Positions 1-42,209 of a DNA stretch of 42,209 nt are shown here, in pieces. Source of the DNA: Gemmatimonadota bacterium (GTDB lineage Bacteria; Gemmatimonadota; Gemmatimonadetes; Palauibacterales; KS3-K002); the NCBI GenBank assembly GCA_039586795.1, contig JBDHJS010000059.1:15505-57713 (forward strand), given 5' to 3'. Numbering within the stretch: position 1 is the stretch's first letter; each line of letters starts with the position of its first letter. The position numbers were made by a program, and so were the translations under genes. Under the pieces are notes generated by a model. That model searched no databases. It saw only the letters and a list, made by a program, of their open reading frames with translations, and was not told where the DNA came from.

Positions 1-1
1 C

Positions 2-388
2 GGTGTGGCTCATCACGCGACTCAAGAGAAAACGCGCTTGTTCAGCGTGAATGAGCGGACCGAGATGATCGCCGAGTGCTTCTCGGATGAGCCGCGGATC
101 GAAGTGACCCAGTTCAGCGGGTTGCTTGTGGAGTTTTGTCGCACGACGGGAGCACAGATCGTGGTTAGGGGACTGCGCGCCGTCAGCGACTTCGAGTACG
201 AGTTTCAGATGGCGCTGATGAATCGCGAGCTGCAACCCGATCTCGAGATGGTGTTCATGACGCCGGCCGCCGACTACACGTTCCTCAGCGCATCCCTGGT
301 GCGGGAGATCTCGTCGCTCGGCGGCGACGTCTCGCAATTCGTCTCACCTCCCGTCCTCGAACGCTTGAAAGCCAAGCTCGCCGGCTGA
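2..388 (+). CDS. coaD: Phosphopantetheine adenylyltransferase, 5' end outside the window
   Basis: IVVRGLRAVSDFEYEFQMALMNR and SASLVREI signatures; the N-terminal HxGH segment is not in the window. Confidence 0.97.
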   Translation, partial: GVAHHATQEKTRLFSVNERTEMIAECFSDEPRIEVTQFSGLLVEFCRTTGAQIVVRGLRAVSDFEYEFQMALMNRELQPDLEMVFMTPAADYTFLSASLVREISSLGGDVSQFVSPPVLERLKAKLAG

Positions 389-394
389 GCTGCC

Positions 395-1375
395 ATGGGA
401 TTCCTCAAGCAGCTCGCTCAGCGTGCCGAGAGCGCTGGGCGACGTATCGTCCTCGCTGAAGGTCACGACGAGCGTGTCCTCGAGGCTGCCATCCGTCTGC
501 AGGAACACGGGCACATCGACCCGGTTCTGCTCGTCCCCGACGGCACCGTTCAGCCCCCGGCGGGCTGGAAGGGTCCGGTGCGTTGTCCTGTAGATGATCC
601 CGAGCTTGCTCGCTACGCCGAGCTCTATCGCCAGATCCGGCCGCAGGAGGCCCTCGACGTACGGACGGCTCGGGAACGAGCGGCCGATCCCCTTTACTTT
701 GCCGGCTTGATGGTCCGTGCCGATGACGCCGATGGGGCAGTGGCGGGCGCCGACCATGCGTCCAGCGACGTCGTGCGGGCCGCCTATCGATGCGTCGGCA
801 CGGCCGCCGGTCACACGTACGTCACGGGCGCCTTCTACATGGTCGTCCCTTCATTTCGTGGAACCGACGAACCGGAAGTGCTAACCTTTGCCGACGCGGG
901 AGTCATTCCTCATCCCAACGCGGAGCAATTGGTGGAGATCGCTCTACAGGCGGCGGAGATGCGACCCGTCATCGTTGGCGATGTCCCCCACGTCGCTTTC
1001 CTCTCTTTCTCGACCCATGGCAGCGCCAGGAGCCCGGCGGTCGAGAAGATGAGGGAAGCGCTGGACTCGCTCAGACAGCGCAACCCAAGTCTGGCCGCCG
1101 ACGGTGAACTGCAGGCCGATGCGGCACTCATCCGTCACGTCGGCCAGCGCAAGGCGCCCAGCAGTCCTGTCGCCGGCCACGCCAACGTGCTTATCTTTCC
1201 CGACCTCGGTGCGGGAAACATCGCCTACAAGCTGGTCGAGCGGCTGGCCGGCGCCACCGCGATCGGGCCGATCCTGCATGGGTTGGCGCTGCCCTATAAC
1301 GACGTTTCCAGGGGCGCCGATCCCGCGAGCATCGAGTGGGTAGCGTATGTGACGGCCGTGCAAGCCGGCTCTTGA
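395..1375 (+). CDS. pta: Phosphate acetyltransferase (short catalytic-only type)
   Basis: RIVLAEG, LSFSTHGSA, DGELQADAAL, GHANVLIFPDLGAGNIAYKL and NDVSRG motifs of the PTA_PTB family. Confidence 0.92.
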   Translation: MGFLKQLAQRAESAGRRIVLAEGHDERVLEAAIRLQEHGHIDPVLLVPDGTVQPPAGWKGPVRCPVDDPELARYAELYRQIRPQEALDVRTARERAADPLYFAGLMVRADDADGAVAGADHASSDVVRAAYRCVGTAAGHTYVTGAFYMVVPSFRGTDEPEVLTFADAGVIPHPNAEQLVEIALQAAEMRPVIVGDVPHVAFLSFSTHGSARSPAVEKMREALDSLRQRNPSLAADGELQADAALIRHVGQRKAPSSPVAGHANVLIFPDLGAGNIAYKLVERLAGATAIGPILHGLALPYNDVSRGADPASIEWVAYVTAVQAGS

Positions 1376-1418
1376 TATGAGAATCAGGCATCATAGTGTA
1401 AGGGAACGGTCCGACGCT

Positions 1419-1464
1419 GGACGGTACCGTCCGCTGTCCACCGTCCACCGTCCACCGTCTACCG
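1419..1464. repeat. Tandem heptamer repeat (CCGTCCA-like, 5 units) with palindrome GGACGGTACCGTCC
   Basis: ccgtccg ctgtcca ccgtcca ccgtcca ccgtcta at 1427-1461; palindrome at 1419-1432. Confidence 0.85.
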
Positions 1465-1478
1465 AACACGGGGGCTAA

Positions 1479-1811
1479 ATGAACTTCGAAGTCACCAAAC
1501 AAGGCGATATCACTATCGTCGAAGTCACCGGCCAGCTCATCGTCGGCAATCGGCAGGAACTCAAAGACGACGTGCTCAAGCTGTTGGAGGGCGGAGCGCG
1601 CAAGTTCCTCATCGATTTCAGGGACACCGCCTACATCGATTCATCGGGTTTGGGAGTTCTTGTTAGCCTCTCGAAGAAGATCCGCGAGAAGGGCGGCGAG
1701 ATGCGCCTCTCCAACCTGAACGAGGACCTGCGGACGCTGTTCGAGCTCACGAAGCTCGACACGCTGTTCATCATCGCCGATTCTCGGGACCGGGCTTTAG
1801 AGGATTTCTGA
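1479..1811 (+). CDS. STAS-domain anti-sigma factor antagonist (RsbV/SpoIIAA family)
   Basis: YIDSSGLG phosphoacceptor motif and LFELTKL C-terminus; 110 aa. Confidence 0.95.
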   Translation: MNFEVTKQGDITIVEVTGQLIVGNRQELKDDVLKLLEGGARKFLIDFRDTAYIDSSGLGVLVSLSKKIREKGGEMRLSNLNEDLRTLFELTKLDTLFIIADSRDRALEDF

Positions 1812-1818
1812 TCCCGTC

Positions 1819-4206
1819 ATGCGCGGCCGCGATGCTGGAACCGGGACCGCGCTCATCGTCAGCCAGCGACCAGATCTCGGCGAAGAACTGACCGCGGCCG
1901 TCGAAGGGCTCGGTTTCAACGCGCTGCTCATCTCCACGCTCGATCACCTCGAGTCACACGCCGATGCGCGCCCCGACCTGGTGCTCGCCGACATCAGGTT
2001 GCGGCCTAGCGCCGCGCAGTGGACCACGCTGGCGCAGCTCTTCCCGCGCTCCGCGCTCTGGGCCGTCGCCGACCCGACCGAATCGAACATCCGCGACGCC
2101 ACCTTCGCTATCAAGCACGGCTGTCACGATTGCCTCACTTTGCCGGTTACCTCGGAGGATCTCGGTAAGAAGCTCGCTGCCCTCGCCCGGCCACCTGGCG
2201 CCAAGCCCGGCGAGCTCGACCGGTACATGTCGAACGAGATCAATCTCGAGTTACCCTCCGACGTCTCCATCATCGATCGCGTTGTCAAGTTGCTCGCCGG
2301 ATGCGCACGCGACTATCGCAGCTATGGACCGCGCACCCTGGTCAACTTGCGGATCGCTCTCAGCGAAGCACTCTCCAACGCGATCCAGTACGGCAACGAA
2401 GGTGACCGCGACAAGAAGGTGAGGGTTCGCGCTAGCGTTGATGCCTGGCGCATCAAAGTCCAGATCACCGACGAAGGAAAGGGCTTCGATCACCGGGACG
2501 TCCCCGACCCCCGCAGCGAGGACGCTATCGAAGCGCCCGGCGGCCGCGGGCTATTCTTGCTGCGTCAGCTTGCCGACGACGTGACCTTCAACGAGCCCGG
2601 TAATGCCTGCACGATCACGCTGCGCAGCGAGTGGGAGGAGGCCAAGGTCGGCGAAGCGACGATGCCCGCCAGCCGCGATGCCGAATCTCTCGCTGGGATC
2701 GTGGAGCGGCTTCGCGTCAGCACCGGCGTCGACCTTCACCTTTGGTCAGAAAACGTCGATGGTTCGCTCGAGCACGTAGCACCGGCCGACCGACGGCTGA
2801 CCGAAGTCGACGGCACGCTGCATTGGCTCCATACACCGGGCATGCGGTTCGCTTTGCAGGCGCGACCCGAGAACCCGGCAACTCAGAGCTGGGCCGAATT
2901 CGCGCGCGACCTCCTCGATGAGGCTCTCTCCTACGAGAGACGCCTCGCCGAAAGTCGCAGGGATGCCGCCGAACGCCAGGAAGAGATCGAACTGCTGCAC
3001 ACGATCACCGAGACCCTCGGCGCATTCACCAAACTCGAGGACGCCGCTCGGCATATCCTCAAGGGGATCGTTCGCGTTACCGGCGCCGACCGAGCATCTC
3101 TCTGGATCCACGAGGCGGAAACGGAAGAGCTGGTGCTCGCCGCCGCTGAAGGTCCGCTGCCCGTCGCCAGTGGTCGCGTTCCCGTACAATCGCCCGCATC
3201 CATCTCGGCGCTCGCGTTCCGCGAGAACCGCACGATCCGTCTCGATGAAGCCAACGACCTGCCGCCGGAGCTCAAGCAGCGCTTCAGCGCCAACCCAATG
3301 CCCTGGGTGGCCGTGCCCGTCACCTCAACCAGCCCCGAAGGTGAGCGTCGTACGGTAGGCGTCCTCAACCTAATCGGCCGCAGTTCCGGTGCTGTCGTTT
3401 CCGGGATGGGTGAGACCCGGTTGCTGACGACGCTGGCCCGCCAGATCGGACGCGCGGTCGACAACCTGCGACTGTTCGAGGGGATCGTCGCCCGGGAGCG
3501 ACTGATCGGTGAGCTCGAGCTTGCCCATGACTTGCAGACCAAGTTGCTACCCGATCTTGCTGAGTTCCGCGAGATTGCAGACGTGGCGGCGAAGAGTGTA
3601 CCGGCTCGCGCGGTGGGCGGTGACTTCTACCAGCTGTTCAAGCTTCAAGACGGCAAGATCGGCGTCATGCTCGGCGACGTAACGTCACATGGCTTCTCCG
3701 CTTCCCTCATCATGGCCCTGACGATGAGCGTCACCGGCATCTACGCTCGGGCGGTCAAAGCGCCCGGCGACTTGCTGCGGGCGATTCACCAGGCCCTGAT
3801 CCAGAAGCTGGAGAGCACCGAAATGTTCATGACGGTGTTCTACGGTGTGATCGATCCGGGGAACGGGACGCTGACTTACGCCAACGCCGGTCACGCGCAT
3901 GCCTTCCGCCTCCACGCTGATGAGGCGCCCCAGCGTCTCGGCGCGACCAGCCCGCCCCTCGGGCTGGCAGAGCTGGGGGCATACGGTGAGGCTTCCGTAC
4001 TGTGGGAGGTGGGCGATGTGCTCAGCCTGTTCACCGACGGTCTTACGAACCCGTCGCTCCGCACCACGGAGGCCGCCGTGCTGAGCGCGGCATCACGGGC
4101 TCGCGATCTGCCTGCGCTGCTGATCGTCGATAAGATGTTCGAGGCGCGAGGTGAAGAAGGCGGTGAAGCGCCCGACGATCAGACGGCGATGGTGATACGA
4201 GTCTGA
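1819..4206 (+). CDS. Fused partner-switch regulator: receiver-like domain, RsbW-type kinase, GAF and SpoIIE/PP2C phosphatase
   Basis: PDLVLADI (receiver-like); EALSNAIQYGN, DEGKGFD, GGRGLFL (HATPase); GAF segment; GGDFY, GDVTSHG, FTDG, DDQT (PP2C). Confidence 0.9.
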   Translation: MRGRDAGTGTALIVSQRPDLGEELTAAVEGLGFNALLISTLDHLESHADARPDLVLADIRLRPSAAQWTTLAQLFPRSALWAVADPTESNIRDATFAIKHGCHDCLTLPVTSEDLGKKLAALARPPGAKPGELDRYMSNEINLELPSDVSIIDRVVKLLAGCARDYRSYGPRTLVNLRIALSEALSNAIQYGNEGDRDKKVRVRASVDAWRIKVQITDEGKGFDHRDVPDPRSEDAIEAPGGRGLFLLRQLADDVTFNEPGNACTITLRSEWEEAKVGEATMPASRDAESLAGIVERLRVSTGVDLHLWSENVDGSLEHVAPADRRLTEVDGTLHWLHTPGMRFALQARPENPATQSWAEFARDLLDEALSYERRLAESRRDAAERQEEIELLHTITETLGAFTKLEDAARHILKGIVRVTGADRASLWIHEAETEELVLAAAEGPLPVASGRVPVQSPASISALAFRENRTIRLDEANDLPPELKQRFSANPMPWVAVPVTSTSPEGERRTVGVLNLIGRSSGAVVSGMGETRLLTTLARQIGRAVDNLRLFEGIVARERLIGELELAHDLQTKLLPDLAEFREIADVAAKSVPARAVGGDFYQLFKLQDGKIGVMLGDVTSHGFSASLIMALTMSVTGIYARAVKAPGDLLRAIHQALIQKLESTEMFMTVFYGVIDPGNGTLTYANAGHAHAFRLHADEAPQRLGATSPPLGLAELGAYGEASVLWEVGDVLSLFTDGLTNPSLRTTEAAVLSAASRARDLPALLIVDKMFEARGEEGGEAPDDQTAMVIRV

Positions 4207-4222
4207 TGTTGAGGCCAGGCGA

Positions 4223-5029
4223 GTGAACTCAGAGCATCACCGGGCGAAGCGATCGCTAAGTCAGAACTTCCTCATCGACCCTAACTTGCAGAGGAAGATC
4301 GTCGAGGCGCTGGATCCAACGCCTGAGGATCGGGTCATCGAGATCGGGCCAGGGCAGGGCGCGTTGACGAGGCACCTGGTTGACCAGGTGGCGGACCTGC
4401 GATTGGTGGAGTTGGATGATCTCTTGGCGGCTCAGCTGCGTGGCGAGTATGGCGGCCGCGAGAACGTCGACATCGTTCACGGCGACGCGCTCGAAATCTC
4501 CGTCGCCCGCCTTGCCAAGGGTCAACCCTTCAAGGTCATCGGTAACATTCCGTATGGAATCACGACGCCGCTCATCTTCCACATTCTCGACGAGCGACCG
4601 CGCCCCGATGTCATTGTGTTGACCGTGCAGAAGGAAGTGGCGGATCGTCTGGTTGCCAAGCCGGGAAACAAAGACTACGGCGCGCTGACGGTGGGTGTAC
4701 AGTCCGTCGCCGACGTAGAGTCACTGTTCAAGATTAGCCGCGGTGCTTTTCGACCGCGCCCCGATGTCGATTCGACGACGATTCGTATCGTGCCCCAGAA
4801 GCCGCCGCCACTGACTCCGGAAGAGGAAGGATCACTGCGTACCCTCACCCGAGCCGCTTTCATGCGGCGGCGCAAACAGCTCCAGAATGTCCTCCGCCAG
4901 GCGCCTGAGTACGCTCAGACAAACGAGAAGCTGGCATCCATCCTCGAATCCCTGGGCATCGACCCCGCGGTTCGGCCCGACGCGCTCCCCGTTGTCGATT
5001 ACATCCGTTTGTCAGCCGCCCTCCGGTAA
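4223..5029 (+). CDS. rsmA: 16S rRNA adenine dimethyltransferase
   Basis: SLSQNFL, IEIGPGQGALT, GNIPYGITT, FRPRPDVDS. Confidence 0.96.
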   Translation: MNSEHHRAKRSLSQNFLIDPNLQRKIVEALDPTPEDRVIEIGPGQGALTRHLVDQVADLRLVELDDLLAAQLRGEYGGRENVDIVHGDALEISVARLAKGQPFKVIGNIPYGITTPLIFHILDERPRPDVIVLTVQKEVADRLVAKPGNKDYGALTVGVQSVADVESLFKISRGAFRPRPDVDSTTIRIVPQKPPPLTPEEEGSLRTLTRAAFMRRRKQLQNVLRQAPEYAQTNEKLASILESLGIDPAVRPDALPVVDYIRLSAALR

Positions 5030-5059
5030 GCCACCGTCGCCTCTACAAAGCGTTCCGAA

Positions 5060-5845
5060 CTAACGGGCCATCAGCACGTGCTTCGCCATCTCGGCGAACC
5101 CTCTACCACGGTCTTCGCTTGTTACGAACTTGGGTTGCGCCTTGAGCCGCGACAAACAATGACGGACGTTCGCGACGCCGACGCTCAGGGAGAAGAAGTC
5201 GAAAGCTGACCAGTCGTTCGTGCTGTCGCCGATGAACAGCCAGCTCGATTCCTCATCACTGATATTCACGCCAAGCGCATCGCGCGCACCCCGTTCGATC
5301 CCTTCCGCCTTGGTCCAGTCGCCGGGGATGACATGCGCGTGAACGCTCGATGCAGCGGCGCGGGCGCCTTCGGATTCGATCAAGCTCCTGAGAGCCGCAA
5401 CCTCGACCTCCGGCAAGTGGACGGTCTCGCCGATGTCGAACGCCATGTCGCAGCGCCGGGCACGCTGGTCCATCGCCGGTTTCACGTGGGGAAGCTCTTG
5501 CTTCACACGGGCACGTACGCGCTCGAACAGGTCTGGGTAGGCTTGTCGTCGCTCCTTCGAGTCGAAGTAGCCTTCGTGGATCGCTGAACCATCCCACCAA
5601 ACCCAACCGGCGCCATTCTCGCCGATGGCCAGGTCTACCGGCCAGTGTTGGGCGATAACGTCCACCCAGCCTAGTGGCCGACCGGTCACGGCGATGAGAC
5701 GTAAGCCGGCGCTGGCCAGGCGGTGCATCGCATCGAACGCCACCAGTTCTAATCGACCGTCCCGTGTAACCGTGTCGTCGACGTCGAACGCCACGCCCTT
5801 CAGCGCTCTACAGCGTTCCGCGTCCAGCTCGGCAAGAGGTCTGAT
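5060..5845 (-). CDS. HAD-IIB family hydrolase; start uncertain (ATC 5845 or GTG 5794)
   Basis: FDVDDT motif I, VTGR motif II, IGDSTND motif IV; the frame is open upstream through IRPLAELD...LKGV. Confidence 0.85.
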   Translation of the reverse strand: MRPLAELDAERCRALKGVAFDVDDTVTRDGRLELVAFDAMHRLASAGLRLIAVTGRPLGWVDVIAQHWPVDLAIGENGAGWVWWDGSAIHEGYFDSKERRQAYPDLFERVRARVKQELPHVKPAMDQRARRCDMAFDIGETVHLPEVEVAALRSLIESEGARAAASSVHAHVIPGDWTKAEGIERGARDALGVNISDEESSWLFIGDSTNDWSAFDFFSLSVGVANVRHCLSRLKAQPKFVTSEDRGRGFAEMAKHVLMAR

Positions 5846-5875
5846 CGTCGCTACTCCCGCTCGACGTGGGAAGTT

Positions 5876-6367
5876 CTAGGGGCTGGGCAATACGCGAGGC
5901 GAAACCATGCCGGGCAACGCACCGTCGCCGGTGAGTATCCGGCGATGGTAGTCGATCTGCCCCAGATGATAGGCCAGGTGGCTCGCCAGGTGGACCATGA
6001 ACTGTCCCGTCGTCAGCGTTGCACCCCCCAGCGACTCCGGGTACTCCGCCTCGAGGGCGCTGTCGTCCATTTCAGGCAGGTTCTCTAACGCGGTCTGCGC
6101 GGCAGCCAGTTCGTCGAGAATCACGGCGCGTGGCACATCCCGACGACTGAACTCCGCATCACGGTCGCGTACATAGTCCGAGCCGCCCAGGTGCTTACCG
6201 ATGTAGTGCCGAATGTTACCCGCGATATGGATCGCGAGAGTGCCCGGCGTGTTGCTGATGCCAACCACGACTTTCCATATAGCGGCTTCGTCCTCGTAAC
6301 CTTCGATCTGCTCGATCAAGCAGCGTAGGTCCCGCGCCATCACCTCGTAGATCCAATCAGCTGTCAT
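5876..6367 (-). CDS. DinB/DUF1572-like protein
   Basis: NTPGTLAIHIAGNIRHYIG, RDRDAEF, HLAYHLGQIDYHRR; GGAG upstream of ATG 6367. Confidence 0.88.
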   Translation of the reverse strand: MTADWIYEVMARDLRCLIEQIEGYEDEAAIWKVVVGISNTPGTLAIHIAGNIRHYIGKHLGGSDYVRDRDAEFSRRDVPRAVILDELAAAQTALENLPEMDDSALEAEYPESLGGATLTTGQFMVHLASHLAYHLGQIDYHRRILTGDGALPGMVSPRVLPSP

Positions 6368-6549
6368 CTCGAATCTCCGCTGGTGTAGCTCTGGATAGAC
6401 ATGGGGCTCGCCTCGCACGTGGTCGTTCCGATGTTGGGTTGTTGGGTACACTCAGTCTACTACCGAGGAGCAACAGCGAACAAGCTCATACGCTGCCATC
6501 GCTAAGCCTCCGAATATCGTGCGCCCCGAATCCCAGAATTTCGCAGGAG

Positions 6550-7140
6550 TCATCTCGCGCGCCATCTATCGACCAACAGCAACATTAGCTCCGCCGTGCT
6601 CTGGCTATAGACGAATTTGCCACCCGGCCCCCAGATCCGGTCGTATGCTTCAGGTTCCTCCACGTACAGCCAATTGGCGAACGAAGCCACGCTGTCGGCG
6701 AACGCCTCGATGCCACCCGGCTGGCGGATCTCTTCTTTGCGCACGATCAAACCATCGCGAAACACGAAACGCGTATGGTGCACGAGCTCGTGAATACCCA
6801 GCGCCATCAAGACACGGTTATGCTCGGCCATTTCGAACTCCGCCGTGTCGCCACGGGCCGTTATCTCTCGCAATTCGAGATGCGTTTGTGCTCCTGTGTC
6901 GAAGTTCAGTGGGGCCAGTACCTCGTGTTTCCCTGTCAGCGTGTCGGGCCCCAGGAACCATACGACTTCATCGGCCAACATCGCCTCGACCGCCTCCAGG
7001 TCGTGCCGATTGGCCGCCTCGACGTAGTGGCGCACCCGCTCATCCGGCGTCGGTCCGCAGCCCGTCGCGAGAATCGCGACACAAATGATGACGAGCGCAC
7101 CATTACACCTGCTCCACGAACAAGGCCAGTACCGGGCCAT
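6550..7140 (-). CDS. NTF2/SnoaL-like putative lipoprotein; start uncertain
   Basis: Hydrophobic stretch ending in LATGC; VRHYVEAANRHDLEAVEAMLADEV and FVFRDGLI are SnoaL-like. Confidence 0.7.
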   Translation of the reverse strand: MARYWPCSWSRCNGALVIICVAILATGCGPTPDERVRHYVEAANRHDLEAVEAMLADEVVWFLGPDTLTGKHEVLAPLNFDTGAQTHLELREITARGDTAEFEMAEHNRVLMALGIHELVHHTRFVFRDGLIVRKEEIRQPGGIEAFADSVASFANWLYVEEPEAYDRIWGPGGKFVYSQSTAELMLLLVDRWRAR

Positions 7141-7414
7141 CGATCACCCTCGCTTTGTGCTTGTGTTTGTCGCCGGACGGGATGAAGACTCCATCGCCGG
7201 TCTCATATATGAGTGTCTCGGATTCGAATTCGATCTCGATACGTCCCTCAATGATATGGCCGACGTGTCCACGATCACACCAATGTGGCTCCATCCCGTC
7301 GCCGTATTCTACCAGCCGCAGCCGCACACCGCGCCGGTCGATGATCTTGTGGCGGACTCCATCCATCGGCGAGTCCCAGGGCACTTCGTCGAATCGTATC
7401 CGGTAGTCGCTCAT
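7103..7414 (-). CDS. Cupin-domain protein
   Basis: HWCDRGHVGHIIEG and GDGVFIPSG...HKH cupin motifs; likely start MSDYRI at 7414. Confidence 0.8.
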   Translation of the reverse strand: MSDYRIRFDEVPWDSPMDGVRHKIIDRRGVRLRLVEYGDGMEPHWCDRGHVGHIIEGRIEIEFESETLIYETGDGVFIPSGDKHKHKARVIDGPVLALFVEQV

Positions 7415-7534
7415 AGTCACGTTCCCGGCCGTCCTCGGCCACGCGGGCGGCCGCTTGGCACCCAACGCTTTCATATGGTCAGGCCCTATCAGTACTCCCC
7501 GGGGTTCGTTCAGGTCAAGCAGAGGCCCGGAATG

Positions 7535-7560
7535 GGAACCTGGACGCCGGGAAGGCGGTT
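7535..7560 (+). promoter_or_regulatory. Possible ECF-sigma promoter GGAAC-N18-GTT upstream of the peroxiredoxin
   Basis: GGAAC at 7535-7539 and GTT at 7558-7560. Confidence 0.35.
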
Positions 7561-7633
7561 ATCCCGGTATCTCCTGGGGCCGTCGGGCTCCGCCTACACC
7601 CAGTCACTGCCCCAACCGCGAAGGAGGTTTGTC

Positions 7634-8263
7634 ATGGCCATCCGCTTGGGCGACGATGCCCCTAACTTTAAAGCTCAAACCACCGAGGGAGAGGTGGACT
7701 TCCACTCGTGGAAGGGGAACAGCTGGGCCGTGCTGTTCTCCCACCCTGCGGATTACACACCCGTTTGCACCACCGAGCTTGGCACCGTGGCCGGACTGAA
7801 GAACGAGTTCGTCCGGCGCAACACGAAGGTGATCGGACTCAGCGTGGATCCCCTCGCCTCGCACGAAGGCTGGGCGAAAGACATCGAGGACGTCACCGGC
7901 AACGCCCTCAACTTCCCACTCATCGCCGATCACGACCGCGCGGTATCTGGCCTCTACGACATGATTCACCCCAGCGCCGACGACACACAGACCGTGCGCT
8001 CGGTGTTCATCGTTGGACCGGATAACAAGATAAAGCTCACTCTCACATATCCGGCGAGCACCGGCCGCAATTTTTATGAGCTGCTCCGCGTCATTGACTC
8101 GCTGCAGCTCACCGCGGAGCACGCCGTCGCTACACCGGCGGACTGGGAACCAGGCAGTGATGTGATCATCGGCACGGGTGTCACCGATGAGGAAGCGCTG
8201 GAGAGATTCCCCGGTTACGAGACGGTGAAGCCCTATCTGCGAGTCACGCCGCAGCCACGTTAG
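7634..8263 (+). CDS. 1-Cys peroxiredoxin (Prx6 family)
   Basis: FSHPADYTPVCTTE and YPASTGRNF...LQLT...TPADW; AAGGAGG before ATG 7634. The longer ORF from 7085 is an upstream artefact. Confidence 0.95.
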   Translation: MAIRLGDDAPNFKAQTTEGEVDFHSWKGNSWAVLFSHPADYTPVCTTELGTVAGLKNEFVRRNTKVIGLSVDPLASHEGWAKDIEDVTGNALNFPLIADHDRAVSGLYDMIHPSADDTQTVRSVFIVGPDNKIKLTLTYPASTGRNFYELLRVIDSLQLTAEHAVATPADWEPGSDVIIGTGVTDEEALERFPGYETVKPYLRVTPQPR

Positions 8264-8285
8264 TCACGGCATTTCTCGGCTCGGC

Positions 8286-8323
8286 GAAGCCCGCCCGTGG
8301 GTCAACGACTGTGGGCGGGCTTC
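8286..8323. terminator. GC hairpin between convergent genes
   Basis: gaagcccgccc (8286-8296) pairs with gggcgggcttc (8313-8323). Confidence 0.55.
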
Positions 8324-8329
8324 TCTGCA

Positions 8330-8776
8330 TCAGGCGCGCTTCCAATTGCGGGTCGTGGCGATCAGCAACAGAATCGCCGCGGCCAGAAGCACCGGCGACG
8401 AGTACGTCCCTGGCACGATCTGGCCCAGCCACAGCGTTCCTACCATGTGACCCAGTGCGTTCAGGATCATGAAGACGGAGAAGACGATCGCCAACGGTCT
8501 CATCCAGGACGAGCGGCCGATCGCGAACGGCGACAACGTCAGCAGCACCAGAAGAGCTGCCGCCAGCCCCTTCAACCACGCCTCCGTTTCGAAGACGGGC
8601 AGCGGCAGCCACGGCAAACGGTCACGAAGGGCGGAGACCGCCGGGTTATAGAACGATAGGAAATCGTTTGCGGCCTCGTCGCCTACGTGGATCGCCAGCG
8701 CCAGGCAGAGGATGATCCAGGCGATCCCCGGGTCCGCAAAGGGACCGAGTCGCGATCTTGTCGTAGTGTATTCCAT
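8330..8776 (-). CDS. HXXEE-like integral membrane protein
   Basis: About 4 hydrophobic segments; HVGDE, NALGH and PGTYSS motifs; start ATG 8776. Confidence 0.75.
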   Translation of the reverse strand: MEYTTTRSRLGPFADPGIAWIILCLALAIHVGDEAANDFLSFYNPAVSALRDRLPWLPLPVFETEAWLKGLAAALLVLLTLSPFAIGRSSWMRPLAIVFSVFMILNALGHMVGTLWLGQIVPGTYSSPVLLAAAILLLIATTRNWKRA

Positions 8777-8801
8777 GTGGTTCGGCGGCTTGCGGTGTCC
8801 G

Positions 8802-9182
8802 CTAGTGATGCAACGGTTCCGCTTTCCTCGTGAAGATGCTCCGAAAGTACGACCAGTAGGCCACGACGAGGAACGCGGTGAGCGCGAAGATAATGATATC
8901 CAGGACGAGGAAGCTCCGGTCAACGAGAATACCGTAAAGAGCGATGTTGGTCGCGATAGGCCCCAAGACGACCAACGCGACTGGCACGTAGAAGTTTGCC
9001 ACAAGCATCACTCCGCCCAACACCTGCAACGACTTCACTACGATGAATAACCCGGCGTCCGACATGATCTGGATGAACGGATGCGGCACGCCGAACGATA
9101 TGATCTCCACCCAGTCGTTCAACCCGAACGTGATGAACACGAGACCCAGAAAGAGGCGGGCACCGGTCGCGGCTATCTTCAT
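8802..9182 (-). CDS. DoxX-like membrane protein
   Basis: ARLFLGLVFITFGLN and LGPIATNI; GGAGGGAG before ATG 9182. Confidence 0.8.
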   Translation of the reverse strand: MKIAATGARLFLGLVFITFGLNDWVEIISFGVPHPFIQIMSDAGLFIVVKSLQVLGGVMLVANFYVPVALVVLGPIATNIALYGILVDRSFLVLDIIIFALTAFLVVAYWSYFRSIFTRKAEPLHH

Positions 9183-9752
9183 ACTCCCTCCGTGGTTGGG
9201 GCTCCCACAAGTTCTCGCCAAACACCCTGGTTAGGCAACCATCGTCACCGGCGACGCTCGATTGGAACAGCGGTAATCGCTGGGTCGACGTCGTTTGGAT
9301 CACGGGGTACGCGCTTGCCTGTTTGTGGATCGCTTGGGAATGGCGTGAATGGAGGCTGCCCCAGGCTTTGCGCCGACGAACCGGGGCTGCAGGTTCCGCT
9401 TCCCAGTGGCCTCGGTCGAACGGGCTGGCGTCCGGACATTTTACGTAACATCACACACTTTTCTATGGTCGCTATGTAAACAACACTAGGAAATTTCACC
9501 AAATTCGACGACCCCGCGTTATCGGCCGTTCGCTCGGCGTGGGGCCGTTTGCGCCACCCCTGACCGGGCCGTATTTTCTAACAGTTTAACATCCTGCGGG
9601 GCTACAGCCCGCCGACCGTCGGTCGTCGGGAGGCCCCCGGTGCAGGTACTGATCCTGACAGCCCCAGCCTGACCCCAGGTCCGGAACGACGCGTCCGCGG
9701 CCAAAGCGTCCCGCCTCTTTGGCGGCTCTGCGTCCAAAGGACATACCACTAT

Positions 9753-11549
9753 ATGAACGGTGCGCTAGGCGTACGCTGGGACGATCTACCTCTGCTTCGT
9801 GATCGCGCCGTCTCGCTGCTCGAGACGGGGCCGGCTCGCGGGCCGGCATTGGCGGAGGAGATGTTCGGGATGCGGTATGGGCCGACGCGGCTGGCGACCT
9901 CGTTAGTGCGAGAGGTTCTCAAGCCGGACCCACGGTTTCTGTCGAATCGGGGTCGCTGGCGGCTCACTTTGGGCGAGTCGGCCGTGACCGAGCTGCCGCT
10001 CCGGGACATGGAGTTCGTAGTCGTCGACGTCGAGTCGACGGGCGGCTCGCCGAAACGGGGCGATCGGCTGACCGAAGTGGCGGCGGTTCGAATGGTAGGC
10101 GGCGAGGTCGTCGACTGTTGGGAATCGCTGGTTAATCCGCGGCGACCGATCCCGCCATCGGTGTCACGGCTGACGCAGATCACCGACGAGATGGTCGCCG
10201 GGGCGCCGACGTTTGGCGAACTGGCCGACGAACTGCGGGGCGCGTTGGAAGGTGCGGTTTTCGTCGCCCACAACGTCAGCTTCGACTGGCGGTTGTTGCA
10301 GGCGGAGTACGAGCGCTGCAAAGGCGGGCGGCTTGACGGTGAAGTTCTCTGCACGCTGCGCTTGGCTCGGAAGCTCCATCCGGAGTTACGGCGCCGCAGT
10401 TTAGGGGCGCTGGCGGACTACTATTCCATCGGGTTTGAGGACTGGCATCGAGCGGGGCCGGATGCCAGGGCGACTGCGGAGTTGCTGAGTCGGTTCTTGA
10501 AGCGACTGGAAGATGAAGAGGTCACCGATTGGGGGCGCTTGCAGTTGTATTTGAAGGGGCAGTGGCCCGTTGAAGACGAGGGCGCGGGCGCGGGCGCGGA
10601 CGGGGCGACGAAGAAGACGAAGGGAAAGACCAAAGGTCGCCGAAAGGGCAATGGCAGGAAGAAGAAGCGGAACGGAAAGATGGGAGATGTGAACACGCGC
10701 CAACTGGGTGATTTCCGATTGCATTCTCTGAACGCGGGGATGCAGCGGCTGGACGGTGGCGCAATGTTCGGGGTTGTGCCCAAGCCGCTCTGGGAGAAGA
10801 AGATCGCGCCCGACGACCGCAACCGAATACCCCTTGCCATGCGACCGCTACTCGTCGAGGCCGGCTACGAGCTGGTGCTCATCGATACCGGCGCCGGCAA
10901 CAAGGAAGACGACAAGTTCAAGGACATCTACGGACTCGAGAACGAAGGTGAGCCTTCGGCCCTCGAGGACTCGATCCGTGCTGCCGGCTTCAACCCCGGC
11001 GATGTGACACTCGTCATAAACACGCATCTCCACTTCGATCACGCGGGCGGCAACACGGTCCAACTCCCCGACGGTGAAATCGTCCCGGCGTTCCCCGGTG
11101 CTCCCCACGTCGTTCAGGCGGCCGAGTGGGAGTTCGCCCACCTGCAAAACGAGCGGGTGAAGGCCAGCTACCTGCTTCACAACTTCGACCCGGTGGAAGC
11201 AGCAGGGCTGTTCGAGACAGTGGAGGGTCCCAAGGAGATTGTACCCGGCGTTACAGTTCTCCCGACGCCGGGGCACACGCCGGGACACCAGTCTGTTCTG
11301 ATAGAGTCGGCGGGCGAAAAGGCCCTCTATCTGGCCGATTTGGTGCCCACCGCGGCCCACCTTCCCCTGGCGTGGATCATGGGCTACGACGTGGAACCGC
11401 TGATCACACTTGAGATTAAGCGGGGCGTGCTGGGAAGACTGGAGCAGGAACGGAGTTTGCTGGTATTTGAGCACGACCCCAACACATCCTGGGGCTACCT
11501 AGCGCCTCAGGAAAAGAAGCCGACTCTGGTCGCCGAGCGGCCAGACTGA
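9753..11549 (+). CDS. DEDDh 3'-5' exonuclease (DnaQ-like) in frame with an MBL-fold hydrolase (YtnP-like)
   Basis: VVDVESTG, VAHNVSFD, HRAGPDA; then LDGGAMFGVVPKPLW, THLHFDHAGG, PGHTPGH, FEHD. No stop between them; internal ATG at 10680. Confidence 0.85.
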   Translation: MNGALGVRWDDLPLLRDRAVSLLETGPARGPALAEEMFGMRYGPTRLATSLVREVLKPDPRFLSNRGRWRLTLGESAVTELPLRDMEFVVVDVESTGGSPKRGDRLTEVAAVRMVGGEVVDCWESLVNPRRPIPPSVSRLTQITDEMVAGAPTFGELADELRGALEGAVFVAHNVSFDWRLLQAEYERCKGGRLDGEVLCTLRLARKLHPELRRRSLGALADYYSIGFEDWHRAGPDARATAELLSRFLKRLEDEEVTDWGRLQLYLKGQWPVEDEGAGAGADGATKKTKGKTKGRRKGNGRKKKRNGKMGDVNTRQLGDFRLHSLNAGMQRLDGGAMFGVVPKPLWEKKIAPDDRNRIPLAMRPLLVEAGYELVLIDTGAGNKEDDKFKDIYGLENEGEPSALEDSIRAAGFNPGDVTLVINTHLHFDHAGGNTVQLPDGEIVPAFPGAPHVVQAAEWEFAHLQNERVKASYLLHNFDPVEAAGLFETVEGPKEIVPGVTVLPTPGHTPGHQSVLIESAGEKALYLADLVPTAAHLPLAWIMGYDVEPLITLEIKRGVLGRLEQERSLLVFEHDPNTSWGYLAPQEKKPTLVAERPD

Positions 11550-11567
11550 GACATAGGTGTGACTGTT

Positions 11568-12782
11568 ATGTCCGACGCAAAGACCACCCCGGTTATCGTT
11601 AGCAGCGCCAGGACGCCGATTGGCCGGTTTCTCGGCGGTCTGGCCAAGTTCAAGGCCCCTCAGCTCGGCTCCCTCGTCATCAAGGAGGCGGTGGAGCGAG
11701 CCGGTATCAAACCGGACCAGGTAGAGGACGTGATCATGGGCAACGTCCTGCAGGGCGGTGTCGGCCAGGCGCCGGCCCGGCAGGCGTCGATTGGCGCGGG
11801 CATCCCGGCCAGCGTGCCCGCGGTGACGATCAACAAGGTGTGCGGGTCCGGTCTCAAGTCCGTTATGCTCGCCGCGCAGGCGATCAAGGCGGGCGACAAC
11901 GAGGTTATCGTCGCCGGCGGCCAGGAATCGATGTCCAACGCTCCCTACTACCTGTTTGGCTATCGAGACGGCGTGAAGTTCGGCACCAAGAATATGGTGG
12001 ACGGATTGATCCACGACGGCCTCTGGTGCGGCTTCTACGATTGCCATATGGGTGGCCACGCCGAGTACACGGCCATGAAGGCTGATGTGTCGCGCGCCGA
12101 CCAGGACGAGTTTGCCTACCAGAGCCACATGAAAGCGGTTGCGGCGATGGAGGCCGGCAAATTCGACAACGAGATCGTCAAGGTCGAGGTGAAGGGTCGC
12201 AAGGGGAAAGTCGACATCGTCGACAAGGACGAGAACCCGCGAGCTGACACCACCGTAGAGTCGCTGGCTAAGCTGAAGCCAGCATTCGGTGACAGCGCAC
12301 CCGAAGAGGTCAAGGAGTACAGCGTGACCGCCGGCAACGCGTCCGCGCTAAACGACGGTGCCGCGGCTGTGCTCGTCACCTCCCAAGCATTCGCGGAAGC
12401 GAATGGGCTCGAAATCATGGCGCGCATCAGGAACTACTCGGTTGGCGCGACGGAGCCCAACGACCTGTTCTTTGCCCCCATCGACGCGGTGGAGAAGTTG
12501 ATGGCGAAGGACGGGACCAAGATCAACGACTACGACCTGATCGAGGCTAACGAGGCGTTTGCCGTGCAAGCCATCGCCGACGGTCGCGGACTGGGTTGGG
12601 ACTTTGACCGCGTCAACGTGCATGGCGGCGCCGTAGCTCTCGGGCACCCCATCGGCGCGTCCGGCGCGCGGATTCTTGTGACGCTGCTTGGCGCCATGCA
12701 GGATCGCAACGCCAACCTCGGGTTGGCCACGCTGTGCTTGGGCGGCGGCAACGCGGTAGCCGTCAGCGTAGAGCGCGTATAA
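11568..12782 (+). CDS. Acetyl-CoA C-acetyltransferase (thiolase)
   Basis: NKVCGSG, NEAFA, GHPIGASG, CLGGG. Confidence 0.96.
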   Translation: MSDAKTTPVIVSSARTPIGRFLGGLAKFKAPQLGSLVIKEAVERAGIKPDQVEDVIMGNVLQGGVGQAPARQASIGAGIPASVPAVTINKVCGSGLKSVMLAAQAIKAGDNEVIVAGGQESMSNAPYYLFGYRDGVKFGTKNMVDGLIHDGLWCGFYDCHMGGHAEYTAMKADVSRADQDEFAYQSHMKAVAAMEAGKFDNEIVKVEVKGRKGKVDIVDKDENPRADTTVESLAKLKPAFGDSAPEEVKEYSVTAGNASALNDGAAAVLVTSQAFAEANGLEIMARIRNYSVGATEPNDLFFAPIDAVEKLMAKDGTKINDYDLIEANEAFAVQAIADGRGLGWDFDRVNVHGGAVALGHPIGASGARILVTLLGAMQDRNANLGLATLCLGGGNAVAVSVERV

Positions 12783-12815
12783 GGGTAACTAAGAGAGAAG
12801 ACGAGAGACGACGCC

Positions 12816-12962
12816 GTGGAATCGAACTCCGCTATACGGGACACGAACACCAGTCTGACGCGACCGACTGGCGCGGGGTCGTCTCTGTCTGTACCGGTAG
12901 TCCTACTGGCTTTGGTTCTGATTACGACCGATTCGCCGTATTCAGCCCTCGCGCCCCATTAG
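12816..12962 (+). CDS. Putative 48-aa leader peptide rich in branched-chain amino acids (not in the ORF track)
   Basis: GTG 12816 to TAG 12962 encodes MESNSAIRDTNTSLTRPTGAGSSLSVPVVLLALVLITTDSPYSALAPH; 10 of 13 codons at 12885-12923 are L/V/I. Confidence 0.5.
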   Translation: MESNSAIRDTNTSLTRPTGAGSSLSVPVVLLALVLITTDSPYSALAPH

Positions 12963-12980
12963 GCCGAGGGCTTTTTGTTT
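12944..12980 (+). terminator. Intrinsic terminator between thiolase and hbd
   Basis: agccctcg(c)gcc-ccatta-ggc-cgagggct followed by ttttgttt. Confidence 0.8.
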
Positions 12981-13025
12981 GACTCGTGCGCGCCCCATAC
13001 CATCCAGCAAGAAGGCGAGAACGAG

Positions 13026-13880
13026 ATGAGTGATGCAATGAAAGTCGCAGTTATCGGCAGCGGAACGATGGGCAACGGCATTGCCCACGTCTTCGCGCAG
13101 AGCGGGTTCGACGTCGCGTTGATCGACGTCGATCAGAGTTTCCTGGAAAAAGCGATCGCCACGATTGACAAGAACCTCGGCCGTCTGGTCAAGAAAGAGA
13201 AGATCGACGAGGCGACCAAGGACGCGACCCTGGGCCGCATCACGACGTCAACCGACCTTGCTGATGCCAAGGGCGCGACCGTCGTCGTGGAGGCGATCAC
13301 CGAGGACGAGGCCCTCAAGGCGGAGATCTTCCAGAAGCTCGACAAGGTCGTCGGCGACGACACGATCCTCGCCAGCAACACCAGCTCGATACCCATCACG
13401 CGGCTGGCCGCTCACACCAGTCGGCCCGAGAAGTTCATCGGCATGCACTTTATGAATCCCGTGCCGGTGATGAAGCTGGTGGAGGTGATCCGCGGGCTCG
13501 CAACTTCTGACGAGACCACGGAAACGGTCATGAAGCTCTCGGCCGACCTCGGTAAGACACCGGTCATCGCCAACGATTCGCCCGGCTTCATCAGCAACCG
13601 GGTGCTGATGCCGATGATCAACGAGGCGATCTTCGCGTTCCACGAGGGTGTCGCGGAGGCCGAGGCGATTGACGAAATTATGAAGCTCGGCATGAACCAC
13701 CCCATCGGGCCGCTCGCCCTGGCCGATTTGATCGGTCTGGACGTCTGCCTGTTCATCCTCAACGTCCTCCACCAGGATCTGGGCGAGGACAAGTATCGGC
13801 CGTGTCCGCTGTTGAGGAAGTATGTGGACGCGGGCTGGCTGGGAAGGAAGTCGGGGCGGGGATTCTACAGTTACGAGTAA
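13026..13880 (+). CDS. hbd: 3-hydroxybutyryl-CoA dehydrogenase
   Basis: GSGTMGNGIA, ASNTSS, GMHFMNP, PGFISNR, GPLALADLIGLD, LGRKSGRGFY. Confidence 0.93.
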   Translation: MSDAMKVAVIGSGTMGNGIAHVFAQSGFDVALIDVDQSFLEKAIATIDKNLGRLVKKEKIDEATKDATLGRITTSTDLADAKGATVVVEAITEDEALKAEIFQKLDKVVGDDTILASNTSSIPITRLAAHTSRPEKFIGMHFMNPVPVMKLVEVIRGLATSDETTETVMKLSADLGKTPVIANDSPGFISNRVLMPMINEAIFAFHEGVAEAEAIDEIMKLGMNHPIGPLALADLIGLDVCLFILNVLHQDLGEDKYRPCPLLRKYVDAGWLGRKSGRGFYSYE

Positions 13881-13950
13881 GAGGTAAAAGGAGTAAGGGG
13901 TAAGGGGGCAGGAGTACCCCACACTCCTCACCCCGTACCCCTTACCACCT
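13875..13950. repeat. Heptamer-based inverted repeat (GTAAGGG / CCCTTAC-like)
   Basis: gagtaag aggtaaa aggagtaaggggtaagggg followed by the complementary run ctcctcaccccgtaccccttacc. Confidence 0.75.
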
Positions 13951-13964
13951 ATGCGAGTGAATAG

Positions 13965-15134
13965 ATGAAACGCGACTACACTCTAAACGAAGACCAGGAG
14001 CAGATCCGCCAGCTCGCCCGCGACTTTGCCGAAAACGAATTGCGGTCGCGGACGGTGGAGTGGGATCGTAACTCTCAGTTCCACGGTGAAGTGATGCCGT
14101 TGATGGCGGAGCTCGGGTTCTTCGGCATGCTGCTGCCCGAGGAGTACGACGGACTCGGGTTGGGCATGCTCGATTACCTGGTCGCGTTGGAGCAGATCGC
14201 GTGGGGCGATGCGTCGGTGGCCATCACAGTTTCGGTGCACAACTCGCTGCCGACCCAGATGATCCTGAAGTATGGCAGCGAAGAGCAGAAGAAGATGTGG
14301 TTGCCACCCATGGCGCGGGGTGAGGCGTTGGGAGCGTTCGCGCTGTCGGAGGCCGGATCCGGCAGCGATGCTGCCAGCCTCAAGGCTCGGGCCGAGCCAG
14401 ACGGCGACGGCTGGCTGCTCAACGGTGAAAAACTCTGGGTGACCAACGGCGGCGAAGCGAAGATATTGCTCGTCATGCTGCGCACCGACACCGCTCGCGA
14501 GCGCCGCGGGCCTCGCGGAATCGGAGCCTTCGTTGTGCCCACGGACACCCCGGGCTACATAGTGGGCAAGAAGGAAGACAAGACCGGCTTGCGTGGGTCG
14601 GAGACGGTGTCTGTCAGCTTCGACAACTGTCGCGTGGGCCCGGAATCGCTGCTCGGCGAGGCGGATAAGGGCTTCATCTACGCGCTGTCCAGCTTGGAAG
14701 GCGGGCGGTTAGGCGTCGGCGCTCAGGCGCTGGGGATAGCACAGGCCGCGTTCGATCACACGGTCAGCTACGCCGGCGTCCGGAAGCAGTTTGGGCGCCC
14801 GATCAAGGACTTCCAAGGACTGGGATTCAAGATCGCCGACATGAGTACGCGCATCGAGGCGTCACGGGGCTTGCTCTACAGGGCCGCCCGGGCTTGGGAC
14901 GCCGGCCGTTCCGATATGCGCCTCTCCAGCATGACGAAATTGTACGCCAGCGAGACGGCGGTCTGGGTTACGTCTCAGGCGATCAACATCTTCGGTGGTT
15001 ACGGCTTCATGAAGGAGTATCCGGTGGAGAAGCTGTTTCGGGATGCGAAGGTCACAGAGATCTATGAGGGCACCAGTGAGATCCAACGGTTGGTGATCAC
15101 CAAAACCCTGTTTCAGGAGCAAGTGAAGGACTAA
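13965..15134 (+). CDS. Acyl-CoA dehydrogenase (short/branched-chain type)
   Basis: FALSEAGSGSD, NGEKLWVTNG, RKQFG, GGYGF, IYEGTSEIQR. Confidence 0.95.
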   Translation: MKRDYTLNEDQEQIRQLARDFAENELRSRTVEWDRNSQFHGEVMPLMAELGFFGMLLPEEYDGLGLGMLDYLVALEQIAWGDASVAITVSVHNSLPTQMILKYGSEEQKKMWLPPMARGEALGAFALSEAGSGSDAASLKARAEPDGDGWLLNGEKLWVTNGGEAKILLVMLRTDTARERRGPRGIGAFVVPTDTPGYIVGKKEDKTGLRGSETVSVSFDNCRVGPESLLGEADKGFIYALSSLEGGRLGVGAQALGIAQAAFDHTVSYAGVRKQFGRPIKDFQGLGFKIADMSTRIEASRGLLYRAARAWDAGRSDMRLSSMTKLYASETAVWVTSQAINIFGGYGFMKEYPVEKLFRDAKVTEIYEGTSEIQRLVITKTLFQEQVKD

Positions 15135-15171
15135 AACGCGGACCTGATAAATAGAAAGACGAGGTGTCGAG

Positions 15172-16227
15172 ATGGAAGTCTTTAAAGGCATGGGTAAATG
15201 GGGCCACGAGCAGGTTCTGTTCACCCGCGAGGAGTCGATAGGCTACTACGGCATCATCGCGATCCACGACACGACTCTTGGGCCTGCGCTCGGCGGTACA
15301 CGCCTCTGGAATTACGCCTCCGAGGACGAGGCGGTCATCGATGTTCTGCGCCTGTCGATGGGGATGACCTACAAGGCGGCGGTCGCCGGCCTCAACCTGG
15401 GCGGCGGCAAGTCGGTGATCATGGGAGACCCCGATCAGCCGCGCCGCGAGATGATCTTCCGAGCGCATGGTCGAGCCGTCGAGACGTTGAAGGGTCGCTA
15501 CATCACAGCGGAAGACGTGGGTACGTCTGTCGAAGATATGGACTACGTCCACATGGAGACGGAGCATGTCGTCGGCATCGCCGGCCGTTCCGGCGATCCG
15601 TCACCCGTCACCGCCTACGGCACCTATCGCGGGATGAAGGCCTGTGCCTTGGAGAAGTACGGCGATGATTCCCTCAAGGGCAGGACGGTAGCCGTACAGG
15701 GCGTCGGCCACGTCGGATATTACCTGTGCGAAAACCTCGCCGCCGAGGGCGCCAGCCTTATCGTCACCGACATCAGCGACGACAAGGTCGCCCGCTGCGT
15801 CGAGGACTTCGGCGCCGAAGCGGTAAAGGCGGACGAGATCTACGCCGTCGATGCGGACATCTTCGCACCCTGCGCGCTGGGCGCCATCGTCAACGAAAAG
15901 ACGCTGCCTCAGCTCAAGGTCAAGATTATCGCCGGCGCGGCGAACAACCAGCTGGCCAAGCACGAAAACGCCAAAGCCGTTCAGGAAGCCGATATTCTTT
16001 ACGCGCCCGACTACGTCATCAACGCGGGCGGCCTGATCAACGTCTACTCAGAGCTGGCCGACTGGACAACTGATCGCTCGAAGCGCAAAGCCGGCGAAAT
16101 CTATCAAACGCTGATCGAGGTGTTCGAGTTGGCACGTGAGGAGAAGCTGACGACGGCTGACGCCGCGGATCGCATCGCTGAGCGGCGGATCGAGACGGTC
16201 GGGCGACTGCATCGTTCGTGCGGCTGA
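15172..16227 (+). CDS. Leucine dehydrogenase (Leu/Phe/Val dehydrogenase family)
   Basis: GPALGGTR, MTYK, GGGKSVI, AEDVGT, GAANNQL, PDYVINAGG. Confidence 0.93.
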   Translation: MEVFKGMGKWGHEQVLFTREESIGYYGIIAIHDTTLGPALGGTRLWNYASEDEAVIDVLRLSMGMTYKAAVAGLNLGGGKSVIMGDPDQPRREMIFRAHGRAVETLKGRYITAEDVGTSVEDMDYVHMETEHVVGIAGRSGDPSPVTAYGTYRGMKACALEKYGDDSLKGRTVAVQGVGHVGYYLCENLAAEGASLIVTDISDDKVARCVEDFGAEAVKADEIYAVDADIFAPCALGAIVNEKTLPQLKVKIIAGAANNQLAKHENAKAVQEADILYAPDYVINAGGLINVYSELADWTTDRSKRKAGEIYQTLIEVFELAREEKLTTADAADRIAERRIETVGRLHRSCG

Positions 16228-16299
16228 GTCTTTCAAAGGGGGACAAGTAGACGAGTCAGGATCGTCCACACGTCTACATCTAAGTAAGGTGCTAGGACC

Positions 16300-17580
16300 G
16301 TGAAGAACCTGGAACAAGTAGATCACGACGTCTTTCAAGCGATCATCGACGAGACCCATCGGCAGGGCGAAGGGCTGGAGCTCATCGCCAGCGAGAATTT
16401 CGTTTCGCCCGCCGTTCTGGAGGCCATGGGCTCCGTCTTCACGAACAAGTATGCCGAGGGCTATCCTGGAAAGCGGTACTACGGCGGCTGCGAATACGCC
16501 GACGTGGCGGAGGATCTGGCCCGAAGTCGCGCCTGCGAGCTGTTCGGCGCCGACCACGCCAACGTGCAACCCCACGCCGGCGCCCAGGCCAACATGGCCG
16601 TCTACTTCTCGCTCCTCGAGCCTGGGGACGCCATCCTTGGCATGAACCTGTCGCACGGCGGCCATCTCACCCACGGCTCACCGGTCAACTTCAGCGGCCA
16701 GCTCTACAACGTCGTCGCCTACGGTGTCCGCGAAGATACGGGCTGCATCGACCTCGATCAGGTCCGCGAACTGGCGAAGCAACACCGGCCGAAGCTCATC
16801 GTCGCTGGCGCTAGCGCGTACCCGCGCGTCATCGACTTCGAGAGCTTCGCCACCATCGCCAAGGAGGTCGATGCGCGCTTGATGGTGGATATGGCTCACA
16901 TCGCAGGACTCGTCGCCGCCGGGCTCCACCCATCGCCCGTACCCTTCTCGGATGCGGTCACGACGACCACGCACAAGACGCTGCGCGGACCTCGTGGTGG
17001 GCTCATCCTCTGCACGGAGGAGCTGTCCAAGCCCATCGACAAGGCTGTCTTCCCCGGCATGCAGGGAGGTCCGCTGGTCCATGTCATCGCCGCAAAAGCC
17101 GTCGCCCTCAAAGAGGCGATGAGCGATAGCTTCCGTGAGTACTCCCAGCAGGTGATCGATAACGCGGCCGCGCTGGGCGACGAGCTGATGGAGCGCGGCT
17201 ACCAGCTGGTGTCGGGCGGCACCGATAATCACTTGCTCCTCGTCGACCTTCGTAACACCGACCTCACCGGCAAGGACGCCGAGGAGGCGTTAGGCCGCGC
17301 CAACATCACCGTCAATAAGAACACCGTCCCCTTCGAGACTCGCTCGCCGTTCGTGACGTCCGGTATCAGGATCGGTACACCCGCCCTCACCACCCGGGGC
17401 ATGGGCGTCGCGGAGATGCGTCAGATCGGCACCTGGATCGACGAGATCCTCCGGGCCCATACCGACGAATCGGTCGCCGAGCGCGTCTGCAAAGAGGTCC
17501 TCGCCATGTGTGAGGAGTTCCCGCTGTACGAGAAGTGGGTGGCCGGGACCTTCACACGGCCTGCTGGTATGGGCAGGTAA
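16300..17580 (+). CDS. glyA: Serine hydroxymethyltransferase
   Basis: [41 protein letters not shown]. Confidence 0.98.
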
Positions 17581-17589
17581 GCTGCCTAG

Positions 17590-17677
17590 ATTCTGGGATT
17601 CGGGGCTTACGAGAGTCGGGGGTTGGCAATGTTCAACCCCCGATCTTCGTAACCCCAGAACCCCCAAATCCCTGAAT
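17590..17677. repeat. Octamer-based imperfect inverted repeat after glyA, with a partial copy at 6507-6539 (minus strand)
   Basis: attctgggattcggggcttacgagagtcggggg ... ccccgatcttcgtaaccccagaacccccaaatccctgaat; 17 nt identical to the reverse complement of 6523-6539. Confidence 0.75.
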
Positions 17678-17822
17678 CAGCGTGCCGGCCTTGACTCACG
17701 TCGATCTCGACCAGAGCTTGTAGGGGTGCCCACGGAGGGCGCGGATCATTGGGGGATCGCTCATATGCCAAGAGCCACCACACTTCTCGGGACGTCAGGA
17801 CGCTGAGGCGGGGCGGGGTGCG

Positions 17823-18200
17823 ATGGTAGGAGACAACGTGCTGGCCAGGCTTCACGAGCAGAATCCGCGCTACTCGGAGACCGCCTACCTGTTTGTTCTT
17901 ACCGCGCTCCAGTTCGTCATCGACCGTCTCGAAGAGCCGCGACATATCACGGGCCAGGAGCTGGCCGCCGGATGTCGCGACCTGGCTCTTGACCGGTTTG
18001 GGCCCATGGCCCGCACGGTTCTTCAGCATTGGGGCATCCACTCGACCTGCGACATGGGCGAAATCGTCTATGCGCTCATCGAGTGTAACGTGCTCACCAA
18101 GCAGGAGAGCGACAGTCCAGACGATTTCCTCGATGTTTTCGATTTCGAGGAGGCTTTCGAGCGCGACTATCCTTGGGGAAGGGTCAAGCCGAAGCGCTAA
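17823..18200 (+). CDS. Minf_1886-family protein
   Basis: PRY..AYLFV, RHITGQEL, FGPMARTVL..WGI, DMGEIVY, DDF..VFDFEEAF. Confidence 0.85.
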   Translation: MVGDNVLARLHEQNPRYSETAYLFVLTALQFVIDRLEEPRHITGQELAAGCRDLALDRFGPMARTVLQHWGIHSTCDMGEIVYALIECNVLTKQESDSPDDFLDVFDFEEAFERDYPWGRVKPKR

Positions 18201-18248
18201 GCGCAGCGGTCGGGCCGCGGGAGAAGTCCTACCTTTGAGTGGGGGGAG

Positions 18249-18455
18249 GTGAGCCAGTTGGACCGGGAGCGGGAATTCCCTAACTGCAAGAAGTGCAACG
18301 ACGGGTGCATGGTCCCACTATCGGACTACGGGCGCGAAGGTGCGCCGATCATGTACAAGGCATGGGTCTGTAGTAACCCGGAATGTGGCTTCAACATTCG
18401 GATCGACAACGGCGAGATCAGCTTCGGCCGCAACGTACAGCAATCCTACAAGTAG
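18249..18455 (+). CDS. Small putative Zn-ribbon protein
   Basis: CKKC and CSNPEC in 68 aa; purine-rich GGGGGAG directly before the GTG. Confidence 0.75.
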   Translation: MSQLDREREFPNCKKCNDGCMVPLSDYGREGAPIMYKAWVCSNPECGFNIRIDNGEISFGRNVQQSYK

Positions 18456-18506
18456 CGGACGCCGGTTCGCCCCCGCTAGCCCGAACCCTGTTCATACGGT
18501 GAAGCC

Positions 18507-20045
18507 ATGAGCGACCTCTACGGTGTGGAACGGTTGCCTCTGCCACGGGCTCAGGAGATGGCGGAGATCGATCGTCGTGCCCGTGAAGAGCATGGCATCC
18601 CCGAGCGGCTGCTCATGGAAAGCGCCGGGCGTGCCATCGCCATGGTTGTGCAGCACCTTTACCCAACGGGCCGGGTGGTGGGCGCCGTGGGAAGCGGACA
18701 CAACGGCGGCGATGCGTACATTGCCCTCCGCTCGCTGCACAGCTGGGGTCGAGATGTGGTCGCTGTTCAGGCGGGCAGCCAGGCGCCCGACAACTCACTG
18801 ACCCATCGTTGGGACGTACCCCTCCGCTCCGCCGATTCCGCCGAACTCGCTTTTGGCTCCGCCGACGTCATCCTCGACGGCATCCTCGGTACAGGCACCA
18901 ACGGCGCGCCCAGCGAGAAGGCGACGAGACTCATTGAAGCGATGAACGCGGCCAACGCCGTGCGCGTTGCCGTTGATGGCCCGTCTGGCATCGACTTCAG
19001 CAGCGGCATCATTCCTGGCGCCTGCTTCAACGCCGATCTTACCGTCACCCTCGGCTATCCAAAGACGGGCCTCCTCTTCCAGCCGGGACGTTCTCATTGT
19101 GGGCGCATCGTCGCCTGCGAGATCGGTTTCCAACCAGTGGCGAACGAGGATGTCTCCGCCTTCGTGCTGACGCCCGACTGGGCTCGCGAGCTGCGGCCTG
19201 GCCGAGCACCTGAGGCGCACAAAGGTGACGCCGGCTACTTGCTGATCGCCGCCGGTCGCAGCGGCATGTCGGGCGCGGCCGTGCTCGCCGCGCGAGGTGC
19301 TCTCGCGATGGGCGCTGGAATCGTTCGCATCGCTTCCGATGCCGACAACCGCACGATCTGCCAGACCACCGTGCCGGAGGCCATCTTCGTCGACATCGAT
19401 GATGACGAGGAGATGGAAGAGGCGGCGCAGTGGGCCCACGCCGTCGTCGTCGGACCTGGCCTCGGTCGCGATAAGCTGGCCCAGCAACGCTTCGGGCGTG
19501 TGCTGACTTCCACCGGATCGCTCCCCGTTCTCATCGATGCCGACGGTCTGAACCTGTTCGCCGGTCGTGCTGGCGTACTGACCGAGATGGCCCGCAACCG
19601 GCCCGTCGCCATCACGCCGCACCCCGGCGAGATGGCGCGACTGGTCGATCAAAGCATCGACGCGATCCGTAGTGATCCTGTGGCCGTCGCTGCCCGCGCC
19701 GCCGAGCAGCTCCGTTGCGCGGTGCTCCTCAAGGGCGCGCCATCTGTCATCGCGCTCAGCCACGAGCCGGTGCTCGTCTCTTCGGCGACATCCTCGGCTG
19801 CCGCCTCTGGCGGATCGGGCGACGTTCTCTCCGGAGCCTGCGGCGCCATGCTCGCCGCGCGCATGCCCCGGCGTGAGGCCCTGGGAGTAGGTCTCTTCTA
19901 CTGCTCCCGCGCTGCTATGCTGGGACCGCTCATCGGGCGCAGCTCGCTCCAGTTGGTCGACGGCCTGGCCGCTGCGCTGGAAGACCCCGGCGCAACGGAG
20001 CCGATCTTACCCAGCGTCCTCTTCGACCAACCGCCACCGCGGTGA
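18507..20045 (+). CDS. nnr: Bifunctional NAD(P)H-hydrate epimerase/dehydratase
   Basis: LMESAG, GSGHNGGD, HKGDAG, GPGLG, TPHPGE, GGSGDVLSG. Confidence 0.93.
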   Translation: MSDLYGVERLPLPRAQEMAEIDRRAREEHGIPERLLMESAGRAIAMVVQHLYPTGRVVGAVGSGHNGGDAYIALRSLHSWGRDVVAVQAGSQAPDNSLTHRWDVPLRSADSAELAFGSADVILDGILGTGTNGAPSEKATRLIEAMNAANAVRVAVDGPSGIDFSSGIIPGACFNADLTVTLGYPKTGLLFQPGRSHCGRIVACEIGFQPVANEDVSAFVLTPDWARELRPGRAPEAHKGDAGYLLIAAGRSGMSGAAVLAARGALAMGAGIVRIASDADNRTICQTTVPEAIFVDIDDDEEMEEAAQWAHAVVVGPGLGRDKLAQQRFGRVLTSTGSLPVLIDADGLNLFAGRAGVLTEMARNRPVAITPHPGEMARLVDQSIDAIRSDPVAVAARAAEQLRCAVLLKGAPSVIALSHEPVLVSSATSSAAASGGSGDVLSGACGAMLAARMPRREALGVGLFYCSRAAMLGPLIGRSSLQLVDGLAAALEDPGATEPILPSVLFDQPPPR

Positions 20046-21010
20046 ACCAGACACCTCTTGGACCCGGCTCCGAGTTCGATATCATCCGCCGCATCCTGAA
20101 GGACGCCGCGTCGCCGGGACCGCAGGTCGCCCTGGCATCGGGGGACGACTGCGCCCTCATCAACAAAGGCGACGGTGGCTACCTGGCTGTCAGCGTCGAC
20201 CTATCCGTCCAGGACGCACACTTCGTCATCGAGTGGGGCACGCCGGAGCTCATCGGCGAGCGCGCCGTTCGCGCTGCCCATTCTGATGTCGCGGCCATGG
20301 CCGCACAGCCCTTCGGCACGCTGGTCAGCCTCAACGTGCCGGGAAAAAGCGGTCCGAGTCTTGCCGAAAGAGTCGCTATTGGATGCCGCGCGGCCGCCGA
20401 ACAGTTGGGCGCCCCCTTGATTGGCGGCGACCTGTCCCACGGCGGCGCGTCGCTGGTCGTCGATGTGGTCGCTCTGGGTGTGGTGGAGAAACCACTGCTG
20501 AGGAGCGGCGCGCGACCCGGCGACGAGATCTGGGTGACGGGAGAACTGGGAGCGGCTGCGGCTGCGGTTCGCGCCTGGAAAGCGGGAGAGAGCCCAACGA
20601 ACAGATGGCGACGCGCGTTTTGGGAGCCTGGCTCGCGGATCGGCGAAGCTGTCTTCCTCGCCGAAGCCGGCGCCTCCGCCGCCATCGATCTCTCGGATGG
20701 GTTGCTCGCCGATGCGGCGCATATAGCGGCGGCATCTGGCGTCGGCATCGAGATCGACTGGGATGCGGTACCTGCCGCGGAGAACGTGGAGACCGAGCTC
20801 GCCCTGGCCGGCGGCGAAGACTACGAATTGCTCGTCGCTGTCCCGGGTGGCATATTGAACGACGAAAAGATCGCGGATTTTGCATCCTTCTTCGGCATCC
20901 CCCTTTCCCGCGTCGGCCGAACCGTCAGTGGTTCGGGTGTGCGGGTTTTTCGTGATGACGCAGAGGTCGAACTCGACTCCATGGGCTTCGACCATTTCGT
21001 GGACGGGTAG
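20042..21010 (+). CDS. thiL: Thiamine-monophosphate kinase
   Basis: GDDCA, SDVAAM, IGGD, IDLSDGL, GGEDYELL. Confidence 0.95.
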   Translation: MNQTPLGPGSEFDIIRRILKDAASPGPQVALASGDDCALINKGDGGYLAVSVDLSVQDAHFVIEWGTPELIGERAVRAAHSDVAAMAAQPFGTLVSLNVPGKSGPSLAERVAIGCRAAAEQLGAPLIGGDLSHGGASLVVDVVALGVVEKPLLRSGARPGDEIWVTGELGAAAAAVRAWKAGESPTNRWRRAFWEPGSRIGEAVFLAEAGASAAIDLSDGLLADAAHIAAASGVGIEIDWDAVPAAENVETELALAGGEDYELLVAVPGGILNDEKIADFASFFGIPLSRVGRTVSGSGVRVFRDDAEVELDSMGFDHFVDG

Positions 21011-21020
21011 ATTGGCTGGC

Positions 21021-23074
<2,054 letters not shown>

Positions 23075-23125
23075 GGTTTCTTTGTTCTACTGCAGTTGGG
23101 CACGTGCGAGGGAGGGGTAGCGGAA

Positions 23126-23518
23126 GTGGGGAAAAAGAGCGCCAGGAAGAAGCCCGTCAAGAAGAAGCCTGCCCGGCGGAAGGACTACGAATCGCCACGC
23201 GATCGGCGCATGCTCGACATGGCAATCGTCGCCATGTTGATGCTCGCTGCCTACTTCGCCGTCTTCGGCGGTGAATACAGCATCTTCCAGATCAGGAACC
23301 TCGAGAAGATCGAGGCCGCCTCTGGAGCCGAGCTGGCCCGCACTCAGGCCGAAATCGATTCCCTTCAAGCGCTGGCCAACCAGATCGAATCCGACCCCGC
23401 GGCCATCGAGCGCCTGGCCCGCGAAGAGCTGGGAATGATTCGTGAGGGCGAGATCCTCTACCGCTTCCGCGAGACCGCCGCTGATAGCACAGCCGCCGAT
23501 TCTGCTGGTGGACAATAG
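23126..23518 (+). CDS. ftsB: Septum formation initiator (FtsB/DivIC family)
   Basis: Single TM segment, coiled coil, IERLAREELGMIREGE; follows eno; GGAGG before GTG 23126. Confidence 0.8.
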   Translation: MGKKSARKKPVKKKPARRKDYESPRDRRMLDMAIVAMLMLAAYFAVFGGEYSIFQIRNLEKIEAASGAELARTQAEIDSLQALANQIESDPAAIERLAREELGMIREGEILYRFRETAADSTAADSAGGQ

Positions 23519-23612
23519 GCAGTAGACGGTAGACAGTGGGCGTTAGAGCCGCGCTAACGTCTACTTGTCTGCTCGCCCGATTGCTGCCTATTCTCCGTTG
23601 CCCGTTGGCCCC
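23514..23612. repeat. Heptamer-based imperfect inverted repeat after ftsB
   Basis: aataggc agtagac ggtagac agtgggc ... gtctact tgtctgct ... gcctatt. Confidence 0.65.
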
Positions 23613-23645
23613 CGCCACAACAAACCCGATCTACAGGCGGAGCAT

Positions 23646-23863
23646 GTGTCGTCAACGCTGCTAGCGCTCCTCGCCATCGCCTCGCTCTCAAGCCCGACCC
23701 GGAAAACGCGAGCACCTGGATCCACGTGGTCCGCGTCGACCAGTTCTTCGACCGCCCACCCTTCGGCACCATGCAACTTGCCTACCAGCAAGGCACCGCC
23801 GAATTCGGCGAGCGCTCCGCCCAGGGTCACACGGTGTTCTGCAAGGTCACGGCGGTTTTCTGA
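23646..23863 (+). pseudogene. Collapsed remnant of a secreted or outer-membrane protein gene
   Basis: GGAG then GTG giving the signal-like MSSTLLALLAIASL, joined out of frame to LKPDPENASTWIHVVRVDQFFDRPPFGTMQLAYQQGTAEFGERSAQGHTVFCKVTAVF* (C-terminal Phe). Confidence 0.55.
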
Positions 23864-24028
23864 GCCCGTGAGGCCTCCCTAGCCGCCCGGACCGGTGGTC
23901 CTCATTTTAGTGTAGGCCGGCGCTCGCCAGCCGCTGTCGTCAGCACGAGGTGATCGTGAGTAGTACGTTGGCCGACCGAACCCCTGTCGTCGTCTCGGCG
24001 AAGCCTTCGTGAGATCGAGACGCCCTTC

Positions 24029-25447
24029 GTGGCGTGGCAGACTTGGATCTACGATCTCTATCTGGTCGCTGTCGTTATCGGCGCGCTACTCATCTTCATC
24101 CGAAACTGGAGCATGCCGGCGCTGCTAATCATCGACTATTCGGTGGTCACCTTTTGCATCCTTCTCTCGTTCTTCATCTCCGTCGTCTTCGACCGCAACC
24201 AGATCCCGATATTCGCCATGTCGATCCTGCTCCTGGTGCACGCGGCGTTTGTCCCCGTACCGGTGCGCTATCAGGTGGGCTTAGCATTGACGGCGGCACT
24301 CGGCTTCAGCCTGGTGGCCGCACTGGGGTGGGCGTACGTCCCGGGTATTCGAGACTACTGGGTGGCGAACGAGGGGGCAGCTCAATTCCGTGCGCCCCTG
24401 TGGGAGGGGACATTTCAGATCGCCGTCCTCGGAGCGATCTCCGTCGTCTTCACCAAGCTCCTCTACCACATGCGAATGCGCCTGCACGAGGCGCAACGCC
24501 TGGGGAGCTACGTGATCGAACGCGAGCTCGGGCGGGGCGGCATGGGAATGGTCTACGTCGCCCAGCATGCCCTCATGTGCCGCCCCAGTGCCGTGAAGGT
24601 CATGCAGGCGGTGCCCGGCGAGGGCGACCTGTCGCTGATCCGCTTCGAGCGCGAGGTCCGCCTGTCGGCCACCCTATCACACCCCAACACCATAACCGTC
24701 TACGATTTCGGTCGTACGGGGCAGGAAACGTTCTACTATGCCATGGAGTACCTGGTGGGGATGAATCTGGAGGAACTGGTGAGACGCTTCGGACCCGTTA
24801 CACCAGAGCGTACCGTCTTCATATTGAGCCAGGTTTGTGGCTCGTTGGGGGAAGCTCACGCGAACGAGATCATACACCGGGATATAAAGCCATCGAACAT
24901 CTTCCTCACCCACCGCGGTGGCCTGTTCGATTTCGTGAAGGTGCTCGACTTCGGCCTGGCAAAGCGTGTCGCGCCCGACCCATCCTCGGACATCACGACT
25001 GCCGGTGCCGTGATGGGAACCCCGGCCTTCATCTCACCGGAAGCGGCTTCCGGCATGCAGAGGGTCGGCGCTCGCGCGGATATCTACGGACTCGGTTGCG
25101 TCGCCTATTGGCTGCTTGCAGGTCGACCGCCGTTTGAAGCGGCGAGTAGTGTCCAGATGATCGTCAAGCACGTGCAAGCGTCGCCAACTCGCGTTGCTGA
25201 TATCTCCGAGGTCCCGCTCCCCGACGAGCTGGATGCGATCGTAATGCGGTGCATGGAGAAGGATCCGAGCCAACGATTTGCCACGGCCGTCGAGTTGGAG
25301 GCGGCGCTGCGCGCGGTGCCGGTGGAACGACCCTGGACGCACGAGAGGGCTCAGGACTGGTGGACGATGCACTGCCCCGAGCTTGCTGGAGCAGACGAAG
25401 CCGCTGGATTGGATTTCGCGGGCGCGGGCGACGACGCGTTGAAATGA
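24029..25447 (+). CDS. Membrane-anchored Hanks-type Ser/Thr protein kinase; N-terminus possibly disrupted
   Basis: N-terminal TM helices; LGRGGMG, AVK, HRDIKPSN, DFG, GTPAFISPE, DIYGLG. Confidence 0.92.
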   Translation: MAWQTWIYDLYLVAVVIGALLIFIRNWSMPALLIIDYSVVTFCILLSFFISVVFDRNQIPIFAMSILLLVHAAFVPVPVRYQVGLALTAALGFSLVAALGWAYVPGIRDYWVANEGAAQFRAPLWEGTFQIAVLGAISVVFTKLLYHMRMRLHEAQRLGSYVIERELGRGGMGMVYVAQHALMCRPSAVKVMQAVPGEGDLSLIRFEREVRLSATLSHPNTITVYDFGRTGQETFYYAMEYLVGMNLEELVRRFGPVTPERTVFILSQVCGSLGEAHANEIIHRDIKPSNIFLTHRGGLFDFVKVLDFGLAKRVAPDPSSDITTAGAVMGTPAFISPEAASGMQRVGARADIYGLGCVAYWLLAGRPPFEAASSVQMIVKHVQASPTRVADISEVPLPDELDAIVMRCMEKDPSQRFATAVELEAALRAVPVERPWTHERAQDWWTMHCPELAGADEAAGLDFAGAGDDALK

Positions 25448-25476
25448 AAAGGGGCCGCTTCTGTCGAAGCGACCCC
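25447..25476 (-). terminator. Intrinsic terminator of the cold-shock gene
   Basis: Minus strand ggggtcgcttc-gaca-gaagcggcccc-tttt. Confidence 0.8.
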
Positions 25477-25502
25477 CCGGAATTGCCGTCCGCTAAGACA
25501 GC

Positions 25503-25715
25503 TCAGGCGTCAAGCCTCACGACATTCTGAGCCGCAGGACCCTTCTGGCCCTCGACCATGTCGAACTCCACCCGCTCGCCTTCCTTCAGGGTCTTGAACC
25601 CGTCGGCCTGGATCGCGGTGTGATGGACGAAGCAGTCTTTCTCTCCGCCCTCGGGCGTGATGAAGCCAAAGCCCTTGCTGTCGTTGAACCACTTGACGGT
25701 TCCGGTCATACGCAT
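25503..25715 (-). CDS. Cold-shock protein (CspA family)
   Basis: [29 protein letters not shown]. Confidence 0.97.
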
Positions 25716-26094
25716 CTGCCGTACTCCCTTTTTGTTGCTGTAATCGGAGTCCGGCAGTGCCGCACATACCGACTACATGTCCTGCACGGTCCTTGAGCCC
25801 CCGCGCTGGGCTCGCCGCCGGCGGCCCGCAAGCCAAACCCACGACGGTACTGAGCCGAGAACGCCAAAAAGGACCTGGAAACCTGAGCCAGGTCCCGCGT
25901 CATCCAAAAATATTCTCAGCGCCAGAAAGATTGCCCTGGGTCCGTTCCGCGTCAAGGAAGGGTACCCATGTCAGGGAACAAGTGTTTGTCTTCCACACGC
26001 TGGTATCTCCCGCGCCTCAACTATATCTTCCTGACGGCTAGATCACCGTGTCCAACCACGCCGCCCCCAACCCAACTTGATAGCCCTGGCTCAT

Positions 26095-28035
26095 ATGAAC
26101 GATAGCTCCCAGATCTCCGCTGAATCACGATTCGGTCTTGCGCACGGTAGGTGGACGAAACCGCTACTCGCCCTCGGTTTCGTACTCATCGCCCTCACCA
26201 CCTACCACCGCACGCTGCAGGTCCCGATGAGTAGCGACGCCCGCTACCTGACCTACGACAACCAGTATAACCGTGAGGTCAGCGGCCTGGCCAAGTTCTG
26301 GGTCTCCGACTACTTCGCCGGCGCCGTCACACATGGCGTGCCCGCCGTGTCAGGCTATTACCGGCCCATCGCCAACACGTTCTTCTGGCTCCAATATCGG
26401 CTGGCCGGCCACAACGATGTCGTCTACAACGTTCTCGAGGTCGTCCTTCACGGAATCTGCGGCTTTCTCGTCTGCCTGGTCTGCTGGCGGTTGAGTCGGA
26501 ACCCCGTCGCGGGGTTGGTCGCCGGACTCTTCTTCGTCATGCACCCGGTGAATGCATTTGCCGCCACCGAGCCAGCGGCCGGCGCTGACGTACTCTTCCC
26601 TATCTTCTACTTCAGCGCCATGCTCACCTTCGACGCGGCGCTGCGAAGCAGCGACCTGAGGGCGGCGGCAGGGAAGATTGGGCTGACGGCGCTTCTCTAC
26701 ATGATGACGCTGCTCACCAAGGAGATGGGCGTCACGTTGCCGGCGGTGCTCGTGCTGATCGCCGTGTATCGACATTTCACGGACGGCATCGCATGGAAGC
26801 GGGTGCTGTGGACGGTCCCTGCGTGGCTAACGTTCGCCGCCTATCTGATCCTTCGCTTTGGAGTCGTTGGCGTCGAGACTCAGATGGTCGGCTACAGCGA
26901 GGTTCACCCGACCTACGTGATCGTCCTGGGCGCCATCAAGGGGATCTTGATTCACTTTTCGCGAATGTTATTGCCGCTGGGCGCAACCTACCCCGAGATC
27001 AACCCGTGGCTGGTGAACTTCGTCGGGTCACCATTTACCGATCCGCTCACCTATGTCTCATTGGCGGTAGTGGGAGCGATCGCCGTACTGGCGCTCATGT
27101 ATCGATGGAACGCCTATATCGCGTTCTGGAGCGGCTTCTTCCTCGTGACCTACTCGCCGCTGACCCGCGTCGATAGCATCGCAGGATCGTTCGGACACAA
27201 CATCGTGCTCACGGAAGAGCGCTGGATCTATCTGCCCGCCGTCGCCGTTGCCGCCGTGATTGGGTACGGTGTTGCCAAGCTGGCGGTGATCGTCGGGAGA
27301 AAGTGGCCCGCCCGTAACGCGCAGGTCGCGATGTTCAGCGGCGTTGCCATCGTATTGTTGTTGTTCGGACGCGCCGCTTACCTGCATGCTGGTCGCCACG
27401 AGGACCCGCATGCTCGGCTGCGCCAACTGTACTTGTTACCCGAAGAAGAACTGCACCGTATGCAGCGGGCGAACAAGCTGATGCTCTACGCCGAGTGGGT
27501 GGCCACTCCCTCCGGAGACCTGGAGGAGGCGGAGCAACGCATGCGGGAAGCCTACGAGTGGGTCCCCGACTCACCCATCACCGCGGGCGCTCTCGCCACG
27601 ACGCTCAGCCGACGCGGGAAGTGGCAGGAGGTCGTAGATGTGTTGCAGCCCTGGCTCTTCCCCGATCCGCAGATGCTCATGGACGAGAAGGAGACGAACT
27701 TCAGGGTCGGTGATGACTACAATCGCGTCAGCACGATGATCCCCATCGTGCTCGCCAAGGCCTACGCCCGCCTGGGCGCCGGCCGCGCTGCCGCCGGTCT
27801 GGCGTGCGAGTCGGTGGTCCGCGAATTCGACCAGACGCGTATCGCGGAAGTTCTCCAAGAGAACTGGGCGCTCAACGGACCGGCGCGCTGTATAGACGCG
27901 CCCGATCAAGACGCCTGTATTCCCAGCGTTCCGCTTCCCCCGGATGCTGGCTGGGAGCCGCCGTACACATGGCAGGCCTGCGCGGCTTGGCCAGAGACCT
28001 GGGACCGTTTGACGAGCGGGGACTCTGGCCAATGA
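26095..28035 (+). CDS. GT-C/TMTC-like multi-pass membrane protein with a TPR-like C-terminus
   Basis: YYRP, HP...E, TKE and ERWIYLP motifs; about 11 TM segments; helical C-terminal region. Confidence 0.75.
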   Translation: MNDSSQISAESRFGLAHGRWTKPLLALGFVLIALTTYHRTLQVPMSSDARYLTYDNQYNREVSGLAKFWVSDYFAGAVTHGVPAVSGYYRPIANTFFWLQYRLAGHNDVVYNVLEVVLHGICGFLVCLVCWRLSRNPVAGLVAGLFFVMHPVNAFAATEPAAGADVLFPIFYFSAMLTFDAALRSSDLRAAAGKIGLTALLYMMTLLTKEMGVTLPAVLVLIAVYRHFTDGIAWKRVLWTVPAWLTFAAYLILRFGVVGVETQMVGYSEVHPTYVIVLGAIKGILIHFSRMLLPLGATYPEINPWLVNFVGSPFTDPLTYVSLAVVGAIAVLALMYRWNAYIAFWSGFFLVTYSPLTRVDSIAGSFGHNIVLTEERWIYLPAVAVAAVIGYGVAKLAVIVGRKWPARNAQVAMFSGVAIVLLLFGRAAYLHAGRHEDPHARLRQLYLLPEEELHRMQRANKLMLYAEWVATPSGDLEEAEQRMREAYEWVPDSPITAGALATTLSRRGKWQEVVDVLQPWLFPDPQMLMDEKETNFRVGDDYNRVSTMIPIVLAKAYARLGAGRAAAGLACESVVREFDQTRIAEVLQENWALNGPARCIDAPDQDACIPSVPLPPDAGWEPPYTWQACAAWPETWDRLTSGDSGQ

Positions 28036-28541
28036 ACGACCGACCCGTCTACGAGGAGATCGTACGTCTCTCGGATATTCTGAAAACCCTGGCTAGCGGA
28101 CCCGACGACCGCCTTTTCAACAAGGCGGAGAGGGTATCGGCATGGAGTGTCGCCGATCACCTGGATCACCTCGCATTGTCCAACCTGACGATGGTCCGCG
28201 TCATCGAGGACGCTCTGGCGGAGGATGCGACCGCCGCCGGCGGTCTAACCGTCGTCGGTCGTCTTGTCATGCTTACCGGCTGGATCCCGCGTGGAAGAGG
28301 GAAGGCGCCGGAGTTTGCTCTACCGGAGGTGAAGTCGGGAGACGAGTTGCGCAGCCGGGTATCCGATGCCCGGGAGGCTGTACTCGGTCTGGCGGAACGA
28401 CTACCGCAGATCGAGCGGTCCGACGGCCGCCGCAACCACTTTGCGTTTGGGGATCTCACGCCATCTCAATGGCTCAGGGTGATCGAGATCCACACGCGCC
28501 ATCACCTCAAGATCATCGACGCGATCGAGCGGAACCGGTGA
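28032..28541 (+). CDS. DinB-family protein
   Basis: WSVADHLDHL, HFAFGDLT, HTRHH; ATGA overlap with the upstream gene. Confidence 0.85.
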   Translation: MNDRPVYEEIVRLSDILKTLASGPDDRLFNKAERVSAWSVADHLDHLALSNLTMVRVIEDALAEDATAAGGLTVVGRLVMLTGWIPRGRGKAPEFALPEVKSGDELRSRVSDAREAVLGLAERLPQIERSDGRRNHFAFGDLTPSQWLRVIEIHTRHHLKIIDAIERNR

Positions 28542-28563
28542 CGGCTGCTTGGAGGACTAAACC

Positions 28564-29457
28564 GTGACCCTGTTACAAACCCTGCGTTCTGCGACGCTGA
28601 CTATCGCACTGACGACCATCGCGATTGGCTGTAACGACACATCCGAACCTGAAGACGAAAGCGTCTTCGGCGAATCATTCTACACAGCTAACCGGCTGCG
28701 GACCTACGTGCTGCGGCTACCGACCGGCCACAATGCAAGCCAGCCGACGCCGTTGCTGATAGCCTTTCACGGAAATCCTGACACCGGCGAATTCTTCGAG
28801 CAGCGTACGGGGCTGACCGAACCTGCTAGCGATGCTGGCTTCATCATCGTCTACCCGGACGGTCTCGAGTACACTTGGGGGCCCTGGGACTGGAACATCG
28901 CGTCGGACCTGATCGCCCACATGGCGGAGAACGTGGCCATCGACTCGAGTCGCATCTATATCACCGGCTACTCGGCGGGTGGGACTCGCATGCAGATCAT
29001 CATCTGCGACCACTCGGATCTGTTCGCGGCTGCGGTCAGCGTGGGCGCCACGCTGGAGCGAGCTACCTATTCTACGTGCGATCTCCCGCAGCCCATCCCC
29101 ATCCTCTTCGTGCACGGCACCGAGGATACCGCCTTTCCGTGGGACGGTGCAGTGAGCGGATCGCGAGAACGGTATTCCGTGGCTGGAACTCTGCTCCGCT
29201 TCGGTATGATGAACGGGTGCGTTGGTGACCCCGTGGTCGATACGCTTCCCGACCTGGTCGACGACTCTACTTGGGTCTGGACGGAACGCTGGACCGACTG
29301 CGATGCCAATGCCGAGGTCATGTTGTACGGCATCAGCGGCGGCGGACACACCTGGCCTTCAGGGCCGGGCCCCTTTCCGCCGGGCCGCATCACTCAAGAG
29401 ATCTCAAGCGACGAGATCATTGAGTTCTTCCAGGGTCACACTCTGGGGGTGAACTAG
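28564..29457 (+). CDS. LpqC/PHB-depolymerase-type esterase, lipoprotein
   Basis: Lipobox IAIGC; AFHG, GYSAG nucleophile elbow, HGTED, GGGHTWP. Confidence 0.85.
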   Translation: MTLLQTLRSATLTIALTTIAIGCNDTSEPEDESVFGESFYTANRLRTYVLRLPTGHNASQPTPLLIAFHGNPDTGEFFEQRTGLTEPASDAGFIIVYPDGLEYTWGPWDWNIASDLIAHMAENVAIDSSRIYITGYSAGGTRMQIIICDHSDLFAAAVSVGATLERATYSTCDLPQPIPILFVHGTEDTAFPWDGAVSGSRERYSVAGTLLRFGMMNGCVGDPVVDTLPDLVDDSTWVWTERWTDCDANAEVMLYGISGGGHTWPSGPGPFPPGRITQEISSDEIIEFFQGHTLGVN

Positions 29458-29888
29458 GCCGGCAGCGGCCCTCCTTCGCCCACTTCTGCGTCTCCTGGCT
29501 TGGACTCGACGCCGGCGGTAGCGCGAACGCGGTCGAGCAGCTCGTTGAGTCGATCTTCGACTTGACGGATCTCCACCTCCACTTGATCGCCGGGACGTGT
29601 ACCGCGCTTCTCATCGACGACCAGCCAGTTCAGTCGTCGAATCTCGGCGAGCATCTGTACCACGTTCGCGCGGAGCTTCAGGAACCGGCGCTTGCGTACA
29701 AACTCCTTCTGCTTCTCCACTGCACCGATCATCGGGCCGAGGCGCACCGCTGACCAAACGATCAATACCAAACAGGCCAGGCTGAACGCGAGCCGATCCG
29801 TAGGTCGATCCACAAGGACCACAACCCCGATCTGTCCGGCGAGACCGACGAGAAGAACGACAACTTCGAGCGTCAACCGCTTCGGCAT
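29454..29888 (-). CDS. Hypothetical membrane protein (2 TM plus coiled coil)
   Basis: GGAGG RBS, two hydrophobic segments, helical C-terminus. Confidence 0.7.
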   Translation of the reverse strand: MPKRLTLEVVVLLVGLAGQIGVVVLVDRPTDRLAFSLACLVLIVWSAVRLGPMIGAVEKQKEFVRKRRFLKLRANVVQMLAEIRRLNWLVVDEKRGTRPGDQVEVEIRQVEDRLNELLDRVRATAGVESKPGDAEVGEGGPLPA

Positions 29889-29951
29889 TTGAGCCTCCTT
29901 GCTCCATACCTCCCCGACCCTCGTAACACCCGTATCTCAGAACCTCCGACG

Positions 29952-32900
29952 CTACTGCCTCACGCGAACCGGGAACGCCGGCCGCGTCAACCGCTCCACC
30001 GGATCCTCCGCCAGCTGCTGCAGGATCACCTCGATCGCTCGCTCCAGCTGCGGATCACGCCCAGCGATCACGTCCGCCGGCCACTGCTCGACCTCGATAT
30101 CCGGTGGCACGCCCACGTTCTCCACCACCCAACCGTCCTCCGTCCAGATCGCCAGGTTGGGCGCCGTGATGCCTCCGCCATCCATCAGCACCGGGAAGCC
30201 CAGGGTTCCGACCAGGCCGCCCCATGTCGGACGACCGATTAATGTACCCAGCTCGAACTTGCGGAACATCCAGGGCAGCAGATCGCCGCCGGAGCCGGCC
30301 GTCTCATCGATCAGCATCACCTTGGGCCCGAAGATCGCGCCCTGCGGCGTCAGCAGATCCTCGCCGTAGCGCATCGCCCAGTAGGAAATGTACTGACGCC
30401 GCAGGATGTTGATGTAGTAGTCGGCGATCTGGCCGCCGCCATTATGGCGCTCATCGATGATGATCGCATCTTTGCCAGTCTGTGGGAAGAAATAGCGCTT
30501 GAAGTAGGTGTGGCCCGAGCCCGCCGTGTTCGGCACATAAACGTATGCCACCCGGCCATCTGTCGCCTCGTGCACCTTCTTCAAGTTGCCTTCTACCCAG
30601 TCACGATTGCGGAGCGCGGACTCGCTGGAGACCGGCACCACGTTGACCGTACGCGCACCGGAGCCATTCGCGTTGGGTCCGACCGTCAGCTCGACGATCA
30701 TGCCCGACGTGTTCTCGAACCGCGCGAATAGATTGTCCGGCGGACGCAACTCTTCGCCGTTCACTGCCAGCAGGTACTCTCCTGCTTCGATCTCGACGCC
30801 CGGCTCCGTCAGCGGCGAGCGGAGCTCCGGGTTCCAGTTGAGCCCACCGTAGACCTTGGCGAAGCGGTATCGCCCGTTCTCGATCTCGTAGTCGGCGCCC
30901 AACAAGCCACCGGGCACGAAGTCGGCGCTGCGTGGAAAATCACCGCCGCCCAGCCGGTGATGTCCTACAGCGATCTCGCTGTGCAGCCACATCATCACGG
31001 TGTTGAGTTGACCGCGCGTGCGTACGTGGGGCAGGAAGATAGAGTACTTCTCGCGCAGCATCTCCCAGTCGGCGCCGTGCATGTTCGGATCGTAGAAGAA
31101 GTCCCGGTTGATGCGCCACGCTTCATTGTAGATCTGCACCCACTCGACGGGCGGATCGATCTTCACTCGGATCTGGTTGACCGCCAGCCGGCCGTCGCCA
31201 GGCTTGACCGCGGACGCGCCCGAGATGAACCAGCTGTCGTTGGAGCGATAGAGAACCTGCTTGTTGTCGGCCGAAACGGTGAAGGCATCTACATCTGAGG
31301 CCAATGACTTCTCCTCTCGCTCGCTCAGGTCGAACATCGTCAGGCTCAACTCGCCGCCGCCGCCGCCGAAGAAGCTGAACGGCTCTTCCGACTTCAGGTA
31401 GTAGAGCTTGCCCGCCGGGCCCGGCGTCAGGCTGAAGTACGTCGCCGGCTCCAGCGGTAGGTCGAGTATCCGCTGGTCCAGCCCGTCAAAATCGATCACC
31501 ACCGTACCGTCGTCGTCGCCATTCGCATCGCCACCACTCTCCGCGTCGGCCGGGTTTTCTTCATCGCTCTCCTTCGCCAGCGGTGATGGCGTGCCCTTCT
31601 GAAGCACGACCAGGTAGATGGAGCTGTACGCTTCCAGGTCCTGGTTCGATTGGGCGAACCACTGGATCACCGGGCCCGCGTCCGTCGAGGCAACCAGATA
31701 CAGGTACTTGCCGGACGCGTCGAACACCGGCTCGAACACCTCGCTCATCCCATCGGTGATCGCGTGCGACTCGTTCTCCTCCAACGAGTAGACGTACACC
31801 GTGTGGAGGTTGGTCGAGTTGTTCCGCGTGTAGGCGATCCAGCGCGAATCCGGCGACCACGAGTGGTAGGGCCCGTTCAGCGGGCTGTAGACCTGGTCTT
31901 GCGAGATCTTGGTCATTCGACCACTCGCAACGTCCAGCCAGTACAGGCTGCGCGAGTTGTCGGTGAAGCTGATCTTCTCGCTGTCCGGCGACCAGGCGGG
32001 AGAGTCGTAAAACCCCGACCCGTCGAGCTCGATGCTCCGCGTCTCGCCCTTTCCATCCTGGGGCGCGATGTGCAGCTCGTACTCGCCGGACGCGTCGGAG
32101 AAGTAAGCGATCCACTTCCCGTCCGGCGACCAGGCCGGCGAGCGCTCGTGAGCGCCGGTCGACTGGGTCAGGTTGCGGAAATCACCCTTCTCCTTCGGTA
32201 CCGTCACGATCTCGCCGCGGAACTCGAACACGGCCCGGGCGCCGGACGGTGAGATGCCGTAGCCTCGAACGAAACGTGACCCGCTCACGTAGCGCGGACG
32301 TACGTCTACCAGGTCGGGGGTTACCGTGATCGGGACCGGCGAACTCGATGCCGATCCGGGATCGAACAGGTGTACGTAGCCCGCCTGCTCGTACGCGATG
32401 CGACCGGCGCCTGCCGAGGCGCTGACAACGGGGAAGTCGTTGTGGTTCGTCAGCTGCTCGACCTGGCCCGAGGCCGGATCGAACGAGAACAAGTTGAACT
32501 CGCCATTTCTGTCTGAGCGGAAATAGACCCGGTCGCCGATCCACATCGGATCCGTGTCGTTGCAGCGGTCCTCCGGCTGCGGGATCTGCACCACCGAATA
32601 GTCCGACATGTCGATGATCCAGATCCGTGTGGCCGTTCCACCGCGATAGTTCTTCCACTGGTTGAACGCCTCGTAGAGTGGCGTGTAGGCGATGTGCGTG
32701 CCGTCAGGTGAGTAGGTCGCGTTGAAGGCCGTCGGGATCGGAAGCTTCTCCGGGAACTGCCCGTCCAGCGTGACTGTGAACAGCTGGCGATGCCGACCGG
32801 TATAGACCGAACGCGCCGAGGTGAAGAGCACCGCGCTGCCATCCACGGTGAAGCCCTGCACGATGTCCGAGCCTGGGTGCCAGGTCAGTCGTCGGGGCAC

Positions 32901-33209
32901 GCCGCCCTCGACCGGCACGACGAAGACGTCGGTGTTCCCGTCGTACTGGGCGTTGAACGCCAGCGTGCGACCGTCCGGCGAAAAGCGCGGATTCGACTCC
33001 GATCCTTCGTGAGTCGTGATACGTCGAACGCCGCTGCCGTCGTGCCGGGCGATCCACAGATCCCCGGCGTAGTAGAACGCGACGTGTTCGGCGCTCACCG
33101 CCGGCTGGGCCAGCATCAGGGTCATCCCCTCCTGGGGCGGGATGCTCTGTGCCGTGGCGTCCGCCGCGACAAGAGCGAATAGGGCTAGCCCGGACAATAC
33201 GTAACGCAT
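29952..33209 (-). CDS. Tricorn-like S41 protease
   Basis: Signal peptide, PD40 repeats, PDZ segment, DERHNGGG, GSGGD, TWGG, ENVGVPPD. Confidence 0.95.
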   Translation of the reverse strand: MRYVLSGLALFALVAADATAQSIPPQEGMTLMLAQPAVSAEHVAFYYAGDLWIARHDGSGVRRITTHEGSESNPRFSPDGRTLAFNAQYDGNTDVFVVPVEGGVPRRLTWHPGSDIVQGFTVDGSAVLFTSARSVYTGRHRQLFTVTLDGQFPEKLPIPTAFNATYSPDGTHIAYTPLYEAFNQWKNYRGGTATRIWIIDMSDYSVVQIPQPEDRCNDTDPMWIGDRVYFRSDRNGEFNLFSFDPASGQVEQLTNHNDFPVVSASAGAGRIAYEQAGYVHLFDPGSASSSPVPITVTPDLVDVRPRYVSGSRFVRGYGISPSGARAVFEFRGEIVTVPKEKGDFRNLTQSTGAHERSPAWSPDGKWIAYFSDASGEYELHIAPQDGKGETRSIELDGSGFYDSPAWSPDSEKISFTDNSRSLYWLDVASGRMTKISQDQVYSPLNGPYHSWSPDSRWIAYTRNNSTNLHTVYVYSLEENESHAITDGMSEVFEPVFDASGKYLYLVASTDAGPVIQWFAQSNQDLEAYSSIYLVVLQKGTPSPLAKESDEENPADAESGGDANGDDDGTVVIDFDGLDQRILDLPLEPATYFSLTPGPAGKLYYLKSEEPFSFFGGGGGELSLTMFDLSEREEKSLASDVDAFTVSADNKQVLYRSNDSWFISGASAVKPGDGRLAVNQIRVKIDPPVEWVQIYNEAWRINRDFFYDPNMHGADWEMLREKYSIFLPHVRTRGQLNTVMMWLHSEIAVGHHRLGGGDFPRSADFVPGGLLGADYEIENGRYRFAKVYGGLNWNPELRSPLTEPGVEIEAGEYLLAVNGEELRPPDNLFARFENTSGMIVELTVGPNANGSGARTVNVVPVSSESALRNRDWVEGNLKKVHEATDGRVAYVYVPNTAGSGHTYFKRYFFPQTGKDAIIIDERHNGGGQIADYYINILRRQYISYWAMRYGEDLLTPQGAIFGPKVMLIDETAGSGGDLLPWMFRKFELGTLIGRPTWGGLVGTLGFPVLMDGGGITAPNLAIWTEDGWVVENVGVPPDIEVEQWPADVIAGRDPQLERAIEVILQQLAEDPVERLTRPAFPVRVRQ

Positions 33210-33272
33210 GTGCAGCTCTCCTCTATCACAGGCAGGATTCCTGGCCCGTCCAGCGTTGCGGCGCGGGCGGGC

Positions 33273-34415
33273 TTATCTTTCGCTTCCGGGTTTGACGGTG
33301 ATCTCTTCCTCTAACAACTCCTCGAATGCTTCGAGTAGCGTCGGATAGAACGAGACGAAATCGGTGTATACATCCCGTTGCGCTTCGTAGACTTCGAGTT
33401 TGGCAGTCAGCGTCGGTACGTACATAAACCCGCGGTCCGTCTCCAGCTTCATCGCTCGGTCGCCTTCCTCATCGCCATCACGGTTGTACGCCATGCGCGT
33501 CGTCACCGCGCGGATGATGTGCTCGTTGACGCACGACTCCCAGTCCTCGTAGGCTATCGCGGTCATCGCTTCGCGGATCGGCTCGTACAACGCTTCGTAG
33601 CGGGCGACATCTTCTCGATACCGTTGGGTCGTTGGATTCACGAACGAGTGGCCGAACTCATGCAGCGCCGCGTGCCGCAGGTCCTCGGCGGAGCCGAATG
33701 TCGGGTATCCGTCGACGACGCCCCTGGGGCCCGTGATGTTATAGAGATCGAAGCTACCGTCGGTTCGCTCGATCCGCGGACCGAAACCGCCCTGGTGGTA
33801 GAGCGGTGCCAGCACGAAGTGATAGCTGTGCTGCTGCATCCTGTAATAGTCCTCCAGGATCTCTATGTAGTCGGCACCCTCCGTTAGCGCCTCCGTGCGG
33901 CTCACCATTTCCGCGATCGCCGGTGCCTGTTCATCGTAGAAACGCATGAAATCCGATTCGCGAGCGAAATCGCGCATCAACTCTACGAAAGCGTCCAGGC
34001 GATCCGCGCCACCAGCCTGAGCGATCAGGTCATCAGGAAATTCCGGGTTCACCTCGAGCGCCGGTGGCTCCGATAAATAGAGCATCACCCGTGGTGGTAT
34101 GGAGAACGCGAAGCCTTGCATGCTCATCGCGTCGAACATCTGTACGACCGGGTGCCCTGCGAACGCCGTGAAGTGAGCCTCCATCGCCGTCTTGTACTCG
34201 AAGTCGAACCTGGTCAGCAGGCCGAACCGATCGTTGTAGGCGGAGAGCATCTGGATCGCGGCCAGCAGCTCTATGCGCGGGTCCACGCTGAACTCGAGAC
34301 GGCGCGCCGCGTCTGTGGACGGTGCGCAAGAAAGGCAGAAAGAGCACAGGGCGAGCCCGACCGACACCGTCTTCACTCGGGTGGATTTCTTGATCGCGCG
34401 GGTGGAAACACGCAT
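33273..34415 (-). CDS. DUF4932-like putative lipoprotein with HExxH
   Basis: VDPRIELL, HEFGHSFVNP, NEHIIRA; CLSC lipobox-like sequence. Confidence 0.75.
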   Translation of the reverse strand: MRVSTRAIKKSTRVKTVSVGLALCSFCLSCAPSTDAARRLEFSVDPRIELLAAIQMLSAYNDRFGLLTRFDFEYKTAMEAHFTAFAGHPVVQMFDAMSMQGFAFSIPPRVMLYLSEPPALEVNPEFPDDLIAQAGGADRLDAFVELMRDFARESDFMRFYDEQAPAIAEMVSRTEALTEGADYIEILEDYYRMQQHSYHFVLAPLYHQGGFGPRIERTDGSFDLYNITGPRGVVDGYPTFGSAEDLRHAALHEFGHSFVNPTTQRYREDVARYEALYEPIREAMTAIAYEDWESCVNEHIIRAVTTRMAYNRDGDEEGDRAMKLETDRGFMYVPTLTAKLEVYEAQRDVYTDFVSFYPTLLEAFEELLEEEITVKPGSER

Positions 34416-34536
34416 GGTCGAAACTCCGGGTCAGCGGGACAAAGCACGCCAGGCCACAAGTTAGGGCTAGCCGACAGGCCAGGCGAGTCCTGCGGCGTGT
34501 AAACATCAGTTTTCGCGACGGGATCGCCGGATACGC

Positions 34537-34564
34537 TTGACCCCTCAGGCCCGGCGGTTATCAT
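34537..34564 (+). promoter_or_regulatory. Possible sigma70 promoter
   Basis: TTGACC-N16-TATCAT about 48 nt before ATG 34612. Confidence 0.45.
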
Positions 34565-34611
34565 CCGGGCGCGATTGTCAGCGATCAGTCCCAAACTCAG
34601 GAGTGAAAACC

Positions 34612-35430
34612 ATGTCCTGGAAGCTGTTCCGCGGTGCCCTTCTGCTTCCGCTTGCCCTGGTGATCCCCGCTCTTCCCGCCGCCGCGCAGTCAGGTGCGGA
34701 GGTGCTCGAGGCCGCAACGGCTCGATTCATGGAGCGCATGTCCGGTATCGACAACTACACCATCGTCATGGACGTGATGGGCTACGAGGTCACCAACTAC
34801 TTCGAGCGACGCGAAATTGGCGGGGAAATTACCTACGTGCTCGTGAACGACGGCGGCTACGAGCAACAGGGACCCGACCTCTTCTATAACGGCTTCATGC
34901 AGGTTGCTGACCGGGCGCAGCTGGAAGGAAAAGAAGATGTGGACGGTCACGACTGCCACGTCGTTAAGGTCGACGACTTCTCGGGGATCGATTTCGATCC
35001 GGAAACGCCGGACGAGGAAGAGGACTTCAGGCCAGAGACAGGTTGGTTCTATCTCGATTCCAGCGAGTACTTGATCCGCAGGATGAGTATGAAGGGGCAG
35101 TTCCGGCGCGATGATGAGTGGCAGCCGATGACGATGGAGATCCTCTTCAAGGACTATCGCGAAGTCGACGGCATGCTCCACCCCTTCGTCGCCGAGATGA
35201 ACGTCGCCGGACTCACCGACTCCATGTCCGAGGAAGAGATCGAAGAGGCTCGCAAATCACTGGAAGAGATGAAGGCCCGGATGGCCGAGCTGCCCGAAAG
35301 CCAGCGCGCCGCAGTCGAGCGCATGATGAAGGGGCAAATGGAACAGCTGGAGAACATCGTCAATTCCGGCAGCATGCGGATCACCACCGAGGTCAAAGAG
35401 CTTCGAGTAAACAGCGGCCCACCTAGCTAG
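34612..35430 (+). CDS. Secreted hypothetical protein, possibly LolA-like
   Basis: AGGAG RBS, signal peptide ending AAA-Q, FKDYREVDGMLHPF, acidic helical insert. Confidence 0.7.
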   Translation: MSWKLFRGALLLPLALVIPALPAAAQSGAEVLEAATARFMERMSGIDNYTIVMDVMGYEVTNYFERREIGGEITYVLVNDGGYEQQGPDLFYNGFMQVADRAQLEGKEDVDGHDCHVVKVDDFSGIDFDPETPDEEEDFRPETGWFYLDSSEYLIRRMSMKGQFRRDDEWQPMTMEILFKDYREVDGMLHPFVAEMNVAGLTDSMSEEEIEEARKSLEEMKARMAELPESQRAAVERMMKGQMEQLENIVNSGSMRITTEVKELRVNSGPPS

Positions 35431-35476
35431 TTGCCCGGCGCGGTCCGGGTGTCCTGGTGATAGATCGCGGGGGGTC

Positions 35477-35805
35477 GAGCATGACGGGGACCCCCCGCTT
35501 CATGTCGCGCGGCACCGGGCTGCTATCGCATATGGGGCAGGGCGCTCCAAAAGTCCGCTAAGGGGTCCCCGTCATGCTCTCCCTATCGTGCACATGACCT
35601 TGCCGAGTCGACCCGCCGGTCAGTATGCGATCGGGAACCCGTGGCACAAACAGGGGGCGTGCCAGGTCCTCCAGCGACCACTCGGTCCTGTTGGGGAGGG
35701 CGCAGCCGGGGGGCCATGAGCGGACTTTTGGAGCGCCGCGGCCCGTGAACGACGGTTGCCCGAGCCGCGCGACATGAAGCGAGGCCCCCCGGCTGCGCCC
35801 TCCCC
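35477..35805. repeat. Inverted pair of stem-enclosed elements with a shared core
   Basis: Four perfect inverted repeats of 18, 18, 19 and 23 bp (coordinates in findings). Confidence 0.9.
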
Positions 35806-35996
35806 CCACCAACCGCCGCCAATGCGAACCCACAACTGGCAACAACACTCCGCGATGAGCGGCGCATAACGTCGATAGGCGGCGATAATGGCTGGCGAGA
35901 GACGCGGGCCAGCGTTACGCCGCTTTCGTGCTTGCGGCGGTGCTCATCATCGGATACAGATTCATCCGGAAGATCGGTCTGGAGACGGTAGAGAGT

Positions 35997-37103
35997 ATGA
36001 GCGAAGCTAAGCGCGACAACCTCACCTCGCGGGCGAGTCAGGCTCACGACGTGGTTGATGCACCCTTGAAGCTGGCCAGGCGGTGGTCGTTTTGGGCTAT
36101 CCAGCTGGTCGCGTGGGGCGCGTACGGCTTCCTCACCTACCTCTCCGACCTCCCCAGTCTCGCCGAGGCTCAGATGTTCAGCATGCTCGGTGTGAAGCTC
36201 GTGCGCGCCGCGCTGGGCTTGGGACTCAGTCTGCTCCTTTACCTGCTTTATCGTCACGTGATGATGCGGCGCGCCAGCATCGCCGCGATCGCCGGGGTGG
36301 CGGTCATCGCGTCGCTGGCGGCCAGTGTGATCTGGCATCTTCTATATGATTGGCTGACCGCGACGCCTTCGCTTGACTGGGGCAAGTTCCGCATGTCTCA
36401 CCCCGAATACGCGTTCGTGATGCTCGCCTGGAGCGCGGCTTACCTGGGAATCGAGTTCTGGCGCTACTCGAAGATACAGGAACGCCACGCGCTGGAGGCC
36501 AAGGCGCTGGCCCGAGAGGCTCAGTTGGAGAGTCTCTCCTACCAACTGAATCCTCACTTCCTCTTCAATGCGCTCAACTCCATCCGTGCACTGGTTCAGG
36601 AAGACGGAAGCAAGGCGCGGGAGATGGTGACCCAGCTGTCCGAGTTTCTCCGCCACACTCTGGTCAACGGACCTGCCGAGGCGATCCCGTTGTCCGAAGA
36701 AGTGAGCGTGCTGAGCCAATACCTGGAGATCGAGCAGACCCGCTTCGAGGACCGTCTTTCCGTCACCATCGATATCGACTCCGATATCGCGGAAACGCCA
36801 GTACCGCCGCTCATTCTGCATCCGCTGGTCGAGAACGCGATCAAGTACGGCATGCTCACCAGCCCTGAGCCGCTGCGGATCGCCATCAGGGCCGGACGCG
36901 AGGGCGATGCACTGCGGATCGAGGTGGCGAATACCGGGCTCTTCGACGAGGCAGCGGATCGACGGGCCGGTGCGGAGGGCGCGGGAATCGGTCTTCGCAA
37001 CGTGCGGGAACGGCTGGCGCGCCAGTATCCCGAACGCCACGACCTGCAGGTCATCCAGGACGACGGATGGGTCCGCGTGGTCATCGAGCTCCCCACGGAC
37101 TAG
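35997..37103 (+). CDS. LytS/YehU-type sensor histidine kinase
   Basis: About 4 TM segments; QLNPHFLFNALNSI, PLVENAIKYG, GIGLRNVRERL. Confidence 0.95.
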   Translation: MSEAKRDNLTSRASQAHDVVDAPLKLARRWSFWAIQLVAWGAYGFLTYLSDLPSLAEAQMFSMLGVKLVRAALGLGLSLLLYLLYRHVMMRRASIAAIAGVAVIASLAASVIWHLLYDWLTATPSLDWGKFRMSHPEYAFVMLAWSAAYLGIEFWRYSKIQERHALEAKALAREAQLESLSYQLNPHFLFNALNSIRALVQEDGSKAREMVTQLSEFLRHTLVNGPAEAIPLSEEVSVLSQYLEIEQTRFEDRLSVTIDIDSDIAETPVPPLILHPLVENAIKYGMLTSPEPLRIAIRAGREGDALRIEVANTGLFDEAADRRAGAEGAGIGLRNVRERLARQYPERHDLQVIQDDGWVRVVIELPTD

Positions 37104-37107
37104 ACTC

Positions 37108-37830
37108 ATGTCGAAAGATGTGGCAGCCGTAATCGTCGACGATGAGCGGCTCGCGCGGAGCGAGTTGCGCTCTCTGCTGGCCGCGCATCCAGAAGTGCGG
37201 GTGATCGGCGAGGCAGAATCGGTTCAGAAGGCGGCAGAGGTGATCAACCGGGAGCGACCCGACGTCGTCTTCCTGGATATTCAGCTGGCGGCAGAGACGG
37301 GATTCGACGTGCTGGAATTGATCGACATCGAACCGTCCGTCGTTTTTGTCACCGCGTACGAGCAGCATGCGATCCGCGCCTTCGAGGTGAACGCCCTCGA
37401 CTACCTGCTCAAGCCGGTCACGCCGAAGCGGCTGGCGGCGGCGATCGAGAAGCTCGAGTCGCTCAAGCCAGCGCCGGCTATCAAGGAGCCGCTGCAGTTC
37501 CACGACAGGCTCCTGCTCAGGCTCGACAACGGGATGGCCTTCCTGCGGATCGATGAGATTAGGTACATCGAGGCGGCCGGTGACTACTCGTACGTGCATC
37601 AGCTGAGCGGCAAGAGGCACCTGGTGCACAAGCCGCTCAAGGAGTGGGAAGCGCGCCTTCCGGGGAACTTCTTTCTGCGGATCCACCGCTCGACCATCGT
37701 GAACATGGAGCACGTGGAGCGAATGGAGCCCTGGTCCAACTACAGCTACCTGGTCTATCTGCGCGGGGTGAACCAGCCCCTGAGCATGAGCCGGAGATAT
37801 GCGCTCAAGGCCAAGGACCGCCTCGGCTAG
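37108..37830 (+). CDS. LytTR response regulator
   Basis: IVDDE, FLDIQ, VTAY, DYLLKP, FLRIHRSTIVN, SRRY. Confidence 0.95.
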   Translation: MSKDVAAVIVDDERLARSELRSLLAAHPEVRVIGEAESVQKAAEVINRERPDVVFLDIQLAAETGFDVLELIDIEPSVVFVTAYEQHAIRAFEVNALDYLLKPVTPKRLAAAIEKLESLKPAPAIKEPLQFHDRLLLRLDNGMAFLRIDEIRYIEAAGDYSYVHQLSGKRHLVHKPLKEWEARLPGNFFLRIHRSTIVNMEHVERMEPWSNYSYLVYLRGVNQPLSMSRRYALKAKDRLG

Positions 37831-37884
37831 CTCTCATTCGTCCGTCGGTTCAACCGCTTATCGAGCCGTCCAACCACTCGCCGA
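37831..37884 (+). promoter_or_regulatory. Candidate LytTR binding direct repeats (20-bp period)
   Basis: tcattcgtcc (37834), ccgcttatcg (37854), ccactcgccg (37874). Confidence 0.55.
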
Positions 37885-37966
37885 TTCTTCCTTCCCGAGA
37901 CCTGCTCAGCCCTCTAGAGTTGCCCCGTAGCTCAGCACAACCAGAACCAAGCTATGGGAGACAGCT

Positions 37967-39304
37967 ATGATTACGAGACTGCTTTCAACTGTGTGCGCCG
38001 TACTCGCGCTGACCGCGTGCGATGATGACACGACGGCCGTCGACGGCGCGACGACCTTCGAGGTGCGGATCGAGAACGCCTCGACCGTCTACGACTTCGG
38101 CGCCTCCGGCGTCTTCAACACCCCGGTCGGGGCGGGCTCCCCGGCGCCGATCTTCCCCGGTGAGGCTTACGAGTTCAGCTTCAGCGCCGCGCCGGGCTCG
38201 AAACTGTCATTCGCCACGATGATGGTGCAGTCGAACGACTTCTTCTACGCGCCCGGCCCTCAGGGAATCGAGTTGTTCGACGGTGGCGGCATGGCGAACA
38301 GCGGCGACGTGACATCGCAGATCATGCTCTGGGATTCCGGTCACGAGGTGAACCAGGAGCCCGGCCTCGGCGCCGATCAGGCGCCCCGGCAAAGCGGCCC
38401 GAACACGGGCGCCGTTGATGCCGACAACACGGTGCGCCTCGCGCCCGACGCGTTCGGCAACCTGCCGGCCGTGTCCGACGTGATCCGCGTGACCCTCACC
38501 GCCACCGGCGCGACCAGCTTCACCGTGCGCATCGAGAACGTTTCGACCAGCATGACGCTCATGACCTCCGACATGGCCACCCACGCCGTGCCGATGGCGC
38601 CGGGAGTCTGGGTCGTTCACACGCAGGACGCTCCGATCTTCTCCATGGGTCAAGCCGACCGGGGCGAGGGACTTGAGGCGCTGGCGGAAGACGGTGATCC
38701 CTCAGGTTTGGCAGCGGCCCTCGACGCTCGTACCGGTTTGACGGTGCCGCTCTCGCCTGGCGTCTGGGCCGTGCATACCGGTGACGATCCGTTCTTCACC
38801 GCAGGGCAGGACGACCGCGGCGATGGCCTGGAGATGCTGGCCGAAGACGGCGATCCCTCCGGTCTCGCGGCGGCGCTCTCGAGCGAGACTGGCGTCGCGT
38901 CGAGCGGTGTCTTCAACACGCCCGAGGGAGCGACGATGCCCGGTGTCATTCTTCCCGGCGGCGCCTACGTCTTCGAGGTGACCGGCGAGCCCGGCGACCT
39001 GCTCTCGCTGGCCACCATGTTCGTCCAGTCGAACGACTTGTTCTACTCGCCGGACGGCGATGGGATCGCCCTGTTCACCGCCGGTGGCGCTCCAATCTCC
39101 GGCGACATCACTGCACAGTTCTCGCTTTGGGATGCCGGCACCGAGGTGAACGAGGAGCCGGGCGTCGGGCTCAACCAGGCCCCGCGCCAGGCGGGAGCGG
39201 ACACGGGCGCCGACGAGAATGGCACGGTCGGCCTGGTGAACGACGGGTTCACCTATCCGGCGCACACGTCGGTCATCCGCATCACGATCACGCCACGTCA
39301 GTAG
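37967..39304 (+). CDS. Spondin-domain lipoprotein with an internal duplication
   Basis: Lipobox LTAC; the motif series SFATM.VQSND.FY, LWD.G.EVN.EPG.G..QAPRQ occurs twice. Confidence 0.85.
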   Translation: MITRLLSTVCAVLALTACDDDTTAVDGATTFEVRIENASTVYDFGASGVFNTPVGAGSPAPIFPGEAYEFSFSAAPGSKLSFATMMVQSNDFFYAPGPQGIELFDGGGMANSGDVTSQIMLWDSGHEVNQEPGLGADQAPRQSGPNTGAVDADNTVRLAPDAFGNLPAVSDVIRVTLTATGATSFTVRIENVSTSMTLMTSDMATHAVPMAPGVWVVHTQDAPIFSMGQADRGEGLEALAEDGDPSGLAAALDARTGLTVPLSPGVWAVHTGDDPFFTAGQDDRGDGLEMLAEDGDPSGLAAALSSETGVASSGVFNTPEGATMPGVILPGGAYVFEVTGEPGDLLSLATMFVQSNDLFYSPDGDGIALFTAGGAPISGDITAQFSLWDAGTEVNEEPGVGLNQAPRQAGADTGADENGTVGLVNDGFTYPAHTSVIRITITPRQ

Positions 39305-39332
39305 CTGGAACGCCTTTGTTGTGCGGAATGGG

Positions 39333-39361
39333 CCGCGCCGGGCGGGCAACACCCGGCGCGG
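39333..39361. terminator. GC hairpin between convergent genes
   Basis: ccgcgccggg (39333-39342) pairs with cccggcgcgg (39352-39361). Confidence 0.5.
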
Positions 39362-39379
39362 TTCAAGGCTATTGTACGG

Positions 39380-41143
39380 TTAGAGTCCCATCTTCCTGAG
39401 GAAGTCGACAAAGCGAGAGTCAGAACGCACCCCGTCGTAGACCGGGAGCGCGTTCGTCATCGGCAGGTAAGGCTGCCGTTCCCGGTAGGCTTGCTCGAGA
39501 ACTTCGATTGTCTCCTCCAGCCGCCCCAGCGTGGCCAGGTAGCCGGAATTCTCGATGAAACGGAAGACGTCGTCGCTGGCCAGCGCCAGTAACGCCGCAT
39601 CGACCTTCTCTGGGTTCGTGAGCGCCGCGATATAGGCAAGGTACGGCGCCGGATCGGTACCGGTCCGCTCGGCCAGCAACCGGAAAGTAGAATCCGCCCG
39701 GACGATGTCGGCCTGATGGACGTACGCCATGGCCAGGAAGTAGTAGGCCAGGGTGAAGTCAGGCGCCAGCTCCAACGTCGCTTTGTACTGAGCGACCGCC
39801 TCGTCGAACAGCCCGGCGGTCTCCAGGTTCAGCGCCAACACCAGGTTCCCGGCGGGGGCCAGCGGGTCGAGCTCGTACGCCCTGCGGCTCTCCAGTAGCG
39901 ATTCTTCGAACCGGCGCTGCGACAGCAGCAGCTCGGCGTACCACTGGCGCGCCGTGGCGTAATCGGGCTTCAGGGTGATCGCCCGCTGGAAGTCCGCTTC
40001 CGCTCCGGCCCAGTCCCACTCGAACTGGTACTTGCGGTAGCCGGAGGCGGCGTAGGCCTCGGCCAAGTTCGGGTCGAGGGCCAGCGCTCGCTCGGTGGCA
40101 GCCCGCGCTTCCGGTAGCACCTCAGCCACCGCGGGACCGCCGTACTCGGGCAACAGGACATAGGTCTTGGCCAGGCCGGCGTAGGCGCGTGCGTAGTCAG
40201 GATCGATGGCGATCGCCTGGTTGTATTCTTCAATCGCTTCATAGAACGCTGGCAGCGTGCGTTGATTCCAGAAATAGCGCCCGCGAAGATAGTGATTGTA
40301 CGCCTCGAAGCTTTCCGTCGAGCCCGGCACGAGCGAGCTCGGCTCGCGAGTCAGGGCGACTTGTAGCGACGTCACGATCGCCTGTGCGATCTCCTCCTGG
40401 ATAGCGAAGATGTCGGTCAGCTCCCGGTCGTAGCTGTCGGCCCAAAACGGAAATCCGTCACCCACATTGATCAACTGTGCCCGCACGCGTACCCGGTCGC
40501 CGGCGCGACGAATACTCCCCTCCAGCACCGTCGCCACACCAAGCTGCTCGCCGATCTGGCGCACATCCTCGTTCCGACCCTTGAATGCGAACGCCGAAGT
40601 CCGGGCCGCCACCCGGAGATCCGGTATGCGACCCAGGGCGTTCATAAGCTCCTCGGCCAGACCGTCGCTGAAGTACTCGTCCTGCGGGTCGCCGCTCAGG
40701 TTCACGAACGGGAGCACGGCGATCGATCGATCGATGTCGGTGCCGATCGGCGTTCGGTCGTCCGGCGCGTCGCGAATCACCCACCAGCCGCCCACGAGGA
40801 ATACGACGGTGGCCAGCAAGGCCAGAATGCCGGCGCTCCACCGACGCGCCCGCGGTTGGGCGACAATCGCTTCCAGCTCTTCTTCTGTGGCCGGGCCCGT
40901 GCGCTGCACGCCCTTGGGCGTCAGGTCGAAGATCCACGCCAGCGCCACGGCGAACGGAAAACCGGCAATCGCGGTGAAGGCAACGGCCGTCGCCATGGTC
41001 TCCGGGAGACGCAGAGCCGGGAGGAGGAAGTCCGCGGCCTGCATTACGGCAAATGCCGCCGCGGCATACACCGCCACGACCTTGAGGACGTGGCGACGTT
41101 TCAACTCCGCCATGAATTTTTGGTAACCTGAGCTTTTCGTCAT
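39380..41143 (-). CDS. Membrane protein with TolB_N-like and TPR domains
   Basis: ELKRRHV plus 3 TM segments; SIAVLPFVNLS, YFSDGLAEE, RTSAFAFKG; TPR repeats. Confidence 0.88.
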   Translation of the reverse strand: MTKSSGYQKFMAELKRRHVLKVVAVYAAAAFAVMQAADFLLPALRLPETMATAVAFTAIAGFPFAVALAWIFDLTPKGVQRTGPATEEELEAIVAQPRARRWSAGILALLATVVFLVGGWWVIRDAPDDRTPIGTDIDRSIAVLPFVNLSGDPQDEYFSDGLAEELMNALGRIPDLRVAARTSAFAFKGRNEDVRQIGEQLGVATVLEGSIRRAGDRVRVRAQLINVGDGFPFWADSYDRELTDIFAIQEEIAQAIVTSLQVALTREPSSLVPGSTESFEAYNHYLRGRYFWNQRTLPAFYEAIEEYNQAIAIDPDYARAYAGLAKTYVLLPEYGGPAVAEVLPEARAATERALALDPNLAEAYAASGYRKYQFEWDWAGAEADFQRAITLKPDYATARQWYAELLLSQRRFEESLLESRRAYELDPLAPAGNLVLALNLETAGLFDEAVAQYKATLELAPDFTLAYYFLAMAYVHQADIVRADSTFRLLAERTGTDPAPYLAYIAALTNPEKVDAALLALASDDVFRFIENSGYLATLGRLEETIEVLEQAYRERQPYLPMTNALPVYDGVRSDSRFVDFLRKMGL

Positions 41144-41208
41144 GGTAGGTCTGGGGAACCTGCCTCGAGCAGCATGGCTTGCCGAGCGCTCAGCGCCCGG
41201 CGTTCGAC

Positions 41209-41343
41209 TCACTTACCTGCATCGGCTCGCGCCTCATTCGCCTCCTCGTCGTGGGTGGCACCCCATAGTAGCACCCCCACCGCCGCGATGCACAGCGCGG
41301 TCACCAGGCATCCAAACAGGAATACAAAGATGTCCTCAGACAT
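41209..41343 (-). CDS. 44-aa single-TM small protein (not in the ORF track)
   Basis: GGAGGAG RBS; MSEDIFVFLFGCLVTALCIAAVGVLLWGATHDEEANEARADAGK*. Confidence 0.75.
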   Translation of the reverse strand: MSEDIFVFLFGCLVTALCIAAVGVLLWGATHDEEANEARADAGK

Positions 41344-41402
41344 GCTCTCCTCCACACGTGGTTGGGTCGCCGCCGATCAGAACACGCCGCAGCCGGTTCG
41401 GC

Positions 41403-41573
41403 CTACTTGCGACCCGCCAACAGCAGCGCCCCCATCGACAGAATCGATGGGACCCACAGACCCACGAAAAGACCCGTCTCCCGCTGCCCGTTGAACCACA
41501 GAACCACCGAGAGTACGAAGGACAGGAACGCCGCCAGCCCGAACAGAAGCTTGGCTTTCGCTATTCTCGACAT
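41403..41573 (-). CDS. 56-aa two-TM small protein
   Basis: GGAGGAG RBS; MSRIAKAKLLFGLAAFLSFVLSVVLWFNGQRETGLFVGLWVPSILSMGALLLAGRK. Confidence 0.8.
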   Translation of the reverse strand: MSRIAKAKLLFGLAAFLSFVLSVVLWFNGQRETGLFVGLWVPSILSMGALLLAGRK

Positions 41574-41639
41574 CGAATGCTCCTCCAATGATCACGGCGA
41601 ATCGTCGTGTCGAAGTGCCCAGCACAAAGTAGTCCAGGT

Positions 41640-41694
41640 ATTATAGACTGTCAGCTCTGGTTGTCAATACTTTGTCTAGTTGTTTGCTGGACAA
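41640..41694 (-). promoter_or_regulatory. Consensus sigma70 promoter with overlapping operator-like repeats
   Basis: Minus strand TTGACA-N16-TATAAT (41667-41640); inverted repeat TTGTCTA-N9-TGGACAA at 41672-41694. Confidence 0.8.
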
Positions 41695-41767
41695 TTAGGC
41701 GACACTGCGTCGACGTCGACCCAAAGTGCAATTCAGCAGCCCACGACGACGGCCTCCAATTCCGCGC

Positions 41768-41820
41768 TTGACATCTCCCACGATCAATTGTACTATAGCA
41801 CTAGAACACTAGAGTACTAG
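41768..41820 (+). promoter_or_regulatory. Sigma70 promoter and YtrA-type operator
   Basis: TTGACA-N17-TACTAT (41768-41796); TGTACTA-N6-TAGAACA (41789-41808) followed by CTAGAGTACTAG. Confidence 0.8.
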
Positions 41821-41848
41821 CTCATACAGTCACCGGGAGCCTAGGACT

Positions 41849-42209
41849 TTGGCCATTCAGATCGACAGCAAGAGCGGCGTACCGTTCTACAGGCAGATCA
41901 TCGAGCAGGTCAAGTTCGCCATCGCCAACGGCGACCTCGTCACGGGCGATCGGCTCCCCACGGTCCGCCAGCTCGCCGTCGACCTTTCCATCAATCCAAA
42001 CACCGTAATCCGCGCCTACCGTGAGCTCGAGATCGAGGGAGTGCTCGAGACCCAGCAAGGGTCCGGGACCTTCGTCGGCGCCATGAAGCCGCGTATCGAC
42101 GAGCTCGAGCGGCAGCGGATGCTGGACCAAATACTCACGGAGCTGTTGGCGCGCGCCGGAGGCTACGGGTTCACGGCGGACGACGTACTCGATGGGCTGC
42201 GCCAACGGA
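41849..42209 (+). CDS. GntR-family (YtrA subfamily) regulator, 3' end outside the window, not in the ORF track
   Basis: TTG start; MAIQIDSKSGVPFYRQIIEQ...LPTVRQLAVDLSINPNTVIRAYRELE...GSGTFV. Confidence 0.93.
   Translation, partial: MAIQIDSKSGVPFYRQIIEQVKFAIANGDLVTGDRLPTVRQLAVDLSINPNTVIRAYRELEIEGVLETQQGSGTFVGAMKPRIDELERQRMLDQILTELLARAGGYGFTADDVLDGLRQR

Follow-up and report, generated by a model that had tools for sequence, protein, structure and literature searches.

A bioY remnant that ends inside an intrinsic terminator: a candidate ribosome-controlled attenuator between thiolase and hbd in Palauibacterales

An intrinsic terminator between two genes that may be transcribed together raises the question of how the downstream genes are reached, and a short ORF that stops inside the terminator hairpin suggests that translation may be part of the answer. 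We addressed this question in a 42,209-nt stretch of DNA from a Gemmatimonadota bacterium (the window; its genome is G000), in which the genes and elements described from 11559 to 17580 lie on the + strand. The thiolase gene (acetyl-CoA C-acyltransferase, 11559..12782, TIGR01930 over cut-off) is located 5' of the terminator, and a gap of 243 nt separates it from hbd (3-hydroxybutyryl-CoA dehydrogenase, 13026..13880, NF004474 over cut-off), which starts at 13026 and is the first gene past the terminator. Further downstream are an acyl-CoA dehydrogenase gene (13965..15134), a gene for a leucine dehydrogenase-like enzyme (15172..16227; best solved match 6acf, leucine dehydrogenase, E 1e-130), and glyA (serine hydroxymethyltransferase, 16300..17580, NF000586 over cut-off), which, judging from the spacing, is probably the last gene of the read-through unit. 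A previous reading of this DNA, made without database searches (the sequence-only reading), had assigned hbd, acyl-CoA dehydrogenase, and leucine dehydrogenase to branched-chain amino-acid catabolism under a reversed attenuator. All three enzymes were recovered by profile or structure matches, but the acyl-CoA dehydrogenase was of the short-chain/butyryl type by its best solved matches, nearer to short-chain than to isovaleryl enzymes; thus, the operon may serve wider acyl-CoA catabolism. Rfam gave no match in the window at gathering score, and no known riboswitch or T-box was seen there. No second copy of the thiolase-hbd spacer was present in G000, and a repeat or mobile element was rejected on this ground. 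In four of six RNA runs, which provided short contigs only, one RNA contig covered 12634-12886 without differences.

Two further observations concern the surroundings. Directly 5' of the thiolase gene, a 598-aa ORF (9753-11549) combines DnaQ-type exonuclease and YtnP-type metallo-hydrolase domains. In addition, the spacers at 13881-13964, 16228-16299, and 17581-17822 consist of short purine-rich repeats and, after them, the complementary pyrimidine-rich sequences, which together form loose long hairpins, and many relatives have such spacers as well.

Descent of the spacer ORF from bioY

The gap holds an unannotated ORF of 48 codons (12816..12962, GTG...TAG), as the earlier reading had reported. 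That reading had taken the ORF for the leader of an attenuator; our comparisons show it to be no purpose-built leader but an in-frame remnant of bioY, in which N- and C-terminal parts are joined and which we predict to act as a leader ORF. We surveyed 31 genomes of the family, 28 of which have a thiolase ortholog, by taking the first SD-led ORF of at least 25 codons 3' of the thiolase stop, with frame and terminator disregarded. The stop of this ORF was in all 28 genomes a TAG that lies in the loop of one shared hairpin. Sixteen of the loci encode full-length BioY (191-193 aa, PF02632) with a conserved R-A-L-E-L-F-type tail, and the other 12, including the window, have 39-58 codons that join the BioY N-terminus to the C-terminus (minigenes). 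Pattern scans added eight non-redundant full-length loci and one minigene (L089), which brought the set to 37 loci with 13 minigenes and 24 full-length genes; the added loci were selected by their terminator and were left out of the count of terminator conservation. The rows dropped were one locus with an N gap (L105), three without thiolase in range (L098, L103, and L084), 31 near-duplicates, and five unrelated pattern matches.

The profile of the minigenes matched that of BioY (97%, E 5e-11). Homology to BioY was clear at both ends in L036, L038, L044, L058, and L089, and it was found at the 3' end in L032 and L050 (0-1 of 200 shuffles as good). The window carries the most diverged copy: its peptide alone gave no profile match to BioY, its 5' part was no more similar to BioY than shuffles were, and its 3' part was weakly significant against the full-length L034 (5 of 200 shuffles as good). 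The minigene of the window aligned strongly with L032, and via L032 none of 200 and none of 500 shuffles was as good; in addition, its slot, start context, and terminal TAG are the same as those of its full-length BioY relatives. Taken together, these comparisons support well the descent of the 48-codon ORF from bioY. The full-length members of this slot are BioY transporters, and the minigene is homologous to both of their ends; however, about three quarters of the protein is missing, and the minigene cannot be a transporter. The Pfam BioY model (PF02632) was over cut-off in both full-length members tested and in none of the four minigenes tested, and peptide identity to the window's copy ranged from 19% to 55% among minigenes. 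A protein search with the minigene alignment returned four matches: two were copies of loci already in the set, and the other two were additional peptides of the class-B type, with no new class.

No BioY was found elsewhere in any of the 12 minigene genomes. Loss of bioY through a gain of biotin synthesis was considered and rejected, because bioB was over cut-off in only 1 of the 31 family genomes. We also observed that 11 of the 12 minigene genomes gave no match to either bioY or bioB. G017, the sole family genome with both bioB and ilvC over cut-off, also has a minigene, a case that counts against the leading explanation below; gene gain or bin contamination could account for the two genes. 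At a contig edge in L084 (G009), where the start lies off the contig, a further minigene class with no Leu/Val/Ile helix is suggested by the ten codons that precede the terminator.

Because the minigene is a bioY remnant, its Leu/Val/Ile-rich stretch (codons -25 to -13, L24-I36, 12885..12923) corresponds to the last membrane helix of BioY, and the cluster was inherited, not composed for a leader. Ten of its 13 codons specify Leu, Val, or Ile, including the six that had been called uncommon (GTA, GTA, CTA, TTG, GTT, and ATT). All of these are present, but at the codon frequencies of G000 (GTA 9%, CTA 5%, TTG 14%, GTT 13%, and ATT 13%) TTG is only moderately uncommon, and six uncommon codons out of 10 has a P of ~0.02 at a background of 0.25. 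Base shuffles of the spacer yielded an ORF of at least 40 codons in 36% of cases when the Leu/Val/Ile window was disregarded, and in 0 of 5000 when such a window was included.

Terminator overlap and repeated in-frame trimming

The intrinsic terminator (12944..12980) consists of a stem at 12944-12972 and a U-run to 12980, with the TAG of the minigene (12960-12962) in its loop, just as had been described from sequence; the stem begins ~18 nt before the minigene stop. The core stem was paired in 36-37 of the 37 loci per column, with one compensatory change (L034), and the terminator sequence is nearly invariant. A U-run with at least seven T in 8 nt was found in all 13 minigenes versus 15 of the 24 full-length loci, with three full-length copies decayed. 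The earlier reading had called for an alignment of the spacers in search of a conserved Leu/Val/Ile-rich short ORF ending in a covarying terminator: the ORF, its frame, and the stop-in-loop terminator were kept in 28 of 28 loci, but the Leu/Val/Ile helix itself is absent from one group of minigenes (class C).

The sister family has the same gene order, thl-bioY-(Rce1-like)-hbd-acd. Of 82 loci there with a BioY match, 13 were examined; the hairpin and U-run at the bioY stop were absent from all 13, and bioY ended in ordinary codons. Thus, the terminator was gained in the family of the window. Mapped onto the thl-hbd-acd tree, the minigenes require six changes of state, five of which are forced by well-supported branches, and a single minigene clade was rejected (p-AU 8.5e-8, on a tree that left out L102, L104, and six outgroups). 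The deletion junctions also differ between minigene lineages. In each of the 13 minigenes, the length difference from full-length relatives is divisible by 3, and this also holds for secondary deletions of 15 and 54 nt. Six in-frame events would arise by chance with a probability of 0.001 if no microhomology is assumed, 0.014 with at least 4 nt, and 0.085 with at least 6 nt; this frame statistic is weakened by the in-frame microhomologies at several junctions. By contrast, in G013 thl was lost by an out-of-frame internal deletion, and in the lineage of the window the Rce1-like gene disappeared without a remnant while the bioY minigene was kept. In class C (three genomes), from which the Leu/Val/Ile helix was deleted, four of the six codons at -17 to -12 are still Leu, Val, or Ile. 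In class B (four minigenes), the N-part differs by 25% and the anti-RBS (see below) and Leu/Val/Ile segments by 3-4%; third positions in these two segments differ by 6-8%, versus 16% in thl. We concluded that selection on the frame plus the terminator is well supported by these comparisons. As a separate observation, at the G013 locus (L124) the thiolase is an out-of-frame N+C remnant 5' of bioY, hbd is absent, and the full-length bioY retains the terminator with TGA in place of TAG.

We also determined where terminators lie relative to stop codons in G000, using a simple gene caller (3749 genes) and strict terminators near gene ends. Fifty-six of 61 terminators start at least 13 nt after the stop, three start at 7-12 nt, and two overlap the stop, with ~3 false ones expected. 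Such an exclusion is typical where ribosomes keep terminators close to a stop from acting, and it is an indirect sign of coupled transcription and translation in the host. Only the terminator of the minigene, among the 43 that precede a same-strand gene, has an SD-led short ORF that stops inside the hairpin. Runaway transcription, as a trivial cause of the overlap, was unsupported, given the stop-to-stem exclusion and the phyla classed in this way in PMC13323073, among which Gemmatimonadota is not listed. A rho gene is present in G000, and a second Rho-like gene (C91:103086-104189) falls below the family cut-off.

In Escherichia coli, terminators near a stop codon are almost fully repressed by translation and are restored by uncoupling (PMC4824070), and a stall 5' of the pyrL terminator increases termination (PMC5021804). 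In a footprint model of seven minigenes, the probability of the terminator was ~1 unless the A-site reached codon -9/-8; since the modelled block occurs only there, a lagging ribosome would mean termination. A terminator with the stop in its loop, overlapped by the ORF and with a 5' arm that a ribosome could cover, is common to all 28 loci and agrees with the model.

Candidate RNA pairings and the signal read by the ribosome

Two alternative pairings had been proposed for the leader, and both exist in the window, but they fared differently. The first, helix P1, pairs the ribosome-binding region of the minigene (5' strand, 12804..12812) with an anti-RBS (3' strand, 12878..12886) that is homologous to the G-P-F-L codons of BioY. 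In the window, P1 comprises 9 bp, and 0 of 30 shuffles were as good. None of 30 shuffles equalled P1 in 11 of the 37 loci, namely 8 of the 13 minigenes and 3 of the 24 full-length loci, among which kin are not independent. The helix reaches 16 bp and 12 bp, spanning ~490 nt, in the full-length L042 and L034; roughly two thirds of the loci, including the minigenes L050 and L089, have a weak P1 or none. An alignment of ten minigenes contains three P1 pairs in which both strands have changed, and two of these compensatory changes relative to the relatives are in the window; the covariation was matched by 1 of 500 shuffles. Long-range anti-RBS pairing of this kind is described in PMC12697547 as repressing translation in Bacillus subtilis and as normally depleted. 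As P1 forms only once the first ribosome could have loaded, we infer that it would limit later rounds of translation.

The second pairing connects a candidate antiterminator strand (12870..12878), a genus-level feature, with the 5' arm of the terminator (12947-12955) over 9 bp (-17.7 kcal/mol; 1 of 40 shuffles as good). It was found with 9 bp in the window and 8 bp in L032 and was absent at that position from the other 35 of 37 loci, and in folding the terminator wins over it at equilibrium. A family-wide antiterminator was rejected on this count of 2 in 37 loci. Class B, L032, and L044 show a candidate pause hairpin (codons -15 to -12), which was unsupported against synonymous resampling (p<0.1 in 1 of 24 full-length loci, 3 of 13 minigenes, and 5 of 13 sister-family loci); such a hairpin could be part of the cause of the conservation in class B. 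The Leu/Val/Ile codon zone is enriched for U at fourfold sites (0.24 vs 0.09). It was also observed that 14 of the 24 full-length bioY genes contain an out-of-frame TAG at codons -13/-12.

The zone from codon -26 to -13, which lies directly 5' of the predicted decision point, is 58% Leu, Val, and Ile, and it raises the question of whether these amino acids or translation in general would be sensed. CTT, ATT, and GTA (also GCT) are enriched in the zone in the family of the window; CTT, ATT, and GTA are not enriched there in the sister family. In full-length genes, the fraction of A/T-ending codons in the zone was 0.35 vs 0.18 for Leu/Val/Ile and 0.41 vs 0.20 for other amino acids, and the difference between 0.35 and 0.41 had a p of 0.29 (the loci are not independent). 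The corresponding fractions in the zone of the minigenes were 0.39 for Leu/Val/Ile and 0.28 for other amino acids, again with loci that are not independent, and L034 has 0 of 10 uncommon codons in the zone. The uncommon codons of the zone thus give no clear sign of a preference for branched-chain amino acids. Furthermore, a lag anywhere in the ORF would also lead to termination, which counts against such a specificity. On the side of physiology, ilvC was found in 1 of the 31 family genomes and leuC was over cut-off in none, in line with the Leu/Ile/Val auxotrophy reported for Palauibacterales in PMC10469786; the same source also lists auxotrophy for four other amino acids. The third-position conservation in class B and the leucine dehydrogenase-like gene downstream likewise speak for Leu, Ile, and Val, and the deletion of the helix in class C speaks against them. 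Specificity of the element for Leu, Ile, and Val is thus a tentative suggestion.

We therefore consider a pyrBI-type attenuator derived from bioY, in which amino-acid supply would regulate read-through, to be the leading explanation, held with modest confidence. A ribosome abreast of RNA polymerase would cover the 5' arm of the terminator and allow read-through into hbd-acd-ldh-glyA; a lagging ribosome would leave the arm free, and the terminator would form. Under a shortage of charged tRNA, the lag would be likeliest on the slow codons of the Leu/Val/Ile-rich stretch, and P1 may close the ribosome-binding site after passage of the first ribosome. The input would be amino-acid supply, weighted towards Leu/Ile/Val. 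Where relatives have kept bioY whole, the role of leader would fall to the transporter gene. The reversed attenuator logic of the sequence-only reading is accordingly plausible in its core, given termination in the folding model unless the A-site is at codon -9/-8 and the coupling-type exclusion in G000; its branched-chain specificity received less support, as the codon bias appears to be general. Possible, but less probable than not in our estimate, is the fuller version, in which an inverted attenuator has a functional transporter gene as its leader, with the last helix of the transporter as control codons that keep branched-chain catabolism off under scarcity in an auxotroph, and in which six lineages independently dropped the transporter and kept the leader.

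Alternative explanations and known attenuators

Control of the terminator by ribosomes, in one form or another, appears likely when the leading explanation is taken jointly with two others, namely a fixed step-down device and a switch at initiation. In the first of these, partial suppression of the terminator by translation of bioY or its remnant would set a constant thl:hbd ratio with no regulated input (polarity), and in-frame remnants would persist since frameshifts would silence hbd-glyA. This explanation, which we regard as unlikely but the strongest of the alternatives, accounts equally well for the retention of frame and terminator; it also fits a codon bias that appears not to be amino-acid-specific and the conservation of neither an antiterminator nor a pause hairpin. 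However, any such device would still react to ribosome speed (PMC4824070), and tuning of the race between ribosome and polymerase is suggested by the nucleotide-level conservation of the Leu/Val/Ile segment after loss of BioY and by the doubling of A/T-ending codons in the terminator-bearing family only.

In the second, the input would act at initiation: P1, opened by a protein, a small RNA, the ribosome terminating on thl, or a ligand such as biotin, would gate translation of the ORF, and the codons would be incidental. P1 covaries and covers the ribosome-binding site, it is older than the deletions and survives in class C without the Leu/Val/Ile helix, and repression by anti-RBS pairing, normally depleted, has been described for B. 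subtilis (PMC12697547). We nevertheless judge such a switch improbable: the helix is weak or missing in the majority of loci noted above, minigenes L050 and L089 among them, it can form only once the anti-RBS has been transcribed, and neither an Rfam match in the window nor a conserved ligand-binding motif was seen.

More doubtful still is retention of the remnant because of what it encodes, be it a small membrane peptide or a 3'-end small RNA that the terminator would close. Charged residues make up 7% of the helix in the minigenes, down from 13%, four short homologs are annotated as proteins in databases, and the terminator sequence is close to invariant; but the peptides are as little as 19% identical to that of the window (19-55%), class C has no helix, the N-part drifts neutrally, and an RNA product would need neither start codon nor frame. 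Least probable is a plain terminator with an internal hbd promoter, as the sequence-only reading had offered in the alternative, in which case the ORF would be a decaying bioY pseudogene: TTGTTT-N17-TACCAT does exist at 12975-13003, and a neutral 48-codon ORF would stay stop-free 32-59% of the time at 20-40% substitution, but the site scored 7/12, below the threshold of the promoter scan, which did not report it, it was not kept in L032, the next gene in most relatives begins ~25 nt past the stem with no room for a promoter, and six independent in-frame origins with conserved segments are unexpected of a pseudogene.

The leading explanation, a bioY-derived attenuator under ribosome control, most resembles E. 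coli pyrBI, in which the intrinsic terminator lies within a short ORF (pyrL), no antiterminator is needed, and a coupled ribosome blocks the hairpin (PMC4824070, PMC5021804). The two differ in that pyrBI senses UTP by RNA-polymerase pausing in the 5' leader of a biosynthetic operon, whereas the minigene element is intercistronic, precedes catabolic genes, and derives from a transporter; its variable step would be ribosome speed. With the ilv/leu/trp/his leaders the element shares a short ORF whose clustered, partly uncommon codons for related amino acids lie 5' of a terminator. In the trp leader, a long-range helix that sequesters the ribosome-binding site shuts off leader translation, which P1 resembles. 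The short ORF was in frame in 13 of 13 minigenes and, as in ilv/leu, its cognate codons are clustered, with class C lacking the helix. In those leaders, however, stalling turns genes on via a conserved antiterminator, and the stop lies 5' of the terminator of biosynthetic genes; in the minigene element, the stop lies in the terminator loop, the genes are catabolic, no family-wide antiterminator exists (2 of 37 loci), and lagging would turn the genes off. Induction of amino-acid breakdown genes by ribosomes at times of plenty is also a property of tnaC and speFL, which rely on ligand-dependent arrest by a conserved nascent peptide and on a block of Rho; the peptide of the minigene element is poorly conserved and its terminator is intrinsic. 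Our literature search, whose coverage left out most subscription journals, returned nothing relevant on bioY attenuation, attenuation of branched-chain catabolism, or gene-derived leaders.

The origins of leader peptides are usually invisible. Here, the ancestor (bioY of the sister family, with no terminator), the intermediate (bioY with terminator), and six independent end states (minigenes) are all present in sequenced genomes, and if the reading of the transporter gene as a leader is true, this element of ~200 nt documents, in natural replicates, how a full-length gene gave rise to a leader peptide. If, in addition, the input is Leu/Ile/Val, the element would sense codons and switch on a catabolic operon at substrate plenty, an attenuator logic that was not found in the literature searched. 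The locus also suggests that short 'pseudogenes' may persist for a role in cis, and that ordinary genes with their stop in a terminator can be hidden attenuators, a pattern that can be screened genome-wide.

Apart from this locus, the G000 survey brought up other hairpins upstream of genes. On the minus strands of C4 and C31, similar terminator-like hairpins lie ~160-170 nt upstream of two genes, which we take to be cold-shock-protein-like. On the minus strands of C73 and C102, terminators lie 23-29 nt upstream of two presumably methionine-synthase-like genes, and these are candidate riboswitch leaders.
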